Source: Escherichia coli (GTDB lineage Bacteria; Pseudomonadota; Gammaproteobacteria; Enterobacterales; Enterobacteriaceae). From it: a DNA stretch of 64,000 nucleotides. Below are positions 1 through 64,000 of this stretch, piece by piece; positions within the stretch are counted from its first letter, which is position 1, and every line of letters begins with the position of its first letter. Under the pieces are notes generated by a model. It was not told the DNA's origin, made no database searches, and saw only the letters and a program-made list of their open reading frames with translations. The stretch lies in the NCBI RefSeq assembly GCF_050920415.1, contig NZ_CP169309.1, one strand, 5' to 3'. The translations under genes and the position numbers were made by a program.

Positions 1-122
1 TGACCCACAAGATCGAAATTTGCCGCTTCGCCATATGGCAATTCTCCCTTCGGCAACCATAATTTTTGTTCATGGCTGACGACCCACCAGCCGTGATCTA
101 ATTTTTCAATTATACGATCCAT
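1..122 (-). CDS. nudC: NAD-capped RNA hydrolase / NADH pyrophosphatase NudC, 5' part only (runs off window start)
   Basis: Minus-strand translation from ATG at 122-120 reads [40 protein letters not shown], the NudC N-terminus; divergent from rsd as in E. coli. Confidence 0.8.
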
Positions 123-216
123 AGCTCTTGCACTACCTTTGCATCACTGGCATGTTTAACATGGTTTTTACATTTCTCACTGAGCAGTTTTTGAATACAA
201 ACTTGCGGAGTCAATC

Positions 217-693
217 ATGCTTAACCAGCTCGATAACCTGACGGAGCGCGTCAGAGGAAGTAACAAACTGGTTGATCGCTGGCTACATGTACGTAAGCAT
301 CTGCTCGTGGCTTACTACAATCTGGTTGGCATTAAGCCTGGCAAAGAATCGTACATGAGGCTAAACGAAAAAGCCCTTGATGATTTTTGTCAGAGCCTGG
401 TCGATTACTTGTCTGCCGGACATTTCAGTATTTATGAGCGCATTCTTCATAAACTGGAAGGCAATGGGCAACTCGCACGCGCCGCGAAGATTTGGCCACA
501 ACTCGAAGCCAATACCCAACAGATTATGGATTACTACGATTCCAGCCTGGAAACCGCTATCGATCATGATAATTACCTTGAGTTTCAACAGGTTTTATCT
601 GACATCGGCGAGGCCCTGGAAGCGCGCTTTGTGCTGGAAGATAAGCTGATTCTGCTGGTGCTTGACGCCGCCCGCGTCAAACATCCTGCTTGA
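217..693 (+). CDS. rsd: Regulator of sigma D (anti-sigma-70 factor) Rsd, 158 aa
   Basis: ORF track 217..693; full-length recognisable Rsd sequence. Confidence 0.93.
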   Translation: MLNQLDNLTERVRGSNKLVDRWLHVRKHLLVAYYNLVGIKPGKESYMRLNEKALDDFCQSLVDYLSAGHFSIYERILHKLEGNGQLARAAKIWPQLEANTQQIMDYYDSSLETAIDHDNYLEFQQVLSDIGEALEARFVLEDKLILLVLDAARVKHPA

Positions 694-749
694 GTTCTGC
701 GCTGTTAACGCGTAATTTACATTCAACGCCCCGTTTGCGGGGCTAATTT

Positions 750-860
750 CTTGTCGGAGTGCCTTAACTGGCTGAGACCGTTTATTCGGGATCCGCGGAA
801 CCTGATCAGGCTAATACCTGCGAAGGGAACAAGAGTTAATCTGCTATCGCATCGCCTTTG
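750..860 (+). promoter_or_regulatory. TPP (thi-box) riboswitch in the thiC leader
   Basis: Conserved thi-box core CTGAGA...ACCTGATCAGGCTAATACCTGCGAAGGGAA at about 770-830, immediately upstream of thiC. Confidence 0.8.
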
Positions 861-922
861 CGGCGATCGTCTCTTGCTTCATCCGTCGTCTGACAAGCCA
901 CGTCCTTAACTTTTTGGAATGA

Positions 923-2820
<1,898 letters not shown>

Positions 2821-2821
<1 letters not shown>

Positions 2822-3456
2822 TGTATCAGCCTGATTTTCCTCACGTACCTTTTCGTTTAGGACTGTACCCGGTAGTGGACAGCGTACAGTGGATCGAACG
2901 TCTGTTGGATGCAGGCGTGCGTACTCTCCAGCTGCGCATCAAAGATCGGCGCGATGAAGAGGTGGAAGCCGATGTCGTAGCAGCAATTGCGCTGGGCCGC
3001 CGCTATAACGCACGGCTGTTTATCAACGATTACTGGCAGCTGGCGATTAAGCATCAGGCGTATGGCGTCCATTTGGGGCAGGAAGATTTGCAATCTACCG
3101 ATCTCAATGCCATCCGCGCGGCAGGCCTGCGGCTGGGCGTTTCGACACATGATGATATGGAGATCGACGTCGCGTTGGCAGCACGTCCTTCTTATATCGC
3201 GCTAGGACATGTGTTCCCGACGCAAACCAAACAGATGCCTTCTGCACCGCAGGGGCTGGAACAGCTGGCACGGCATGTTGAGCGCCTGGCGGATTATCCC
3301 ACCGTGGCGATTGGCGGTATCAGTCTGCCGCGCGCGCCTGCGGTGATAGCAACGGGTGTCGGCAGTATCGCCGTTGTCAGCGCCATTACTCAAGCCGCAG
3401 ACTGGCGTTTGGCAACAGCACAGTTGCTGGAAATTGCAGGAGTTGGCGATGAATGA
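2821..3456 (+). CDS. thiE: Thiamine-phosphate synthase ThiE, 211 aa
   Basis: ORF track 2818..3456; start moved to ATG 2821, which overlaps the thiC stop (TGATG) and gives the canonical MYQPDFP N-terminus. Confidence 0.9.
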
Positions 3457-4204
3457 CCGTGACTTTATGCGTTATAGCCGCCAAATCCTGCTCGACGATA
3501 TCGCTCTTGACGGGCAGCAAAAACTGCTCGACAGCCAGGTGCTGATTATCGGTCTGGGTGGGTTGGGTACACCTGCTGCGCTATACCTGGCGGGAGCTGG
3601 TGTCGGGACGCTGGTACTGGCAGATGACGACGATGTGCATTTGAGCAATCTGCAACGACAAATCCTCTTTACGACTGAAGATATCGATCGCCCGAAATCG
3701 CAGGTCAGCCAACAGCGACTGACACAGTTGAATCCCGACATTCAACTGACAGCATTACAACAACGGTTAACGGGTAAGGCGTTAAAAGATGCGGTAGCAC
3801 GGGCCGATGTGGTACTCGACTGTACCGACAACATGGCGACTCGCCAGGAGATTAATACCGCCTGCGTAGCACTTAACACACCGCTTATCATCGCCAGCGC
3901 GGTCGGATTTGGTGGTCAGTTGATGGTGCTGACACCGCCCTGGGAACAGGGGTGTTACCGCTGCCTGTGGCCGGATAACCAGGAGCCAGAACGCAACTGC
4001 CGCACGGCGGGCGTGGTTGGCCCGGTGGTCGGGGTCATGGGCACGTTACAGGCACTGGAAGCAATTAAGCTATTGAGTGGTATAGAGACCCCTGCGGGAT
4101 ATCTTCGACTGTTTGACGGTAAATTAAACCAATGGCGCAACCTGGCGTTGCGCCGTGCCAGCAGTTGCCCAGTATGCGGAGGAAGCAATGCAGATCCTGT
4201 TTAA
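3449..4204 (+). CDS. thiF: ThiS adenylyltransferase ThiF, 251 aa
   Basis: ORF track 3356..4204 is N-terminally extended; known ThiF begins [12 protein letters not shown] at ATG 3449, overlapping the thiE stop. Confidence 0.9.
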
Positions 4205-4388
4205 CGATCAACCGATGCAGTGCGTCGCCGGACTAACTGTTCACGAACTGCTGGAGCAACTCGATCAACAACAAGCAGGTGCGGCACTGGCAATTAATCA
4301 GCAAATCGTCCCGCGGGAGCAATGGGCGCAACATATCGTGCAGGATGGCGACCAGATCCTGCTTTTTCAGGTTATTGCAGGGGGTTGA
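4188..4388 (+). CDS. thiS: Sulfur carrier protein ThiS, 66 aa, C-terminal GG
   Basis: ORF track 4155..4388; start set to MQILFND; ubiquitin-like fold ending in GG. Confidence 0.88.
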
Positions 4389-4389
4389 G

Positions 4390-5160
4390 ATGTTACGTAT
4401 TGCGGGCAAAACGTTTGATTCACATCTGTTTACCGGCACCGGGAAATTCGCCTCTTCACAATTGATGGTGGAGGCGATCCGCGCTTCCGGCAGCCAACTG
4501 GTGACGCTGGCGATGAAACGTGTCGACTTGCGCCAACACAACGATGCTATCCTCGATCCACTTATCGCGGCGGGTGTGACACTACTGCCAAATACTTCTG
4601 GGGCGAAAACTGCGGAAGAAGCCATTTTCGCCGCTCATCTGGCACGTGAAGCGTTAGGCACAAACTGGCTAAAATTAGAGATTCACCCTGACGCCCGCTG
4701 GCTGTTGCCCGATCCCATCGAAACCCTGAAAGCCGCCGAAATGTTGGTGCAACAGGGATTTGTCGTGCTGCCTTACTGCGGTGCCGATCCAGTGTTGTGC
4801 AAACGTCTGGAGGAAGTGGGCTGTGCAGCAGTAATGCCGCTCGGCGCACCAATTGGCTCTAATCAGGGACTGGAAACCCGCGCCATGCTGGAGATTATTA
4901 TCCAGCAAGCCACGGTTCCGGTGGTCGTTGATGCTGGCATTGGCGTTCCCAGCCATGCCGCGCAGGCGCTTGAAATGGGAGCCGATGCGGTGTTAGTGAA
5001 TACGGCGATTGCCGTCGCGGACGATCCCGTCAACATGGCGAAGGCATTTCGTCTGGCGGTAGACGCCGGCCTGCTGGCACGTCAGTCCGGGCCGGGCAGT
5101 CGCAGTCATTTTGCTCATGCCACTAGCCCGCTGACCGGATTTCTGGAGGCATCGGCATGA
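4390..5160 (+). CDS. thiG: Thiazole synthase ThiG, 256 aa
   Basis: ORF track 4279..5160 is extended; known start [11 protein letters not shown] at 4390, one nt after the thiS stop. Confidence 0.92.
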
Positions 5161-6290
5161 AAACCTTCAGCGATCGCTGGCGACAACTGGACTGGGACGA
5201 CATCCGCCTGCGTATCAACAGCAAAACGGCTGCTGACGTAGAGCGGGCGCTCAATGCCTCGCAACTCACTCGCGACGATATGATGGCATTGCTATCACCT
5301 GCCGCCAGTGAATACCTGGAACCACTGGCTCAACGGGCGCAGCGTCTGACCCGTCAGCGATTTGGCAACGTCATCAGCTTCTACGTCCCGCTTTATCTCT
5401 CTAATCTTTGCGCTAACGACTGCACTTACTGCGGATTTTCCATGAGCAATCGCATCAAGCGTAAAACGCTGGATGAAGCGGATATCGCCAGGGAAAGCGC
5501 CGCTATCCGGGAGATGGGCTTTGAACATCTATTGCTGGTCACTGGTGAACATCAGACGAAAGTGGGGATGGATTACTTTCGTCGTCATCTCCCTGTCCTG
5601 CGTGAACAGTTCTCTTCACTACAGATGGAAGTACAGCCACTGGCGGAAGCGGAATACGCCGAGTTAAAGCAACTTGGTCTGGATGGGGTGATGGTTTATC
5701 AGGAGACATATCACGAGGCGACATACGCCCACCATCATCTGAAAGGGAAAAAACAGGACTTCTTCTGGCGGCTGGAAACGCCGGATCGGCTGGGCCGTGC
5801 GGGGATAGATAAGATAGGCCTCGGCGCGCTAATCGGCCTTTCCGACAGCTGGCGCGTTGACTGCTATATGGTTGCCGAACATTTGCTATGGCTGCAACAA
5901 CATTACTGGCAAAGCCGTTACTCTGTCTCCTTCCCGCGCCTGCGCCCGTGTACTGGCGGGATTGAGCCAGCGTCGATTATGGATGAACGCCAGTTAGTGC
6001 AAACTATCTGCGCCTTCCGCCTACTTGCGCCGGAGATTGAACTGTCACTCTCCACGCGGGAATCACCGTGGTTTCGCGATCGCGTTATTCCGCTGGCGAT
6101 CAATAACGTCAGCGCCTTCTCGAAAACGCAACCAGGTGGTTATGCCGACAATCATCCCGAGCTGGAACAGTTCTCACCGCACGACGATCGCAGACCAGAA
6201 GCGGTGGCCGCCGCGTTAACCGCTCAGGGTTTGCAGCCGGTGTGGAAAGACTGGGACAGCTATCTGGGACGCGCCTCGCAAAGGACATGA
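5157..6290 (+). CDS. thiH: 2-iminoacetate synthase (tyrosine lyase) ThiH, radical SAM, 377 aa
   Basis: ORF track; [10 protein letters not shown] radical-SAM motif; overlaps thiG stop by 4 nt. Confidence 0.93.
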
Positions 6291-6340
6291 GACAAAATGT
6301 AAGAACGTAAATTTATTCCGAGCAGCTACGGAAGATGAAA

Positions 6341-6377
6341 AACGCAAGGTTGTTGAAAGCGTTGCGTTTTTTTATGT
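6341..6377 (+). terminator. Putative rho-independent terminator of the thi operon
   Basis: Inverted repeat AACGCAA...TTGCGTT followed by a T7 run, about 50 nt after the thiH stop. Confidence 0.5.
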
Positions 6378-6539
6378 TAGTACCGTCAGCAGGAATGTTG
6401 TCCAGGGCGAAAAGCTTCTTCCTCGTTTCGCCCTGCCTTTCTTAAAAATTCCGTAATGCAAAGTCTGAAGCCATCGCCTGTTGAGCAATGAAAGAGATCT
6501 GATTGTAAGAGAGTAAATACTCAACTATCATAGAGACGA

Positions 6540-6707
6540 AAATAAGAACACATGTTCTCATCTTCCAGGATGCAGCAGACTGAAGAAATTCAGACATCCC
6601 GCAACCTGCGATTATCGCAAGGTCAAGGCAAAGTCCGGTAATGGCGTTCTGAATACCAGAGATAATTCTCTGGCGAAACCCACCTTAAGGTGGGTTTTGT
6701 TATTTTG
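6540..6707 (+). ncRNA. Candidate small RNA in the thiH-yjaZ intergenic region (possibly SroH-like)
   Basis: About 400 nt ORF-free spacer; plus-strand hairpin AACCCACC-TTAA-GGTGGGTT followed by a T-rich tract at 6678-6707; recalled from memory that an sRNA is annotated at this locus in K-12; 5' end not determinable from sequence. Confidence 0.3.
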
Positions 6708-7239
6708 ATGGCTGAGGAAGCTGCTTATTTCTCAATAAGTTGTAGGCAATGGTGAAAAATTTCACTGATTTACCTTTCTGTTTTTCAGAAATGGGATAAG
6801 CGCTAGTTACATGCAAACGAAGTTTTTTCTTTTCCCTGAAAGCCCTGAACGCAACAAAGTAAAATGCCTTGTCTCCTCCGTTTAAATCCACTTCAATCAC
6901 GGCATAGCTACCATACCCAGCATGAATAACGTTGCTTTCTGGCAGCGCCAAAATGGTTCTTTTTAAGTGTATGCGCGCTAAGTTATAACGGTGCTGGCAG
7001 AAGGGACGAGATTCTTTAGGCGCGTGGTACATTAACGATTGTTTTTCTTCGTTAGTCTGATGTTCATAATCTTTTGTGAAGCAGTGAAGAGAGTAGGTAA
7101 CCCAGAAGCGATACTCTAAAGGCTCTTTGCCCTCATGATGCTGAACGTAGACAGCCTGATGAGCATCAAGAAATGATAAATCACGAATATCACCATCCGG
7201 ATGTCCAAAAGGTCGCCACTTCTCCACTTCCTGTTTCAT
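6700..7239 (-). CDS. yjaZ: YjaZ/HtrC family protein, 179 aa
   Basis: ORF track; sequence recognisable as E. coli YjaZ. Confidence 0.88.
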   Translation of the reverse strand: MKQEVEKWRPFGHPDGDIRDLSFLDAHQAVYVQHHEGKEPLEYRFWVTYSLHCFTKDYEHQTNEEKQSLMYHAPKESRPFCQHRYNLARIHLKRTILALPESNVIHAGYGSYAVIEVDLNGGDKAFYFVAFRAFREKKKLRLHVTSAYPISEKQKGKSVKFFTIAYNLLRNKQLPQPSK

Positions 7240-7403
7240 TATCGTTCCTTAAGAAAGTCACACAGGAATAGTATCGAATTCTTGCCGAGCTTGACTCAAT
7301 TAGTTCAGTCAGTTTCAGGATATTAGTCATCTCTACATTGATTATGAGTATCCAGAAATTCATTAAATATTCTGACAAATGCTCTTTCCCTAAACTACCC
7401 CCA

Positions 7404-7431
7404 TAAAAAAACCCGCCGAAGCGGGTTTTTA
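7404..7431 (-). terminator. rpoC rho-independent terminator
   Basis: Minus strand: AAAAACCCGC-TTCG-GCGGGTTTTTTT, about 20 nt after the rpoC stop. Confidence 0.8.
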
Positions 7432-7451
7432 CGTTATTTGCGGATTAACGA

Positions 7452-10400
7452 TTACTCGTTATCAGAACCGCCCAGACCTGCGTTCAGCAGTTCTGCCAGG
7501 CTGGCAGATGCGTCTTCTGCAGTCACCTGCGGTGCAGCCGGAGCTTCACCCGCAGCACGGCGACGCATACGATCCTGGTGGTACGCGTAACCGGTACCTG
7601 CCGGGATCAGACGACCCACGATAACGTTCTCTTTCAGGCCGCGCAGTTCGTCGCGTTTGCCCGCAACGGCTGCTTCGGTCAGCACGCGAGTGGTCTCCTG
7701 GAACGATGCCGCGGAGATGAAGGACTCGGTTGCCAGAGACGCTTTGGTGATACCCAGCAGATCGCGGGAGTAAGTTGCACCCACTTTGCCGTTCGCTTCC
7801 AGTTCGCGGTTTGCGATCTTGACGCGAGAGTATTCAACCTGTTCGCCTTCCAGGAAGTCGGAGCTGCCCGCGTTAACGATGGTAGCTTTACGCAGCATCT
7901 GACGAACGATAACTTCGATGTGTTTATCGTTAATCTTAACGCCCTGCAGACGGTATACGTCCTGTACTTCATTAACGATGTAACGAGTCACAGCATGAAC
8001 ACCACGCAGACGCAGAATGTCATGCGGCGCTTCCGGACCGTCGGAAATTACGTCACCACGTTCTACACGTTCACCTTCGAACACGTTGAGCTGACGCCAT
8101 TTCGGAATCATCTCTTCATACGGCTCGCTACCGTCTACCGGGGTGATAACCAGACGACGTTTACCTTTGGTTTCTTTACCGAAGGAAACCACACCGCTGA
8201 TTTCAGCCAGGATTGCCGGCTCTTTCGGACGACGTGCTTCGAACAGGTCCGCAACGCGTGGCAGACCACCGGTGATGTCCTTGGTACCGCCAGATTCTTG
8301 CGGAATACGCGCCAGGGTGTCACCGGAGCTGATCTGTACGCCATCTTCCAGCTGAACAATCGCTTTACCCGGCAGGAAGTACTGCGCAGGCATGTCGGTA
8401 CCCGGGATCAGAACGTCGTTACCCTGAGCATCAACGATTTTCAGTGCCGGACGCAGATCTTTACCACCTGCGGTACGTTCTGCGGAATCCAGAACCACCA
8501 GCGAAGACAGACCGGTCAATTCGTCGGTCTGACGAGTAATGGTCTGGCCGTCGATCATGTCAGTAAAGCGTACAAAACCGCTTACTTCGGTGATAACCGG
8601 CATGGTGTGCGGGTCCCAGTTTGCAACGGTCTCGCCGCCAGCAACCTGTTCGCCATCGCCTTTCGCCAGTACTGCACCGTAAGGCACTTTATAGCTTTCT
8701 TTGGTACGACCGAATTCGTCGATCAATTTCAGTTCGGTGTTACGGGAAGTGATAACCAGTTTACCGCTGGAGTTCACAACCGACTTCACGTTGCTGAGCT
8801 TGATGCTACCTTTGTTTTTCACCTGGATGCTGGATTCAGCAGCCGCACGAGATGCCGCACCACCGATGTGGAACGTACGCATGGTCAGCTGTGTACCCGG
8901 TTCACCGATGGACTGTGCCGCGATAACACCGATTGCTTCACCTTTGTTGATGATGTGGCCACGTGCCAGGTCACGACCGTAGCAGTGCGCACATACACCA
9001 AAGTCGGTGTCACAAGATACAACAGAACGTACTTTAACCGCGTCGACAGAGTTCTCTTCCAGCAGGTCACACCACTGTTCGTGCAGCAGCGTGTTGCGCG
9101 GAACGAGGATATCAGCAGTACCCGGCTTCAGAACGTCTTCAGCAGTTACACGACCCAGTACGCGATCGCGCAGCGGCTCTTTAACGTCACCACCTTCGAT
9201 AACCGGAGTCATCATGATACCTTCATGAGTACCACAATCGTCTTCGGTAACCACCAGGTCCTGCGCCACGTCAACCAGACGACGAGTCAGGTAACCGGAG
9301 TTCGCAGTTTTCAGTGCGGTATCCGCCAGACCTTTACGAGCACCGTGGGTTGAGATGAAGTACTGGAGTACGTTCAGACCTTCACGGAAGTTCGCGGTGA
9401 TTGGCGTTTCGATGATGGAGCCATCCGGCTTCGCCATCAGACCACGCATACCCGCCAGCTGACGAATCTGTGCCGCAGAACCACGCGCACCGGAGTCGGC
9501 CATCATGTAGATGCTGTTGAAGGAAACCTGCTTCTCTTCCTGACCGTCACGGTTAATAACGGTTTCAGTTTGCAGATTATCCATCATCGCTTTGGATACA
9601 CGATCGTTCGCCGCAGCCCAGATATCGATAACTTTGTTGTAGCGTTCGCCCGCAGTTACCAGACCAGACTGGAACTGCTCCTGAATCTCAGCAACTTCAG
9701 CTTCTGCCTCGGAGATGATTTCGTGTTTCTTCTCCGGGATGACCATGTCATCGATACCAACAGATGCACCAGAACGCGCTGCATATGCAAAGCCGGTGTA
9801 CATGATCTGGTCCGCAAAAATAACGGTCGGTTTCAGACCGAGAATGCGGTAGCAGGTGTTCAGCATTTTGGAGATTGCTTTCTTACCCAGCGCCTGGTTG
9901 ACGATGGAGTAAGGCAGACCTTTCGGTACAATCATCCACAGAATAGCACGGCCAACGGTCGTATCTTTCAGGCTGGTTTTCGCTACTAATTCACCGTTAG
10001 CATCTTTTTCATACTCGGTGATACGCACTTTAACGCGCGCATGCAGAGAAGCCAGACCAGAGCGATACAGACGTTCTGCTTCTTTCGGGCCAGTCAGCAC
10101 CATGCCTTCGCCTTTGGCGTTAACACAGTCGCGGGTCATGTAGTACAGACCCAGTACAACGTCCTGAGACGGAACGATGATTGGTTCGCCGTTCGCCGGG
10201 GACAGGATGTTGTTGGTAGACATCATCAGCGCACGCGCTTCCAGCTGGGCTTCCAGCGTCAGCGGTACGTGAACAGCCATCTGGTCACCATCGAAGTCGG
10301 CGTTATATGCCGCACAAACCAGCGGGTGCAGCTGGATAGCTTTGCCTTCGATCAGTACCGGTTCAAATGCCTGGATACCCAGACGGTGCAGAGTCGGTGC

Positions 10401-11675
10401 ACGGTTCAGCAGTACCGGGTGTTCGCGGATAACTTCGTCCAGGATATCCCAAACGACAGCTTCTTCGCGCTCAACCATTTTCTTCGCAGCTTTAATGGTG
10501 GTAGCAAGACCACGCAGTTCCAGCTTGCCGTAGATGAACGGTTTGAACAGTTCCAGTGCCATTTTCTTCGGCAGACCGCACTGATGCAGACGCAGGTATG
10601 GACCTACGGTGATTACAGAACGACCGGAGTAGTCAACACGCTTACCGAGCAGGTTCTGACGGAAACGACCCTGTTTACCTTTGATCATGTCGGCCAAAGA
10701 TTTCAGAGGACGCTTGTTAGAACCAGTGATCGCACGACCACGACGACCGTTATCCAGCAGGGCGTCTACCGCTTCCTGCAGCATACGTTTTTCGTTACGT
10801 ACGATGATGTCCGGCGCAGCCAGATCCAGCAGACGTTTCAGACGGTTGTTACGGTTAATGACGCGACGATACAGATCGTTCAGGTCAGAAGTCGCGAAAC
10901 GACCACCATCCAGCGGAACCAGCGGACGCAGATCTGGCGGCAGTACCGGCAGAACGGTCAGGATCATCCACTCTGGTTTGTTACCAGACTGAACGAACGC
11001 TTCCAGCAGTTTGATACGCTTGGTCAGCTTTTTACGCTTGGTTTCGGAGTTGGTTTCGTTCAGCTCTTCACGCAGCTGTTCGCACTCTTGCTCCAGATCC
11101 ATGCTCTTCAGCAGAGCCTGGATTGCTTCCGCACCCATTTTCGCGTCGAATTCGTCACCGAACTCTTCCAGCGCGTCCAGATACTGCTCTTCAGTCAGGA
11201 TCTGCTGACGCTCCAGGTTGGTCATACCGCCTTCGATAACCACATAGGATTCGAAGTACAGTACGCGTTCGATATCGCGCAGCGGCATATCGAGCAGCAG
11301 GCCGATACGGGACGGCAGCGATTTCAGGAACCAGATGTGCGCAGTCGGGGAAGCCAGTTCGATGTGGCCCATACGCTCACGGCGTACTTTAGTCTGGGTC
11401 ACTTCAACGCCGCACTTCTCACAGATGACGCCACGGTGTTTCAGGCGCTTGTACTTACCGCACAGGCACTCGTAATCTTTTACCGGCCCAAAGATACGGG
11501 CGCAGAAAAGGCCGTCACGTTCTGGTTTGAACGTACGGTAGTTGATGGTTTCCGGCTTTTTAACTTCACCGAAAGACCATGAACGGATCATGTCTGGCGA
11601 AGCCAGAGCAATTTTGATCGCATCAAACTCTTCGGTTTTAGTCTGCGCTTTCAGAAACTTTAATAAATCTTTCAC
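7452..11675 (-). CDS. rpoC: RNA polymerase beta' subunit RpoC, 1407 aa
   Basis: ORF track; full-length recognisable RpoC (NADFDGD catalytic motif). Confidence 0.98.
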
Positions 11676-11751
11676 GGATTTGCTCCCGTCGGAGTTAGCA
11701 CAATCCGCTGCCGGGTTTTACCCCGACAGCAGTGACCTGTTTGAGCGAGAA

Positions 11752-14700
11752 TTACTCGTCTTCCAGTTCGATGTTGATACCCAGCGAACGAATCTCTTTC
11801 AACAATACGTTGAAGGATTCTGGCATGCCCGGCTCCATCTGATGGTTGCCGTCCACGATGTTTTTATACATCTTGGTACGACCGTTCACGTCATCAGACT
11901 TAACGGTGAGCATTTCCTGCAGGGTGTATGCTGCGCCGTATGCTTCCAGCGCCCACACTTCCATCTCCCCGAAACGCTGACCACCGAACTGTGCCTTACC
12001 ACCCAGCGGCTGCTGAGTAACCAGGCTGTAAGAACCGGTGGAACGCGCGTGCATCTTGTCGTCGACCAGGTGGTTCAGTTTCAGCATGTACATGTAACCC
12101 ACGGTTACCGGACGTTCGAACTGTTCACCAGTGCGACCGTCGTACAGGCGGATCTGACCAGAAGTCGGCAGGTCGCCAAGTTTCAGCAGTTCTTTAATTT
12201 CTGCTTCTTTCGCACCGTCGAAGACCGGCGTTGCGATTGGCATACCTTTGCGCAGGTTTTCAGCCAGACGCATAACTTCTTCATCGCTGAAGGTACTCAG
12301 GTCAACTTTCTGACGAACGTCAGCGCCCAGATCGTAAGCACGCTGGATGAATTCGCGCAGTTTCGCGACTTCTTGCTGCTGTTTCAGCATGGCGTTGATC
12401 TTGTCGCCGATACCTTTCGCAGCCATACCCAGGTGGGTTTCGAGGATCTGACCGATGTTCATACGAGACGGTACGCCCAGCGGGTTCAGTACGATGTCTA
12501 CCGGCGTACCGTTTTCATCGTAAGGCATATCTTCGATCGGGTTGATCTTAGAAATTACACCCTTGTTACCGTGACGACCTGCCATCTTGTCACCAGGCTG
12601 GATACGGCGTTTAACCGCCAGATATACCTTAACAATCTTCAGCACGCCCGGTGCCAGATCATCGCCCTGGGTGATTTTGCGGCGTTTCGCTTCGAGTTTC
12701 TTCTCGAACTCGTGTTTCAGTTCGTCATACTGCTCAGCCAGCTGTTCCAGCTGATTTTGTTTCTCTTCGTCGGTCAGGCCCAGCTCCAGCCAGCGATCGC
12801 GCGGCAGTTTGTCGAGCTTCTCAGCTTCAACGCCACCGGCTACCAGCACAGCACGGATACGGCTGAACAGACCCGCTTCGAGGATCTGCAGTTCTTCAGA
12901 CAGGTCTTTCTTCGCCTGTTTGAGCTGCATTTCTTCGATTTCCAGCGCACGTTTGTCTTTTTCTACGCCATCGCGAGTAAAGACCTGAACGTCGATAACC
13001 GTACCGGATACACCGTTTGGTACGCGCAGAGAAGAGTCTTTAACGTCAGACGCTTTCTCACCGAAGATCGCACGCAGCAGTTTTTCTTCTGGGGTCAGCT
13101 GAGTTTCACCTTTCGGCGTTACCTTACCAACCAGAATGTCGCCACCGGTTACTTCCGCACCAATGTAAACGATACCGGATTCATCCAGTTTGGAGAGCGC
13201 AGCTTCACCCACGTTCGGGATGTCAGCGGTGATCTCTTCTGGCCCCAGCTTGGTGTCACGGGACACACATGCCAGTTCCTGAATGTGAATGGTGGTGAAA
13301 CGATCTTCCTGAACAACACGCTCGGATACGAGGATGGAGTCTTCGAAGTTGTAACCATTCCACGGCATGAACGCTACACGCATGTTCTGACCGAGCGCCA
13401 GTTCACCGAGATCGGTGGACGGACCGTCTGCCAGCACGTCGCCGCGCTCTACCGGTTCACCCAGAGACACACACGGCATCTGGTTGATACAGGTGTTCTG
13501 GTTAGAACGGGTGTATTTGGTCAGGTTGTAGATGTCGATACCCGCTTCGCCCGGATACATCTCGTCTTCGTTAACTTTGATAACGATACGGGAAGCATCC
13601 ACGTACTGAACGACACCACCACGTTTAGCAACCGCAGTTACACCGGAGTCAACGGCAACAGCACGTTCCATACCCGTACCAACCAGCGGCTTATCAGCAC
13701 GCAGAGTCGGAACGGCCTGACGTTGCATGTTCGCACCCATCAATGCACGGTTGGCGTCATCGTGTTCAAGGAACGGGATCAGGGACGCACCGACGGATAC
13801 CACCTGCTGGGTGGATACGTCCATGTAGTCAACCTGGTCGCGGCTGAACAAGCTGGATTCGCCTTTGCTACGGCAAGTTACCAGGTCTTCTACGAAGTGG
13901 CCTTCTTCATCCAGGTTGGAGTTCGCCTGGGCGATAACGTAGTTGCCTTCTTCGATAGCAGACAGGTAGTGAATTTCGTCGGTTACAACACCGTCGATCA
14001 CTTTACGGTACGGCGTCTCAAGGAAGCCATATTCGTTAGTCTGTGCGTACACGGACAGGGAGTTGATCAGACCGATGTTCGGGCCTTCAGGAGTTTCGAT
14101 TGGACATACGCGACCGTAGTGAGTCGGGTGTACGTCTCGAACTTCGAAGCCTGCACGTTCACGGGTCAGACCGCCTGGGCCGAGTGCGGAGATACGACGC
14201 TTGTGCGTAATCTCAGACAGCGGGTTGTTCTGGTCCATAAACTGAGACAGCTGGCTGGAACCAAAGAACTCTTTCACTGCTGCGGAAATCGGTTTGGCGT
14301 TGATCATATCCTGAGGCATCAGGGTATCCAGATCGCCCAGAGACAAACGCTCTTTCACCGCACGCTCTACACGTACCAGGCCAACGCGGAACTGGTTTTC
14401 CGCCATTTCGCCAACGGAACGGATACGACGGTTACCGAGGTGGTCGATATCATCGACTTCGCCTTTACCGTTACGGATATCGATGAGCTTTTTCATAACA
14501 TCAATGATGTCGTCTTTGCTCAGGATACCGGAACCTTCGATTTCGTCGCGCAGCAGAGAACGGTTGAACTTCATACGACCAACCGCAGACAAGTCATAGC
14601 GGTCTTCGGAGAAGAACAGGTTCTCGAACAGGCTTTCAGCGGCTTCACGAGTCGGCGGCTCGCCAGGGCGCATCATGCGGTAGATTTCTACCAGTGCGCT

Positions 14701-15780
14701 CAGACGATCGTTAGTTGGGTCGACACGTAAGGTTTCAGAGATATACGGGCCGTGATCCAGATCGTTGGTGAACAGCGTTTCGATACGCTTGTGACCAGAC
14801 TGGCTCAGCTTAGCCAGCAGATCCAGGCTCAGCTCCATGTTCGCAGCACAGATCAGCTCACCAGTAGACTCATCAATGTAGTCTTTAGCAACCACTTTAC
14901 CTGCGATGTACTCAACCGGGACTTCGATCAGTTTGACGTCGTCTTTTTCCAGCTGGCGAATGTGGCGCGCAGTAATGCGGCGGCCTTTTTCTACGTACAC
15001 TTTACCGTTAGCTTCGATGTCAAAAGATGCGGTTTCACCACGCAGGCGTTCCGGCACCAGTTCCATCTGCAGCTTGTTATCACGGATTTCAAAGATAACT
15101 TTTTCAAAGAACAGGTCGAGGATCTGCTCTGTGGTGTAGTTCAGGGCACGCAGAATGATGGTCGCAGGCAGTTTACGGCGACGGTCGATACGTACGAACA
15201 GGTTGTCCTTCGGATCGAATTCGAAGTCCAGCCAGGAACCACGGTAAGGGATGATGCGCGCGTTATACAGCACTTTACCCGAAGAGTGGGTTTTACCTTT
15301 GTCGGAGTCAAAGAAGACGCCCGGACTACGGTGCAGCTGGGAAACGATAACACGCTCAGTACCGTTGATAACAAAGGTACCGTTGTCCGTCATGAGCGGA
15401 ATTTCGCCCATGTAGACTTCTTGTTCTTTAATGTCTTTTACGGTGCCTTCCGGCGCTTCGCGCTCATAGATCACCAGACGCAGTTTAACGCGCAGCGGTG
15501 CGGAATAGGTCACGCCACGGATTTGACATTCCTGGACGTCAAACACCGGTTCGCCAAGGCGGTAGCTGACGTATTGCAGCTCGGAATTACCGCTGTAGCT
15601 CTGAATCGGGAATACGGAACGGAAAGCAGCTTCCAGACCATACTGCCCTTCAGGATCTTGCTCGATAAATTTCTGAAACGAGTCAAGCTGGATAGAAAGG
15701 AGATAAGGTACATCCAGAACTTGTGGACGTTTACCAAAATCCTTACGAATACGTTTTTTCTCGGTATAGGAGTAAACCAT
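11752..15780 (-). CDS. rpoB: RNA polymerase beta subunit RpoB, 1342 aa
   Basis: ORF track 11752..15813 has an 11-codon extension; canonical start [16 protein letters not shown] at 15780; rifampicin-resistance region looks wild type. Confidence 0.97.
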
Positions 15781-16025
15781 AGGGTTCCTCAGCTCGCTGA
15801 CAAGTCGACCCATCTGTCCATTGAGCGGACAGTTTGTGCAACACTATTTTGTTGACCGGAAAATGGAACACTTTCCGCAATGCCTGTTGCTATCACGCTT
15901 AAACCATTTCATTGCGATTTACACAGAACGGGCGTCCTGTCGCAGTATATTAAGTCGTCGATAGAAACAAGCATTGAAAGGCACAGCAGTAGTCAAACAG
16001 TGTGAAACGCTACTGGCGCCTTACA

Positions 16026-16060
16026 GCGCAAAAAGGCTGGTGACTAAAAAGTCACCAGCC
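16026..16060 (-). terminator. rplL-rpoB intergenic attenuator (partial terminator)
   Basis: Minus strand: GGCTGGTGACTTTTTAGTCACCAGCC followed by TTTTTGCG, about 40 nt after the rplL stop; matches the known L7/L12-beta attenuator position. Confidence 0.7.
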
Positions 16061-16099
16061 ATCAGCCTGATTTCTCAGGCTGCAACCGGAAGGGTTGGC

Positions 16100-16465
<366 letters not shown>

Positions 16466-16531
16466 TTAAATTGTTCCTGAATATCAGAATAAGTTTATAC
16501 GTAAGCGAATGCGTTAAAAAGATAACTGCGA

Positions 16532-17029
16532 TTAAGCAGCTTCTTTCGCATCGCGTACAGCAGCCAGAGTACGAACCAGTTTGCCAGCCGAAGCTTCTTT
16601 CATGGTTGCCATCAGGCGTGCAATTGCTTCTTCGTAGGTCGGCAGAGTTGCCAGGCGGTCGATCTGAGACGCCGGGATCAGCTCACCTTCAAAGGCAGCG
16701 GCTTTGACCTCAAATTTTGCATTCGCTTTCGCGAACTCTTTGAACAGACGAGCAGCTGCGCCCGGGTGTTCCATAGAGTATGCAATCAGGGTCGGACCAA
16801 CAAACGCGTCTTTCAGGCACTCGAACGGAGTACCTTCAACAGCACGGCGCAGCAGGGTGTTACGAACAACACGCATGTATACGCCAGCTTCGCGACCTGC
16901 TTTACGCAGTTCAGTCATTTTATCTACAGTTACGCCACGGGAATCCGCAACTACTGCAGACAGCGCGCCTTTGGCTACTTCGCTGACTTCAGCAACAATC
17001 GCTTGTTTGTCTTGAAGATTTAAAGCCAT
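16532..17029 (-). CDS. rplJ: 50S ribosomal protein L10, 165 aa
   Basis: ORF track; recognisable sequence. Confidence 0.97.
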
Positions 17030-17441
17030 TAGCTTTGCTCCTGGATGTTTGCCAGAGAAAATCTCTGGAACTCACTTCACTCCTCCAAACGGAGAGAGCG
17101 TCTTAATTACGGTGAGCAGAAACAAGCCAGAATATAAAAGAATAATCTTAGCGTTCTGTCACCGTCTACGCAGGGGATTAAGTTTCTTGCGAAACTCCTG
17201 CGGTCTTCGACGGAGGCCTGGATAGGCCAGGCTCCAACGAACAAATCTTTTCTATCCGTCGCTATTCAGCTTGTAGCGGCGTTGGCTTCCTTCGTTCGCA
17301 CCAATCACATAGTTAGCTATGCTCCTGGCGACTCACTCAGTTGCCGCCTTGCTACAACCCGAATATCTCGGATATACGTCTGCATTAAGCATTATACGTG
17401 GGGGTAAGATTGTAGACAAAATCACCGCCCACGTAAAGGCA
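17030..17441 (-). promoter_or_regulatory. rplJ leader (long 5' UTR with L10-L12 autoregulatory target and promoter)
   Basis: About 410 nt ORF-free leader between rplA and rplJ, in the position where E. coli has the L10(L12)4 translational operator; assignment from established operon knowledge. Confidence 0.6.
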
Positions 17442-18737
<1,296 letters not shown>

Positions 18738-19283
18738 TTAGGCTTTTTCAACCTGGCTGAAGTCCAGCTCTACCGGGGTCGCACGACCGAAGATAGAAAC
18801 AGACACTTTCAGACGAGATTTCTCGTAATCCACTTCTTCAACAACACCGTTGAAGTCAGCGAACGGACCATCATTAACACGGACCATTTCACCCGGTTCA
18901 AACAACGTTTTCGGACGCGGCTTATCACCAACCTGCTGCAGGCGGTTCATAATCGCATCGACTTCTTTATCGCTGATTGGCGCAGGACGATCGGAAGTAC
19001 CGCCGATGAAGCCCATCACACGCGGTACGCTGCGCACCAGGTGCCAGCTCGCGTCGTTCATCACCATCTGAACGAGGACGTAGCCAGGGAAGAATTTACG
19101 TTCGCTTTTGCGACGCTGACCGCCACGGATTTCAACCACTTCTTCGGTTGGTACCATGACTTCACCAAACAAATCTTCCATGTTGTGTAATTTGATATGC
19201 TCACGCAGCGACGTTGCTACGCGGCCTTCAAAACCGGAAAACGCCTGAACGACGTACCAGCGCTTTTTAGGAGCTTCAGACAT
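18738..19283 (-). CDS. nusG: Transcription termination/antitermination factor NusG, 181 aa
   Basis: ORF track; recognisable sequence. Confidence 0.97.
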
Positions 19284-19284
19284 C

Positions 19285-19668
19285 TCAGAACCTCAGGCCA
19301 GTGATAAAGGATACCAGGCGAACCAGAATACCATCCAGTCCCCACAGGATCAGTGACATTACTGCGGTAACCGCAGCCACAATCAGCGTGGTGTGCAATG
19401 TTTCCTGGCGAGTCGGCCAAATGACCTTACGGACTTCGGTACGCGCTTCACGGGCAAAAGCAACGGTTGCTTTTCCTTTTGTCGTTAACAGCGCGACACC
19501 ACCCGCTGCAGCAATCAGAATTACTACGGCCAGCGCACGCAGCGGCAGCATAATGTCGCGATAAAGGTAGTTGCCGACAATTGCTACCAGGAGCAATGCC
19601 ACCACAACGACCCACTTCATCGCTTCCAGGCCGCGCCCGCTTCCTTGAGCTTCGGTATTCGCACTCAT
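19285..19668 (-). CDS. secE: Preprotein translocase subunit SecE, 127 aa
   Basis: ORF track; three-TM SecE; one nt gap to nusG. Confidence 0.95.
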
Positions 19669-19850
19669 AAACCAACCTGTCAGAAGTATTCTACAAACAT
19701 TTTCACCCCGCGATCGCGAGGCAAACCAAATCGAAACGCGTATTAGCTTTTCGGATTATACGCCCTCAACAGAGCCTGTCTCAGCAATGATTATGACAAA
19801 GAAAATCACTGATGAGCCAGGTTCTGGTACGAAAGCGTGCAAAAAGGGCA

Positions 19851-19878
19851 TCAAATGATGCCCTTTTAGTGCGCATTG
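19851..19878 (-). terminator. tufB rho-independent terminator
   Basis: Minus strand: GGGCATCATTTGATGCCC followed by TTTTTGCAC, about 25 nt after the tufB stop. Confidence 0.7.
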
Positions 19879-19897
19879 CGTCAAATGTTATCGGCAA

Positions 19898-21118
<1,221 letters not shown>

Positions 21119-21196
21119 TCACCACATCAACCAGGCAACATGCCCGACTTGTTGAATGCAATAAACAGAAGGAAAAAACAGGGAGGAGAAAAGAAG

Positions 21197-21272
21197 TGGT
21201 GCTGATAGGCAGATTCGAACTGCCGACCTCACCCTTACCAAGGGTGCGCTCTACCAACTGAGCTATATCAGC
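21197..21272 (-). tRNA. thrT: tRNA-Thr (anticodon GGU)
   Basis: Minus-strand sequence GCTGATATAGCTCAGTTGGTAGAGC...CCTTGGTAAGGG...ACCA; cloverleaf with GGT anticodon and encoded CCA. Confidence 0.93.
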
Positions 21273-21278
21273 ACATCT

Positions 21279-21353
<75 letters not shown>

Positions 21354-21469
21354 ATCCTGGAACTCGGCTACCTGATTTTCATTCTGCACTGAATATCGAG
21401 AGAAGCTCTCTTTATTCGAGCCGGTAAGCGAACTTATCGTCTCGGGCTACGCCATCGCGTGGCCGAAAT

Positions 21470-21554
<85 letters not shown>

Positions 21555-21562
21555 GGACTTGA

Positions 21563-21638
<76 letters not shown>

Positions 21639-21999
21639 ATCAAGTAGCGCGCATTCTATGGAGACATGCGAGTTCATGCAACTAAAAAATTGCATAATTT
21701 GTTTTATTGGTCACATTTTATGCGACACGATGAAGAAACAGTCGAACAGAGGGCAAATTAGCACACTTTTTCAACATCATTGTTCTCAACAATGCGCTCC
21801 TTCTAAAGCGCAATTCTTTTTATCAGATGGAATATCTGTCACATTGCTTTTCAACGATAGCTTCCTGGGAGAGATTTTTTCTTATTATTCCTCCCCATCT
21901 GGTGTTACCCTCCTGCCCATTAACCCATTCAACAGAACTGTGACGCGCCATGGCAAATATCGTTTTGCCGATAGAGCTATGACCGCCAGAAACATGCTT

Positions 22000-22950
22000 A
22001 TGAGTATAAAAGAGCAAACGTTAATGACGCCTTACCTACAGTTTGACCGCAACCAGTGGGCAGCTCTGCGTGATTCCGTACCTATGACGTTATCGGAAGA
22101 TGAGATCGCCCGTCTCAAAGGTATTAATGAAGATCTCTCGTTAGAAGAAGTTGCCGAGATCTATTTACCTCTGTCACGTTTGCTGAACTTCTATATAAGC
22201 TCGAATCTGCGCCGTCAGGCAGTTCTGGAACAGTTTCTTGGTACCAACGGGCAACGCATTCCTTACATTATCAGTATCGCAGGTAGCGTCGCGGTGGGGA
22301 AAAGTACAACCGCCCGTGTATTGCAGGCACTATTAAGCCGTTGGCCGGAGCATCGTCGTGTTGAGCTGATCACTACAGATGGCTTCCTTCACCCTAATCA
22401 GGTGCTGAAAGAACGTGGTCTGATGAAGAAGAAAGGCTTCCCGGAATCGTATGATATGCATCGCCTGGTGAAGTTTGTTTCCGATCTCAAATCCGGCGTG
22501 CCAAACGTTACGGCACCTGTTTACTCGCATCTTATTTATGATGTGATCCCGGATGGAGATAAAACGGTTGTTCAGCCTGATATTTTAATTCTTGAAGGGT
22601 TAAATGTCTTACAGAGCGGGATGGATTATCCACACGATCCACATCATGTTTTTGTTTCTGATTTTGTCGATTTTTCGATATATGTTGATGCACCGGAAGA
22701 CTTACTTCAGACGTGGTATATCAACCGTTTCCTGAAATTCCGCGAAGGGGCTTTTACAGACCCGGATTCCTATTTTCATAACTACGCGAAATTAACTAAA
22801 GAAGAAGCGATTAACACTGCCATGACATTGTGGAAAGAGATCAACTGGCTGAACTTAAAGCAAAATATTCTACCTACTCGTGAGCGCGCCAGTTTAATCC
22901 TGACAAAGAGTGCTAATCACGCGGTAGAAGAGGTCAGACTACGCAAATAA
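22000..22950 (+). CDS. coaA: Pantothenate kinase CoaA, 316 aa
   Basis: ORF track 21658..22950 is a 114-codon over-extension running into the tRNA promoter region; canonical start [15 protein letters not shown] at 22000; GKST P-loop. Confidence 0.92.
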
Positions 22951-22978
22951 TTTAAAGGGGAGCTAATGCTCCCCTTTC

Positions 22979-23944
22979 TTATTTTTCTGCACTACGCAGG
23001 GATATTTCACCGCCCATCCAGGGTTTTATTATTCCATCCTGCTCAAGCAATAAAGCGCCTTGTTTGTCTATTCCGCGTGAAATGCCAAATATTTCTTTAT
23101 CACCAATGATAAGTTTCACTGGGCGATTAATAAAATTATCCAGTTTTTCCCAGCGCGACAGATAAGGTGCCAATCCTTCTTGCTCGAAGAGTTCCAGCGC
23201 CGCACGTAATTCACGTATTAGCATGGCCGCCAACGCATTACGATCGAGATTGATCCCAGCTTCCTGCAGCGTGATCCACCCCTGATTAACGATATTCTCT
23301 TCAACACGACGCATTGCCATGTTGATCCCGGCACCAATGACTATTTGCGCCGCATCGCCGGTTTTGCCAGTCAGCTCCACAAGAATACCTGCCAGCTTGC
23401 GATCCTGCAGATAGAGGTCATTCGGCCATTTAACACGAACTTTATCAGCGCCCAACTTGCGTAATACTTCCGCCATCACGATACCGATAACCAGACTTAA
23501 ACCAATCGCCGCAGCCGGGCCTTGTTCCAGACGCCAGAACATCGACAAATATAAGTTTGCGCCAAAAGGTGAAAACCATTTCCGACCTCGGCGACCACGT
23601 CCTGCCTGCTGGTATTCAGCAACGCAGGCATCACCCGATTTAAGCTCTCCGATACGATCAAGAAGGTACTGATTCGTGGAGTCAATAACTGGCAGCACGG
23701 CTACACTACCGCTATCCAGCTGACTCAATATCTGTTCAGCATTAAGTAACTGGATGGGCTCAGGCAGGCTGTATCCTTTACCCGGAACGGTAAAGACATC
23801 AACGCCCCAGTCACGCAGTGTTTGAATATGTTTATTAATGGCCGCCCGGCTCATTCCTAACGTTTCACCCAGCTGCTCACCAGAGTGAAATTCGCCATTC
23901 GCTAATAGCGTGATTAATTTTAGCGGAACGGTATTATCCTTCAT
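22979..23944 (-). CDS. birA: Biotin-[acetyl-CoA-carboxylase] ligase / bio operon repressor BirA, 321 aa
   Basis: ORF track; N-terminal HTH plus GRGRRGR biotin-binding loop. Confidence 0.95.
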
Positions 23945-24969
23945 GAAATCGTCTCCACTGCGCTAACTTCACCTGATGTACCAATAAAGCGAACTTCTGG
24001 CTCAAGCCAGACATTAAATTTTTCACCCACTTTCTGTCTTACATGATGTGCCAGGTGCACAATATCTTCGCTTTTTGCATTGCCTTCATTAATGAGAACT
24101 AACGCCTGTTGACGGTGTACCGCAGCCCCACCAATTTGTGTTCCTTTTAGCTGGCACTGATCGATAAGCCAACCAGCGGCCAGTTTTACTGAACCATCCG
24201 TCTGGGGATAATTTGGTGCTGTTGGAAATTGTGCCAGTAATGCTTTAGCCGTTTCGGCAGATACAACAGGGTTTTTGAAGAAACTACCGGCATTGCCATT
24301 CACTTTTGGATCAGGGAGTTTGGTGGTGCGCATATGACACACCGCATCAAATACTTGCTGTGGCGTTACGGTTGTAGGATCCAGACGAGTTAAGTCACCA
24401 TACGTTAGTACAGGTTGCCACTCTTTTGGCAGGCGCAGACCTACGGCTACAATGGCGAAGCGGTCCTGGTATTCATGTTTAAAAATACTGTCGCGATAGC
24501 CAAAACGGCACTCTTTGGCAGTTAAGCGCACTTGCTTGCCTGTCGCCAGTTCAACACAGTCAACATAAGCGCAAACTCGCTGTAATTCTACGCCATAAGC
24601 ACCAATATTCTGGATAGGTGATGAGCCGACACAACCAGGAATTAACGCCAGATTTTCCAGACCTGGCATACCTTCCTGCAAAGTGTATTTTACCAGGCGA
24701 TGCCAGTTTTCTCCGGCTCCTACATGTAAATACCACGCATCAGGTTCATCATGAATTTCGATACCTTTGATCCGGTTGATGATCACCGTGCCGCGATAGT
24801 CTTCCAGAAAAAGTACATTACTTCCTTCACCCAGAATAAGAACGGGTTGCCCTTCTGCGGTTGCATGCTGCCAGGCATTGAGTAGTTGTTGTTCGTCTTC
24901 GGCACATACAATGTGCTGAGCATTATGATCAATGCCAAATGTGTTCCAGGGTTTTAAGGAGTGGTTCAT
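23941..24969 (-). CDS. murB: UDP-N-acetylenolpyruvoylglucosamine reductase MurB, 342 aa
   Basis: ORF track; recognisable sequence; 4 nt overlap with birA. Confidence 0.95.
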
Positions 24970-25055
24970 AGCTGCTTTCCTGATGCAAAAACGAGGCTAG
25001 TTTACCGTATCTGTGGGGGGATGGCTTGTAGTTATGACGACAGGAAGAGTTTGTA

Positions 25056-25089
25056 GAAACGCAAAAAGGCCCAGTCTTCCGACTGGGCC
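25056..25089 (-). terminator. rRNA operon terminator (single hairpin, T1/T2-like)
   Basis: Minus strand: GGCCCAGTCGGAAGACTGGGCC followed by TTTTTGCGTTTC, about 15 nt after the 5S 3' end. Confidence 0.75.
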
Positions 25090-25103
25090 TTCTGCTTAAT
25101 TTG

Positions 25104-25223
25104 ATGCCTGGCAGTTCCCTACTCTCGCATGGGGAGACCCCACACTACCATCGGCGCTACGGCGTTTCACTTCTGAGTTCGGCATGGGGTCAGGTGGGAC
25201 CACCGCGCTAAGGCCGCCAGGCA
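25104..25223 (-). rRNA. rrfB: 5S ribosomal RNA (120 nt)
   Basis: Minus strand begins TGCCTGGCGGCC and ends CTGCCAGGCAT; full match to the E. coli 5S sequence as recalled. Confidence 0.95.
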
Positions 25224-25316
25224 AATTCTGTTTCATCAGACCGCTTCTGCGTTCTGATTTAATCTGTATCAGGCTGAAAATCTTCTCTCAATCCGCCAAA
25301 ACATCTTCGGCGTTGT

Positions 25317-28218
<2,902 letters not shown>

Positions 28219-28412
28219 TCACAACCCGAAAATGTTTCTTTCGATTCATCATCGTGTTGCGAAAATTTGAGAGACTCACGAACAACTTTCGTTGTTCAGT
28301 GTTTCAATTTTCAGCTTGATCCAGATTTTTAAAGAGCAAATATCTTAAACATGACTCGTAAGTCATCTTTAACGATATCAAGGTCGGCGACTTTCACTCA
28401 CAAACCAGCAAG

Positions 28413-28488
28413 TGGCGTCCCCTAGGGGATTCGAACCCCTGTTACCGCCGTGAAAGGGCGGTGTCCTGGGCCTCTAGACGAAGGGGAC
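28413..28488 (-). tRNA. gltT: tRNA-Glu (anticodon UUC) in the 16S-23S spacer
   Basis: Minus-strand sequence GTCCCCTTCGTCTAGAGGCCCAGGACACCGCCCTTTCACGGCGG...GACGCCA. Confidence 0.93.
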
Positions 28489-28658
28489 ACGAAAATTGCT
28501 TATCACGCGCTGCGTGATATTTTCGTGTAGGGTGAGCTTTCATTAACAGAAAGCGAACGGCCTTATTCTCTTCAGCCTCACTCCCAACGCGTAAACGCCT
28601 TGCTATTCACTTTTCATCGACAATCTGTGTGAGCACTGCAAAGAACAGTTCTTTAAGG

Positions 28659-30200
<1,542 letters not shown>

Positions 30201-30369
30201 AAAAGTTTGATGCTCAAAGAATTAAACTTCGTAATAAATTACGTGTTCACTCTTGAGACTTGGTATTCATTTTTCGTCTTGCGACGTTAAGAATCCGTAT
30301 CTTCGAGTGCCCACACAGATTGTCTGATAAATTGTTAAAGAGCAGTGCCGCTTCGCTTTTTCTCAGCGG

Positions 30370-30535
30370 CGCGGGGTGTGCATGATACGCTTTCCCGCTC
30401 CAGAGTCAAGCATTTTTTTGCTTTTCTCTGTCGAGATTCTCAGGAGAATCTCGCTGACCCGGCGGCGTGTTTGCCGTTGTTCCGTGTCAGTGGTGGCGCA
30501 TTATAGGGAGTTATTCCGGCCTGACAAGAGGAAAT
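30370..30535 (-). promoter_or_regulatory. rRNA operon tandem promoters P1 and P2
   Basis: Minus strand: P1 TTGTCAGG...TATAATGCGCCACCACTGACACGG (-35 at 30522-30527, -10 at 30500-30505); P2 about 120 nt downstream with TTGACT -35. Confidence 0.8.
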
Positions 30536-30572
30536 TTAAAATAATTTTCCGACCGCGCAACATTCAACCAAA

Positions 30573-31430
30573 TCAGTCTAAAACTGCCAGTTTTTCGAGC
30601 GTTTCGAAGCCGTAGCGCTGTAAAACGGGCAATAATTGTTCAGCTTCTGGCGTCATTGCCATACAAAAGGCAATATTCGCATCGGCGGATTTTGCATCCG
30701 GGGCTTCATGTTCTAACAACCATGCCGTTCGGCGAGCAATCGCTGCGCCAGAATCCACCAGCCGTGTTCCCTCTGGCAGCACTTGTAACAGTTCTTCTTG
30801 TAGTAGAGGGAAGTGGGTACACCCCAGAACAACGGTATCTGGTGGCTCTTTCATTCTTAACCACGGGCGCAAGATACGCTTTAGTGCATCCAGAGAAACA
30901 TCTTCGCCATGCAGCTTCGCTTCAGCCAACTCAACCATCTCTGCCGAGCCCAGCATTTCTATCTGGCATTCATTAGCGAAACGCGCGATCAGCTCATGAG
31001 TATAAGAACGTTTAACTGTTCCGCGGGTTGCCAGTAATCCGACAATGCCATTAGCTGTCAGACGTGCCGCTGGCTTAATCGCCGGCACGACACCAACAAC
31101 CGGGAAGTCGAACTTTTCGCGTAATGCAGGAAGTGAAACGGTACTGGCGGTGTTGCAAGCGACCACTGCCAGCGCAAGGGGATAGCGTTCTTGCACTGCG
31201 GTGACAATTGCCACCACTCGCTCAACAATAAACTCTTCGCTTTTTTCGCCATACGGGAAAGCGACGTTATCGAAAGCATAAATGTAATGGAGATCCGGTA
31301 AGAGATGCCGGATCTCGTCATAGACCGACAACCCACCGACGCCGGAGTCAAACACCAGCACGGTGGGACGTGGTTCAGAAGGTGTAGCTGCCAGACAAGG
31401 TGTATTCCCGTCCTGCAGTTTGGTAGCCAT
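30573..31430 (-). CDS. murI: Glutamate racemase MurI, 285 aa
   Basis: ORF track 30573..31442; start set to MATKLQDGN; 5' end overlaps the btuB 3' end. Confidence 0.93.
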
Positions 31431-33219
31431 AGACTGTCTCATAATCTTTGTCGAACAGGTTGGCTATTTTACCACGAACTGTCAGGTGAGAGGTGACCGG
31501 ATACGCAACCGCAAGATCCCACAAGCTCACACCGCCCATTTTCACGGTTTGATACGGCCAGGAGGAGTAATCCTTATCATAGCGAGTGCCTAAATACTGA
31601 TAAGTAATACCCCAGTCGAAGTCATACAACTGCCAGTCGAGCTGGTATTTCACCTGCTGTTTAGCACGGCGTAACAACGGCGTGTCGGTAATTGCATTGT
31701 GCGCATCGACATAATCATAACTCACAGTATGCGTCAGTGGTCCGGTATCAAAATTGGCGATCGCCTCGACGCCCTTAATTCGCGCTTTCCCTTCGTTATA
31801 GTATTTCAGGGTGTGATCATCGTAATCGATCAAGTCACTGACATCGTTACGATATCCAGAAATACGCCAGTTCACCCCAGCGGTTAAGCCTTCAAACGCG
31901 CCTTCCCACTGTTTGCTTTTCTCAGGTTCCAGATTTGGATTTCCGTAGAAGCCATACAGTTGTCCAAGATTTGGTGCCTTATAAGATGTCCCGTAGGAAG
32001 CAATGAAGCGATAGCCTTCGATGAATTCCCAACCAGCGCTGGTTTGCCAGGTTCCATGACGACCAAACTGTGAGTTATCGTCGCTGCGTGCTGCGCCTTC
32101 AAAGGTAAAATCGCCGACTTGTTGCAGCCCGGTCAGATAGATGCCGGTATTACGTTGATCATATCCATCCTCAACATAACCTGTACCCGGCGTCGTAGTC
32201 TGTTTCTGCCAGTCGACACCCGCACCAATACTACCGTGACCAACGATGACATTGTTTGCCCACTGGACGGTGTATTGCTTCATCTCATCGAGCGTCGCCG
32301 ACGAATCATAACGACCATAATGCGGATCGTAGTTGTAATCTTTGCTATGGCTATAGCTGGTAATGAGTTGTGATTTAATCAGTTCGCCGTTATAGCGCAG
32401 CCCGGCGTCCCAACTTTGGCTATAGAGTTTACGGGTATCGAGCAACGGTGAGCCGGGAGAATAATATGCGTCATAATTGGTACGGTTATCATAGCCATAG
32501 CCGCGCACAAAACCGCTCCAGACATCAGTAAAGTTATGCTCCAGCGCGCCATAAAGCGTTTTACTTAAAAAACCATCGTTATCTGGCTGAGCTTGCGTTC
32601 CGGTATTACCATAGGCGACAACATCATAACCATGAGTATGGGCATAATCGCCCAACAGCGTTACCCGTGTCTTATCTCCCAGTTGTTGCTGTGTAGAAAC
32701 ATCATAGTTCTGATAGCTATTGCTTCCCCACCCTGCTGAAATTTCCGTTCCGGGTTGATCGCGCGTCGTGATGATATTCACGACCCCACCTATTGCATCG
32801 GAACCATAGACGGCGGAGCGCGGCCCACGGATATATTCAACACGCTGGACAAGCGCAATAGGGAACTGGCTAAGGTCGGCAGAACCACTCACCCCCGCCA
32901 GATTCAGGCGGACGCCATCAATTAATACCAGCACATGACTGGCATTTGTACCGCGAATAAAAATAGATGAGAGCTGACCTGAACCGCCGTTTTGGGTGAT
33001 ATCGACACCCGGAAGACGGCGCAGCACATCATTGACCGAGGTCGACTGCCAGCGGTCGATATCCTGACGCGTCACAACGGTGGTTGGTGCAAGCACAGTG
33101 CTGCGCGGCTGTTCAAAACGGTTAGCAGTAACGACGAGAGTATCCGGGCTGGTATCCTGTGCCCAAGCGGAAAAGGCTGTGACAGAACACGCCGTCAGCA
33201 GCGAAGCTTTTTTAATCAT
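31375..33219 (-). CDS. btuB: TonB-dependent vitamin B12 outer-membrane transporter BtuB, 614 aa
   Basis: ORF track 31375..33264; canonical start [20 protein letters not shown] (signal peptide); TonB box [10 protein letters not shown]-terminal ...SGSYTF. Confidence 0.95.
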
Positions 33220-33224
33220 TGTAA

Positions 33225-33460
33225 AGCATCCACAATAGAAGAAGGATGCCGCAGGCTTCATCAATATTACGCGATGATGAGAACCAGATGCGACGTTAGC
33301 CGGCAGGTCTTCGGGCTTGGAGGGGTATATAAAATACTAAGAGATGATGACTTCCCACCGGATGGCAGTGTCCGCATAACGCAATCATCGCACCTTTCCT
33401 TACCGCTGCGCGTCAGCTCCAGATTTGCACTGGATTCCCTATTAACTCACAGGACCGGCG
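33225..33460 (-). promoter_or_regulatory. Cobalamin (B12) riboswitch in the btuB leader
   Basis: Minus-strand leader GCCGGTCCTGTGAGTTAATAGGGAATCCAGTGCGAATCTGGAGCTGACGCGCAGCGGTAAGGAAAGGTGCGATGATTGCG... matches the known btuB B12 element. Confidence 0.8.
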
Positions 33461-33587
33461 AGTGGATGCTACAGGTTGTAACAAGTTGCTGTCCAGACGT
33501 AGCTCACAAATAGGAATACATCAAGATCTGGACATCTGATGAGCAATCCCTACAATCGCCGCGTACATTTCATTTTCAGGATACATC

Positions 33588-34688
33588 ATGACCCCCGAAC
33601 ACCTTCCAACAGAACAGTATGAAGCGCAGTTAGCCGAAAAAGTGGTACGTTTGCAAAGTATGATGGCGCCGTTTTCTGACCTGGTTCCGGAAGTGTTTCG
33701 CTCGCCGGTCAGTCATTACCGGATGCGTGCGGAGTTCCGCATCTGGCACGATGGCGATGACCTGTACCACATTATTTTTGATCAACAAACCAAAAGCCGC
33801 ATCCGTGTAGATAGCTTCCCCGCCGCCAGTGAACTTATCAACCAGTTGATGACGGCGATGATTACGGGTGTGCGTAATAATCCCGTTCTGCGCCACAAGC
33901 TATTCCAGATTGATTACCTCACCACGCTGAGCAATCAGGCGGTGGTTTCCCTGCTGTACCATAAAAAGCTGGATGACGAATGGCGTCAGCAGGCGGAAGC
34001 TTTGCGCGATGCGTTGCGCGCACAAAATTTAAATGTGCATCTGATTGGTCGGGCAACGAAAACCAAAATCGCGCTGGATCAAGATTACATCGACGAACGT
34101 CTGCCGGTCGCAGGGAAAGAGATGATCTACCGTCAGGTAGAAAACAGCTTTACCCAGCCGAACGCGGCGATGAATATTCAGATGCTGGAATGGGCGCTGG
34201 ACGTCACCAAAGGCTCAAAAGGCGATTTACTGGAGCTGTACTGCGGCAACGGTAACTTCTCATTAGCCCTGGCGCGCAATTTTGATCGGGTATTAGCCAC
34301 CGAAATCGCCAAGCCTTCGGTCGCTGCCGCGCAATACAACATTGCCGCTAACCATATTGATAACGTCCAAATTATTCGTATGGCGGCAGAAGAATTTACT
34401 CAGGCGATGAATGGTGTGCGCGAGTTTAATCGCCTGCAAGGGATCGACTTGAAGAGTTATCAGTGCGAAACCATTTTTGTCGACCCACCGCGCAGCGGTC
34501 TGGACAGTGAAACCGAGAAAATGGTGCAGGCGTATCCACGTATTCTGTATATCTCCTGCAATCCGGAAACGTTATGCAAGAATCTGGAAACATTAAGCCA
34601 GACGCACAAGGTTGAACGTCTGGCTCTGTTTGATCAGTTCCCCTACACGCACCATATGGAGTGCGGCGTATTACTGACCGCGAAGTAA
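33588..34688 (+). CDS. trmA: tRNA/tmRNA (uracil-C5)-methyltransferase TrmA, 366 aa
   Basis: ORF track; recognisable sequence. Confidence 0.95.
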
Positions 34689-34693
34689 AATCT

Positions 34694-34720
34694 ATGCCGG
34701 ATGCGCCAGCATCCGGCATG
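34694..34720. terminator. Bidirectional hairpin between convergent trmA and yijD
   Basis: Perfect palindrome ATGCCGGATGC-GCCAG-CATCCGGCAT, 5 nt after the trmA stop and 8 nt after the yijD stop. Confidence 0.5.
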
Positions 34721-34727
34721 ATACCGA

Positions 34728-35087
34728 TTACTCAGCAACTTCCTGCTTACGGTTACGCATCTTCGCGCCAATCCAGAACACCATAATGACGGACAGTACT
34801 GCCGGGAAGAAGTTAGAGCCGATATCCGGATATTCCGCACGAACTACCGTGCTGTACAGCAGTACGCCGAGAATAAAACAAGCAGCAGCCAGACCCGGCA
34901 AGCCTACCGGCATAGTGCGATTAAGATAACGTTGATGCAGGCAGTAAACTGTCAGCACCAGGGAAATAATCGGGAATACAGAAAATGGCACAATGGAGCT
35001 AAACAGCGCTGCGAAAGTACCATTAATCGATAAGCCAGCAACTAACGCCAGCAGCAGCGTACCTCTATCTTGATTTGCTTGTTTCAT
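34728..35087 (-). CDS. yijD: Inner-membrane protein YijD, 119 aa
   Basis: ORF track; hydrophobic; start overlaps the fabR stop. Confidence 0.88.
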
Positions 35088-35791
35088 TACTCGTCCTTCA
35101 CATTTCCCGGAATAATTGCGGTTTTCTCTTGTTCACGGCGATACCAGTAATAAGCCCCTTTCGAAATCATTCGCAGTTGCAGTACCAGTCGCTCTTCTAA
35201 TTGCCGACGTTGTTCGACGCCGACGTCCAACGCCTCGGCACCCGCACTGAAGACAATCGTCACCATGGCTTCGGCTTGCGCTTCAGTAAACGCACGCGGC
35301 ATATGGTTTTCGAGTTCCAGATAGTCCGCAAGTTCCGCAATGAAGTGCTGAATTTCACGCGCAACGGCGGCACGAAACGCAGCGGAGGTGCCGGAGCGTT
35401 CCCGCAATAATAACCGGAAGGCGTTAGGATTATTACCGATGAACTCCATAAATGTGGAGACCGAGGTGCGGATCACACTCCCACCTTTGGCGATACGCTG
35501 ACGCGCCTGGCGCATGAGTTGGCGCAGCATTAAACCGCTCTCATCAACCATGGTCAGACCGAGTTCGTCTACGTCGCGAAAATGCCGATAAAAAGAGGTG
35601 GGAGCAATGCCCGCTTCACGCGCCACTTCACGCAAACTCAGGCTGGCGAAGCTGCGTTCAGCACTTAATTGGCTAAATGCGGCTTCCACCAACGAACGGC
35701 GGGTTTTTTCTTTTTGTTGCGCTCTTACGCCCATCACGATGTCTGAATCCTTGCCAAAAGTACTGCTGGCACTATACCAGAGAATGAACAT
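35087..35791 (-). CDS. fabR: TetR-family unsaturated fatty-acid biosynthesis repressor FabR
   Basis: ORF track 35087..35830; start uncertain between Met at 35791 (234 aa) and Met at 35734 (215 aa). Confidence 0.85.
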
Positions 35792-36068
35792 ACTGGATTG
35801 CTCCAGTGTTGTGAATGAACCGTAACGCAATAAAACATATTTACTGCAATTCTTTGGCCGGTTCTTTTACGAACATCGGAAACCTGCCGCTTAAACGGTG
35901 AGTATTGGCGATAAAAATCCAATAAAACGTTCAAGGCAAAAGTAAGAAACAGACAAAGCAAAGGCCGCTCACGATATAGCCAGATAAATGACGGGGATCA
36001 ATTGGCTTACCCGCGATAAAATGTTACCATTCTGTTGCTTTTATGTATAAGAACAGGTAAGCCCTACC

Positions 36069-37469
36069 ATGCCACATTCCTACGATTACGATGCCATAGT
36101 AATAGGTTCCGGCCCCGGCGGCGAAGGCGCTGCAATGGGCCTGGTTAAGCAAGGTGCGCGCGTCGCAGTTATCGAGCGTTATCAAAATGTTGGCGGCGGT
36201 TGCACCCACTGGGGCACCATCCCGTCGAAAGCTCTCCGTCACGCCGTCAGCCGCATTATAGAATTCAATCAAAACCCACTTTACAGCGACCATTCGCGAC
36301 TGCTCCGCTCTTCTTTTGCCGATATCCTTAACCATGCCGATAACGTGATTAATCAACAAACGCGCATGCGTCAGGGATTTTACGAACGTAATCACTGTGA
36401 AATATTGCAGGGGAACGCTCGCTTTGTTGACGAGCATACGTTGGCGCTGGATTGCCCGGACGGCAGCGTCGAAACACTAACCGCTGAAAAATTTGTTATT
36501 GCCTGTGGTTCTCGCCCTTATCATCCAACAGATGTTGATTTCACCCATCCACGCATTTACGACAGCGACTCAATTCTTAGCATGCACCACGAACCGCGCC
36601 ATGTACTTATCTATGGTGCTGGAGTGATCGGCTGTGAATATGCGTCGATCTTCCGCGGTATGGATGTAAAAGTGGATCTGATCAACACCCGCGATCGTCT
36701 GCTGGCGTTTCTCGATCAGGAGATGTCAGACTCTCTCTCCTATCACTTCTGGAACAGTGGCGTAGTGATTCGTCACAACGAAGAGTACGAAAAGATCGAA
36801 GGCTGTGACGACGGTGTGATTATGCATCTGAAGTCGGGCAAAAAGCTGAAAGCCGACTGTCTTCTCTATGCCAACGGTCGTACCGGTAATACCGATTCGC
36901 TGGCGTTACAGAACATTGGGCTGGAAACTGACAGTCGTGGACAGCTGAAGGTCAACAGCATGTATCAGACCGCACAGCCGCACGTTTACGCGGTGGGCGA
37001 CGTGATTGGTTATCCGAGCCTGGCGTCGGCAGCCTATGACCAGGGGCGCATTGCCGCGCAGGCGCTGGTGAAAGGTGAAGCCACCGCACATCTGATTGAA
37101 GATATCCCTACCGGCATTTACACCATTCCGGAAATCAGCTCTGTAGGCAAAACCGAACAGCAGCTGACCGCGATGAAAGTGCCGTATGAAGTGGGCCGCG
37201 CCCAGTTTAAACATCTGGCACGTGCACAAATCGTTGGCATGAACGTGGGTACGCTGAAAATTTTGTTCCATCGGGAAACAAAAGAGATTCTGGGCATTCA
37301 CTGCTTTGGCGAACGCGCTGCCGAGATTATCCATATCGGGCAGGCGATAATGGAACAGAAAGGTGGCGGCAACACTATTGAGTACTTCGTCAACACCACC
37401 TTTAACTACCCGACGATGGCGGAAGCCTATCGGGTAGCCGCGTTAAACGGTTTAAACCGCCTGTTTTAA
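36069..37469 (+). CDS. sthA: Soluble pyridine nucleotide transhydrogenase SthA (UdhA), 466 aa
   Basis: ORF track; FAD-binding GSGPGG motif. Confidence 0.95.
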
Positions 37470-38369
37470 CACTTTATCGAAATGGCCATCCATTCTTGCG
37501 CGGATGGCCTCTGCCAGCTGCTCATAGCGGCTGCGCAGCGGTGAGCCCGGACGATAAACCAGGCCAATAGTGCGGCGTGGTTCCGGCTTAATACACGGCA
37601 AATAAACAACCCCATCGCGTTTGCGCTCCGGCGGCACAGCCAGTGCAGGCAGTAAAGTGATCCCGCTACCTGCCGCCACCATGTTGCGCAGAGTTTCCAG
37701 GCTGGTCGCGCGGAAGTGTGTATCTTCATCCGCCCCGGCTTCAAAGCAGAAACCCATTGCCTGATCGCGCAAACAGTGACCATCTTCCAGCATCAGCAGT
37801 TTTTCCCCTGCCAGATCGGCCATCGGTACGCATTCGCGGTTCGCCCACGGGTGATCTTCATAGATAGCCAGCAACATTGGCTCATCAAACAACGGCACTT
37901 CAATGAATGCTTCGCTCTCTTTCACCAGCGCGAGGATCACGCAATCGAGTTTGCCGCTGTCCAGTTGCGCCAGTAACTGGTGGGTCTGTGCTTCATGCAG
38001 ATACATTTCCAGCTTTGGAAAGGTCTGGTGCAGCATCGGAATAATATGCGGTAACAGGTAAGGCCCAACCGTGGGAATCAAACCAATATGCAGCGGCCCG
38101 GACATTGTCTCGCCCTGCTGGCTTGCCATCTCTTTAAGGACTTTCACCTCACGCAGCACGGTACGCGCCTGATCCACCAGCAGCATTCCCGCCTGGGTGA
38201 ACAACACTTTACGGCTGGTCCGCTCCAGCAACATCACGCCCAGCTCATCTTCCAGCTTACGAATTTGCCCGCTAAGCGTCGGCTGGCTAACGTGGCAGGA
38301 ATCTGCCGCACGCCGAAAATGACGGTGTTCAGCCAATGCCACCAGGTACTCAAGATCACGAATATTCAT
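37452..38369 (-). CDS. oxyR: LysR-family hydrogen peroxide sensor/regulator OxyR, 305 aa
   Basis: ORF track 37452..38399; canonical start [18 protein letters not shown] at 38369; redox cysteines present (HCLRDQ and CIKPEP contexts); 18-nt convergent overlap with sthA. Confidence 0.95.
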
Positions 38370-38464
38370 TATCCATCCTCCATCGCCACGATAGTTCATG
38401 GCGATAGGTAGAATAGCAATGAACGATTATCCCTATCAAGCATTCTGACTGATAATTGCTCACA
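38370..38464. promoter_or_regulatory. Divergent oxyR/oxyS promoter region with OxyR operator
   Basis: 95 nt between the oxyR start and the oxyS 5' end; repeated ATAG-type elements; assignment from the known oxyR-oxyS architecture. Confidence 0.6.
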
Positions 38465-38578
38465 GAAACGGAGCGGCACCTCTTTTAACCCTTGAAGTCA
38501 CTGCCCGTTTCGAGAGTTTCTCAACTCGAATAACTAAAGCCAACGTGAACTTTTGCGGATCTCCAGGATCCGCTTTTT
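38465..38578 (+). ncRNA. oxyS: OxyS small regulatory RNA
   Basis: Sequence GAAACGGAGCGGCACCTCTTTTAACCCTTGAAGTCACTGCCCGTTTCGAGAGTTTCTCAACTCGAATAACTAAAGCCAACGTGAACTTTTGCGGATCTCCAGGATCCGCTTTTTTTT recognised, including the terminal hairpin and U-tract. Confidence 0.88.
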
Positions 38579-38620
38579 TTTATTCTACAGGCCCACAGCA
38601 AGAGAGCCTGATAGTAACAG

Positions 38621-39904
38621 TTACTCAATCCGATCTTTGACAATAAAGAAGTAACACAGCGCCCCGGTGAACGTCACACAGGCCGCGATAACCAGCGCCA
38701 GATTAAACGAGTGCGTGGTATCCACTACCCAACCGGTTACGATCGGAGCAAAGGAAGCAAAAACAAAACTGCCAAAGTTTTGAATCCCGGCGATGGAAGC
38801 CACTTTTGTTTCTGACACCATCACCTGCACCAGTCCCCATGCAGATGTTCCCGCGAAATGCACGCAGAACAGCGCCATTGAGATAAACGCTACAGCCTGG
38901 GCTGGCGAGGAGGATTGCACGACCAGCAACGTGCCTAATGCCGACATCATCAAACCGCAAACAATAGCCGTTTTACGCGTCTTCGCCAGGTCGTAGCCTT
39001 TTTTCGCCAGCCGATCGACAACAATACCGTTAACCCACATCCCGACCGCCGCCGCGAGGAAAGGAATCGCCGCCACCCAACCGGTTTTCGCCAGACTGAA
39101 GCCTTGCTCGGCTTGTAAATAACCGGGTAACCACGCGATGTAGAGCCAACCGGTATAATTGACGCCAGAGAAACCTAAAATCATCCCCCAGGTTGTCCGA
39201 TGCTTAAACAGCGCCAGCCACTCGCTAAATTGTAATTGTGGACGCGGTTTAACCGGCGCGGAGAGATAGGTCCGTTCTTCGTCGGTCAGGACAAACTGCG
39301 CCCGGTTGCGATACCACGCGTACCAACAGATCCCAACCAGAATCCCCGCCACGCCGATGATGACGAACATTGCCCGCCAGCCCCATGCCAGCTGCATCAA
39401 TACAAGAGCAGGAGGCGCAATAGCCTGACCGATAACGGTAGATGAGTTAAAAATCCCCAGCGCCGTGCCGCGTTCTTTTTGCGCATACCAGTCGGTGATC
39501 GACTTTACTCCCGCAGGCATAAATGGCGCTTCGCCAATACCCAGACCGATACGCATTAAAATAAAGTGGCTAAAAGAATTAACCATTCCTGTTAATGCCT
39601 GCATTAATGACCAGAATATTAAGCCTGCGCCTAAAACTATTCGTGGGCCAAAGCGGTCTAGCAAAATACCGGAAGGGAGTTGTGAAAAACCATAAGACAG
39701 AGAAAATGCAGAAAGCAAAACGCCAAATTCTGTCGCCGATAATCCTAACTCGCCACGAATCGCTTCGCCTGCCACGCTCAATGACGAACGGTCGAGGAAA
39801 TTAACGATCCCCGCCATAAATAATAAAACCAGCGTTACTGTCTGAATACGACGAATCCGTTGCGGTTTATTACCCGCAACACTGGTTGACACATCAACGT
39901 CCAT
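38621..39904 (-). CDS. MFS transporter, anion:cation symporter (ACS) family; putative sugar-acid (hexonate/hexuronate-type) permease, 427 aa
   Basis: ORF track; 12-TM hydrophobicity pattern; N-terminal NFLDR motif and overall similarity to DgoT/ExuT/GudP-type permeases; not at this locus in K-12 as I recall it. Confidence 0.8.
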   Translation of the reverse strand: MDVDVSTSVAGNKPQRIRRIQTVTLVLLFMAGIVNFLDRSSLSVAGEAIRGELGLSATEFGVLLSAFSLSYGFSQLPSGILLDRFGPRIVLGAGLIFWSLMQALTGMVNSFSHFILMRIGLGIGEAPFMPAGVKSITDWYAQKERGTALGIFNSSTVIGQAIAPPALVLMQLAWGWRAMFVIIGVAGILVGICWYAWYRNRAQFVLTDEERTYLSAPVKPRPQLQFSEWLALFKHRTTWGMILGFSGVNYTGWLYIAWLPGYLQAEQGFSLAKTGWVAAIPFLAAAVGMWVNGIVVDRLAKKGYDLAKTRKTAIVCGLMMSALGTLLVVQSSSPAQAVAFISMALFCVHFAGTSAWGLVQVMVSETKVASIAGIQNFGSFVFASFAPIVTGWVVDTTHSFNLALVIAACVTFTGALCYFFIVKDRIE

Positions 39905-39970
39905 TTTTAGCTCCTTGAGCGGAATTAATCGATTTGCTGACTATTCAGAAAATAATTAAGCGAACCGTTA

Positions 39971-41185
39971 TTACCAGTTCCACAATGTGCCATCTTCCAG
40001 TCGTGCGACGGGGAGATACGCCGGGTCATACGGATATTTCGCCGCCAGTTTCTCATCGAAAGAAATACCCAGCCCCGGTTCATCGCCTGGGTGCATATAA
40101 CCTTCATCGAAGCGCCAGCTGTGCGGGAAGACTTCAAGCATTTGTTCGGAATAGCCCATGTACTCCTGAACGCCAAAGTTTGGCACCCAGAGGTCAAAAT
40201 GCAGCGCCGCCGCATGACAAACAGGCGATAAATCTGAAGGGCCATGCGAACCGGTACGTACCTGATAAAGCGATGCAAAATCGGCAATCCGTCGCATCCC
40301 GGTAATGCCGCCTGCATGGGTAATCGTCGTGCGAATATAGTCAATCAGCTGCTCTTCGATTAACTGCTTGCAGTCCCAGATACTGTTAAACACTTCACCG
40401 ACCGCAATCGGCGTCACAGTATGCTGGCGAATCAGACGAAAACATTCCTGGTTCTCGGCAGGCGTCGGATCTTCCATCCAGAACAGGCGGTAATCCTCAA
40501 TGCTCTTCCCAAAGCGCGCCGCTTCGATAGGAGTCAGGCGATGGTGCATGTCATGCAACAGATGTTCGTTAAAACCGAACTTATTACGCACCGCTTCAAA
40601 TAACTTCGGTGTAAAATCGAGATACTTTTCTGAAGACCACAACTGCTCTTCCGGCCACAGGCCTTTGGTTGCCGGTTCATACGCCAGTCCTTTGCCCTTC
40701 GCCAGGCCATAAGTGGTTTGCATACCCGGTACACCGCACTGCACACGAATCGCCTTAAAGCCCATCAGCTGGTGCTTTGCATAGTCTTCAAGGACTTCAT
40801 CAATCGTGCGCCCGGTGGTGTGGCAATAAACCATCACGCCTTCACGAGAAGCCCCACCAAGCAGTTGATACAATGGCATATTTGCCGCTTTGGCTTTGAT
40901 ATCCCACAACGCCATATCAATGGCAGAAATGGCCGACATCGTGACGGGGCCACGTCGCCAGTAAGCACCTTTATAAAAGAATTGCCAGATATCTTCGATA
41001 CGGCTGGCATCGCGGCCAATTAATTGTGGACAAAGATGATCTTTCAGATAAGAAGCGACCGACAATTCGCGACCATTTAATGTGGCATCTCCCAATCCAC
41101 AAAGTCCGCTTGCAGTGGTTATTTTAAGCGTAACGAAATTACGTCTTGGGCAAGTAACAAAAACATCTGCAGCAATAATTTTCAT
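39971..41185 (-). CDS. Enolase-superfamily dehydratase, D-mannonate dehydratase (ManD)/RspA subgroup, 404 aa
   Basis: ORF track 39971..41245; start moved to ATG at 41185-41183 ([13 protein letters not shown]), preceded by RBS CAGGAG; hallmark RspA/ManD blocks [54 protein letters not shown]. Confidence 0.85.
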
Positions 41186-41670
41186 TATTGCAATCTCCTG
41201 TGTTGTAAATAGATGCTTCAAACTTAATTTTACGCCTACTACCATACAAGAGAGAAAGAGCGATTATTCAACCGTGATCACATTAAAAATAAAAATTTCC
41301 GCCGAGGAGAAAAAACACCCTCAAAAACCACCTGAATAATTAACCATTATCGTTAAAACAACACGTTAAATAATCACATAACAAACTCCATTAATCATTA
41401 AATATGAGCGCAGCAATAGAAATGAATTATATTCAATTAATTAAAATATGTATTGATTGATGTATTGAAAATATGATTTTCATGGGGAGAGTGAAGGTAA
41501 AGAAGACGCAAGAATAAAAAGGAATATGACAAATAATAGTTCTGGTTGGGCGTTAAATTTAAGGTCACCAGAATGCTGACAAATTTCTGCCTGAGGCAGT
41601 CCGCCTACGTAGTGTCGCTACTTTATAGGCGTGGTAAGCTCCCCATTTTCAGGGGAGCAATATAAACCAA
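41186..41670 (-). promoter_or_regulatory. AT-rich upstream region of the accessory operon (putative promoter)
   Basis: About 485 nt ORF-free, locally very AT-rich (e.g. 41340-41560), between the argH stop and the dehydratase start; no promoter elements assigned. Confidence 0.4.
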
Positions 41671-43044
41671 TTACCCCAACCGCGCCTGCGCAAAAGCAAT
41701 CGCCTGCGCCACCTGCTGCGGGGAGACGCCGCCTTTTGCCGCACGCTTGTCGAGGCACGATTGCAGCGACAGAATCGGATAGACATCTTCGCCAATCACC
41801 TCGCTGAATTTCTGCAACTCACTGAGCGGCAGTTCTTCCAGCGGTTTGCCCTGACGAATGGCTTCCACCACCGCTTCACCAACAATATGGTGCGCCTCGC
41901 GGAACGGCACACCTTTCGCCACCAGGTAATCCGCCAGTTCAGTGGCGTTCGCATACCCCTGCTGCGCCGCTTCCTGGCAACGTGGGCGTTTCACCTGAAT
42001 CCCGTCCAGCACCAGCGCCGCCATATGCAGGCAGTCCAGCCAGGTATCGAGCGCATCGAACAGACCTTCTTTGTCTTCCTGCATATCTTTGTTATAGGCC
42101 AACGGCAGACCTTTCAGCGTCATCATCATGCCGGTCAACGCGCCCTGAACACGACCGCATTTACCGCGAATCAACTCCAGCGCATCCGGGTTTTTCTTCT
42201 GCGGCATTAATGATGAACCGGAAGTAACACGATCAGAAAGCTCCACAAAACCCGCTTCGCCGGTGTTAAAGAAAATCAGATCTTCGGCAAAACGCGACAA
42301 ATGCACCATACCGATAGCGGCGGCAGATAGCAGTTCCAGCACGTGGTCGCGGTCAGAAACGCTGTCGAGACTGTTACGGGTCGCCGAGGCAAAGCCCAGC
42401 CAGCCTGCTAACTGTTCACGGTCGATTTCATAGGCCGTTCCCGCCAGGGCGCCACAGCCTAGCGGGCTGACATCCAGACGCTTAAGCGCATCCTGCAAAC
42501 GGCTTTCATCACGCGCCAGCATCTCAACATAGGCCAGGCACCAGTGCGCAAACGTCACCGGCTGGGCGCGTTGCAGGTGAGTGTAACCAGGCATTACCGC
42601 GTCCTGATTATTCTGCGCGGTTTCCACCAGCGCCGATTGTAACTGTCGGTTAGCCGTCAGCAACTCGCTAACGGTATCCTTGCACCACAGTTTCAGGTCA
42701 GTCGCTACCTGATCATTACGGCTACGCCCGGTATGCAGTTTTTTGCCTAACTGGCCCACTTTGTCGATCAGTTTGCCTTCCACCCAGCTATGGATATCTT
42801 CGGCGTCGCTTTCAAGAATTTGTTGTGGCCTGGCGCGAACATCTTCCAGCAGCACATTGAGCGCCTCTTCCAGTTGCACCTGTTCTTCTGCGGTTAACAC
42901 GCCTACCGTTACCAGCGCTTTGGACCAGGCCACAGAGCCAACAATATCCTGCTCCGCCAGACGGTAATCAAAGCGCAGTGAGTCGTTGAATTGTTTAAAC
43001 CGTTGATCTGCTGCCTGGGTAAAACGCCCGCCCCAAAGTGCCAT
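41671..43044 (-). CDS. argH: Argininosuccinate lyase ArgH, 457 aa
   Basis: ORF track; recognisable sequence. Confidence 0.96.
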
Positions 43045-43104
43045 AACTCTGTTTCCTTATTTTGAAATTCAATGCCAGAAAGCTACGTCTCTGGCCAACA
43101 AAAC

Positions 43105-43881
43105 TTAAGCTAAAATCCGCGTACCCATCGGCATACCGTTAAACAGTGCCGGAAGCTGTTCCGCATGACGCCAGGAGGCAATATCTACCGGGCGACCCAG
43201 CGTGCGCGCAGCGTCCAGCGCCGCGTTCACTTTCACTATCATGCCGTCAGTAATAATGCCCTGCTCAATCAGTTGTTCTGCTTTCGCTGCGGTCATTTCG
43301 GCAATACGTTGCCCTTTGCCGTCGAGAATACCGCTGACATCAGAGAGCAAAATCAGATCCGCGCCCAGCGTTGCCGCCAGCGCCGTCGCCGCCTGGTCAG
43401 CATTGACGTTCATCAGTTGCCCTTCGTCCGTTACGCCAATGGAGCTGACCACTGGTAGATAACCGTTTTCCAGCAACGTGTTGATAAGCTTAGGCGAACC
43501 TGGCTGCGCCAGTCCAACATGGCCTAACTCTTCATCGAGCTGGGTCACTTTTACGCTGTCGCCGTCACCGAGAAACAAACCTACGGCTGCAATCTGATGT
43601 TTCTTCGCCCATGCCAGCAGGGTTTTATTTGCCGTTCCCGCCAGCGCTCCGGTGATAATGTCTATCTGATCCGCAGGCGTCACCCGCAGGCCGTTTTTCT
43701 TTTTCACCGGCAGATTCAGTCCTTTCATCAGCTCATCCACCACGCAGCCGCCGCCGTGGACAATCACCAGCGGACGCTGATGTGACTCGCGATAATTCAC
43801 CAGGGCGCTAAACAGACGTTCCAGCGCCTCTTCACTATCCAGCAGTACGCCGCCCAGTTTGATAATTAATGGATTCATCAT
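43105..43881 (-). CDS. argB: Acetylglutamate kinase ArgB, 258 aa
   Basis: ORF track 43105..43914; start set to [11 protein letters not shown]. Confidence 0.93.
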
Positions 43882-43888
43882 TGCACCC

Positions 43889-44893
43889 CTAAATAAGAGA
43901 CTGCGTTTCCGCATAGCCGAAACGAATATTGGCGCACTGTACCGCTTGTGCTGCCGCGCCTTTCAATAAGTTGTCTTCGGTCGCCACAATAATCAGATGT
44001 TCCCCCTGAACGGCAAAACCGATATCGCAGAACGGCAGCCCGACGACATTTTTCAGCGCCGGAACGCCTTTGTCATACAACCGTACCAGCGGTTTATGGG
44101 CATACGCCTGCTGTAACGCTTGCGCGACTTGCGCCTGGTTCACGCCAGGCTTCAGGCGGCAGGTAATGGTTTCGAGAATGCCGCGCGGGAAATTGCCCAG
44201 ATGCGGGGTAAAAATAACGTCAGCACCGAGATGCGTGGCGATCTCCGGCTGGTGGCGATGGGTAAAGACACCATACGGTTGCAGGCTAACTTCACAAAAA
44301 CTATTTGAAATCGCTGCCTTACGTCCTGCTCCGCTCACACCACTGGTGGCGTTGATAACCGGCCACTGATTGAGGTCAAGAAGATCGGCATCAATCAACG
44401 GTTTCAGCGCCAATTGCGCCGCCGTCGGATAACAGCCAGGCACCGCAATTAAGTTCGCTTCTTTTAATTTATGACCGCACCACTCCGCCAGACCGTAAGC
44501 TGCCTGTTCCAACAGTTCCGGGTATTGATGGCTAAAGCCGTAATATTTTTCATAGAAGGTGGCGTCGTTAACACGAAACGCGCCGGAAAGGTCGAACACC
44601 ACACAGCCCGCTTCAAGAAATTGTGGCGCTAAATCGTGACTAACTTCATGGGCAGTAGCAAGAAACACCACGTCCACCCCTGGGCTAAACTCACTGATAT
44701 CCGACATCGGCTGCAACGGCAGATCAACGATGCCTTTTAGCTGCGGATGCAAATCGGAGATTAACTTTCCCGCATCATTGCTTTGCGCTGAAACAGTCAA
44801 AGCGGTTATGTTCATATGCGGATGGCGATTTACATAGGTCACTAGCTCTGCGCCAGCGTAACCGCTGGCACCCACAATCAGCGTATTCAACAT
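43889..44893 (-). CDS. argC: N-acetyl-gamma-glutamyl-phosphate reductase ArgC, 334 aa
   Basis: ORF track; recognisable sequence. Confidence 0.95.
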
Positions 44894-45046
44894 CGGGGCT
44901 ATTCACCTTCTTATGTCTGGTTGCCTGGTTAAACGTAAAACATTCACCTTACGGCTGGTGGGTTTTATTACGCTCAACGTTAGTGTATTTTTATTCACAA
45001 ATACTGCATGAATATTGATACTATCATGACCAGAGGTGTGTCAACA
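44894..45046. promoter_or_regulatory. Divergent argE / argCBH control region with ArgR operators (ARG boxes)
   Basis: Palindromic AT-rich ARG-box-like repeats TTATTCACAAATACTGCATGAATATTGATA at about 44985-45030 between divergent argC and argE. Confidence 0.65.
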
Positions 45047-46198
45047 ATGAAAAACAAATTACCGCCATTTATCGAGATTTACCGTGCTCTGATTGCCACA
45101 CCTTCAATAAGCGCCACGGAAGAGGCACTCGATCAAAGCAATGCAGATTTAATCACTCTGCTGGCGGACTGGTTTAAAGATTTGGGCTTCAATGTGGAAG
45201 TGCAGCCCGTGCCGGGAACTCGCAACAAATTTAATATGCTGGCAAGTACCGGACAGGGAGCTGGCGGTTTGCTGCTGGCGGGGCATACCGATACGGTGCC
45301 ATTTGATGACGGCCGCTGGACGCGCGATCCGTTTACGCTGACGGAGCATGACGGCAAGCTTTACGGCTTAGGCACCGCCGACATGAAAGGCTTTTTTGCG
45401 TTTATCCTCGATGCACTACGCGATGTCGACGTCACGAAACTGAAAAAACCGCTCTACATTCTGGCGACTGCCGATGAAGAGACCAGTATGGCAGGAGCGC
45501 GTTATTTTGCCGAAACTACCGCCCTGCGCCCGGATTGCGCCATCATTGGCGAACCGACGTCGCTGCAACCGGTACGCGCGCATAAAGGCCATATCTCGAA
45601 CGCCATCCGTATTCAGGGCCAGTCGGGGCACTCCAGCGATCCAGCACGCGGAGTTAACGCGATCGAATTGATGCACGACGCCATCGGGCATATTTTGCAA
45701 TTGCGCGATAATCTGAAAGAACGTTATCACTACGAAGCATTTACCGTGCCATACCCTACGCTCAACCTCGGGCATATTCACGGTGGCGATGCATCTAACC
45801 GTATTTGCGCTTGCTGTGAGTTGCATATGGATATTCGTCCGCTGCCAGGCATGACACTCAATGAACTTAATGGTTTGCTCAACGATGCATTGTCTCCGGT
45901 GAGCGAGCGCTGGCCGGGTCGTCTGACGGTCGACGAGCTGCATCCACCGATTCCTGGCTATGAATGCCCACCGAATCATCAACTGGTTGAAGTGGTTGAG
46001 AAATTGCTCGGAGCAAAGACCGAAGTAGTGAACTACTGTACCGAAGCGCCGTTTATTCAGACGTTATGCCCGACGCTGGTGCTGGGACCTGGCTCAATTA
46101 ATCAGGCTCATCAGCCTGATGAATACCTGGAGACACGGTTTATCAAGCCCACCCGCGAACTGATCACCCAGGTGATTCACCATTTCTGCTGGCATTAA
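45047..46198 (+). CDS. argE: Acetylornithine deacetylase ArgE, 383 aa
   Basis: ORF track 45008..46198; canonical start [15 protein letters not shown] at 45047, preceded by a GAGGTG RBS. Confidence 0.94.
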
Positions 46199-46201
46199 AA
46201 C

Positions 46202-46252
46202 GTAGGCCAAACAATGTCGGATGCGATGCTTGCGCATCTTATCCGACCTACA
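46202..46252. repeat. REP (repetitive extragenic palindromic) element
   Basis: GTAGGCC...CGGATGCGATGCTTGCGCATCTTATCCGACCTAC imperfect palindrome just after the argE stop. Confidence 0.6.
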
Positions 46253-46499
46253 CCTTTGGTGTTACTCAAGGCGATTTTTTAACATTTCCATAAGTTACGC
46301 TTATTTAAAGCGTCGTGAATTTAATGGCGTAAATTCCTGCTATTTATTCGTTTGCTGAAGCGATTTCGCAGCATTTGACGTCATCGCTTTTACGTGGCTT
46401 TATAAAAGACGACGAAAAGCAAAGCCCGAGCATATTCGCGCCAATGCGACGTGAAGGATACAGGGCTATCAAACGATAAGATGGGGTGTCTGGGGTAAT

Positions 46500-49151
46500 A
46501 TGAACGAACAATATTCCGCATTGCGTAGTAATGTCAGTATGCTCGGCAAAGTGCTGGGGGAAACCATCAAGGATGCGTTGGGAGAACACATTCTTGAACG
46601 CGTTGAAACTATCCGTAAGTTGTCCAAATCTTCACGCGCTGGCAATGATGCTAACCGCCAGGAGTTGCTCACCACTTTACAAAATTTGTCGAACGACGAG
46701 CTGCTGCCCGTTGCGCGTGCGTTTAGTCAGTTCCTGAATCTGGCTAACACCGCCGAGCAATACCACAGCATTTCGCCGAAAGGCGAAGCAGCCAGCAATC
46801 CGGAAGTGATCGCCCGCACCCTGCGTAAACTGAAAAACCAGCCGGAACTGAGCGAAGACACCATAAAAAAAGCAGTGGAATCGCTGTCGCTGGAACTGGT
46901 CCTCACGGCTCACCCAACCGAAATTACCCGTCGTACGCTGATCCACAAAATGGTGGAAGTGAACGCCTGCTTAAAACAGCTCGACAACAAAGATATCGCC
47001 GACTACGAACATAACCAGCTGATGCGCCGCCTGCGCCAGTTGATCGCCCAGTCATGGCATACCGATGAAATCCGTAAGCTGCGCCCAAGCCCGGTAGATG
47101 AGGCCAAATGGGGCTTTGCCGTAGTAGAAAACAGCCTGTGGCAAGGCGTACCGAATTACCTGCGCGAACTGAACGAACAACTGGAAGAGAACCTCGGCTA
47201 CAAACTACCCGTCGAATTTGTTCCGGTGCGTTTTACCTCGTGGATGGGCGGCGACCGCGACGGAAACCCGAACGTCACTGCCGATATCACCCGCCACGTC
47301 CTGCTGCTCAGCCGCTGGAAAGCCACCGATCTGTTCCTGAAAGATATTCAAGTTCTGGTTTCTGAACTGTCGATGGTTGAAGCAACTCCGGAACTGCTGG
47401 CGCTGGTCGGCGAAGAAGGTGCCGCAGAACCGTATCGCTATCTGATGAAAAACCTGCGTTCCCGCCTGATGGCGACACAGGCATGGCTGGAAGCGCGCCT
47501 GAAAGGTGAAGAAGTACCAAAACCAGAGGGTCTGCTGACGCAGAACGAAGAACTGTGGGAGCCGCTCTACGCTTGCTACCAGTCCCTTCAGGCGTGTGGC
47601 ATGGGTATTATTGCCAACGGCGATCTGCTCGACACCCTGCGCCGCGTGAAATGTTTCGGTGTACCGCTGGTCCGTATTGATATCCGTCAGGAGAGCACCC
47701 GTCATACCGAAGCGCTGGGCGAACTGACCCGCTACCTCGGCATCGGCGACTACGAAAGCTGGTCAGAGGCCGACAAACAGGCGTTCCTGATCCGCGAACT
47801 GAACTCCAAACGCCCTCTTATGCCGCGTAACTGGCAACCGAGCGCCGAAACGCGCGAAGTACTTGATACCTGTCAGGTAATTGCTGAAGCACCGCAAGGT
47901 TCCATTGCCGCCTACGTGATCTCGATGGCAAAAACGCCGTCCGACGTACTGGCTGTACACCTGCTGCTGAAAGAAGCGGGTATTGGATTTGCGATGCCGG
48001 TTGCACCGCTGTTTGAAACCCTTGATGACCTGAACAACGCCAACGATGTCATGACCCAGTTGCTCAATATCGACTGGTATCGCGGCCTGATTCAGGGCAA
48101 ACAGATGGTGATGATTGGCTATTCCGACTCAGCAAAAGATGCGGGGGTGATGGCGGCTTCCTGGGCGCAATATCAGGCACAGGATGCATTAATCAAAACC
48201 TGCGAAAAAGCGGGTATTGAACTGACGCTGTTCCACGGCCGCGGCGGTTCCATTGGTCGCGGCGGCGCACCTGCCCATGCGGCGCTGCTGTCACAACCGC
48301 CAGGAAGCCTGAAAGGCGGCCTTCGCGTGACCGAACAGGGCGAGATGATCCGCTTTAAATATGGTCTGCCAGAAATCACCGTTAGCAGCCTGTCGCTGTA
48401 CACCGGGGCGATTCTGGAAGCCAACCTGCTGCCACCGCCGGAGCCGAAAGAGAGCTGGCGTCGCATTATGGATGAACTGTCAGTCATCTCCTGCGATCTC
48501 TACCGTGGCTACGTACGTGAAAACAAAGATTTTGTGCCGTACTTCCGCTCCGCTACGCCGGAACAAGAGCTGGGCAAACTGCCGTTGGGTTCACGTCCGG
48601 CGAAACGTCGCCCGACCGGCGGCGTCGAGTCACTGCGCGCCATTCCGTGGATTTTTGCCTGGACACAAAACCGCCTGATGCTCCCCGCCTGGCTGGGTGC
48701 AGGTACGGCGCTGCAAAAAGTGGTCGAAGATGGCAAGCAGAGCGAACTGGAAGCCATGTGCCGCGACTGGCCATTCTTCTCGACGCGTCTCGGCATGCTG
48801 GAGATGGTCTTCGCCAAAGCAGACCTGTGGCTGGCGGAATACTATGATCAACGTCTGGTAGACAAAGCATTGTGGCCGTTAGGTAAAGAGTTACGTAATC
48901 TGCAAGAAGAAGACATCAAAGTGGTGCTGGCGATTGCCAACGATTCTCACCTGATGGCCGATCTGCCGTGGATTGCGGAGTCTATTCAGCTGCGAAATAT
49001 TTACACCGACCCACTGAACGTATTGCAGGCCGAGTTGCTGCACCGCTCCCGCCAGGCAGAAAAAGAAGGCCAGGAACCGGATCCTCGCGTCGAGCAAGCG
49101 TTAATGGTTACTATTGCCGGGATTGCGGCAGGTATGCGTAATACCGGCTAA
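46500..49151 (+). CDS. ppc: Phosphoenolpyruvate carboxylase Ppc, 883 aa
   Basis: ORF track; recognisable sequence, C-terminal ...GMRNTG. Confidence 0.97.
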
Positions 49152-49166
49152 TCTTCCCCTCCTGCA

Positions 49167-49196
49167 AACCCTCGTGCTTTTGCGCGAGGGTTTTCT
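49167..49196 (+). terminator. ppc rho-independent terminator
   Basis: AACCCTCG-TGCTTTTG-CGCGAGGGTTTTCT about 15 nt after the ppc stop. Confidence 0.65.
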
Positions 49197-49332
49197 GAAA
49201 TACTTCTGTTCTAACACCCTCGTTTTCAATATATTTCTGTCTGCATTTTATTCAAATTCTGGATATCCCTTCAGATATCCTTAAGGAATTGTCGTTACAT
49301 TCGGCGATATTTTTTCAAGACAGGTTCTTACT

Positions 49333-51066
49333 ATGCATTCCACAGAAGTCCAGGCTAAACCTCTTTTTAGCTGGAAAGCCCTGGGTTGGGCACTGCTCTA
49401 CTTTTGGTTTTTCTCTACTCTGCTACAGGCCATTATTTACATCAGTGGTTATAGTGGCACTAACGGCATTCGCGACTCGCTGTTATTCAGTTCGCTGTGG
49501 ATGATCCCGGTATTCCTCTTTCCGAAGCGGATTAAAATTATTGCCGCAGTAATCGGCGTGGTGCTATGGGCGGCCTCTCTGGCGGCGCTGTGCTACTACG
49601 TCATCTACGGTCAGGAGTTCTCGCAGAGCGTTCTGTTTGTGATGTTCGAAACCAACACCAACGAAGCCAGCGAGTATTTAAGCCAGTATTTCAGCCTGAA
49701 AATTGTGCTTATCGCGCTGGCCTATACGGCGGTGGCAGTTCTGCTGTGGACACGCCTGCGCCCGGTCTATATTCCAAAGCCGTGGCGTTATGTTGTCTCT
49801 TTTGCCCTGCTTTATGGCTTGATTCTGCATCCGATCGCCATGAATACGTTTATCAAAAACAAGCCGTTTGAGAAAACGTTGGATAACCTGGCATCGCGTA
49901 TGGAGCCTGCCGCACCGTGGCAATTCCTGACCGGCTATTATCAGTATCGTCAGCAACTAAACTCGCTAACAAAGCTACTGAATGAAAATAATGCCTTGCC
50001 GCCGCTGGCTAATTTCAAAGATGAATCGGGTAACGAACCGCGCACCTTAGTGCTGGTGATTGGCGAGTCGACCCAGCGTGGACGCATGAGTCTGTACGGT
50101 TATCCGCGTGAAACCACGCCGGAGCTGGATGCGCTGCATAAAACCGATCCGAATCTGACCGTGTTTAATAACGTGGTGACGTCTCGTCCGTACACCATTG
50201 AAATCCTGCAACAGGCGCTGACTTTTGCCAATGAAAAGAACCCGGATCTGTATCTGACGCAGCCGTCGCTGATGAACATGATGAAACAGGCGGGTTATAA
50301 AACCTTCTGGATCACCAACCAGCAAACGATGACCGCCCGCAATACCATGCTGACGGTATTTTCGCGCCAGACCGACAAGCAGTACTACATGAACCAGCAA
50401 CGTACGCAGAGTGCGCGTGAATACGACACCAACGTGCTGAAGCCGTTCCAGGAAGTGCTGAATGACCCTGCGCCGAAGAAACTGATCATCGTTCATCTGC
50501 TGGGTACGCATATCAAATACAAATACCGCTACCCGGAAAATCAGGGCAAGTTTGATGGCAATACCGATCATGTTCCGCCGGGACTAAGCGCAGAAGAGCT
50601 GGAGTCATATAACGATTATGATAACGCTAACCTGTATAACGATCATGTGGTTGCCAGCCTGATTAAAGACTTTAAAGCAGCAGACCCGAACGGTTTCCTG
50701 GTTTACTTCTCTGACCACGGTGAAGAGGTTTACGACACGCCGCCGCACAAAACTCAGGGGCGTAATGAGGACAACCCGACGCGTCATATGTACACCATTC
50801 CGTTCCTGCTGTGGACGTCAGAAAAATGGCAAGCGACTCATCCGCGTGATTTCTCGCAGGATGTTGATCGTAAATACAGCCTGGCGGAACTGATCCACAC
50901 CTGGTCAGATTTGGCGGGCTTATCTTACGACGGTTACGATCCAACCCGTTCAGTGGTGAATCCGCAGTTCAAAGAAACTACCCGCTGGATTGGTAACCCG
51001 TACAAGAAAAACGCGCTGATCGATTACGACACTCTGCCGTATGGCGATCAGGTGGGTAATCAGTAA
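49333..51066 (+). CDS. eptC: Phosphoethanolamine transferase EptC (YijP), 577 aa
   Basis: ORF track; N-terminal multi-TM domain plus periplasmic sulfatase-like domain; matches YijP. Confidence 0.92.
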   Translation: MHSTEVQAKPLFSWKALGWALLYFWFFSTLLQAIIYISGYSGTNGIRDSLLFSSLWMIPVFLFPKRIKIIAAVIGVVLWAASLAALCYYVIYGQEFSQSVLFVMFETNTNEASEYLSQYFSLKIVLIALAYTAVAVLLWTRLRPVYIPKPWRYVVSFALLYGLILHPIAMNTFIKNKPFEKTLDNLASRMEPAAPWQFLTGYYQYRQQLNSLTKLLNENNALPPLANFKDESGNEPRTLVLVIGESTQRGRMSLYGYPRETTPELDALHKTDPNLTVFNNVVTSRPYTIEILQQALTFANEKNPDLYLTQPSLMNMMKQAGYKTFWITNQQTMTARNTMLTVFSRQTDKQYYMNQQRTQSAREYDTNVLKPFQEVLNDPAPKKLIIVHLLGTHIKYKYRYPENQGKFDGNTDHVPPGLSAEELESYNDYDNANLYNDHVVASLIKDFKAADPNGFLVYFSDHGEEVYDTPPHKTQGRNEDNPTRHMYTIPFLLWTSEKWQATHPRDFSQDVDRKYSLAELIHTWSDLAGLSYDGYDPTRSVVNPQFKETTRWIGNPYKKNALIDYDTLPYGDQVGNQ

Positions 51067-51214
51067 ATGACCTTTGTATCGCGTCTGGCACTATTTGCCG
51101 GATGCGATACTGGCACAATGTTTACATCGAACTCCCATCAGGCCACACTTTTCAGGTGGCCTTTTTTCATAATGCCAGTTACTGTTTTCCCGTCTATGTA
51201 CCTAAGGGAATAAC

Positions 51215-52066
51215 ATGTATCACGACGTCAGCTATCTGCTCTCCCGCCTGATCAACGGCCCGCTGTCGCTGCGCCAGATTTACTTTGCCAGCAGCAACGG
51301 TCCGGCGCCCGATCTTGCGTATCAGGTCGATTTTCCACGGCTGGAAATAGTGCTGGAAGGTGAATTTGTTGATACCGGCGCTGGCGCAACGTTAGTTCCC
51401 GGCGATGTGCTGTACGTTCCCGCTGGCGGCTGGAATTTCCCACAATGGCAAGCCCCCGCGACCACCTTTAGCGTGCTGTTTGGCAAACAGCAACTCGGTT
51501 TCAGCGTCGTGCAATGGGATGGCAAACAGTATCAAAATCTGGCGAAGCAACACGTCGCCCGACGCGGCCCGCGCATTGGTTCTTTTCTGCTACAAACGCT
51601 CAATGAAATGCAAATGCAGCCACAGGAGCAGCAAACGGCAAGGCTTATCGTCGCCAGCCTGCTTAGCCACTGCCGCGATTTGCTTGGCAGCCAAATCCAG
51701 ACCGCCTCACGCAGCCAGGCACTATTCGAAGCTATTCGCGATTATATCGACGAACGCTATGCCTCCGCGCTTACCCGCGAATCTGTCGCACAGGCGTTCT
51801 ATATTTCGCCAAATTACCTCTCGCACCTGTTTCAAAAAACGGGGGCCATTGGTTTTAACGAATACCTGAATCACACGCGACTGGAACACGCTAAGACGTT
51901 ATTGAAAGGCTATGACCTGAAGGTAAAAGAAGTGGCGCACGCCTGCGGCTTTGTTGACAGCAACTACTTCTGCCGTCTGTTTCGTAAAAACACCGAACGC
52001 TCGCCGTCGGAATATCGTCGGCAATACCATAGCCAACTGACAGAAAAATCGACTACTCCAGAATAA
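51215..52066 (+). CDS. yijO: AraC/XylS-family transcriptional regulator YijO, 283 aa
   Basis: ORF track; C-terminal AraC-type HTH. Confidence 0.9.
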   Translation: MYHDVSYLLSRLINGPLSLRQIYFASSNGPAPDLAYQVDFPRLEIVLEGEFVDTGAGATLVPGDVLYVPAGGWNFPQWQAPATTFSVLFGKQQLGFSVVQWDGKQYQNLAKQHVARRGPRIGSFLLQTLNEMQMQPQEQQTARLIVASLLSHCRDLLGSQIQTASRSQALFEAIRDYIDERYASALTRESVAQAFYISPNYLSHLFQKTGAIGFNEYLNHTRLEHAKTLLKGYDLKVKEVAHACGFVDSNYFCRLFRKNTERSPSEYRRQYHSQLTEKSTTPE

Positions 52067-52394
52067 GATGGGTTTGCTGCGGCGCAGAAAGCACTTTGCG
52101 CACCGCGCTCATTACCCGCTGCGGCTCACGCAGGAATGCGTAGATGCTGCATTGCACATAGCGGCAATGTTCAAATCGCTCGGCACCGGCAAGCTCGATA
52201 TCCGTAATTAACAGCGCAACATCCGCCCGACGGATATCCTCGTCCGCTAAACGATTCTCCGTCCCCAGCGCGCCCTGAGTTTCAATGCTGACGCCCCACT
52301 TCTCTAACTGGCACAACTTTTCCAGCCGTTCCGCCGCCATATAAGTATGCGCCACGCCACTGACGCAGGCGGTTACTGCCACCAGGTATGCCAT
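52053..52394 (-). CDS. frwD: PTS fructose-like EIIB component FrwD, 113 aa
   Basis: ORF track 52053..52481 is extended; start set to MAYLVAVTACVSGVAHTYMAAE (active-site Cys); 14 nt convergent overlap with yijO. Confidence 0.88.
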   Translation of the reverse strand: MAYLVAVTACVSGVAHTYMAAERLEKLCQLEKWGVSIETQGALGTENRLADEDIRRADVALLITDIELAGAERFEHCRYVQCSIYAFLREPQRVMSAVRKVLSAPQQTHLILE

Positions 52395-52395
52395 T

Positions 52396-53274
52396 TTAAC
52401 CTCCCACGGTAACCTGAAATCCGGCCCGTTCTGCCATGTCACGCATCGTTGCCACATCAGCTGACGACGGCGCAGCAACATCTTTCATCGACCATGTTTT
52501 CCCCAGCAGACGGTATTTCGGTTCGCCGTACTGATGAAACGGCAACAGATGGATCTGCCTGATATTCAGCGGGATCAGCACGTCCAGCGCCTGCTGCATA
52601 TTCTCCCGACTGAGCGTGAAACCTGGGATCAGCGGTAAACGCGGTATCACGTTGACACCCTCACTCACCAGCAAACGCAGGTTCTCCAGCACGCGCGGCA
52701 GGTTCATCTTCACCACATCCCGCGCCTGAGTTGCATCCATTATTTTTAAATCGAACAACACTTCATCGCACAATTTCGCCAGCGGTAACAGCTTGCTGGC
52801 TGGCGCGTCTCCGGCAGTTTCGATGGCGCATGACACGCCCCACAATCGCAGCCGTTGCAAAAAACGGGTAGCAAACTCCGCCTGCATTAGCACTTCACCG
52901 CCAGAAAGCGTGACGCCGCCGCCAGACGTGCGAAAGAAAATGTCATCTTTCATCACTTCCCGTTCCAGCGCGTCGAGGCTGATATCACGACCAATCCGTT
53001 CAAACGCGCCGGAGGGACATTCATCCGCATCGCGCAAACATTTCGCGCAGTGCAGACATTTCGCCTCTCTGCGTACCGTCTGGATTTTGCCGGAGATCGA
53101 CTCCGGATTAGCACACCACGGGCAAAGATGCGGACAGCCTTTAAAAAATACCACCGTACGAATGCCCTCGCCGTCATTCAGTGAATAACGCTGAATGTTG
53201 AAAATGCGCGCCACATCATCGCGGCGCGTTTCCACAACGTTACAGCTGATGCGCTGTCCGGCGGATGATGTCAT
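52396..53274 (-). CDS. pflC: Glycyl-radical enzyme activating protein PflC (radical SAM), 292 aa
   Basis: ORF track 52396..53301; start set to MTSSAGQRISCN; CPHLCPWC radical-SAM motif. Confidence 0.9.
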   Translation of the reverse strand: MTSSAGQRISCNVVETRRDDVARIFNIQRYSLNDGEGIRTVVFFKGCPHLCPWCANPESISGKIQTVRREAKCLHCAKCLRDADECPSGAFERIGRDISLDALEREVMKDDIFFRTSGGGVTLSGGEVLMQAEFATRFLQRLRLWGVSCAIETAGDAPASKLLPLAKLCDEVLFDLKIMDATQARDVVKMNLPRVLENLRLLVSEGVNVIPRLPLIPGFTLSRENMQQALDVLIPLNIRQIHLLPFHQYGEPKYRLLGKTWSMKDVAAPSSADVATMRDMAERAGFQVTVGG

Positions 53275-55537
53275 CCTGGATCTCCTTCGACAATTCGACA
53301 AAGAAGGCGCTGTATCCGGCTACGCGCACCACCAGCCCGGCATAGTCCTGTGGGCGCTGTTGGGCTTCCCGCAACGTGTCAGCGTTCACCACGTTAAACT
53401 GAATATGCTGTAACTTAAGCTGGGTAAATGCCCGTAAGAAGTCGGCTAGTTTGCGTAATCCCGCTTCACCTTCCAGGGTCGCCGGAGTGAATTTCACGTT
53501 CAGCAATGTACCGTTAGAAAGCAGCGTGTTATCGAGCTTGCTGACTGATTTCAGTACCGCCGTTGGTCCTTGTGCGTCCTGGCCCAGCATGGGTGACAAG
53601 CCTCCGTCTGCCAGTTGTTCCCCGGCAAAACGACCGTCTGGCGTCGCACCAACCACCGCTCCCAACGGGACATGAGCAGAAACGGTATACGATCCTGGCG
53701 TGAAGTAGCCACCGCGCGGGTTCTGGTAATTTTCCACTTCTTTGCAGTAATGACGCAGGAGTTCGGCGCTAATGTTATCCACCTCGTCGATATCGTTACC
53801 GTATTTCTCAAAGCGGTTAATTAAGCGAGCGCGGACTTTTTCGCCTTCTGGCGTTGCGAAGTTGGCTTTTAATACCGACAGCAATTCGTCAAAACTTAAA
53901 CGCTGTTGCTCAAAAACCATCCCTTTCAACGCATGGAGAGAATCGCTCAGGTTGGCGATACCGATCCCCTGTACGCCGGAGAAGTTATAACGCGCGCCGC
54001 CATCGGTAATATCGCGGCCATTTTCCAGACAATCGCTGATAAACGACGAGAGCAGCGGTACAGGAGCCCAGTCACGATGGCCGATATCACAAATATTGCT
54101 GCCTTCAACCATCAGGGTGATGTAGTGGCTGATCTTGACGCGGATCTGTTCCAGCAAACCTTCATAACTCAGCGCGGCATTGCCTTCATTTTCATGCAAG
54201 CAGATTTCCATCACTTTCAGCAGGTTAAACATCGCGATGTCATGCAAGCCGTAGGTTCTGCCAGGAATAGATAATTCCACGCAGCCCACTACGGAATAGT
54301 CGCGCGCATCTTCCAGCGAAACGCCACGGTTGAGGAACGCTGGCACCACCACTTCATCGTTAAAGATTTGCGGAATCCCCGTGCCGAGGCGGATGGTTTC
54401 TGCGGTTTTCATCAGGAAAGGCGTGTCGATCAAGGCGTTAGTGCGCACGCCGAGGTTCGGTTGCGGCAATTGCACGCTTTGATAAGCATCGAGACAGAGG
54501 AACGAAAGCACGTTCACTGCGCTACGTCCGTTCTCGGTTAACCCACCGAGCAGGGCGGTATAGCCGGTTGGGAAACCTGCGAAATAACGCGCGCTGCTGG
54601 TGGAGCGCAACAGCACGATGTCATTGCATTTCACCCATAAAGATTCGAGCAGTTCTTTCAGGAACGCCGGATCTTCGCCCTGGGTTAATGATGCCTGATA
54701 GAAAGGCAACATATACTGGTCGAAGCGCCCTAAAGACAGCGAGCTGGCGTTGGATTCGTATTGCAGAATGATGTTCATGTACCAGAACAACTGACACGCC
54801 TGCCAGAATGTCTGCGGCTTATGTTCGGCGTTATGGCGGGAGTTCTCCGCGATAGTCAGCAGTTCTTCGCGACGCTGGGCATCGGTGCAGTTTGCCGCCA
54901 TCGTTTCCGCCAGTTCGGCGTAACGCAAAATGTGTTTCTGCGAGGCTTCGAGCAATAACAGCGCAGCCTGATAAAAGTGATTCTCCGGCTGTTGCTGGCA
55001 ATGTTGCTGCATCTGCGCCACCAGCTCACCCAGCCCGTGATTCAGCAGGCGCGGGTAATCAATAATGATGTGCCCCTGGCCTTTATCTGTCTGGTTGATA
55101 CTGAAAATCTGCGTGCTGGTCGCGGCTTTTACTTCATCCGTCATCTGCCCGTTAATAAAATCTTTCATCGAGCGTTTTTCCCAGTATGGGAACAGCTCTT
55201 CGCGGTAGATACGTTTATCTTCTTCACTAATGGCGAAGCGGTCCTGCGGTCGCGTCGGAAATTGATCCAGCTCTTTCAGCAGCCAGTAAGGGTCCATTTC
55301 CGGCGACATAATCCCGGCGCGCGGTTTTACGGTACGGTTACCAGCAATCAGTTCTTCATCACGAATCGAAATTTCAACATGTTCAAGGATATACGCTGTT
55401 GCTTTCGCCCGGCGCAATATCACTGGATCGCCTTCGGTTTGCCGATGGCTGGCGGTATAAAGCAGCGCCCGCTCCAGCGAGATTTCACGGGTATTAGCAA
55501 ACAGTGCAGTTTTAAGGCGAGAGATACGATTCGTCAT
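53240..55537 (-). CDS. pflD: Pyruvate formate-lyase-like glycyl radical enzyme PflD, 765 aa
   Basis: ORF track; C-terminal glycyl-radical motif RVAGYSA; active-site region [13 protein letters not shown]. Confidence 0.93.
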   Translation of the reverse strand: MTNRISRLKTALFANTREISLERALLYTASHRQTEGDPVILRRAKATAYILEHVEISIRDEELIAGNRTVKPRAGIMSPEMDPYWLLKELDQFPTRPQDRFAISEEDKRIYREELFPYWEKRSMKDFINGQMTDEVKAATSTQIFSINQTDKGQGHIIIDYPRLLNHGLGELVAQMQQHCQQQPENHFYQAALLLLEASQKHILRYAELAETMAANCTDAQRREELLTIAENSRHNAEHKPQTFWQACQLFWYMNIILQYESNASSLSLGRFDQYMLPFYQASLTQGEDPAFLKELLESLWVKCNDIVLLRSTSSARYFAGFPTGYTALLGGLTENGRSAVNVLSFLCLDAYQSVQLPQPNLGVRTNALIDTPFLMKTAETIRLGTGIPQIFNDEVVVPAFLNRGVSLEDARDYSVVGCVELSIPGRTYGLHDIAMFNLLKVMEICLHENEGNAALSYEGLLEQIRVKISHYITLMVEGSNICDIGHRDWAPVPLLSSFISDCLENGRDITDGGARYNFSGVQGIGIANLSDSLHALKGMVFEQQRLSFDELLSVLKANFATPEGEKVRARLINRFEKYGNDIDEVDNISAELLRHYCKEVENYQNPRGGYFTPGSYTVSAHVPLGAVVGATPDGRFAGEQLADGGLSPMLGQDAQGPTAVLKSVSKLDNTLLSNGTLLNVKFTPATLEGEAGLRKLADFLRAFTQLKLQHIQFNVVNADTLREAQQRPQDYAGLVVRVAGYSAFFVELSKEIQDDIIRRTAHQL

Positions 55538-55587
55538 GAGGAACTCCTGTGGGGAAGCGAACCCGCCCTTGCGAGCGGGATAAGGAC

Positions 55588-64000: not shown

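Follow-up and report, generated by a model that had tools for sequence, protein, structure and literature searches.

A two-gene dehydratase-permease operon in a variable Escherichia coli island, with a predicted link to the rsp regulon and to D-mannonate catabolism

Introduction

The RspA protein was named 'starvation-sensing' in 1994, and its physiological role has been unclear since. Some Escherichia coli strains carry a second gene for a protein of this kind outside the rsp locus, which raises the question of what an additional RspA-like enzyme does, which acid sugar it handles and how it came to be there. The gene was studied here in a stretch of 64,000 nucleotides of E. coli (RefSeq assembly GCF_050920415.1, contig NZ_CP169309.1), hereafter referred to as the window. 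A previous reading of the same letters, the original prediction, had described the product as a dehydratase of the ManD/RspA subgroup of the enolase superfamily, whose gene would add a further paralogue to rspA and have a dedicated permease as its partner, and whose substrate could not be read from the sequence.

The gene alone is ordinary, as it is already known and annotated as manD in RefSeq in 1,860 of 5,426 complete E. coli genomes, and its product is 91% identical to a crystallised enzyme. What is new here is the link that the permease and the promoter make between the island carrying the gene and both the rsp regulon and the mannonate node. The literature on the island, on a mannonate transporter and on ydfJ, ydfI and rspA was searched and yielded nothing useful.

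The dehydratase gene and its product

The coding sequence of the dehydratase lies on the minus strand at 39971..41185 and encodes a protein of 404 amino acids with the N-terminus MKII. Its ATG at 41185 is preceded, across a 9-nt spacer, by the Shine-Dalgarno sequence AGGAG (41195..41199, minus strand). The ORF listing of the window gives a longer frame of 424 amino acids at 39971..41245 on the same strand. The start at 41185 is regarded as the right one because both the RefSeq coding sequence and the N-termini of the orthologues agree with it: all of the 18 orthologues extracted from other genomes have exactly 404 residues and begin with MKI(V/I), and the nearest RefSeq genome (NZ_CP169399.1) has a coding sequence of the identical 1,215-nt extent, annotated as 'manD, D-mannonate dehydratase ManD' (WP_000690949.1). 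The same start had originally been chosen, with the ORF call judged 20 codons over-long, and the AGGAG, the 18 orthologues and RefSeq all agree with that choice. The extra 20 codons (41186..41245, minus strand) form a 5' untranslated leader running into the promoter, and the mechanical ORF call overshoots because these codons cross the leader and the promoter, in which a conserved 11-mer lies at 41239..41249.

The protein matches RspA from E. coli CFT073 (PDB 4IL2; E = 2.8e-268, 893 bits) and ManD from Pectobacterium carotovorum (PDB 4E4F; E = 8e-267, 888 bits) over residues 1-404 with zero gaps, and the Novosphingobium ManD (2QJJ) across the same residues with E = 8e-181. About a dozen further structures of the ManD subgroup match over their full length at ~600-630 bits, the range of the high-efficiency ManDs; 4E4F, 2QJJ and the Chromohalobacter proteins 3OW1 and 3BSM all belong to this same subgroup. 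Moreover, the NCBIfam equivalog NF043051, 'D-mannonate dehydratase ManD', is matched at 726.3 bits, with a curated cut-off of 550 bits, and the MR_MLE N- and C-terminal domains (PF02746 and PF13378) are found on orthologues of the dehydratase. Judged by these comparisons, membership in the ManD subgroup is far beyond chance, and the matches to 4IL2, 4E4F and NF043051 bear out the family assigned at the outset.

The K-12 RspA and the window protein are identical at 369 of 404 positions (91%) in a gap-free alignment. The identical positions include R147 (in KAIRVQ), Y159 (in TTYG) and H214, as well as D212 (LLHDMHH), E238 (FWMEDP) and E264 (AVGEVF). In the ManD of N. aromaticivorans, the Mg2+ ligands are said to be Asp210, Glu236 and Glu262, as reportedly established by Rakus et al. 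in 2007, and D212, E238 and E264 were equated with them by the +2 offset implied by the lengths of the two proteins (402 versus 404 amino acids). R147 and Y159 are presumably the base dyad, on the 150-180s loop, with H214 as the general acid and D212, E238 and E264 as the Mg2+ ligands. Loss of the Mg-binding or general-base residues, which the original prediction had named as evidence against its own proposal, was looked for by comparison with RspA, and none of these residues is lost. At 91% identity and with the catalytic residues unchanged, the sequence gives no grounds for expecting a chemistry unlike that of RspA.

An old relative of rspA rather than a recent copy

Nearly all E. coli have rspA as a gene of its own, with matches in 5,377 of 5,426 genomes, 5,025 of them at a coverage of at least 80%, which supports the view of the island gene as an additional paralogue. 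The RspA proteins of K-12 and CFT073 (4IL2) are like the island protein in their length of 404 residues, their 91% identity without gaps and their catalytic residues. In contrast, the island gene is found between argH and oxyS, whereas rspA lies between ynfA and rspB, and the gene downstream encodes a permease in the island and the dehydrogenase RspB in the case of rspA. Since the island manD is not in the ynfA-rspA-rspB-...-rspR locus, it is not the rspA orthologue by position.

The nucleotide identity between rspA and the island manD is 79.9%, and the RspA genes of different genera share 77-83%. The Nei-Gojobori dS is ~2, and thus saturated, against any RspA, with an omega of 0.02-0.03 across genera. 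In a neighbour-joining protein tree, the island copies are monophyletic in 200 of 200 bootstraps and sit on a rather long branch; their clade is sister to E. coli RspA in none of the 200, its commonest sisters being Enterobacter sp. kpr-6, Siccibacter and Kluyvera. Additionally, at nine positions (4, 29, 61, 137, 156, 161, 361, 369 and 375) the state fixed in the island clade is seen in none of 16 RspA orthologues. A protein identity of 91% but a nucleotide identity of 80% with a dS of ~2 means that the island manD is not a recent duplicate; it is an old paralogue or xenologue of rspA. A recent duplication of rspA is ruled out by these divergence figures together with the tree, and the near-identity that had been named as a reason to reject a distinct enzyme is not what is seen. 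The original prediction is supported in each of its elements (subgroup, additional paralogue, permease partner and start codon); simple duplication is excluded, while an enzyme distinct from RspA in its chemistry is unsupported.

The island between argH and oxyS

When the K-12 segment is compared with the window by blastn, homology ends exactly at the argH stop codon and restarts at the 3' end of oxyS. Between these two points the window has an island of 3,089 bp (38582..41670) in place of 54 bp in K-12. Read on the minus strand, the island consists of a 485-bp AT-rich leader (32-37% GC), manD, a 66-nt spacer and the permease gene. Directly past the argH stop lies a hairpin, GCTCCCCTGAAAATGGGGAGC (41638..41658, minus strand), a putative terminator which, by sequence comparison with K-12, occupies the position of the K-12 argH terminator hairpin. 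At the other end, the OxyS small RNA (38465..38574, plus strand; 139.5 bits in Rfam) lies 46 nt past the permease stop codon and is convergent with the permease gene. Transcripts of the island operon that read through would lie antisense to oxyS but sense to oxyR, and the same holds for argH read-through in K-12.

Of the 5,426 complete E. coli genomes, 1,860, or about a third, carry the island in full. Nissle 1917, O104:H4, O103:H2, an ST38 strain and strain E50 are among them, and the annotation gives both genes as intact in each of these five. It is also found at the same site, with 99% protein identity, in E. whittamii and two further Escherichia species. Against E. whittamii and Escherichia sp. 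E1V33, manD has a dS of 0.15-0.37 and the permease gene one of 0.27-0.28, and the same comparisons give 0.17-0.40 for the flanking genes argB, argH, oxyR and sthA; the omega of the island genes within Escherichia is 0.01-0.04. Because the dS equals that of the flanking genes and the omega is low, these values indicate that the island has long been present in the genus, has diverged at the same pace as its flanks and has been kept under purifying selection. The simplest account of its absence from K-12 is a loss.

Two other origins were considered and rejected. Recent horizontal acquisition does not agree with a coding GC typical of E. coli and a dS equal to that of the flanks against other Escherichia, and, as for insertion by a mobile element, direct repeats and mobility genes were not seen at the island ends in the compared sequences.

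The site itself varies further. In an E. coli ST38 strain of phylogroup-D type (NZ_OZ204848.1, 1..1712), genes for an L-ribulose-5-phosphate 3-epimerase and an FGGY-family kinase, and not argH, lie directly upstream of manD, and these different neighbours imply a larger sugar-utilisation insertion at the site in some lineages. Furthermore, the region 36069..43881 of the window shows, against K-12, dS values that are high for a within-species comparison (argH 0.20, argB 0.18, sthA 0.15, oxyR 0.08), and manD alleles at least 99% identical to that of the window occur in 157 genomes only. These figures point either to a divergent lineage as the source of the window or to a recombinant origin of this region.

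The partner permease and the rsp locus

The second gene of the operon (38621..39904, minus strand) is intact, has AAGGAG before its ATG and encodes a permease of the major facilitator superfamily (MFS) of 427 amino acids, for which PF07690 (MFS_1) is recorded. It lies 66 nt downstream of manD on the same strand, so that the two genes form a two-gene operon and the dedicated permease partner that had been proposed is indeed present. The permease is of the anion:cation symporter type and is related to DgoT, the D-galactonate:H+ symporter, whose structure (PDB 6E9N) is its best solved relative (E = 4e-57 over residues 13-424). Nevertheless, its score of 275 bits against the NCBIfam D-galactonate transporter subfamily (TIGR00893) is below the cut-off of 395 bits, and for this reason it is not a DgoT orthologue. 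The two proteins share the anion:cation symporter type, that of sugar-acid transporters, at the family level, and the permease has no characterised orthologue.

Orthologues of the permease with 82-89% amino-acid identity are found in Raoultella, Klebsiella, Enterobacter, Pluralibacter, Lelliottia, Siccibacter, Atlantibacter, Kluyvera and Cedecea, and in every such genus, a dozen enterobacterial genera besides Escherichia in all, the gene is located inside the rsp locus (rspA-rspB-ydfJ-ydfI-rspR). Two orders are seen: ynfA > permease > rspA > rspB > ydfJ > ydfI > usp < rspR < ydfG, and ynfA > rspA > permease followed by the remaining genes. No such permease gene is present in the E. coli rsp locus examined, and the Pectobacterium gene encoding 4E4F likewise lies in a classical rspA-rspB-ydfJ-ydfI-rspR operon without the 427-residue permease. 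The order of the island, with the rspA-like gene followed by the permease gene, matches that of Lelliottia, Siccibacter, Kluyvera and Enterobacter sp. kpr-6, and the island resembles a piece of the enterobacterial rsp locus, rspA with the permease gene, that has moved to another site together with its promoter. One record with a typical Enterobacteriaceae rsp locus is titled Chryseobacterium sp. 18061; its layout is that of Citrobacter sp. 18056 from the same study, and the assembly is probably mislabelled or contaminated.

Two further neighbourhoods are informative about the permease. The Atlantibacter locus contains rspA together with genes for a glucuronate isomerase, a GPH-family transporter and a fructuronate reductase, followed by the permease gene and rspR, and its predicted products make up a complete route from glucuronate to 2-keto-3-deoxy-D-gluconate (KDG) in which the mannonate dehydratase is RspA. 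A permease gene (71%) and uxuA form a two-gene unit in Rouxiella badensis, with a divergent gene for a GntR-family regulator and unrelated genes beyond, so that UxuA there adjoins the permease orthologue in the place that ManD has in the Escherichia island. The metagenomic contexts of homologues at 50-56% identity, taken from a representative library, were uninformative, and relatives at 42-43% identity (Allorhizobium and a Bryobacteraceae MAG), as well as the Shimwellia locus, gave no hint of a pathway.

The promoter and its predicted control by RspR and CRP

Apart from the 11-mer TTGTATGGTAG, the invariant core of the rsp-regulon promoters, the intergenic stretches that precede rspA, the permease gene and ydfI are poorly conserved across genera. 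The 11-mer is found upstream of these genes in every rsp locus examined, in 35 distinct promoter segments. In the 64-kb window this 11-mer has a single match, at 41239..41249 on the minus strand, where it overlaps the right half of the RspR box and the -35 region. In K-12, RspR (YdfH) footprints 31 bp of the rspA promoter in DNase experiments, centred on ATACnnGTAT, as described by Shimada et al. (PMC8249747), and acts as a repressor with a single genomic target (PMC8249747). A reporter study gives the RspR and CRP sites at rspAp as known (bioRxiv 10.1101/2025.05.13.653802). The 11-mer spans the right half of the K-12 palindrome ATACTTGTAT and the next five bases, and it falls within the 31-bp footprint reported for K-12 rspA (PMC8249747).

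The island equivalent of the 10-bp RspR box, TCTCTTGTAT (41244..41253, minus strand), keeps the right half and the adjoining invariant GGTAG, whereas its left half reads TCTC against the published ATAC. Across the compared promoters, the left half-site takes three forms, ATAC ahead of rspA genes, xTTC ahead of those for the permease and YdfI, and, in the Escherichia island, TCTC; xTTCTTGTAT also occurs at the permease and ydfI promoters of genera with rspR nearby. Upstream lies a CRP-like site, TGTGATCACGGTTGAA (41267..41282, minus strand), with TGTGATC at 41282..41276. Its TGTGA starts 33 nt upstream of the 11-mer, which is the same spacing as at K-12 rspA, and a TGTGA at this distance is found in 30 of the 35 promoter segments. 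The island promoter is therefore like that of rspA in its CRP-like site, its 11-mer core and their spacing, and differs from it in the diverged left half-site of the RspR box. Two candidates for the -10 element can be proposed on the minus strand: TAAGTT (41226..41221), which lies 17 nt past TTGTAT in the K-12 geometry and is suggested by analogy with the mapped start of K-12 rspA, and TAAAAT (41232..41227), an alternative read from the sequence. A consensus scan called no canonical sigma-70 promoter at the island promoter.

Most probably, the resident RspR (YdfH) acts in trans on the island operon, which would also depend on CRP; this control is put forward as a prediction, not a result, because one half-site has diverged. 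The upstream region of K-12 ydfI (10915..11002 of the K-12 stretch L035) does not contain the 11-mer, which fits the report of a single RspR target in K-12. In Raoultella and Lelliottia, ydfI has its own promoter with the 11-mer (L005 15193, L019 10820, L020 12193). The Rouxiella permease promoter lacks the 11-mer.

Proposed function and alternative explanations

The informative associations of the permease, namely the rsp locus, the Atlantibacter cluster and the Rouxiella UxuA unit, lead to the D-mannonate node of hexuronate and hexonate catabolism. The cargo would be D-mannonate or a compound one step away from it, because members of the same transporter family adjoin two non-homologous mannonate dehydratases; the pairing of ManD or UxuA with the permease, with nothing else in the operon, suggests this substrate and is the strongest hint available. 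The substrate, originally said to be unreadable from the sequence, is thus less open than it was, since the neighbours of the permease point to this node. UxuA, for which the same reaction as for the island ManD is predicted, is non-homologous to it, with an unrelated fold and family, and uxuA is a member of the UxuR/ExuR regulon.

The explanation favoured here, to which about an even chance is given, is that the operon takes in D-mannonate or a close precursor and yields KDG by dehydration, under the control of RspR and CRP, with an ancient second copy of RspA as the enzyme. As part of this explanation, the dehydratase would be functional and Mg2+-dependent, acting on acid sugars as a member of the ManD subgroup. 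The permease, a proton-coupled MFS transporter, would import D-mannonate or a sugar acid one step away; the Tyr159/Arg147 dyad would take the C2 proton, the resulting enediolate would be stabilised on the Mg2+ held by Asp212, Glu238 and Glu264, and His214 would assist the loss of the 3-OH, giving KDG. KdgK and then Eda would process this product, whose handling by these two enzymes is established E. coli biochemistry. The operon would be repressed in trans by RspR (YdfH) and activated by cAMP-CRP.

The RspA of CFT073 is reportedly a low-efficiency D-mannonate dehydratase for which Wichelecki et al. are said to have found no physiological role in 2014, and RspA-type enzymes were reportedly poor mannonate dehydratases in vitro and showed no phenotype; given this low efficiency the true substrate may not be D-mannonate. 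As most genera pair the permease with rspB and ydfI, L-gulonate, fructuronate and glucuronate are also possible cargoes. A longer pathway is accordingly conceivable, if unlikely, in which the permease imports L-gulonate, D-fructuronate or D-glucuronate, RspB, YdfI/UxuB and UxaC make D-mannonate, and the island dehydratase, as part of the same reading, would contribute no more than extra capacity at the final step. The permease gene is indeed co-operonic, in most genera, with ydfI and with rspB, which encodes a Zn-dependent dehydrogenase; moreover, ydfI scores above the NCBIfam 'fructuronate reductase' cut-off, a glucuronate isomerase gene lies beside the permease gene in Atlantibacter, and RspB, YdfI and RspA reportedly form a cryptic L-gulonate pathway in CFT073 (Wichelecki et al., 2014). 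However, rspB is always accompanied by a second transporter gene, ydfJ, whose product could serve L-gulonate; Kluyvera, Enterobacter sp. kpr-6 and the Escherichia island have the permease but neither rspB nor ydfJ beside it, and in Rouxiella it is found with a mannonate dehydratase only. More doubtful still is a reading in which the permease carries another acid sugar, the real substrate, and RspA-type enzymes are only promiscuous on D-mannonate; with the same low probability, permease and dehydratase would be a minimal self-contained module for that sugar acid, D-mannonate being a weak surrogate. The low efficiency reported for RspA-type ManDs would fit this, and very strong purifying selection (an omega of 0.02-0.03 across genera) despite the presence of UxuA in the same species speaks for a role that is not redundant, but every informative neighbourhood belongs to the route from hexuronates through mannonate to KDG, and NCBIfam treats the family as a ManD equivalog.

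Signs of decay bear on whether the operon has any current function in the lineage of the window. Compared with six other island alleles, the window protein has the private replacements G14R and Q140L and is the sole one with E25A; the closest allele (99.5% nucleotide identity) has G14 and Q140, and Gly14 is invariant in 24 other compared sequences. In the nearest RefSeq genome (NZ_CP169399.1), manD is identical and one base differs across the whole island, producing R88* in the permease gene, which is annotated there as a pseudogene (8222..9505, corresponding to 38621..39904 of the window, where the copy is intact). Citrobacter sp. R56 has the same island at the same site, between argH and oxyR (6196..8284), with the promoter kept (AATCTTGTATGGTAG, with TGTGATC upstream) and an intact permease (92% amino-acid identity), while its manD is internally deleted and fuses the first ~30 to the last ~25 codons. 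Taken together, these observations suggest that some backgrounds can do without the dehydratase and that the terminal lineage of the window may be under relaxed constraint; the R14/L140 allele is predicted to be catalytically competent. That the operon is a decaying cryptic relic would account for these replacements, for the stop codon and the deletion, and for the two thirds of E. coli genomes that lack the island, yet it is quite improbable in view of the two intact ORFs of the window, the omega of 0.01-0.04 within Escherichia and the intact state of both genes in five diverse strains. That the gene is simply redundant, as a recent intragenomic duplicate of rspA, can be given hardly any credence: the same length and the 91% amino-acid identity speak for it, and against it stand the 80% nucleotide identity with its saturated dS of ~2, an island clade that never groups with E. 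coli RspA, an E. coli rsp locus without a counterpart of the partner permease, and the presence of the island at the same site in E. whittamii and a Citrobacter species.

Implications

Seen in its context, this variable island of E. coli is a displaced piece of the rsp regulon that supplies the permease missing from the E. coli rsp locus, and it is apparently still wired to RspR and CRP. Should the favoured explanation of D-mannonate uptake and dehydration be true, strains with the island, and not K-12, should import D-mannonate or a near relative of it, and a third of E. coli strains should hold a second target for RspR, which in K-12 is reported as a single-target regulator. If instead the module is for another sugar acid, its two genes, naturally present or absent, would be the simplest handle on the physiological substrate of the RspA family. 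The island also provides a natural and simple setting in which to study the role of the poorly understood RspA enzymes.

Follow-up and report, generated by a model that had tools for sequence, protein, structure and literature searches.

A putative rsp-type promoter with a candidate RspR operator upstream of a regulator-less manD–MFS islet in Escherichia coli

How can an accessory gene pair that carries no regulator of its own be controlled? This question is raised by a small islet, comprising manD and a gene for an MFS transporter, which lies between argH and oxyS in the 64-kb stretch of Escherichia coli DNA analysed here (the window), and in particular by the DNA in front of it. Positions 41186-41670 of the window, 485 bases in all, are exactly the intergenic spacer between two minus-strand genes, bounded by the start codon of manD (41185-41183, minus strand) on one side and the stop codon of argH (41673-41671, minus strand) on the other. 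A sequence-only reading had described this segment as the AT-rich, ORF-free upstream region of an island without a cognate regulator, had likened it to horizontally acquired promoter regions bound by H-NS, and had left its control to chromosomal factors, with ExuR, UxuR and GntR as the ones named. The searchable literature yielded nothing on the islet or its spacer, including expression, binding or ChIP data. We find that the spacer is a composite of the 3' flank of argH, an AT-rich middle and the manD promoter, and, with somewhat better than even confidence, we read the last of these as a promoter of inherited rsp type under the control of RspR.

The gene order across the locus is sthA, oxyR, oxyS, MFS, manD, the spacer, argH-argB-argC (on the minus strand), argE and ppc. 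Upstream of the spacer and co-directional with manD is argH (41671-43044, minus strand), a 457-aa ORF that is annotated as argH in a near-identical complete genome. The first gene of the islet, manD (39971-41185, minus strand), codes for a paralogue of RspA and a member of the D-mannonate dehydratase family of the enolase superfamily; its product (Pfam MR_MLE) shares 91% amino acid identity with K-12 RspA and scores 726 bits with the NCBIfam ManD equivalog, which K-12 RspA matches as well. The second gene (38621-39904, minus strand; Pfam MFS_1) codes for a transporter of the D-galactonate/aldonate type in the anion:cation symporter subfamily, for which the best NCBIfam match, TIGR00893, falls under the cut-off; a relationship to YdfJ as a paralogue was considered and rejected at 21% identity. 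The other boundary of the islet is formed by oxyS (38465-38574, plus strand; Rfam OxyS, 139.5 bits). The islet of these two genes indeed contains no regulator gene.

Across 5426 complete E. coli genomes, the interval between argH and oxyS occurs in three states. In the empty state, exemplified by K-12, about 55 bp separate the argH stop codon from the oxyS terminator, and these include the canonical intrinsic terminator of argH. The small islet, with manD, the MFS gene and a spacer of 485-497 bp, is present in about 1714 of the genomes, and a large form in 146; the latter adds araD, a DeoR regulator, an ABC sugar transporter, an epimerase and an FGGY kinase, all situated between argH and the upstream region of manD. 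The window departs from K-12 immediately after the argH stop codon and again at the T-run of the oxyS terminator. The spacer itself is found in 1867 of the 5426 genomes, always as a single chromosomal copy, and the window carries the rarer of its two small-islet alleles (166 genomes match at 95% or above, and 1696 at 90-95%). The 134 bp adjoining argH (41537-41670), likewise single-copy, occur in 1721 genomes only, all of which have either the small islet or, in strain LP5-1, a derivative of it with an IS1-associated deletion; they were found in none of the genomes with the empty or large-island states. Thus, the sequence is linked to the islet and does not occur as the native 3' flank of argH in strains without the islet genes; K-12 has a different spacer of about 55 bp.

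The composition of the spacer sets it apart from everything around it. Its GC content is 34.4% as a whole, and 36.1% in the manD-proximal segment (41186-41282), 27.6% in the middle (41283-41536) and 46.3% in the argH flank (41537-41670), as against a window mean of 51.9% (sd 3.8-5.3%). When GC was computed over 150, 250 and 485 bp, the lowest value of the entire 64 kb lay in or overlapped the spacer at every scale, namely 22% at 41334-41483, 28% at 41287-41536 and 32% at 41110-41594. The AT-richness is limited to the spacer, the neighbouring genes manD, MFS and argH having GC contents of 50.1%, 51.2% and 56.2%. The ORF listing for the spacer holds only frames of 39 and 43 codons with TTG or GTG starts, neither of them credible as a gene, and no feature is annotated in it in the complete genomes listed. 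An AT-rich region devoid of credible ORFs (34% GC overall, 22-28% in the middle) and distinct in GC from its flanks is, therefore, what the locus contains: ordinary non-coding DNA that separates argH from an accessory pair of sugar-acid genes.

The manD-proximal segment is the part from which a specific mode of control can be proposed. Reading outward from manD on the minus strand, there is a Shine-Dalgarno sequence, AGGAG (41195-41199), 9 nt before the ATG; a predicted transcription start at a C (41215), 30 nt upstream of the ATG; a putative -10 hexamer, TAAGTT (41221-41226), 17 nt after a putative -35, TTGTAT (41244-41249); a variant of the RspR box, TCTC-TTGTATGGTAGTAG (41236-41253), which overlaps this -35; and a CRP-like half-site, TGTGATCAC (41274-41282), located 24 nt upstream of the 4-mer that begins the operator, at which CRP may bind. 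The Shine-Dalgarno sequence and the hexamers are read directly from the DNA, and the start site is predicted by homology. The operator contains GTATGGTA, and within it the 11-mer TTGTATGGTAG occurs exactly once in the window, at 41249-41239 on the manD strand with TCTC before it; the extended core C-TTGTATGGTAG(T) is matched exactly at 41250-41238. The whole promoter-proximal 100 bp, operator and promoter included, is invariant in the six alleles compared, among them that of the big-island form.

The -35 and -10 hexamers are both weak, and a consensus scan for sigma-70 promoters returned none on either strand of 40900-41900, TAAGTT falling under its threshold. No site matching the 22-mer CRP consensus with up to three mismatches is present in the window, and a manual count gives nine mismatches for the CRP-like site; we claim only a CRP half-site, by way of whose TGTGA cAMP-CRP may provide an input. 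A search of one genome per species recovered 80 Enterobacterales loci coding for proteins 90-94% identical to ManD, and those examined in detail are rsp-type loci adjoining ynfA. The core TTGTATGGTAG is present in 78 of the 80, with 88 matches in 1.0 Mb where about 0.5 would be expected by chance. These matches are preceded by ATAC in 73 cases and by an xTTC-like 4-mer in seven, and in 80 of the 88 a TGTGA stands 24-25 nt upstream of the box, the distance in the window being 24 nt.

Published experiments concern one such promoter, that of K-12 rspA, at which the GntR-family protein RspR (YdfH) leaves a 31-bp footprint centred on ATACnnGTAT, and whose transcript was mapped by primer extension to a C lying 30 bp before the ATG (Shimada et al., PMC8249747). 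The manD promoter has the same core, CTTGTATGGTAGTAG, overlapping the same TTGTAT -35; the same TGTGATCAC at the same 24 nt upstream of the 4-mer before the core; and a C within the same GCATC context at the same position, 30 nt before the ATG. The two differ in the left half-site, which is ATAC at rspA and TCTC at manD; in the -10, which is TAAGTT with a 17-nt spacer at manD and TAGATT with 18 nt at K-12 rspA, though the rspA promoter of a Citrobacter sp. has TAAGTT as at manD; in the 5' leader, that of manD being unrelated to that of rspA; and in the DNA farther upstream, which consists of about 250 bp of AT-rich sequence at manD and of the end of the ynfA gene at rspA. Because the alignment to rspA becomes ambiguous once past the operator in the downstream direction, the start site at manD is a prediction from position. 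Within these bounds, we consider 41186-41282 to represent, on the evidence of the aligned elements, a promoter homologous to those of the Enterobacterales rsp regulon.

The box in the window reads TCTCTTGTAT. It retains GTAT as its right half, together with the TT spacer, but in the left half only one of four bases matches, and it is not a perfect palindrome of the form ATACnnGTAT. This divergence has a counterpart among the rsp loci themselves. In our alignments, CTTGTATGGTAGT is invariant across the rspA, MFS, ydfI-type and manD promoters, and the preceding bases vary, with ATAC before the core in the rspA promoters and NTTC where, within those loci, the promoter is of the MFS or ydfI type. 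The TC that the window has in place of AC stands likewise before TTGTATGGTAGT in Enterobacter, Pluralibacter and Raoultella, where it precedes the MFS orthologues and, in Raoultella, also a ydfI-like gene; TC is therefore a recurrent natural form of the box. Two aligned MFS promoters that were checked also have TGTGA at the same 24-nt spacing, whereas in the ydfI-type promoter it lies nearer the box; outside the box, the MFS and ydfI-like promoters cannot be aligned with the manD promoter.

The genes downstream of this promoter point in the same direction, both being of the rsp gene set: ManD by its 91% identity to RspA, and the transporter by its orthologues, 87-89% identical, which are found inside the rsp loci of Raoultella, Cedecea, Enterobacter and Pluralibacter (88-89% for the Enterobacter and Pluralibacter genes) and are its closest relatives outside E. 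coli. In Raoultella the order is ynfA-MFS-rspA-rspB, and a Cedecea-type contig has ynfA-rspA-rspB-MFS-MFS followed by a GntR/FCD gene. The arrangement MFS-rspA-rspB of such rsp loci differs from the manD-MFS order of the islet. In one Raoultella contig the rsp locus also holds, a few genes further on, a GntR/FCD gene of the rspR type, whereas the rspR that would serve the E. coli islet resides at the distant rsp locus. From these likenesses of genes and operator, we read the islet as two genes split off from an rsp-type locus, with the operator retained.

The missing regulator is, then, probably the core-genome repressor RspR, the gene for which is present in 5417 of the 5426 complete E. coli genomes. 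In K-12, rspA expression is higher in an rspR mutant, from which it was concluded that RspR represses (PMC8249747). By analogy with rspA, we infer that RspR, a GntR/FCD protein, would bind the manD operator and block RNA polymerase, that a sugar-acid inducer would relieve this repression, and that cAMP-CRP may help activation; both the binding and the direction of regulation are thus carried over from the anatomy, homology and distribution of the site. The islet could do without a regulator because it would have kept the operator for one that nearly every E. coli possesses. With only one of four left-half bases retained, the affinity of RspR for the TCTC form may be reduced or even lost. RspR has been classed as a single-target transcription factor from a screen on K-12 DNA (PMC8249747); as that DNA lacks manD, the screen neither supports nor excludes manD as a target. 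The best candidate as regulator is RspR, perhaps with CRP. Control by chromosomal factors remains the most likely arrangement, as had been supposed, but not by the factors that had been named: searches with consensus patterns found no operator resembling those of ExuR/UxuR or GntR in the spacer, and what is found in its stead is the architecture of the rsp regulon with an operator of the RspR type.

A different role would fall to the spacer if its AT-richness were itself the control element, such that this is a xenogeneic promoter silenced by H-NS. The protein would polymerise over the AT-rich DNA, and the two islet genes would stay silent pending the action of a counter-silencer or of ExuR, UxuR or GntR. 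The AT-rich core (41283-41536), with 27.6% GC over 254 bp, has an AT content far above the average of the window; at 22-28% GC it includes the minimum of the 64 kb, about 5 sd below the mean, and the stretch is absent from K-12. No element could be assigned to these 254 bp, nor any positive function identified for them. In E. coli, H-NS usually occupies stretches that stay below 30% GC for more than 200 bp. Hence, by composition alone, 41283-41536 is a candidate binding stretch for H-NS or other nucleoid proteins, and H-NS binding over it is plausible; indeed, the binding of such proteins would be the only likely role of the AT-rich DNA.

Silencing of foreign DNA as the principal control is a doubtful explanation nevertheless. 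The high-affinity H-NS motif TCGATAAATT has only two matches in the spacer, each with two mismatches, which is not notable enrichment in a window that averages 0.56 per 485 bp and reaches four elsewhere; the operators for ExuR/UxuR and GntR that this explanation invokes are absent from the spacer; and a specific, conserved operator of the rsp type is present. Moreover, the label 'horizontally acquired' fits poorly with islet genes that show neither foreign composition nor other signs of recent arrival: their GC content is host-like (50-51%), and the three alleles of manD and MFS that were compared, which include that of the B2 strain Nissle 1917, show 97-98% DNA identity, as core genes do. A search for donors among 100,044 species-representative genomes gave a best match of 94% for ManD; for the MFS protein, no relative above 90% identity was found outside E. 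coli, and the spacer had no blastn match in the 80 Enterobacterales loci. We note separately that H-NS silencing is compatible with control by RspR, to which it could be added as an extra layer.

The history of the middle can be followed by comparing the small and large forms of the islet. From the manD start codon, the two are 90% identical over 41186-41389, and from 41390 to about 41535 the identity drops to 64%, at which they are still recognisably homologous (z 8-9), the homology ending at about 41535. As the genes manD and MFS are 97-98% identical in the same comparisons, the middle is fast-evolving or anciently diverged spacer DNA. Given the adjacent arg genes, control by ArgR was also considered: a palindrome, TGAAT-ATA-ATTCA, is present at 41423-41435, but its centre is 1 bp too short and it departs from the ARG-box consensus at three bases, a match that chance alone would give, and it was rejected; the same search recovered real ARG boxes at 44982 and 45003.

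At the far end of the spacer, the flank of argH is of another character. The 134 bp at 41537-41670 have significant RNA structure on both strands (z -4.3 for that of argH, z -3.6 for its complement). Both of the inverted repeats that had been pointed out here exist, the second of them a few bases from its quoted position, and neither is what it had been taken for. The first forms hairpin 1, GCUCCCC-UGAAAAU-GGGGAGC (41638-41658, minus strand), which starts 12 nt after the argH stop codon and folds with -15.1 kcal/mol (z -4.0) on a 7-bp stem with six G-C pairs; the underlying repeat, GCTCCCC-TGAAAAT-GGGGAGC, occurs nowhere else in the window, where the chance expectation is 0. It had been thought a possible terminator of argH, and, as in a Rho-independent terminator, the stem-loop is GC-rich. 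However, there is no U-tract on either strand: the hairpin continues into UUACCACG, and the sequence 3' of it is UUACCACGCC on the minus strand and AAUAUAAACC on the plus strand. Lacking the U-tract, it fails an intrinsic-terminator scan, which finds no terminator-like site on either strand of 41186-41670. The same scan recovers the K-12 argH terminator, a similar GC-rich stem-loop after the stop codon (-16.0 versus -15.1 kcal/mol).

The second repeat, CTGCC-TGA-GGCAG (41587-41599), had been put forward as an inverted repeat in its own right in a presumptive control region. It lies within a decayed REP element (41587-41608). The common allele has at this place the full 35-nt REP CTGCCTGATGCGGCGTAAACGCCTTATCCGCCTAC, reading GTAGGCGGATAAGGCGTTTACGCCGCATCAGGCAG, of which 13 internal bases are missing from the window allele; with two further substitutions, 22 nt are kept. 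The 35-mer is a repetitive element of the species, with at least 25 places per genome and a median of at least 40 in 5425 of the 5426 E. coli genomes. REP elements are found in the 3' flanks of E. coli genes, and that of the common allele likewise lies directly downstream of argH; in the window allele (about 163 genomes) the loss of 13 bp has left a 5-bp stem that mimics an independent inverted repeat. The element in the window would accordingly be classed, by comparison of the alleles, as a REP remnant and not as an intact REP member. Beside it, hairpin 2, CGCCUAU...GUAGGCG (41602-41631, minus strand), overlaps the tail of the REP with its 3' arm, and the RNA of 41580-41636 folds with -19.4 kcal/mol (z -3.7). 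A weak inverted repeat, TTCTGGT-N20-ACCAGAA (41540-41573; -7.4 kcal/mol, z -2.1), marks the inner end of the flank. Overall, 41537-41670 is an ordinary REP-containing 3' flank, which occupies the place of the canonical argH terminator of K-12. Its most likely role would be that of a 3'-end and mRNA-stability structure that marks or stabilises the 3' ends of argH transcripts, with termination in the strains bearing the islet predicted to be Rho-dependent or leaky.

These signs of decay invite the view that the spacer beyond a short promoter has no function, being a junction leftover of the rearrangements from which the islet arose that has drifted toward AT and been invaded by a REP, with manD maybe poorly expressed or itself decaying. 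Consistent with this, the middle is only 64% identical between the islet forms as against 97-98% for the flanking genes, the window allele has no more than a decayed REP, an IS1 has inserted at 41536/41537 with a deletion in strain LP5-1, no strong promoter or terminator consensus is found in the spacer, and the MFS gene has a premature stop in the closest complete genome, in which 10.5 kb show only 2 nt of difference to the window. Against it, six alleles show no change in the 100 bp nearest manD, the structure of the argH flank is significant (z -4.3), and both islet genes are intact not only in the window but also in most of the genomes listed, with Nissle 1917 among the carriers of the islet. 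We hold this view to be unlikely.

That the spacer conceals a gene, be it a small RNA such as a second copy of oxyS or a small protein, strikes us as most improbable: at the corresponding position the big-island allele does have a degraded copy of oxyS (81% over 91 nt; Rfam 35.5 bits, E 1.4e-5, below the gathering score), either strand of the 134-bp flank folds well and one short frame lengthens to 73 codons in the commoner allele, but the spacer of the window has no promoter-like site on either strand and only two Rfam matches, at chance level (cyano-S1, E 0.9; snR5, E 8), and the 73-codon frame runs through the REP, is broken in the window allele, yields a peptide that varies between alleles and is unannotated in the genomes listed. 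An oxyS remnant in the window was rejected on local and global alignments of the 134-bp flank and of the entire spacer to oxyS and to the second copy (z -0.6 to 0.5), and no match to OxyS (RF00035) was found in 41100-41750 at E values up to 10. Small proteins were set aside too, the frames of 39, 43 and 73 codons, whose lengths vary between alleles and one of which crosses the REP element, not being conserved as coding sequence.

The significance of these observations is modest: all the identifiable parts of the spacer are of known kinds, and no new kind of biology is called for. They do correct two misreadings to which such loci lend themselves, a decayed REP taken for a regulatory palindrome and a hairpin lacking a U-tract taken for a terminator. 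The mildly new point is that a 'single-target' regulator of K-12 probably has, on the strength of the shared operator, a second target that is strain-specific. We advance more tentatively, at somewhat less than even confidence, the fuller picture in which RspR acts on the manD-MFS islet in about one-third of complete E. coli genomes, so that an accessory islet joins a core repressor in a single regulon and an AT-rich silencer of the H-NS type lies upstream. The locus would then illustrate how an accessory gene pair without a regulator can be controlled, by keeping the operator of a core-genome repressor, and the classes of 'single-target' regulators derived from K-12 may not hold across the species.

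The large-island form of the argH–oxyS interval, which is carried by 146 of 5426 complete E. coli genomes, contains a degraded extra copy of oxyS, flanked by the FGGY-kinase gene on one side and the region upstream of manD on the other. In E. coli WP9-S17-ESBL-11 (locus L005) this copy lies on the plus strand at 2958-3080, which would correspond to about 41537-41670 in the window. Over 91 nt it shares 81% identity with the genuine oxyS, and its match to the Rfam OxyS model reaches 35.5 bits, under the gathering score of 75. Direct oxyS repeats therefore bracket manD and the MFS transporter gene in the large-island form, an arrangement that hints at a locus built through recombination involving oxyS. 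The window allele lacks the second copy and shows no trace of it.

The DNA identity of argH (41671-43044) is only about 95-96% among the window, K-12, Nissle 1917 and WP9. For the adjoining manD and MFS genes, the three sequences that carry the islet agree at 97-98%. This pattern suggests elevated recombination or allele mixing across argH, manD and the MFS gene. In E. coli LP5-1 (L002), a deletion has removed manD together with the 5' portion of the MFS gene, and the 134-bp argH flank remains; here, an IS1 element is inserted at the position equivalent to 41536/41537, exactly where the small-islet spacer ceases to be homologous to the large-islet one.

The sequence that follows the argH stop codon is different in each of the three states of the interval: empty, with the small islet and with the large one. 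The canonical intrinsic terminator of K-12 argH, with a 9-bp stem and a T-run, has been replaced by the islet (window 41660-41673 versus 2221-2275 in the K-12 locus). Since manD is co-directional, 485 bp downstream of argH and with no canonical terminator in between, transcription of argCBH could conceivably read through into manD.

Two further candidate features of the spacer were rejected. The palindrome TGAAT-ATA-ATTCA (41423-41435) looks like an ARG box whose centre is short by 1 bp; its three mismatches to the consensus do not place it above chance, and the same search recovered the genuine ARG boxes between argC and argE (44982-45020). A 73-codon frame in common-allele spacers (L007, L008 and L095; equivalent to about 41437-41650) has its ATG within hairpin 1, crosses the REP and extends into the AT-rich part. 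The frame lacks an annotation, is interrupted in the window allele and is altered by peptide-changing differences between alleles; it is very unlikely to be a gene.

The MFS gene is intact in the window. In MFDS1022581, the closest complete genome, with two nucleotide differences in 10.5 kb, codon 88 (39643) is TGA instead of CGA, and the gene is annotated as a pseudogene for this reason.

In K-12, rspA is the only reported RspR target (PMC8249747). In the rsp loci of Enterobacter, Pluralibacter and Raoultella, there is one NTTC-TTGTATGGTAGT box for the MFS orthologue and a separate one for a ydfI-like gene (L010, 4481; L023, 4475; L092, 6931; L093, 12189). Judging from these boxes, the RspR regulon in these genera probably has several promoters.

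Follow-up and report, generated by a model that had tools for sequence, protein, structure and literature searches.

The literature on REPs and BIMEs goes back to 1984. The GTAG/CTAC tetranucleotide next to the REP hairpin is said to be the element recognised by RAYT, and in the REPIN/RAYT model REP doublets reportedly constitute the mobilisable unit, with singlets as relics. Binding of IHF is said to go with BIME-1. For gyrase, binding is documented in multi-REP clusters, and cleavage sites have reportedly been mapped to BIME-2 repeats.

Reported protein ligands of BIMEs are IHF, gyrase and DNA polymerase I (PMC3184786). Two effects have been described for the REP325 array, which attenuates the downstream gene in a partly Rho-dependent manner and stabilises the upstream mRNA; according to the same study, tandem gene pairs with a REP have on average a raised upstream/downstream expression ratio, and REPs cause no uniform change in mRNA half-life (bioRxiv 10.64898/2026.03.23.713779). 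As summarised in PMC12306157, Liang et al. (2015) reported that REPs located less than 16 nt past the stop codon stall ribosomes and depress translation. REPs are also linked to mobile DNA: the natural target of IS621 is the 11-mer ATCAGGCCTAC or ATCGGGCCTAC, with a CT core (PMC11208160).

We have analysed a 64-kb stretch of the Escherichia coli chromosome (the window), which is reversed relative to the K-12 map and in which a sequence-only reading had placed REP palindromes in the argE-ppc and gldA-yijF spacers. Both sites are already known, as familiar elements in familiar positions, and do not amount to a discovery; both spacers carry REPs/BIMEs in K-12 too. We consider it highly probable that they are ordinary E. 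coli REP sites, namely a lone Z2-like REP after argE and a BIME-1 after gldA, with the 3'UTR roles proposed below included. The importance of the sites is low, and the gain consists in a precise annotation, namely a solo Z2-like REP with a stump at the first site and, at the second, a BIME-1 whose Y arm is eroded. The refinements comprise a probably derived deletion allele, the erosion of the Y arm, an exact IS621 target and an alternative repeat in some strains; they leave the overall picture unchanged.

REP sequences in the window and their genomic context

The window was scanned with the Y, Z1 and Z2 consensus sequences by ungapped Hamming comparison, using a cut-off of at least 68% identity. 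This resulted in three matches in 64 kb, as compared to an average of 0.1 in shuffled sequence, and all three fall in the argE-ppc and gldA-yijF spacers. An nhmmer search with the three REP sequences printed in the bridge-RNA paper (PMC11208160) returned the same three sites as the sole matches at E < 0.01. REP palindromes are thus present at both places named by the sequence-only reading, at a frequency far beyond chance. The matches are a Z2-like REP at 46215-46251 (+ strand; 30/37 positions identical to Z2; nhmmer E = 2.9e-3), a Z1 REP at 61645-61674 (+ strand; 30/30, an exact match to Z1; E = 1.2e-5), and a Y REP at 61709-61743 that is inverted relative to the Z1 REP (- strand; 30/35 to Y; E = 8.5e-4). 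Folding energies were -19.4 kcal/mol (z = -6.5) for the first and -13.2 kcal/mol (z = -4.1) for the second, whereas the value of -10.7 kcal/mol for the decayed Y REP (z = -1.6) did not differ significantly from shuffled sequence. The CCTAC tail, with its CTAC tetranucleotide, is present at 46247-46251 and at 61670-61674. Rfam, which is without a general REP family, gave no match at the gathering threshold at either spacer and no such match to naRNA4 anywhere in the window; sub-threshold matches were obtained to naRNA4, at the argE-ppc REP, and to ES036.

The two sites differ in their copy number. The REP query of the gldA-yijF site had between 5 and 44 matching places per E. coli genome. The exact argE-ppc REP variant occurred at one place per genome in genomes with the single-REP allele and is not dispersed; we assign it to the REPs by its consensus match and predicted structure, not by copy number.

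Both REP sites are extragenic and lie in the 3' region between annotated genes of the same strand. The first is located between argE (ending at 46198, with its TAA stop at 46196-46198; +) and ppc (46500-49151, +), with argC (43889-44893, -) and eptC (49333-51066, +) nearby, and the second between gldA (ending at 61600, stop at 61598-61600; +) and yijF (61872-62489, +, with its ATG at 61872). The names that the earlier reading had given to the four flanking genes are correct. The best match to the argE-ppc spacer was found in strain Z0117EC0005 (100% identity), and identity to most E. coli was 97-98.5%. No repeat feature is listed in this spacer in the K-12 RefSeq annotation.

The window also contains an insert between oxyS (38465-38574) and argH. 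This insert (38575-41670) encodes an MFS transporter (38621-39904, -) and an enzyme of the mandelate racemase/MLE type that belongs to the enolase superfamily (39971-41245, -), followed by a very A+T-rich stretch at approximately 41250-41560. Neither the consensus scan nor the nhmmer search of the 64-kb window detected a REP at either of its edges, in agreement with the earlier remark that no REP flanks the oxyS-argH island. The REP sites can be set aside as an explanation for this insert.

The argE-ppc spacer: a solo REP within an allele series

The sequence that follows the argE coding region reads TAA-AAC-GTAGGCC-AAAC-AA-TGTCGGATGCGATGCTTGCGCATCTTATCCGACCTAC. Allele comparison identified GTAGGCC (46202-46208, +), which starts 3 nt past the stop codon, as the 7-nt beginning of an inverted Y REP, a stump that does not belong to the REP at 46215-46251. 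K-12, O157 and other Escherichia species have the parent Y REP in full; at the position of the stump, every multi-REP allele reads TAAAACGTAGGCCGGATAAGG..., whereas the window reads TAAAACGTAGGCCAAAC. The stump is followed by a deletion scar of six bases (46209-46214, +), in which AAAC (46209-46212) derives from the Y-Z linker GTTGCCAAACTCCAG; compared to the two-REP allele, 36 bp are absent before AAAC and 14 bp after it. The solo Z2-like REP (46215-46251, +) then follows within the 3'UTR of argE, before the ppc promoter region, and ends in CCTAC. The segment 46202-46252, which had been read as a typical REP palindrome, does hold a full REP, but it is not one long palindrome, since the stump and six bases precede the REP. 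Similarly, the description of the palindromes as lying just after stop codons applies to argE, where the stump and the hairpin begin 3 nt and 17 nt past the stop, respectively, and less well to gldA, where the first REP begins 44 nt past it. The REP differs from the published Z2 sequence at seven positions, of which one is in the loop and six are located in three stem pairs that have changed from C-G to T-A, from T-A to G-C and from C-G to T-A. As six of the seven changes form such compensatory pairs, the hairpin is preserved.

The length of the argE-ppc spacer varies among strains, being 301, 351, 411, 474 or 597 bp. The K-12 spacer (597 bp) contains six REPs in three units of 123 bp, each composed of an inverted Y REP, a 29-nt linker, a Z-type REP and a 23-nt linker; strain 2018-05-2CC (474 bp) has two units (4 REPs) and O157:H7 (351 bp) a single unit (2 REPs). 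The alleles with two, four and six REPs thus step by 123-bp units, and the window allele (301 bp; one REP and the stump) is the shortest. Its spacer corresponds to the one-unit spacer of O157 with two deletions, one of 36 bp between two GCC trinucleotides and another of 14 bp, the rest being identical. A probe for the single-REP junction matched 1,529 of 5,426 complete E. coli genomes (28%), ST131 included, and the intact linker-to-REP junction was found in 3,011 genomes, at up to nine places in one genome. No intermediates with a single deletion, of either the 36 bp or the 14 bp, were detected in the 5,426 genomes.

A different situation was observed in strain 4621, whose spacer of 411 bp contains no REP and an unrelated repeat of the GGGAGAGGGTTAGGGTGAGGGG type instead. 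This allele (positions 300-460 of the extracted locus) has kept part of the linker that separates the BIME units, CTCAAATGATGCCCAAA.

At the same position, REPs were also found in other species of the genus, with 10 REPs in E. whittamii, 4 in Escherichia sp. E1V33, 4 and a remnant in E. albertii, and one in Escherichia sp. MOD1-EC7003, the single-REP junction of which is identical to that of the window. The stop-proximal Y REP is 3 nt past the stop codon in E. whittamii and E1V33 and is in the same position in E. albertii, and the Z-type REP is near-identical across several Escherichia species. The array of E. albertii terminates, after the second Y+Z unit, in a shortened REP tail, TTATCTGACCTAC, that is joined directly to the conserved flank ACCTTTGGTG, and by its sequence this tail is read as a second, independent partial REP loss in the argE-ppc array. 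Outside the genus, Kluyvera ascorbata has a different REP-like inverted pair of its own (GCCCGGCGGCGCTTCGCTTACCGGGCCTAC / GTAGGCCGGATAAGCGCAGCGCCATCCGGC), which looks like an independent colonisation of the same intergenic site, and no REP was found at this place in Enterobacter and Superficieibacter.

Since other Escherichia species carry Y+Z pairs, it is most likely that the paired state came first and that the single-REP allele is derived. The solo REP would then be the remnant of an alternating Y/Z array of the BIME-2 type, as seen throughout the genus. We infer that slippage across hairpins, between short GCC repeats, may have removed the Y REP together with some of the linker (36 + 14 bp); slippage as the cause is a conjecture, and the 14-bp loss is without flanking microhomology. 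Clean excision of the Y REP by a RAYT-type activity was considered and rejected as unsupported, since the breakpoints leave GTAG and three stem nucleotides and are located neither at the GTAG nor at a CT boundary.

The gldA-yijF spacer: a BIME-1 with an eroding Y arm

The gldA stop codon is followed, in this order, by a non-REP hairpin, the Z1 REP, a linker of 34 nt and the inverted Y REP. The hairpin, retrieved in an inverted-repeat search, is perfect over 11 bp (61608-61634, +), begins 7 nt past the stop and has no T-run; it precedes the Z1 REP (61645-61674). The linker (61675-61708) is of the L type, can be aligned to the linker of K-12, and contains an IHF-like core flanked by an A/T tract. 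On the minus strand, its segment 61685-61697, ATTCAATGCATTG, has one mismatch to WATCAANNNNTTR, corresponding to 8 of the 9 positions of the IHF core; this pattern occurs in the window at chance frequency (55 matches against 47.5 expected) and was used only alongside the linker homology. The Y REP (61709-61743, -) differs from its K-12 counterpart by four substitutions and one indel that have destroyed two stem pairs and the GTAG (GTAGGCCGG in K-12, TATGTCTGA in the window), and its hairpin has a folding energy of -10.7 kcal/mol as compared to -15.1 kcal/mol in K-12. The inverted Y and Z1 pair that characterises BIME-1 is present, and we classify the site by its sequence as a BIME-1 (RIP/RIB) with an eroding Y arm.

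The BIME-1 allele was found in 4,588 of 5,426 E. coli genomes (approximately 85%, at a coverage of at least 80%), and another allele is apparently present in about 1 in 8 genomes, as judged from 5 of 40 evenly spaced rows that were sampled. One such allele, that of strain SWHEFF_69 (spacer of 330 bp), was read, and an unrelated GC-rich repeat was found to replace the BIME. The version present in the window shares about 93% identity with most E. coli and at least 99% with 23 of 5,459 matching records. This divergence suggests either a rare haplotype or a recombined segment.

A GC-rich palindromic repeat with CCCTC..GGGAGAGGGTTAGGGTGAGGGG, which is probably the boxC class of older surveys, is present instead of REPs both in strain 4621 at argE-ppc and in strain SWHEFF_69 at gldA-yijF (approximately 235-420).

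The BIME-1 is bracketed by two direct copies of a 23-nt sequence (ACTCCC...GGGAGTTT) that are 83% identical. The first (61611-61633, +) is contained in the hairpin at 61608-61634, and the second, which has diverged (61764-61786, +), is followed by a T-run and adjoins a terminator-like site (61774-61803), the only one before yijF and downstream of the BIME. In SWHEFF_69, these two copies are found on either side of the unrelated repeat. It looks as if the occupant of this spacer either was inserted into a former gldA terminator or duplicated it. The best matches were all in two pieces, and none of them showed an empty site with one hairpin and no insert.

The Rfam family ES036 (CssrF sRNA, RF02751) matched 61667-61709 (-) with 27.3 bits and the K-12 copy (268-310, -) with 34.8 bits, both below the threshold of 37.6 bits. 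This family may represent the linker sequence of BIME-1 elements instead of a single, unique sRNA gene.

The tail of the Z1 REP (61664-61674) reads ATCAGGCCTAC and is an exact natural IS621 target, with its CT core at 61671-61672. It is the only exact occurrence of ATCRGGCCTAC in the window; the tail of the argE-ppc REP, ATCCGACCTAC, has two mismatches to the target. In strain 2014C-3061, an IS621 of 1,279 bp (877-2155 of the extracted locus) is inserted in the orthologous gldA-yijF Z1 REP at ATCAGGC|CT|AC, with ...TTATCAGGC-CT-TGTATT at the left junction and ...ACAGTAT-CT-ACCAAT at the right. The notion of REPs as recombination targets is borne out for the orthologous site by this insertion within the CT core, which makes the gldA-yijF Z1 REP a documented target of the IS621 bridge recombinase in nature.

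Possible roles and comparison with described systems

By analogy with REP325, the local 3'UTR hairpins likely stabilise the upstream mRNA and attenuate read-through. Each REP would be transcribed within the 3'UTR of the upstream gene, where its stem-loop would block 3'-to-5' exonucleases and protect the argE or gldA mRNA, and would partly attenuate read-through into the same-strand downstream gene, ppc or yijF. The effect at argE and gldA may nevertheless be nil, because REPs do not uniformly lengthen mRNA half-lives. The first hairpin after argE is located 17 nt past the stop codon, as compared to 7 nt in K-12-type alleles; being outside the range of less than 16 nt for which translation is reportedly depressed in the above summary of Liang et al., it should escape this depression.

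On the DNA itself, the linker of the BIME-1 would probably serve as an IHF site, and the Z1 tail would provide a ready-made site for IS621 insertion. The earlier reading had proposed gyrase or IHF sites for both palindromes. Because IHF is said to go with BIME-1 and gyrase with BIME-2, we divide these proteins by site: an IHF site is plausible at gldA-yijF, the only spacer with IHF-type architecture, whereas strong gyrase binding is unlikely at the solo REP of argE-ppc, where the multi-REP architecture of the gyrase type has been lost.

An alternative that is less probable than these roles, but has to be weighed seriously, is that the sites are true REPs and functionally neutral relics, i.e. 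selfish or RAYT-dependent DNA in decay whose presence makes no measurable difference to argE, ppc, gldA or yijF. The state of both sites is compatible with decay, given that the argE-ppc REP is a singlet next to the stump of its partner, that GTAG and some of the stem are gone from the Y arm at gldA-yijF, and that some strains are free of REPs at either locus and have an unrelated repeat instead. However, the argE-ppc hairpin has been kept by three compensatory changes, the Z-type REP is near-identical in several Escherichia species, and tandem gene pairs containing a REP show an average expression bias, all of which speak against neutrality.

It is doubtful, and clearly less probable than neutrality, that the single-REP allele is a natural regulatory variant instead of neutral decay. 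If so, the loss of the Y REP would take the first hairpin, now 17 nt instead of 7 nt past the argE stop, just beyond the distance at which ribosome stalling is reported, and would shrink a multi-hairpin attenuator to one hairpin. The single-REP lineages, which account for 28% of complete E. coli genomes and include ST131, would, compared to K-12-type strains, produce more ArgE per transcript and allow more read-through from argE into ppc. The number of REPs would then be a tunable non-coding dial of expression at the junction of arginine synthesis and anaplerosis. Independently of this reading, the argE-ppc spacer represents a natural series of REP copy numbers (0, 1, 2, 4, 6 and 10) for tests of dose and of distance to the stop codon.

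We regard it as very improbable that the argE-ppc spacer encodes a nucleoid-associated, HU-binding non-coding RNA of the naRNA4 type that organises the chromosome. The naRNA4 model (RF02564), which is derived from REP325, matches 46213-46247 through its second hairpin (model positions 42-76; E = 3.8e-4), and each K-12 unit gives a full-length match of 53-57 bits, but the window keeps half of the two-hairpin unit and scores 32.3 bits against a gathering threshold of 59.5; moreover, REP325 and naRNA4 had no measurable effect on nucleoid compaction (bioRxiv 10.64898/2026.03.23.713779). That the two sites are intrinsic terminators of argE and gldA that resemble REPs by chance is suggested by their G+C-rich hairpins and 3'UTR location, but this reading is extremely unlikely and already refuted by the exact or near matches to the REP consensus, besides the 5 to 44 places per genome for the gldA-yijF query, the absence of a U-run after either REP and of any terminator-like site in a scan of argE-ppc, and the plain terminator, without a REP, that Enterobacter sp. 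Bisph1 has at the argE-ppc position.

Several described systems are comparable to the two sites. Both sites resemble the REP or palindromic units (Y, Z1 and Z2) in their length, their imperfect palindrome, the succession GATGCG...CTTATC...CCTAC and their extragenic 3'UTR location. They differ in that the argE-ppc REP, with its three compensatory changes in the stem, is a variant specific to its locus and itself undispersed, and in that the Y REP of gldA-yijF is without GTAG and two stem pairs. As to BIME-2/REP325 arrays, the argE-ppc spacers of K-12, E. albertii and E. whittamii hold two to five tandem Y+Z units of about 123 bp. In contrast, the window keeps one Z-type REP at this place, which is half a unit and not an array, and the two-REP architecture that has been tied to gyrase cleavage and naRNA4 is absent from it. 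The REPIN/RAYT system is paralleled by the inverted doublet at gldA-yijF and by the singlet with its partner stump at argE-ppc, as in a decaying doublet, but the window contains no RAYT gene. With respect to the targets of IS621, an element of the IS110 family with a bridge-RNA recombinase, the site at 61664-61674 is unoccupied in the window and the argE-ppc tail is two mismatches off, whereas the former is an exact target whose ortholog is occupied in strain 2014C-3061. BIME-1 is matched by the gldA-yijF site in the inverted Z1 and Y REPs and in the 34-nt linker, which contains 8 of the 9 positions of the IHF core and an A/T tract and can be aligned to the K-12 copy; the Y arm is degenerate in the lineage of the window, and the IHF site is predicted here from sequence.

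Follow-up and report, generated by a model that had tools for sequence, protein, structure and literature searches.

A conserved 35-nt overlap supports the annotated start of pflC inside the 3′ end of pflD in Escherichia coli

In E. coli, the gene of the activating enzyme PflC is annotated with a start codon that lies within the coding region of pflD, the gene of its glycyl-radical enzyme partner. Is that start the true one and, if so, how is it used? The start needed testing because long same-strand overlaps in databases usually come from over-extended starts (PMC2478687). Since choosing the start codon also fixes the overlap, the correctness of the start, and not chance, is what has to be tested. 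The locus was analyzed in a stretch of 64,000 nt of E. coli DNA (the window, to which all coordinates refer unless another locus is named).

On the minus strand, pflD (53240..55537) is a 765-codon ORF, in translation as in the RefSeq annotation, with a TAA stop at 53242..53240. The 3′ end of the gene reads ...EIQDDIIRRTAHQL-TAA and the protein ends with ...RVAGYSAFFVELSKEIQDDIIRRTAHQL. The product is a glycyl-radical enzyme of the PFL2/glycerol-dehydratase family (TIGR01774; NF007437): the NCBIfam model NF007437 aligns with residues 1–765 of 765 (1717 bits, for a cut-off of 1109) and the RVxG[YF] motif occurs as RVAGYSAFF. The Pfam domains are PFL-like and Gly_radical (the latter at residues 645–747).

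The second gene, pflC (52396..53274, minus strand, stop codon included), encodes 292 aa from an ATG at 53274..53272, again in translation and in the RefSeq annotation. The N-terminus from that ATG is MTSSAGQRISC..., or MTSSAGQRISCNVVETRRDDVARIFNIQRYS... when continued. The product is the radical-SAM activating enzyme for pflD (NCBIfam NF007483). Residues 1–292 align with positions 1–292 of the equivalog NF007483 (627.5 bits, for a cut-off of 326), and the assignment to the PflC type (NF007483; subfamily TIGR02494 PFLE_PFLC) is borne out by the model, the cluster motif and the enzyme neighbor. The CX3CX2C radical-SAM motif is present near the N-terminus (GCPHLCPWC), and its cysteines, C47, C51, and C54, are invariant in the orthologue alignment. 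Pfam matches are Radical_SAM and Fer4_12; the PflA models TIGR02493 and NF008356 are also hit, with scores under their cut-offs. PflC orthologues have the same length of 292 aa in Citrobacter, Phytobacter, Kluyvera, and Pluralibacter, and 291–292 aa across many genera.

The function of PflD was long unknown (PMC5600444). According to the passage of PMC12441222 that cites Ma et al., PflD acts on 1,5-anhydromannitol-6-phosphate under anaerobic conditions in gut bacteria. By the role of its family and that part of the literature (PMC12441222), PflC would use S-adenosylmethionine to form the glycyl radical of PflD.

Over 6.1 kb spanning the locus, the sequence matches NZ_CP169399.1 at 100% identity and most other complete genomes at ∼97.5%. 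The frw-pfl segment at 51000..57100 has a 100% match in 1/5426 complete E. coli genomes (strain MFDS1022581); it is ∼97%–98% identical to the remaining E. coli genomes and looks unusually divergent for a core region.

The dual-coding overlap of pflD and pflC (53240..53274, minus strand) measures exactly 35 nt. It holds codons −11 to −1 of pflD with the stop codon, together with codons 1–11 of pflC and the first two bases of codon 12; relative to pflD, pflC is read in the +1 frame (one base downstream). The pflC ATG (53272..53274, minus strand) takes its first two bases from the end of a pflD Asp codon (GAT) and its third from the Asp codon that follows (GAC). A Shine-Dalgarno (SD) sequence, AAGGAG (53282..53287, minus strand), lies 7 nt 5′ of the ATG and is formed by Lys-Glu codons of pflD (AAG GAG). 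The RefSeq/PGAP annotation of NZ_CP169399.1, the sole 100%-identical genome, has the same pflD and pflC coordinates, and the 121-nt junction is present at an identity of at least 95% in 5416/5426 complete E. coli genomes. A consensus-match scan of 53150..53350 gave no promoter-like or terminator-like sites, and this is consistent with a single operon for the two same-strand genes.

For the comparison, 80 loci encoding relatives of PflC were sampled (one genome per species). The PflC relative is directly 3′ of its enzyme gene in the window and in 69/80 loci; the remaining 11/80 have no recognizable upstream enzyme gene, several because of a contig end or a frameshift. The statistics on starts rest on 51 loci, those from Proteobacteria in which the enzyme gene upstream is intact. 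In 49/51 of them, the ATG is formed from Asp-Asp codons GAT-GAC/T and the overlap is exactly 35 nt. The overlap-type start is seen in Enterobacterales, Vibrionales, Orbales, and Pasteurellales, as well as in one betaproteobacterium and one alphaproteobacterium. From the stop codon of the enzyme to the GIRT motif of the activase, the spacer takes 14 distinct lengths between 52 and 133 nt, all of them equal to 1 modulo 3, and the frame from the pflC ATG is kept in 51/51 loci. The N-terminal extension past the enzyme stop is free of in-frame stops in all 51 loci (0/51), whereas the other two frames are interrupted in 17 and 32 loci. Between the conserved ATG and the core, 13/51 loci offer no other ATG, GTG, or TTG (among them Pluralibacter, Citrobacter portucalensis, Yersinia pekkanenii, Raoultella, Cedecea, Serratia, Zophobihabitans, and Propionivibrio).

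Within the extension, E. coli has only two other in-frame candidates for a start, a GTG at codon 14 (53235..53233) and a GTG at codon 21 (53214..53212), the latter just 5′ of the conserved core ARIFNIQRYS, where the Firmicute homologues begin. The same codons are GTT, GTC, ATC, or ATT in other genera, so both GTGs, lacking conservation as starts, were rejected. In E. coli, a minor second isoform may nevertheless come from the in-frame GTG at codon 14 or 21. A TTG further upstream (53301, giving an ORF of 301 aa) was also rejected; it is without an SD and is just a Leu codon of conserved pflD sequence. The length shared with the orthologues and the conservation of the start across genera are the features by which Palleja et al. 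(2008; PMC2478687) recognize genuine long co-directional overlaps, and pflD/pflC displays both. In the supplementary data of INRI-seq (PMC9825163) and of TRAINSPOTTER (PMC13245402), neither pflC nor pflD occurs.

The choice of synonymous codons in pflD bears on the same question. Over the 51 proteobacterial loci, the pflD Asp codon whose last two bases become the AT of the ATG reads GAT 49 times and GAC twice, as against 28:20 and 14:10 for two other Asp codons of that alignment. In the codons that encode the SD, Lys is AAG 41 times and AAA 3 times, and Glu is GAG 44 times and GAA 7 times, while elsewhere Lys and Glu codons vary far more. The Fisher p-values, uncorrected for phylogeny, are 8e-7 for Asp and 1e-5 and 4e-5 for the other two codons. 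The pflD-synonymous sites under the ATG and the SD are nearly frozen, and both signals appear, from these sequences, to be under selection.

Within the overlap, almost all the variation falls at position 2 of the pflC codons, which is position 3 of the pflD codons, and therefore the PflD frame dominates. Residues 2–11 of PflC are passengers of the pflD sequence, with exchanges such as S/L, S/F, A/G/V, P/Q/L, and S/N. The part of the N-terminal extension outside pflD (53212..53239, minus strand) runs from the third base of codon 12 through codon 21. Its variation at codon positions 1, 2, and 3 is 0.34, 0.30, and 0.51, as against 0.07, 0.03, and 0.47 in the core; V13, E15, R17, and D19 are conserved. 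The pattern is that of a translated, weakly constrained peptide. In an AlphaFold model of PflC, built on a shallow alignment and with a mean pLDDT of 67, residues 1–16 have a pLDDT below 50 and the first strand begins at residue 21; the leader of PflC is probably disordered.

The annotated ATG at 53274 is thus strongly supported, on comparative grounds, as the true start of pflC. The initial annotation had placed it 35 nt inside the 3′ end of pflD, and this holds in the sequence, in RefSeq, and by conservation in 49/51 proteobacterial loci. It had taken MTSSAGQ... as the beginning of PflC, a choice that frame retention, the conserved ATG and the constraint on silent sites uphold across the proteobacterial loci. 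The overlap was already known, being part of the RefSeq annotations and of a curated family model; it is genuine and an ordinary operon architecture.

The −35 start is not universal, because loci of the Vibrio type have a second ATG and two species are without the −35 ATG. In the Vibrio-type loci, where the enzyme ends with H-E-L, the second ATG occurs in CATGAACTGTAA and would give an overlap of 11 nt. The −35 ATG is lost (GACGAC for GATGAC) in Vibrio hannami (locus L040, 3871..3945) and in a Hahella MAG (locus L050, 3937..4011); both retain only the second in-frame ATG inside CATGAACTGTAA/TGA and hence the 11-nt overlap. Other Vibrio loci contain both ATGs, with a weak SD before the first, and either start may serve in Vibrionales.

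In Firmicutes, the enzymes keep the C-terminus IQ[DN]DII..R.EH.., and the activase frame is closed by an upstream stop. The activase homologues begin only 3–5 residues before the IFNIQRYS core. In Clostridia, the activase start is 3′ of the enzyme stop and is preceded by an SD of its own, located in a spacer of ∼10–20 nt; in Erysipelotrichia, the junction is TAATG or ATGA, with an overlap of 1 or 4 nt. Because Firmicute activases start after the stop codon of the enzyme, the proteobacterial pflC start most likely arose, early in the lineage, by capture of an upstream start. The activase start would have shifted upstream to an ATG and an SD already spelled by conserved codons of the enzyme, and the shift would have added a leader of 13–40 residues to the activase.

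Fused PflD-PflC ORFs were observed in Kluyvera genomosp. 3 YDC799 (locus L062, ∼3900..4100) and in an E. coli protein of 322 aa with a Gly_radical domain (P0117). Programmed frameshifting was considered for these fusions and rejected, as they are single cases with the frameshift inside the RVAGY motif; they are most simply pseudogenes or errors of sequencing or assembly. A further protein of 402 aa (P0001) joins PflC to FrwD and is probably a pseudogene or an assembly error.

How is the start reached by ribosomes? In both the MFE and the centroid folds, a hairpin is predicted between CCUUCUUUG and CGAAGGAG (53282..53307, minus strand), with the pflC SD paired to Phe-Phe codons of pflD, and the AUG of pflC lies in a small second predicted hairpin (fold z-score −2.1). 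The SD hairpin is predicted in most Enterobacterales, with a local ΔG of ∼ −7 to −10 kcal/mol. In the alignment, 94% of cells are able to pair, and the covariation stays within the shuffle controls (33/500). The hairpin was dropped as a conserved RNA element, since its covariation is not above that of the shuffles and a slide by −3 gives an about equal score. Its arms are dictated by conserved amino acids of pflD. The predicted cost of unfolding positions −18 to +12 is 16.4 kcal/mol for pflC versus 7.1 for pflD; the predicted SD:anti-SD pairing is stronger for pflC (−8.8 kcal/mol) than for pflD (−6.9 kcal/mol).

Coupling of pflC to pflD translation by RNA unfolding is plausible, because the pflC SD and AUG are in a predicted structure that ribosomes translating pflD would open. 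Such coupling by unfolding is favored for large overlaps like that of MS2 (−50 nt; PMC12548453). The initial annotation had read translational coupling, together with low expression of the activase relative to the enzyme, from the overlap. To call coupling implied is too strong; it stands as a possibility that the single operon and the predicted closure of the SD and AUG favor, against a covariation that stays within controls and the decay of reinitiation with distance. The low expression does not follow from the overlap; the predicted SD pairing of pflC is the stronger one, and the overlap alone says nothing about the ratio of activase to enzyme.

The explanation that we favor, with a probability of about 0.85 as a whole, is that the ATG at 53274 is real, that initiation there is SD-directed and probably aided by the translation of pflD, and that the start was most likely captured upstream. 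The conserved C-terminal pflD codons Ser-Lys-Glu-Ile-Gln-Asp-Asp spell a near-consensus ribosome binding site (AAGGAG, 7 nt, ATG). Ribosomes would initiate at the pflC ATG in frame +1, and the first 11 residues that they make would be set by the sequence of pflD; a short variable linker, probably disordered, would then lead into the radical-SAM core from about residue 21. Initiation is most likely SD-directed, and probably depends in part on pflD-translating ribosomes that would open the structure around the SD and AUG. An annotation artefact, with the true start of PflC at one of the downstream GTG codons (53235 or 53214) and no real overlap, appears highly improbable: neither GTG is conserved, 13 genera are without any canonical alternative start, the frame is retained over the 14 spacer lengths with zero stops there and many in the other frames, the ATG and SD appear selected at pflD-synonymous sites, and the extension varies like a coding sequence. 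What speaks for an artefact is that long annotated overlaps are most often due to a downstream gene called too long at its 5′ end (PMC2478687), that the Firmicute homologues begin 3–5 residues before IFNIQRYS, that residues 1–16 are of low confidence in the model, and that a few JGI gene calls of 279 aa correspond to the codon-14 start.

With a real overlap, the ribosome that terminates on pflD could also back up by 35 nt, from 53240 to the pflC AUG, and reinitiate there, which would fix a low activase-to-enzyme ratio. The coat-lysis pair of phage fr is coupled at −38 nt by such a scanning mechanism (PMC12548453), and the pflC SD could capture a back-scanning ribosome; but in native pairs of E. 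coli termination-reinitiation falls steeply with the stop–start distance and ∼20 nt nearly abolishes it (PMC10666635), and a strong SD under selection points to initiation of the ordinary SD-directed kind, so that we regard reinitiation as unlikely. The overlap might also have no regulatory meaning, if pflC is initiated from its strong SD without help from pflD and the overlap is a neutral by-product of start-codon turnover. The stronger SD:anti-SD pairing of pflC, the insignificant covariation of a hairpin whose arms are anyway fixed by conserved pflD residues, and the variety of junctions in the family (spaced, −1, −4, −11, and −35) lend this some weight. It is made doubtful by the high predicted unfolding cost, by the SD-sequestering hairpin predicted in most Enterobacterales, and by the consideration that a 30S subunit at the site would share the mRNA with ribosomes on the last 12 codons of pflD, which should make complete independence physically unlikely. 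Equally tentative is the stronger proposal that selection fixed the overlap early in Proteobacteria as an expression device in which the conserved pflD codons double as ribosome binding site and SD-sequestering hairpin and the activase is tied to, and capped by, the translation of the enzyme. If so, few genuine co-directional overlaps of E. coli would be as long or as widely conserved, and this one would document the capture of a start codon from an ancestral non-overlapping junction.

Downstream, the junction of pflC and frwD (52392..52404, minus strand) consists of the TAA stop, a single base and the frwD ATG, and the frwD SD (GGAGG) is within the last two codons of pflC. It is a classic tight-coupling arrangement, directly downstream from the 35-nt overlap. 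The gene frwD (52053..52394, minus strand; PTS fructose-like IIB component) ends with a TAG stop, the reverse complement of 52053..52055. Its ORF can be extended to an ATG at 52481 (52053..52481, minus strand, 142 aa), and 86 nt would then be shared with pflC; the short FrwD of 113 aa is supported by PGAP and by NCBIfam NF007747 (residues 1–113 on positions 2–114 of 114). The yijO gene (51215..52066, plus strand, in RefSeq and in the sequence) ends with a TAA stop at 52064..52066. A convergent 3′ overlap of 14 nt between frwD and yijO (52053..52066), noted initially, is confirmed by the RefSeq coordinates and by both stop codons in the sequence. Upstream of pflD, a GC-rich stem–loop, CCCGCTCGCAAGGGCGGG (55562..55579, minus strand), occurs in the 50-nt spacer between frwB and pflD, just 5′ of the pflD SD (AGGAG); no T-run follows it and, therefore, it is not a typical terminator.

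Other junctions of the window are of various types. The genes sthA (plus strand) and oxyR (minus strand) overlap convergently by 18 nt in RefSeq (37452..37469), which resembles frwD/yijO. In the thi operon (2821..5160), the co-directional overlaps are 1 nt for thiC/thiE, 8 nt for thiE/thiF, 17 nt for thiF/thiS, and 4 nt for thiG/thiH, with a 1-nt gap between thiS and thiG. Between oxyR and argH (38621..41185, minus strand), a pseudogene of an MFS transporter (with an internal stop) and manD (D-mannonate dehydratase) are annotated. K-12 is not known to have this pair of genes at that place, and they may be a strain-variable insertion.

The result matters little beyond annotation quality and opens no long-standing question. 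It is of value to know that the pflD/pflC overlap is real and old because long same-strand overlaps are usually start-codon errors. The 292-aa PflC of the databases and of expression constructs is confirmed. Changes that are silent in pflD could separate the expression of the activase from that of the enzyme: GAT to GAC, which converts the pflC ATG to ACG, AAG GAG to AAA GAA, and TTC TTT to TTT TTC. Some relevance comes from the work cited in PMC12441222, which links PflD to the way in which gut bacteria metabolize 1,5-anhydromannitol-6-phosphate anaerobically.

Among known overlaps, the longest genuine co-directional one found by Palleja et al. (2008; PMC2478687) is holD/rimI, with 32 bp in E. 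coli. Like pflD/pflC, it is a same-strand overlap of ∼30 nt conserved in Enterobacteria, with the start and SD of the downstream gene inside the upstream coding sequence. In contrast, pflD/pflC is fixed at 35 nt, its products are an enzyme and a dedicated activase, and it reaches beyond Enterobacterales to Vibrio, Gilliamella, Necropsobacter, Propionivibrio, and Pseudovibrio. The coat-lysis junctions of phages (−38 nt in fr and −50 nt in MS2; PMC12548453) also have the downstream start tens of nucleotides before the upstream stop. In the phages, RNA structure occludes the region of the start, which folding predicts only tentatively for pflD/pflC, and the dependence on upstream translation is experimental, whereas pflD/pflC is known from sequence and predicted folds; the phage lysis starts are without a strong SD, whereas pflC has the consensus AAGGAG. 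In the same window, btuB and murI are annotated as a co-directional pair in which murI begins inside the 3′ end of btuB (31375..31430, minus strand; murI ATG at 31430). That overlap differs by its 56 nt, by a weak SD-like sequence (gagacagtctATG) and by the functionally unrelated genes. In pflB/pflA, the archetypal pair of this kind in E. coli, the two genes lie apart and pflA is transcribed from a promoter of its own, and PflA has neither the N-terminal extension nor the additional Cys-rich insert of PflC-type activases; what the pair shares with pflD/pflC is a glycyl-radical enzyme with its radical-SAM activase, both of the same protein families.
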